Positions 1-27,062 of a stretch of DNA of 27,062 bases are shown here, one piece after another; the stretch's first letter is position 1, and each line of letters opens with the position of its first letter. The notes under the pieces are model-generated. The model worked only from the letters and a program-made list of their open reading frames with translations, made no database searches and was not told where the DNA came from. The translations under genes and the position numbers were made by a program. Location: contig NW_021835570.1 in the NCBI RefSeq assembly GCF_006345805.1, positions 1-27,062 on the forward strand. Reading direction: 5' to 3'. This stretch comes from Octopus sinensis. Taxonomy: Eukaryota.

Positions 1-20520: not shown

Positions 20521-20640
20521 ATAATATAATATATTATTATATATATTATATATATATATATATATATGTACGACACAAAAAGAAAATGACTCTCCTCAGA
20601 CACAACAGTAGATAACATATATATATATACACATAGATGC

Positions 20641-20672
<32 letters not shown>

Positions 20673-20920
20673 ATCTATATTGTTATATTTCGGAATGTAT
20701 GTGTGCGTGTGTGTGTGTGTGTGGTAATTATATATATATATATATATATGATATATATATATAATATACACACATATATAAGGTACATACATATATATAT
20801 ACATACATATATATCTGTATATATAGCTATATATATTATATATATATATAGATATAGATATATATACATATATGTAAGTACATATATATATATATATATT
20901 ATATATAATATTATATATAT
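20520..20920. repeat. (TA)n-rich compound microsatellite
   Basis: Directly visible. Confidence 0.9.
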
Positions 20921-21479
20921 AAATTGTCGCCATTTTTAATTTCGCGCCAGCGCATTGTTTATTCTTGATTTTGTTCCCTACACAGTATAGTAGGGTCAGT
21001 TGGGCACTGTCTGTGAGAAAATCAGCACCAAGATCCAATTTACTCTGCCAGAAATTTGGAAACGACATGCTATAATACTGCTTGACATTCATGCCAGAAA
21101 CTCCAATACAAAGATTTCAGAGTGTTTGGGTGTCGACCTGAAGAGAGTCCAGAGGACTCGGAAAAGAGTTGGATGAGTCCAATGGTGATTAAAAAGTTAC
21201 AGCAGCTCAGAAAAACTCACTCTGATTGTTCTGATAAGAAAAGAACGATCCTTCCAAGTCAATCAGGTCCATTGCCAGGGACATGGGTGTGTCTGAGTTT
21301 CTTACCAGGCAGGTAGTGCATGAAGACATTCAGTATTTCTCATGCGAGATGAGAAAGGGCCAATTTTTATCCCAAGCCATCAAGGACAAGAGGAAGGACC
21401 ACGCTATGAAGGTTTTGAATAAACTCAAGCAACCCCTCCAACTGAACATGCTTTCGTTTCTCAGATGAGAGAAATTTCT

Positions 21480-22250
21480 TTATTGCCCACAAGGGGCTAA
21501 ACATAGAGGGGACAAACAAGGACAGAACAATGGATTAAGCTGATTATATCAACCCCAGTGCATTACTGGTACTTAATTTATCAACCCCGAAAGGATGAAA
21601 GGCAAATTTGACCTCGGCGGAATTTGAACTCAGAATGTGAAGACAGACAAAATACATATTTCTTTACTGCCCACAAGGGGCTAACACAGAGGGGACAAAT
21701 AAGGACAGAAAAATGGATTAAGTCGATTATATCGACCCCAGTGCGTAACTGGTACTTACTTAATCGACCCTGAAAGTATGAAAGGCAAAGTTGACCTTGG
21801 CAGAATTTGAACTCAGAACGTGAAGACAGACAAAATACCTATTTCTTTACTGCCCACAGGGGCTAAACAAGGACAGACAAACAGATTAAGTCGATTGCAT
21901 CGACCCCAGTGCGTAACTGGTACTTAATTTATCGACCCCGAAAGGATGAAAGGCAAAGTCGACCTTGGTGGAATTTGAACTCAGAATGTAAAGGCAGACG
22001 AAATATCTATTTCTTTACTACCCACAAGGGGCTAAACACAGAGGGGACAAATAAGGACAGACAAACGGATTAAGTCGATTATATCGACCGCAGTGCGTAA
22101 CTGGTGCTTAATTTATCAACCCCGAAAGGATGAAAGGCAAAGTTGACCTTGGCGGAATTTGAACTCCGAACGTAACAGCAGACGAAATACTGCTAAGCAT
22201 TTCGCCCGGTGTGCTAAAGTTTCTGCCAGCTCACCGCCTTTTTATAAAGG
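21480..22250 (-). mobile_element. SINE-B tetramer with 14-bp TSD inside the maT transposase
   Basis: Unit starts at 21475, 21659, 21842 and 22010; single head ends 22238; TGAGAGAAATTTCT at 21466-21479 and 22251-22264. Confidence 0.93.
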
Positions 22251-22628
22251 TGAGAGAAATTTCTGCCAGAATCAGATGGTGGACACGCAGAGCAACAATT
22301 GGCTTGCCGTGTCCCCAGAACATATACCAAGAATGAAAAAGTCAAACACTCAGTCAACATCATGGTGTTTGGTGATATCACTAGTGATGGCAAAATTATG
22401 CCTCCATTCATCTTCCCACATGGCTCCACACTCAACACAGAGGCCTACATCAAGTGCCCGGAGGAGGTAATGCTGCCCTGGGTCAAGAGGGTGGCAGCTG
22501 GCTCACCCTATGTCTAGCAACAGGACCCTGCACCGTGCCACACAGGCAGAACCCAGTCATAGCTGTCAGACAATTTCTGCAACCACATCACCCCTAAAAT
22601 CTGGCCACCTAACTCCCCAGACTGCAAC

Positions 22629-22985
22629 TGGATGGAACCTACACTCGCCTCCTTATGAGAGCTCAAAATCTCTTGTGGAAGCGCCATCCGACCAAAATGC
22701 AAATATATGGGAAACTACCACCTGTGTCACCTCTTGTGAAAGGTAGGAGAGTTCAGTTTGCTGGACATTGTTGTAGAGCTGAAAACGAGGCAATTTCTAC
22801 TCTTCTCCTCTGGAAGCCATCTACTCGCAATACCAGAGGGCGCACACTATCCTACCCTGATGTAATCTCCAGGGATACAGGCATCCAGCAACAGGACCTC
22901 CGTAATGCCATGATGGACCGTGAAGTCTGGCGTAGCATGGTAAATTCCATTGTCTCGACCACGGTCGTACAATGATGATGATGAT
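22629..22985 (+). mobile_element. 5'-truncated RTE/RTEX-like LINE 3' end (ORF C-terminus plus (TGA)n tail)
   Basis: Open frame DGTYTRLLMRAQNLLWKRH...RRVQFAGHCCR...LLLWKP...RGR...DREVWR resembles the post-RT C-terminus of RTE-group ORFs; stop at 22973-22975 runs straight into (TGA)n. Confidence 0.85.
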
Positions 22986-23226
22986 TGATTATTATGTGTG
23001 GGGTGCAGTTGAGTGAGAGACCAGCAAAACTCCTTGTAACACCAAAGATGAACTGAAGGCAAGGATTATGACAGCATTTGCCAACTTAAACAAGGAGATG
23101 GTTCAGAAGAGTTACAGGAGATTCCAAAGTCGTTTGGACACCATGGTTGAAGCCAATGGTGATTTTATTGAATAAATTTACTCTTTAGTATTTCAAGATA
23201 TTTCAATGTAATTTCGGGTAAATATA

Positions 23227-23405
23227 GGTGCAGGAGTGGCTTTGTGGTAAGTAGCTTGCTAACCAACCACATGGTTCTGGGTTCAGTCCCACTGCATGGC
23301 ACCTTGGGCAATTGTCTTCTACTATAGCCTTGCGCCAACCAAAGCCTTGTGAGTGGATTTGGTAGACGGAAACTGAAAGAAGCCCGATGTATATTTGTAT
23401 ATATA
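23227..23405 (+). mobile_element. SINE-A 5' module only
   Basis: GGTGCAGGAGTGGC...GAAAGAAGCCCG followed by (TA)/(GT). Confidence 0.9.
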
Positions 23406-23410
23406 TGTGT

Positions 23411-23765
23411 GTTGAAATTTTTACCATTAAGACTATTCTGCAGAGGCCTGAATAAGTGGAAATCTGAAGGAGCAATATCTGGTGAATATGGAGGGTGGGG
23501 TAACATATCCCAGCCGAGCTGCAGCAATTTTTGTCTGGTTCCCAAAGCATCAAGTGCCGAAAATGAACTTTCTTATCTTCCATCTTAAAGGGTTACAGAA
23601 TTAACACAGGTTATACGAACATAAACCTTCTTCCACGAAAAGATAGCTTAAACTGGGCTCTAAATGGAGGTGTAGCCAAATCCTATTTTATGGACTCAAC
23701 CATGTTCTAAAATATGTCGAAAGGTAAGCTGCTATAAATCGGCAAGAACTTTCCAGACAACCCAA
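23411..23765 (-). mobile_element. Internally deleted mariner: 5' TIR, 5'UTR, transposase N-terminus fused to C-terminal fragment
   Basis: TA|TTGGGTTGTCTGGAAAGTTC at 23765 down to ATG 23583 (MEDKKVHFRHLMLWE), joined out of frame to TRQKLLQLGWDMLPHPPYSPDIAPSDFHLFRPLQNSLNGKNF. Confidence 0.88.
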
Positions 23766-25053
23766 TATCTTGAGAGAAAAGCAGAGCTAGCTTAAACTGT
23801 GCTCTAAATGGAGGTGTAGTCAAATCCTATTTTATGGACTCAAACATGTTTTAAAATAAGTTGAAAGGTAAGCTACTATAAATCAGCACAAACTTTCCGG
23901 ACAACCCAATATCTTGAGAGATAAGCACAGCTAGCTTAAACTGTGCTCTAAATGGAGGTGTAGTCAAATCCTATTTTATGGGCTCAACCATGTTCTAAAA
24001 TAAGTCGAAAGATAAGCTACTATAAATCGGCACGAACTTTCCAGACAACCCAATATCTTGAGAGATAAGCACAGCTAGCTTAAACTGTGCTCTAAATGGA
24101 GGTGTAGTCAAATCCTATTTTATGGGCTCAACCCTGTTCTAAAATAAGTCGAAAGATAAGCTACTATAAATCGGCACGAACTTTCCAGACAACCCAATAT
24201 CTTGAGCGGAAAGCAGAGCTAGCTTAAACTGTGCTCTAAATGGAGGTATAGTAAAATCCTATTTTTTGGACTCAACCATGTTCTAAAATAAGTTGAAAGG
24301 TAAGCTACTATAAATCGGCATGAACTTTCCAGACAACCCAATATCTTGAGAGAAAAGCAGAGCTAGCTTAAACTGTGCTCCAAATGGAGGTGTAGTCAAA
24401 TCCTATTTTATGGGCTCAACCATGTTCTAAAAAGTCGAAAGATAAGGCTACTATAAATCGGCACGAAATTTCCAGGACAACCCAATATCTTGAGAGATAA
24501 GCACAGCTAGCTTAAACTGTGCTCTAAATGGTGTAGTCAAATCCTATTTTATGGCTCAACCTGTTCTAAAATAAGTCGAAAGATAAGCTACTATAAATCG
24601 GCACGAACTTTCCAGACACCCAATATCTTGAGCGGAAAGCAGAGCTAGCTTAAACTGTGCTCTAAAGGAGGTATAGTAAAATCCTATTTTTGGACTCAAC
24701 CATGTTCTAAAAAGTTGAAAGGTAAGCTACTATAAATCGGCATGAACTTTCCAGACAACCCAATATCTTGAGAGAAAAGCAGAGCTAGCTTAAACTGTGC
24801 TCCAAATGGAGGTGTAGTCAAATCCTATTTTATGGACTCAAACATGTTTTAAAATAAGTTGAAAGGTAAGCTACTATAGATTGGCATGAACTTTCCAGAC
24901 AACCCAATATCTTGAGAGAAAAGCAGAGCTAGCTTAAACTGTGCTCTAAATGGAGGTGTAGTCAAATCCTATTTTATGGACTCAAACATGTTTTAAAATA
25001 AGTCGAAAGGTAAGCTACTATAAATCGGCACTAACTTTCCGGACAACCCAATA
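23645..25053 (-). repeat. 144-bp satellite (10 units) made of the mariner 5' end
   Basis: AGCTTAAACTG starts at 23645, 23789, 23933, 24077, 24221, 24365, 24509, 24647, 24787 and 24931; each unit contains GAACTTTCC(A/G)GACAACCCAATA (TIR plus TA). Confidence 0.95.
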
Positions 25054-25074
25054 TATTATAAAATACATATTAAT

Positions 25075-25250
25075 GGGTGTCTGGTGGTTTCTGTCACCCA
25101 CATTTCATCACAGGGTATTGGCTTGCCCTGGAGTAAAATGGAAGGCCACAATTAGCTCAACGGAAGGCCAACTGGCCCAATTACCTAAAGGTGGAATGCA
25201 GTGAGACTGAACTTGAAATCAGCGGGTTACAAAGTAAATGTTTTAAGAGC
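25075..25250 (-). mobile_element. Highly degenerate SINE-A-like 5' module
   Basis: CACAGGGTATTGG...CCTAAAGGTGGAATGCAGTGAGACTGAAC. Confidence 0.55.
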
Positions 25251-25294
25251 ACTGATGTGTCTCTCTCTCTGTAATGGGTATATGTGTGTACACA

Positions 25295-25630
25295 CAGACA
25301 CACACACAAACATATACAAGCATATATACACATATAGACACACATATACAAGCATATATATACACATATAGACACACATATACAAGCATATATATACACA
25401 TATATATACACATATAGACACACATATACAAGCATATATATACACATATATATACACATACAGACACACATATACAAGCATATATATACATATATATATA
25501 CACATATAGACACACATATACAAGCATATATATACACATATAGACACATATATACAAGCATATATATATACACATATAGACACACATATACAAGCATATA
25601 TATACACATATAGACACACATATATAAGCA
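25295..25630. repeat. ~32-34-bp CA/TA-derived minisatellite (ACACACATATACAAGCATATATATACACATATAG)
   Basis: ACAAGCAT anchor recurs about 8 times. Confidence 0.9.
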
Positions 25631-26006
25631 GAGGGGTGTGGTTTGAGGACAGTTTGTTTGGTATTTCTGCAGATTCTCATTCCATCAAGAGGCGTTCCTT
25701 ACTGGCTCAGTTACACACACAAATACATACACACAAGCATATATACATATATCTACATATATTCACATATATGTATATGTGTGTGCGTGTGTATACATAC
25801 ACACACATGCAAATATGATGAGGATGAAGATGATGGTGATGATATATTTATATATCTATCTGTCACTGTCTCCCTGTCTGTTATTATCTCTTTCTCTCTC
25901 TCTCTCCTCTCTCTCTCTCTTTCTCTCTCTCATATATATATATTATATATATATATATATATAATAGATATATATAATATATATACACACCCACACATAT
26001 AATATA

Positions 26007-26441
26007 GGCATAGGAGTGGCTGTGTGGTAAGTAGCTTGCTAACCAACCACATGGTTCCGGGTTCAGTCCCACTGCGTGGCACCTTGGGCATCTGTCATCT
26101 ACTATAGCCATGGGCCGACCAAAACTGTGTGAGTGGATTTGGTAGATGGAAACTGAAAAGAAGCCCATCGTATATATGTATATATATATATATATGTATG
26201 TATGTATGTATGTGTACGTATATGTTTGTGTTTGGCCCCCACCCAACATCGTTTGACAACCGATGGTGGTGTGTTTACGTGCCCGTAACTTAGCGATTCA
26301 GGAAAAGTGACCGATAGAATAAGTACTGGGCTTACAAGGAATAAGTCCTGGGGTTGATTTGCTCGACCAAAGGCGGTGCTCCAGCATGGCCTCAGTCAAA
26401 TGACTGAAACAAGTAAAAGAGTAAAAGACAGGAGTAAAGAG
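26007..26441 (+). mobile_element. Full-length SINE-A
   Basis: GGCATAGGAGTGGCTGTGTGGTAAG head through GACTGAAACAAGTAAAAGAG tail. Confidence 0.92.
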
Positions 26442-26477
26442 CATATATATATGTGTGTATATATATATATATATCAT

Positions 26478-26520
<43 letters not shown>

Positions 26521-26521
<1 letters not shown>

Positions 26522-26737
26522 TTTCTTGTATAGGCAGAAGTCTTGAAATTTTGAAGGGTGGGTGCTAGTTGATTATATCAGCCCATGTACCAAACTAATA
26601 CTTATTCCATTGACCCCGAAAGGATGAAAGATGAAGTCAACACCTCGTTGAAATTTGAACCTAGAACATGCAGAACTGAAAGAAATGGTGCTCAGCATTT
26701 TGTCCAGTTTGTTAACAATTCTGCCAGCTTGCTGCCC
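26521..26737 (-). mobile_element. Degenerate full-length SINE-B variant (same 3' end type as 10795-11215)
   Basis: TTTTCTTGTATAGGCAGAAG...GACCCCGAAAGGATGAAAG...TTCTGCCAGCTTGCTGCC. Confidence 0.75.
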
Positions 26738-26757
26738 TCTCTCTCTCTCTCTCTCTC

Positions 26758-26870
26758 ATCATCATCATCATCATATCATTTAACATCCACTTTCCATGTT
26801 GGCATTTGTTAGATGCTTTGAATGATGACTGGTAAGCCAGGAGGTGGCACCAACCTCCAATCTGATGTAT
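26758..26870 (-). mobile_element. Degenerate RTE-like 3' end
   Basis: (CAT)n-TTTAACATCCACTTTCCATGTTGGCAT. Confidence 0.65.
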
Positions 26871-27012
26871 ACCTAAATTATAATATATCATCATCATCAT
26901 CATCGATGTTAAACAATGATGATGAGGAGGATAATGACAGACATACACACATGCACACTGTTATATAATATATATATGTATATATATATATATCATCATC
27001 ATCATCATCATC

Positions 27013-27043
<31 letters not shown>

Positions 27044-27062
27044 TTATATATATATATATATA

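What the first reader, a model, noticed from the sequence alone, without database searches (positions are those of the whole stretch)
23645..25053. Satellite made of mariner ends: ten direct copies of TA + TIR + subterminal DNA
The innermost unit is the real 5' end of the deleted mariner and leads to its ATG. The other units repeat the first ~125 bp plus a ~19-bp spacer (GCTCTGCTTTTCTCTCAAGA on the minus strand). The array stops exactly at TIR + TA (25051-25053), and the outer flank differs from the spacer. A simple local duplication of end plus flank would make them match. This suggests the array formed elsewhere and was cut and pasted by transposase at its outermost TIR. An intronic cluster of ten transposase sites could act as a transposase sink, a rearrangement hotspot or a seed for a new satellite family. 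The 144-bp unit is near nucleosome-core length, possibly by chance.
Basis: partly seen in the sequence, partly recalled or inferred. Interest (0 to 1): 0.75.

Follow-up and report, generated by a model that had tools for sequence, protein, structure and literature searches.

The report
Tandem array of mariner transposon ends
A dead, internally deleted mariner transposon has had its first 122 bases, its TA target dinucleotide and a 20-base linker copied head-to-tail seven to ten times; this is a small transposon-derived minisatellite of an already known kind, with no sign of a function.

Summary
Window 23644-25053 (minus strand) carries ten direct 144-bp units. Each is TA + 122 nt of a genuine mariner 5' end + a 20-nt linker; the innermost unit lacks the linker and runs into the transposase ATG. 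The array ends exactly at TA+TIR, and the outer flank differs from the linker.

The TIR is real. The same 33 nt ends more than 120 mariner and MITE copies in an unrelated metagenome host.

New findings:
- Units 3-5 are a substitution-free copy of units 6-8, with a clean recombinant unit. The array is therefore a 7-unit array plus one 432-bp unequal exchange.
- That block differs only by about 10 small indels. This looks like unpolished consensus, so 'ten' could be seven.
- The element has no 3' TIR in the window and keeps only 15 + 44 out-of-frame codons.
- The linker is not significantly similar to the element.

Two insertions 20 bp apart plus a deletion, or an end duplication with filler DNA, also fit. 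Import by transposase is possible but not required.

The source genome could not be reached, so the other-loci test was not done. This is a new member of a known kind (transposon-derived tandem repeats). Interest is modest.

The parts
23644..25053 (-). Whole array: ten direct units (u1 outermost to u10 innermost). Each is TA + 122 nt of mariner 5' end; a 20-nt linker follows u1-u9 only.
   Evidence: TRF period 144, 9.9 copies; TIR and linker searches with 0 matches in shuffles; unit listing and alignment at 93% mean column identity.
25019..25053 (-). Outermost TA (25052-25053) and the roughly 33-nt TIR of unit 1. This is the sharp outer boundary of the array.
   Evidence: Homology to the other units stops right after the TA. 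The TIR is 94-97% identical to the ends of mariner/MITE copies in JGI metagenome contigs.
24911..24930 (-). Example of the 20-nt linker GCTCTGCTTTTCTCTCAAGA, between unit 1 and unit 2. The eight others start at 23768, 23912, 24056, 24200, 24344, 24488, 24626 and 24766, in three sequence variants.
   Evidence: It occurs nowhere else in the window. Its similarity to the element's own downstream sequence is not significant (p 0.08-0.16).
24345..24766 (-). Units 3-5: a 3-unit block copied from units 6-8 by one unequal exchange. Unit 5 is a u8/u2 recombinant. The block carries about 10 small indels and looks like low-quality consensus.
   Evidence: u3 vs u6: 0 substitutions, 3 indels. u4 vs u7: 0 substitutions, 4 indels. 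u5 matches u8 at 8/8 diagnostic columns (25-77) and u2 at 3/3 (110-137).
23913..24344 (-). Units 6-8, the template block. u7 and u8 differ by one substitution, so they come from an earlier single-unit duplication.
23644..23767 (-). Unit 10: the TA and the true 5' end of the element, with no linker. It has 5 private substitutions; the other units have 0-2.
23411..23643 (-). Rest of the element: 5' UTR, ATG at 23583, 15 N-terminal codons, an out-of-frame internal deletion near 23540, then 44 codons of the C-terminal catalytic region (TRQKLLQLGWDMLPHPPYSPDIAPSDFHLFRPLQNSLNGKNFN). It is cut off at about 23411.
   Evidence: ORFs; homology to mariner/SETMAR-annotated proteins at E about 1e-18; tblastn; 76-79% nucleotide identity to elements in ENA contigs that I recognise as Hsmar2-like.
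23228..23410 (+). SINE copy with a TA/TG tail that abuts the truncated 3' side of the mariner. The mariner sequence does not resume beyond it.
   Evidence: Sequence reading. The same SINE occurs repeatedly in the window.

Best explanation
This is a transposon-derived minisatellite. A 144-bp module made of 20 nt of non-element DNA, the TA target dinucleotide and the first 122 nt of a mariner (complete TIR included) was amplified head-to-tail by unequal exchange or slippage between the repeated mariner ends. It sits next to the real 5' end of an internally deleted, 3'-truncated, non-coding mariner copy.

Shown:
- the anatomy of the units;
- that the TIR is a genuine mariner TIR;
- that the last growth step was one 432-bp (3-unit) unequal exchange between units 8 and 2;
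- that an earlier step duplicated a single unit (u7/u8);
- that types a, b, c and the innermost unit are about equally distant (7-12 substitutions per unit). This suggests an early burst to four or more units, then a long quiet period, then recent duplications.

Inferred: the founding event was a direct dimer of two mariner 5' ends 20 bp apart. I think this most likely arose at this locus, in one of two ways:
- a second insertion of the same family at a TA 20 bp upstream, followed by a deletion from its position 122 to its 3' end;
- repair of a transposase-induced break that re-copied the end with filler DNA.

The array most likely does nothing. It is neutral DNA that could seed a satellite.
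For: - Array statistics and unit structure.
- Genuine TIR and TA as target dinucleotide.
- Mariner identity of the remnant.
- Recombinant unit 5 and substitution-free block.
- The innermost unit has 5 private changes and shares none with other units, as expected for an array edge that no longer takes part in exchange.
- The same 27-kb window holds at least six other short tandem arrays of dispersed SINE-like repeats with 112-189-bp units. Tandem amplification of interspersed repeats is therefore routine in this genome and needs no transposase.
- The element cannot encode transposase and has no 3' TIR here.
- Literature: TIRs and UTRs are the commonest transposon parts to become satellite monomers (PMC9659126, PMC12628747). 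Dimers from double insertion keep target DNA in the junction and expand by unequal exchange, as in R1 with its 33-nt spacer and the 13-19-copy hobo array (PMC5932611).
Against: - The founding dimer is not observed, only inferred.
- Double insertion plus a deletion needs two events, and filler DNA ending in TA needs a coincidence.
- The origin of the linker is unknown. It matches nothing else in the window.
- Whether the early burst happened here or at another locus cannot be told from one copy.
- The 3-unit block could be an assembly error rather than a biological exchange.
- No data on transcription, small RNAs or chromatin exist, so 'no function' is a default and not a result.
Confidence: 0.6

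Rival explanations
1. The array was built at another locus, where the 20-nt linker was the genomic flank of the element. Transposase then cut at the outermost 5' TIR and at a 3' TIR and pasted the array plus element here. Array-bearing copies would then form a mobile family.
For: - The outer boundary falls exactly at TA+TIR, and the outer flank is unlike the linker.
- Every unit keeps TA and an almost intact TIR, with 0-3 mismatches in 25 nt.
- The element is a short deletion derivative, the kind that often amplifies as a MITE. Relatives with the same TIR do form roughly 125-bp MITEs in another host.
- Types a, b, c and u10 are about equally distant, which is compatible with an array that was already multi-unit when it arrived.
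Against: - There is no 3' TIR, so no TSD pair can be checked.
- The precise boundary is equally expected if the outermost unit is an ordinary insertion made here.
- At least the last growth steps are unequal exchange within this sequence.
- A search with a peptide read across the linker-TIR junction found nothing among 1.84 billion representative proteins. This is weak evidence, since such short ORFs are rarely called as genes.
- Among 120 loci of the related family in another host, no direct-TIR array was seen; the only same-strand pair was a 375-bp segmental duplication.
Confidence: 0.3
2. The linker is ordinary element sequence (positions 123-142 of the family consensus). The array then arose from repeated same-orientation insertions of the element into a TA in its own 5' UTR, or from duplication of purely internal sequence. 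On this view the innermost unit is the odd one out.
For: The linker and the innermost unit's downstream sequence share CTTTTC....AAGA at the same spacing. Under this model the outer flank would not be expected to match the linker.
Against: - That resemblance is within chance (p 0.08-0.16 against shuffles).
- Elsewhere the innermost unit is about 91-94% identical to the other units, so a local drop to about 50% needs special pleading.
- The innermost unit's continuation leads to the ATG with homology to related mariners, so it is the bona fide element sequence.
Confidence: 0.08
3. Part of the array is an assembly artefact. The 3-unit block 24345-24766 was created by a mis-join of long reads inside the repeat, and the true allele has 7 units.
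For: - Across the two units of the block upstream of the crossover there are 0 substitutions but 7 small indels; the whole block has about 10, mostly deletions. The other seven units are all exactly 144 bp. Real divergence gives more substitutions than indels, so this pattern points to unpolished long-read consensus.
- Contig names such as '_5x_l' in an ENA long-read metagenome assembly show that low-coverage long-read contigs exist in the collection the window may come from. This is circumstantial only.
Against: - A true, very recent duplication would also be left unpolished, because reads map to the cleaner copy.
- The recombinant unit 5 is what a real unequal exchange produces.
- The seven other units are distinct by substitutions and cannot be artefacts.
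Confidence: 0.3

Closest known systems
Xstir tandem repeats derived from the Xmix MITE in Xenopus (Hikosaka & Kawahara 2004, as summarised in PMC12628747 and Table 1 of PMC9659126)
   Same: Tandem repeats whose monomer derives from the terminal (TIR) part of a DNA-transposon derivative. MITE, array and composite forms coexist.
   Different: Xstir is a genome-wide family seen in all three forms; here only one locus could be examined. The proposed Xstir mechanism joins neighbouring elements through a stem-loop. Here every monomer also keeps the TA and a 20-nt non-element linker.
Tandem transposon dimers from double insertion that expand by unequal exchange: P element, hobo (13-19 copies in one Drosophila line), R1 arrays with a 33-nt rDNA spacer (McGurk & Barbash 2018, PMC5932611)
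   Same: Target-site DNA is preserved between direct copies of a transposon end. The array then grows from a single dimer by unequal exchange. It lies in euchromatin near genes.
   Different: Those arrays consist of whole or nearly whole elements joined head-to-tail (3' end-TSD-5' end). Here the monomer is only the first 122 nt, so an extra deletion is required, and the junction contains no 3' TIR.
miDNA4, a Tc1/mariner MITE of Xenopus tropicalis carrying an internal satellite of variable copy number (Scalvenzi & Pollet 2014, as summarised in PMC12628747)
   Same: A Tc1/mariner-superfamily non-autonomous element with a tandem array inside it. It is the model for how such arrays spread by transposition and later lose their TIRs.
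   Different: In miDNA4 the repeated unit is internal, captured DNA lying between two TIRs. Here the repeated unit is the TIR-bearing end itself, and a second TIR is missing.
Bari1 heterochromatic cluster of Drosophila melanogaster (about 80 tandem copies; cited in PMC9659126 and PMC5932611)
   Same: A Tc1/mariner-superfamily element turned into a tandem array.
   Different: The units are complete 1.7-kb elements, the cluster is heterochromatic, and rolling-circle amplification has been proposed. Here the units are 144-bp end fragments in a gene-bearing region.
Hsmar2-like mariners and their hymenopteran relatives
   Same: The TIR begins TTGGGTTG... after TA. The 5' UTR is about 180 nt. The N terminus reads M-E-(D/E)-K-K-x-HFRH and the C-terminal motif is PHPPYSPDIAPSDFHLF. 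Nucleotide identity in the C-terminal coding part is 72-79%. The name Hsmar2 rests on my recollection of its consensus, not on an annotated hit.
   Different: The subterminal 5' UTR sequence is not alignable between hosts. The copy here is a deletion derivative with an amplified end.

Membership tests
mariner (Tc1/mariner superfamily) | Terminal inverted repeat of about 28-33 bp, recognisable at both ends | tested here: inconclusive
   The 5' TIR is present ten times and is 94-97% identical over 33 nt to the ends of more than 120 mariner/MITE copies, which occur there as inverted pairs. No 3' TIR of this element exists in the window; the element is truncated at about 23411.
mariner (Tc1/mariner superfamily) | TA target-site duplication flanking the element | tested here: inconclusive
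   TA directly precedes the outermost TIR (25052-25053) and every internal TIR. In the related family the bases upstream of TATTGGG are variable, so TA is the target dinucleotide. The second TA cannot be checked without the 3' end.
mariner (Tc1/mariner superfamily) | Transposase with N-terminal HTH and DD34D catalytic domain | tested here: inconclusive
   Only 15 N-terminal and 44 C-terminal codons remain, and they are out of frame. The remnant hits mariner/SETMAR-annotated proteins and proteins carrying PF01359 at E down to 2e-18. Pfam itself gives no hit on so short a remnant.
Transposon-derived tandem repeat (minisatellite / proto-satellite) | Head-to-tail monomers homologous to part of a transposable element | tested here: met
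   Ten 144-bp units, of which 122 nt are the mariner 5' end.
Transposon-derived tandem repeat (minisatellite / proto-satellite) | Evidence of unequal exchange or homogenisation (higher-order units, recombinant monomers) | tested here: met
   A 3-unit higher-order duplication with recombinant unit 5, and the near-identical pair u7/u8.
Satellite DNA family in the strict sense | Long arrays and/or many arrays across the genome | not testable with these tools
   The source genome is not searchable. No match to the unit in the viral or prokaryote-genome collections.
Mobile array-bearing non-autonomous element (miDNA4-like) | Array enclosed by two inverted TIRs with a TSD | tested here: not met
   No inverted partner TIR within the window on either side. 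Loss by the truncation at about 23411 cannot be excluded.
Mobile array-bearing non-autonomous element (miDNA4-like) | Copies at several loci with different flanks and variable unit number | not testable with these tools
   Exact-ORF look-ups and a search with the junction peptide found nothing, but these are weak proxies for a nucleotide search of the genome.

The most novel reading that the evidence does not exclude
The array-bearing deletion derivative is a mobile family in which every monomer carries its own TA and a complete transposase-binding, cleavable end. Transposase could then excise and paste arrays of any length by pairing any of the direct 5' ends with one 3' end. That would be a satellite spreading through the genome by cut-and-paste and seeding new arrays wherever it lands.
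Probability: 0.15. Interest if true: 0.65.

Novelty: new member of a known kind. Interest (0 to 1): 0.3.

Why it matters
It is a clear, datable snapshot of how a DNA-transposon end becomes a tandem repeat. The progenitor end is still attached, the monomers keep TA+TIR, and one growth step can be reconstructed to the recombinant monomer. This makes it a useful illustration of the transposon-to-satellite route.

If genome-wide data showed the same linker-TIR junction at many loci, it would be an example of a satellite that carries a usable transposon end in every monomer. As a single locus it has no demonstrated consequence for the host gene nearby.

The indel-only block is also a practical warning about consensus quality in this contig.

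Tried and rejected
1. Finding other copies of the family through proteins. The remnant transposase retrieved only mammalian-type (Hsmar2-like) and hymenopteran-type mariners, not same-species copies.
2. Exact look-ups of array ORFs and of the remnant ORF: not on record.
3. A 38-aa peptide spanning the linker-TIR junction against 1.84 billion representative proteins: 0 hits.
4. A metagenome scan with the TIR returned more than 120 loci, but from another host. Only the 33-nt TIR is shared and the coding sequence is about 72% identical. These loci authenticated the TIR and the TA, and showed MITEs but no arrays.
5. Identifying the organism or fetching an orthologous locus through the nearby exon gave only low-complexity hits. 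The LINE fragment's best hits are unnamed ENA contigs, and the three long ones (L125-L127) share no repeats with the window.
6. A unit 21-mer against the prokaryote-genome and viral collections: 0 matches.
7. Testing whether the linker derives from the element's own downstream sequence: not significant.
8. Using the outer flank as a repeat with in-window 'empty-site' paralogues. It is an old, diverged SINE tail region with no informative paralogue.
9. Rfam on 21000-27062 gave only sub-threshold microRNA-model hits on TA/CA microsatellites; rejected as low-complexity noise.
10. A literature search for the TIR sequence found no relevant paper.
11. The nucleosome-length idea has nothing to support it. 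At 144 bp the unit is shorter than a core particle.

Full report
**What is there**

Tandem Repeats Finder reports a single array at 23644-25054 with period 144, 9.9 copies, 92% matches and 2% indels. On the minus strand a 25-nt TIR probe (TTGGGTTGTCTGGAAAGTTCGTGCC) matches nine times with at most 3 mismatches. All matches are in the array and in one orientation, and 100 shuffles gave none. The tenth copy has a 1-nt insertion and appears in the unit listing.

The 20-nt linker GCTCTGCTTTTCTCTCAAGA occurs nine times, only in the array. Each unit is TA + 122 nt (TTGGG...GTTTAAGCTA) + linker = 144 bp, and mean column identity is 93%.

The innermost unit (u10, TA at 23767-23766) has no linker. It runs through a 5' UTR of about 180 nt to ATG at 23583. 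The outermost unit (u1) ends with its TIR at 25051 and TA at 25052-25053. Immediately beyond, the flank (TATTATAAAATAC...) is unrelated to the linker.

**Is it really a mariner end?**

The remnant downstream of u10 encodes MEDKKVHFRHLMLWE. After an out-of-frame internal deletion near 23540 it encodes TRQKLLQLGWDMLPHPPYSPDIAPSDFHLFRPLQNSLNGKNFN.

This remnant hits proteins that sources name SETMAR or mariner Mos1 transposase, and proteins carrying Pfam PF01359, at E down to 2e-18. Pfam itself finds nothing in so short a piece.

The contigs encoding the best hits carry elements whose consensus I recognise as Hsmar2-like (TIR TATTGGGTTGGCCAAAAAGTTC). They are 76-79% identical to the window in the C-terminal coding part.

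These share only the first ~33 nt with the window's units, at 94-97% identity, and their coding sequence is about 72% identical. They therefore belong to another host. Many are inverted pairs about 105 nt apart, giving MITEs of about 125 bp. One pair 1.2 kb apart encloses a decayed transposase whose N terminus reads EENKVHFRHLML.

In 141 such ends the two bases upstream of TATTGGG vary. TA is therefore the target dinucleotide and the TIR starts at TTGGG. Every unit of the array carries TA plus a complete, nearly intact TIR.

**State of the element**

Only 15 + 44 codons remain, and they are out of frame. The mariner sequence stops at about 23411 against the tail of a SINE (23228-23410) and does not resume beyond it. 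No inverted partner of the TIR exists anywhere in the window apart from the ends of a different mariner at 14940-18022. The element is non-autonomous and, as it stands, immobile.

**How the array grew**

The pairwise comparison is informative:
- u3 and u6 differ by 0 substitutions and 3 indel events.
- u4 and u7 differ by 0 substitutions and 4 indel events.
- u7 and u8 differ by 1 substitution.
- u1 and u9 differ by 3 substitutions.
- The types a (u1, u2, u9), b (u4, u5, u7, u8), c (u3, u6) and u10 differ from each other by 7-12 substitutions.

Unit 5 is a clean recombinant. At the eight diagnostic columns 25-77 it matches u8, and at the three diagnostic columns 110-137, linker variant included, it matches u2.

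An array u1-u2-c-b-b-u9-u10 that underwent one unequal exchange between u8 and u2, offset by three units (432 bp), gives exactly the observed order a-a-c-b-b'-c-b-b-a-u10. The ten-unit array is thus a seven-unit array plus one recent event.

u10 has five private substitutions and shares none of them with other units, while the others have 0-2. This fits an array edge that no longer takes part in exchange.

**A quality warning**

The copied block (24345-24766) differs from its template almost only by small indels, eight deletions and two insertions. All seven other units are exactly 144 bp. Real divergence produces several substitutions per indel, so this pattern looks like unpolished long-read consensus.

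It fits either a true, very recent duplication that polishing could not resolve, or a mis-join within the repeat. At least seven units are distinct by substitutions and are secure. 'Ten' needs read support.

**The linker and the founding event**

A tandem duplication in place of flank + end would leave the linker upstream of the outermost unit, and it is not there. Three other routes also give an outer flank unlike the linker and an outer boundary at TA+TIR:
1. A second insertion of the same family at a TA 20 bp upstream in the same orientation, followed by a deletion from position 122 of the outer copy to its 3' end. The linker would then be the 20 bp of target DNA between the two insertion sites.
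2. A single re-copying of the end during repair of a transposase-induced break, with filler DNA.
3. The linker being element sequence.

Route 1 has published precedent. P, hobo and R1 dimers keep target DNA in the junction and then expand by unequal exchange. The R1 spacer is 33 nt, and one hobo dimer grew to 13-19 copies (PMC5932611).

I tested route 3. The linker and u10's downstream sequence share CTTTTC....AAGA, but shuffling gives p = 0.08-0.16, so nothing supports homology.

**Context**

The same 27 kb holds at least six other short tandem arrays of dispersed SINE-like repeats:
- 112 bp x 13 at 1087-2563;
- 160 bp x 2.7 at 10795-11228;
- 184 bp x 3 at 14272-14822;
- 113 bp x 2 at 15160-15390;
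- 173 bp x 2.9 at 15551-16068;
- 183 bp x 4 at 21474-22190.

Tandem amplification of interspersed repeats is therefore routine in this genome and needs no transposase.

A spliced exon lies on the same strand at 13411-14225, with the acceptor ...tttttgcag|CAC and the donor GAAG|gtacgt. The array is 9.4 kb upstream of it, so 'intronic' is plausible, but no upstream exon was identified.

No tool identified the organism. The exon has no homologue beyond low-complexity hits. The LINE fragment's best matches are unnamed ENA contigs, and the long ones come from another organism. From memory the repeat content resembles a cephalopod genome; that was not tested.

**Comparison with what is known**

Reviews list TIRs and UTRs as the transposon parts that most often become satellite monomers. 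They describe Xstir/Xmix, miDNA4 and the Bari1 cluster, and they name unequal exchange, break repair and double insertion as mechanisms (PMC9659126, PMC12628747, PMC5932611).

This array works like those cases. It is unusual only in that each monomer keeps the TA and the complete TIR together with a non-element linker, and in that the progenitor end is still attached. I file it as a new member of a known kind.

**Verdict**

The best explanation is a transposon-end minisatellite grown by unequal exchange from a founding dimer, probably formed in place, and functionally inert (confidence 0.6). The mobile-array reading stays open at about 0.3 for the origin, and at about 0.15 for the stronger claim of a self-mobilising satellite family.

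The decisive data are nucleotide searches of the source genome with the junction probes, a family consensus, orthologous loci, and long reads across the array.

Noticed in passing
window 14940-18022 (+): A second, different mariner copy. Its TIRs are TATTAAGCTTTCTGGAAAGTTC... and ...GAACTTTCCAGATAATCTAATA, and its ATG is near 15127. It is riddled with nested insertions: SINE arrays at 15160-16068 and a foldback element at about 16630-17554. Its C-terminal coding part is about 72% identical to the array-bearing element, and its 5' end is not amplified.
   Followed up: partly
window 16630-17554; also 18035-18111 and about 8468-9015: A foldback or MITE-like element with long inverted arms (63-78 nt at 90-92% complementarity) bordered by ATC/GAT microsatellites. 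It is inserted inside the second mariner. A related terminus follows that mariner's 3' end, and similar sequence appears near 8.5-9.0 kb.
   Followed up: partly
window 22299-23175 (+): Remnants that look, by eye, like another Tc1/mariner-type transposase (…IMVFGDITSDGKIMPPFIF… and …RRFQSRLDTMVEANGDFIE*). They are interrupted by a LINE 3' fragment at 22655-22975, which has 60-91% amino-acid identity to unnamed ENA proteins. Pfam gave no hit on the short pieces.
   Followed up: partly
window 13411-14225 (-): An exon of about 815 bp with canonical AG acceptor and GT donor. It encodes an acidic, repetitive peptide with APVE and APSEE repeats. No homologue was found beyond low-complexity matches.
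   Followed up: partly
window 1087-2563, 10795-11228, 14272-14822, 15160-15390, 15551-16068, 21474-22190: Six further short tandem arrays (2-13 units of 112-189 bp) built from dispersed SINE-like repeats. Tandem amplification of interspersed repeats seems to be a general habit of this genome.
   Followed up: no
window 24345-24766: About 10 small indels and almost no substitutions relative to the template block 23913-24344. This probably reflects unpolished long-read consensus, so other near-identical repeats in the contig may also carry indel errors.
   Followed up: yes
L005-L124 (JGI metagenome contigs Ga0157362-Ga0157367): An unidentified eukaryotic host in these metagenomes carries more than 120 copies of a mariner/MITE family. 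Its first 33 nt are nearly identical to the window's TIR, while the coding sequence is only about 72% identical. Most copies are MITEs of about 125 bp. The transposase C terminus resembles bee-annotated mariners. The TIR is thus far better conserved across hosts than the rest of the element.
   Followed up: partly
window 23228-23410 (+) and 25080-25260: A young SINE copy abuts the truncated 3' side of the mariner without a target-site duplication, which implies a deletion or rearrangement there. The outer flank of the array is the TA-rich tail region of an old, diverged SINE copy.
   Followed up: partly
window 25280-25630: A complex CA/TA-rich minisatellite (periods 34, 46 and 80) lies 230 bp outside the array. 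It produces sub-threshold Rfam microRNA-model hits that are low-complexity noise.
   Followed up: yes
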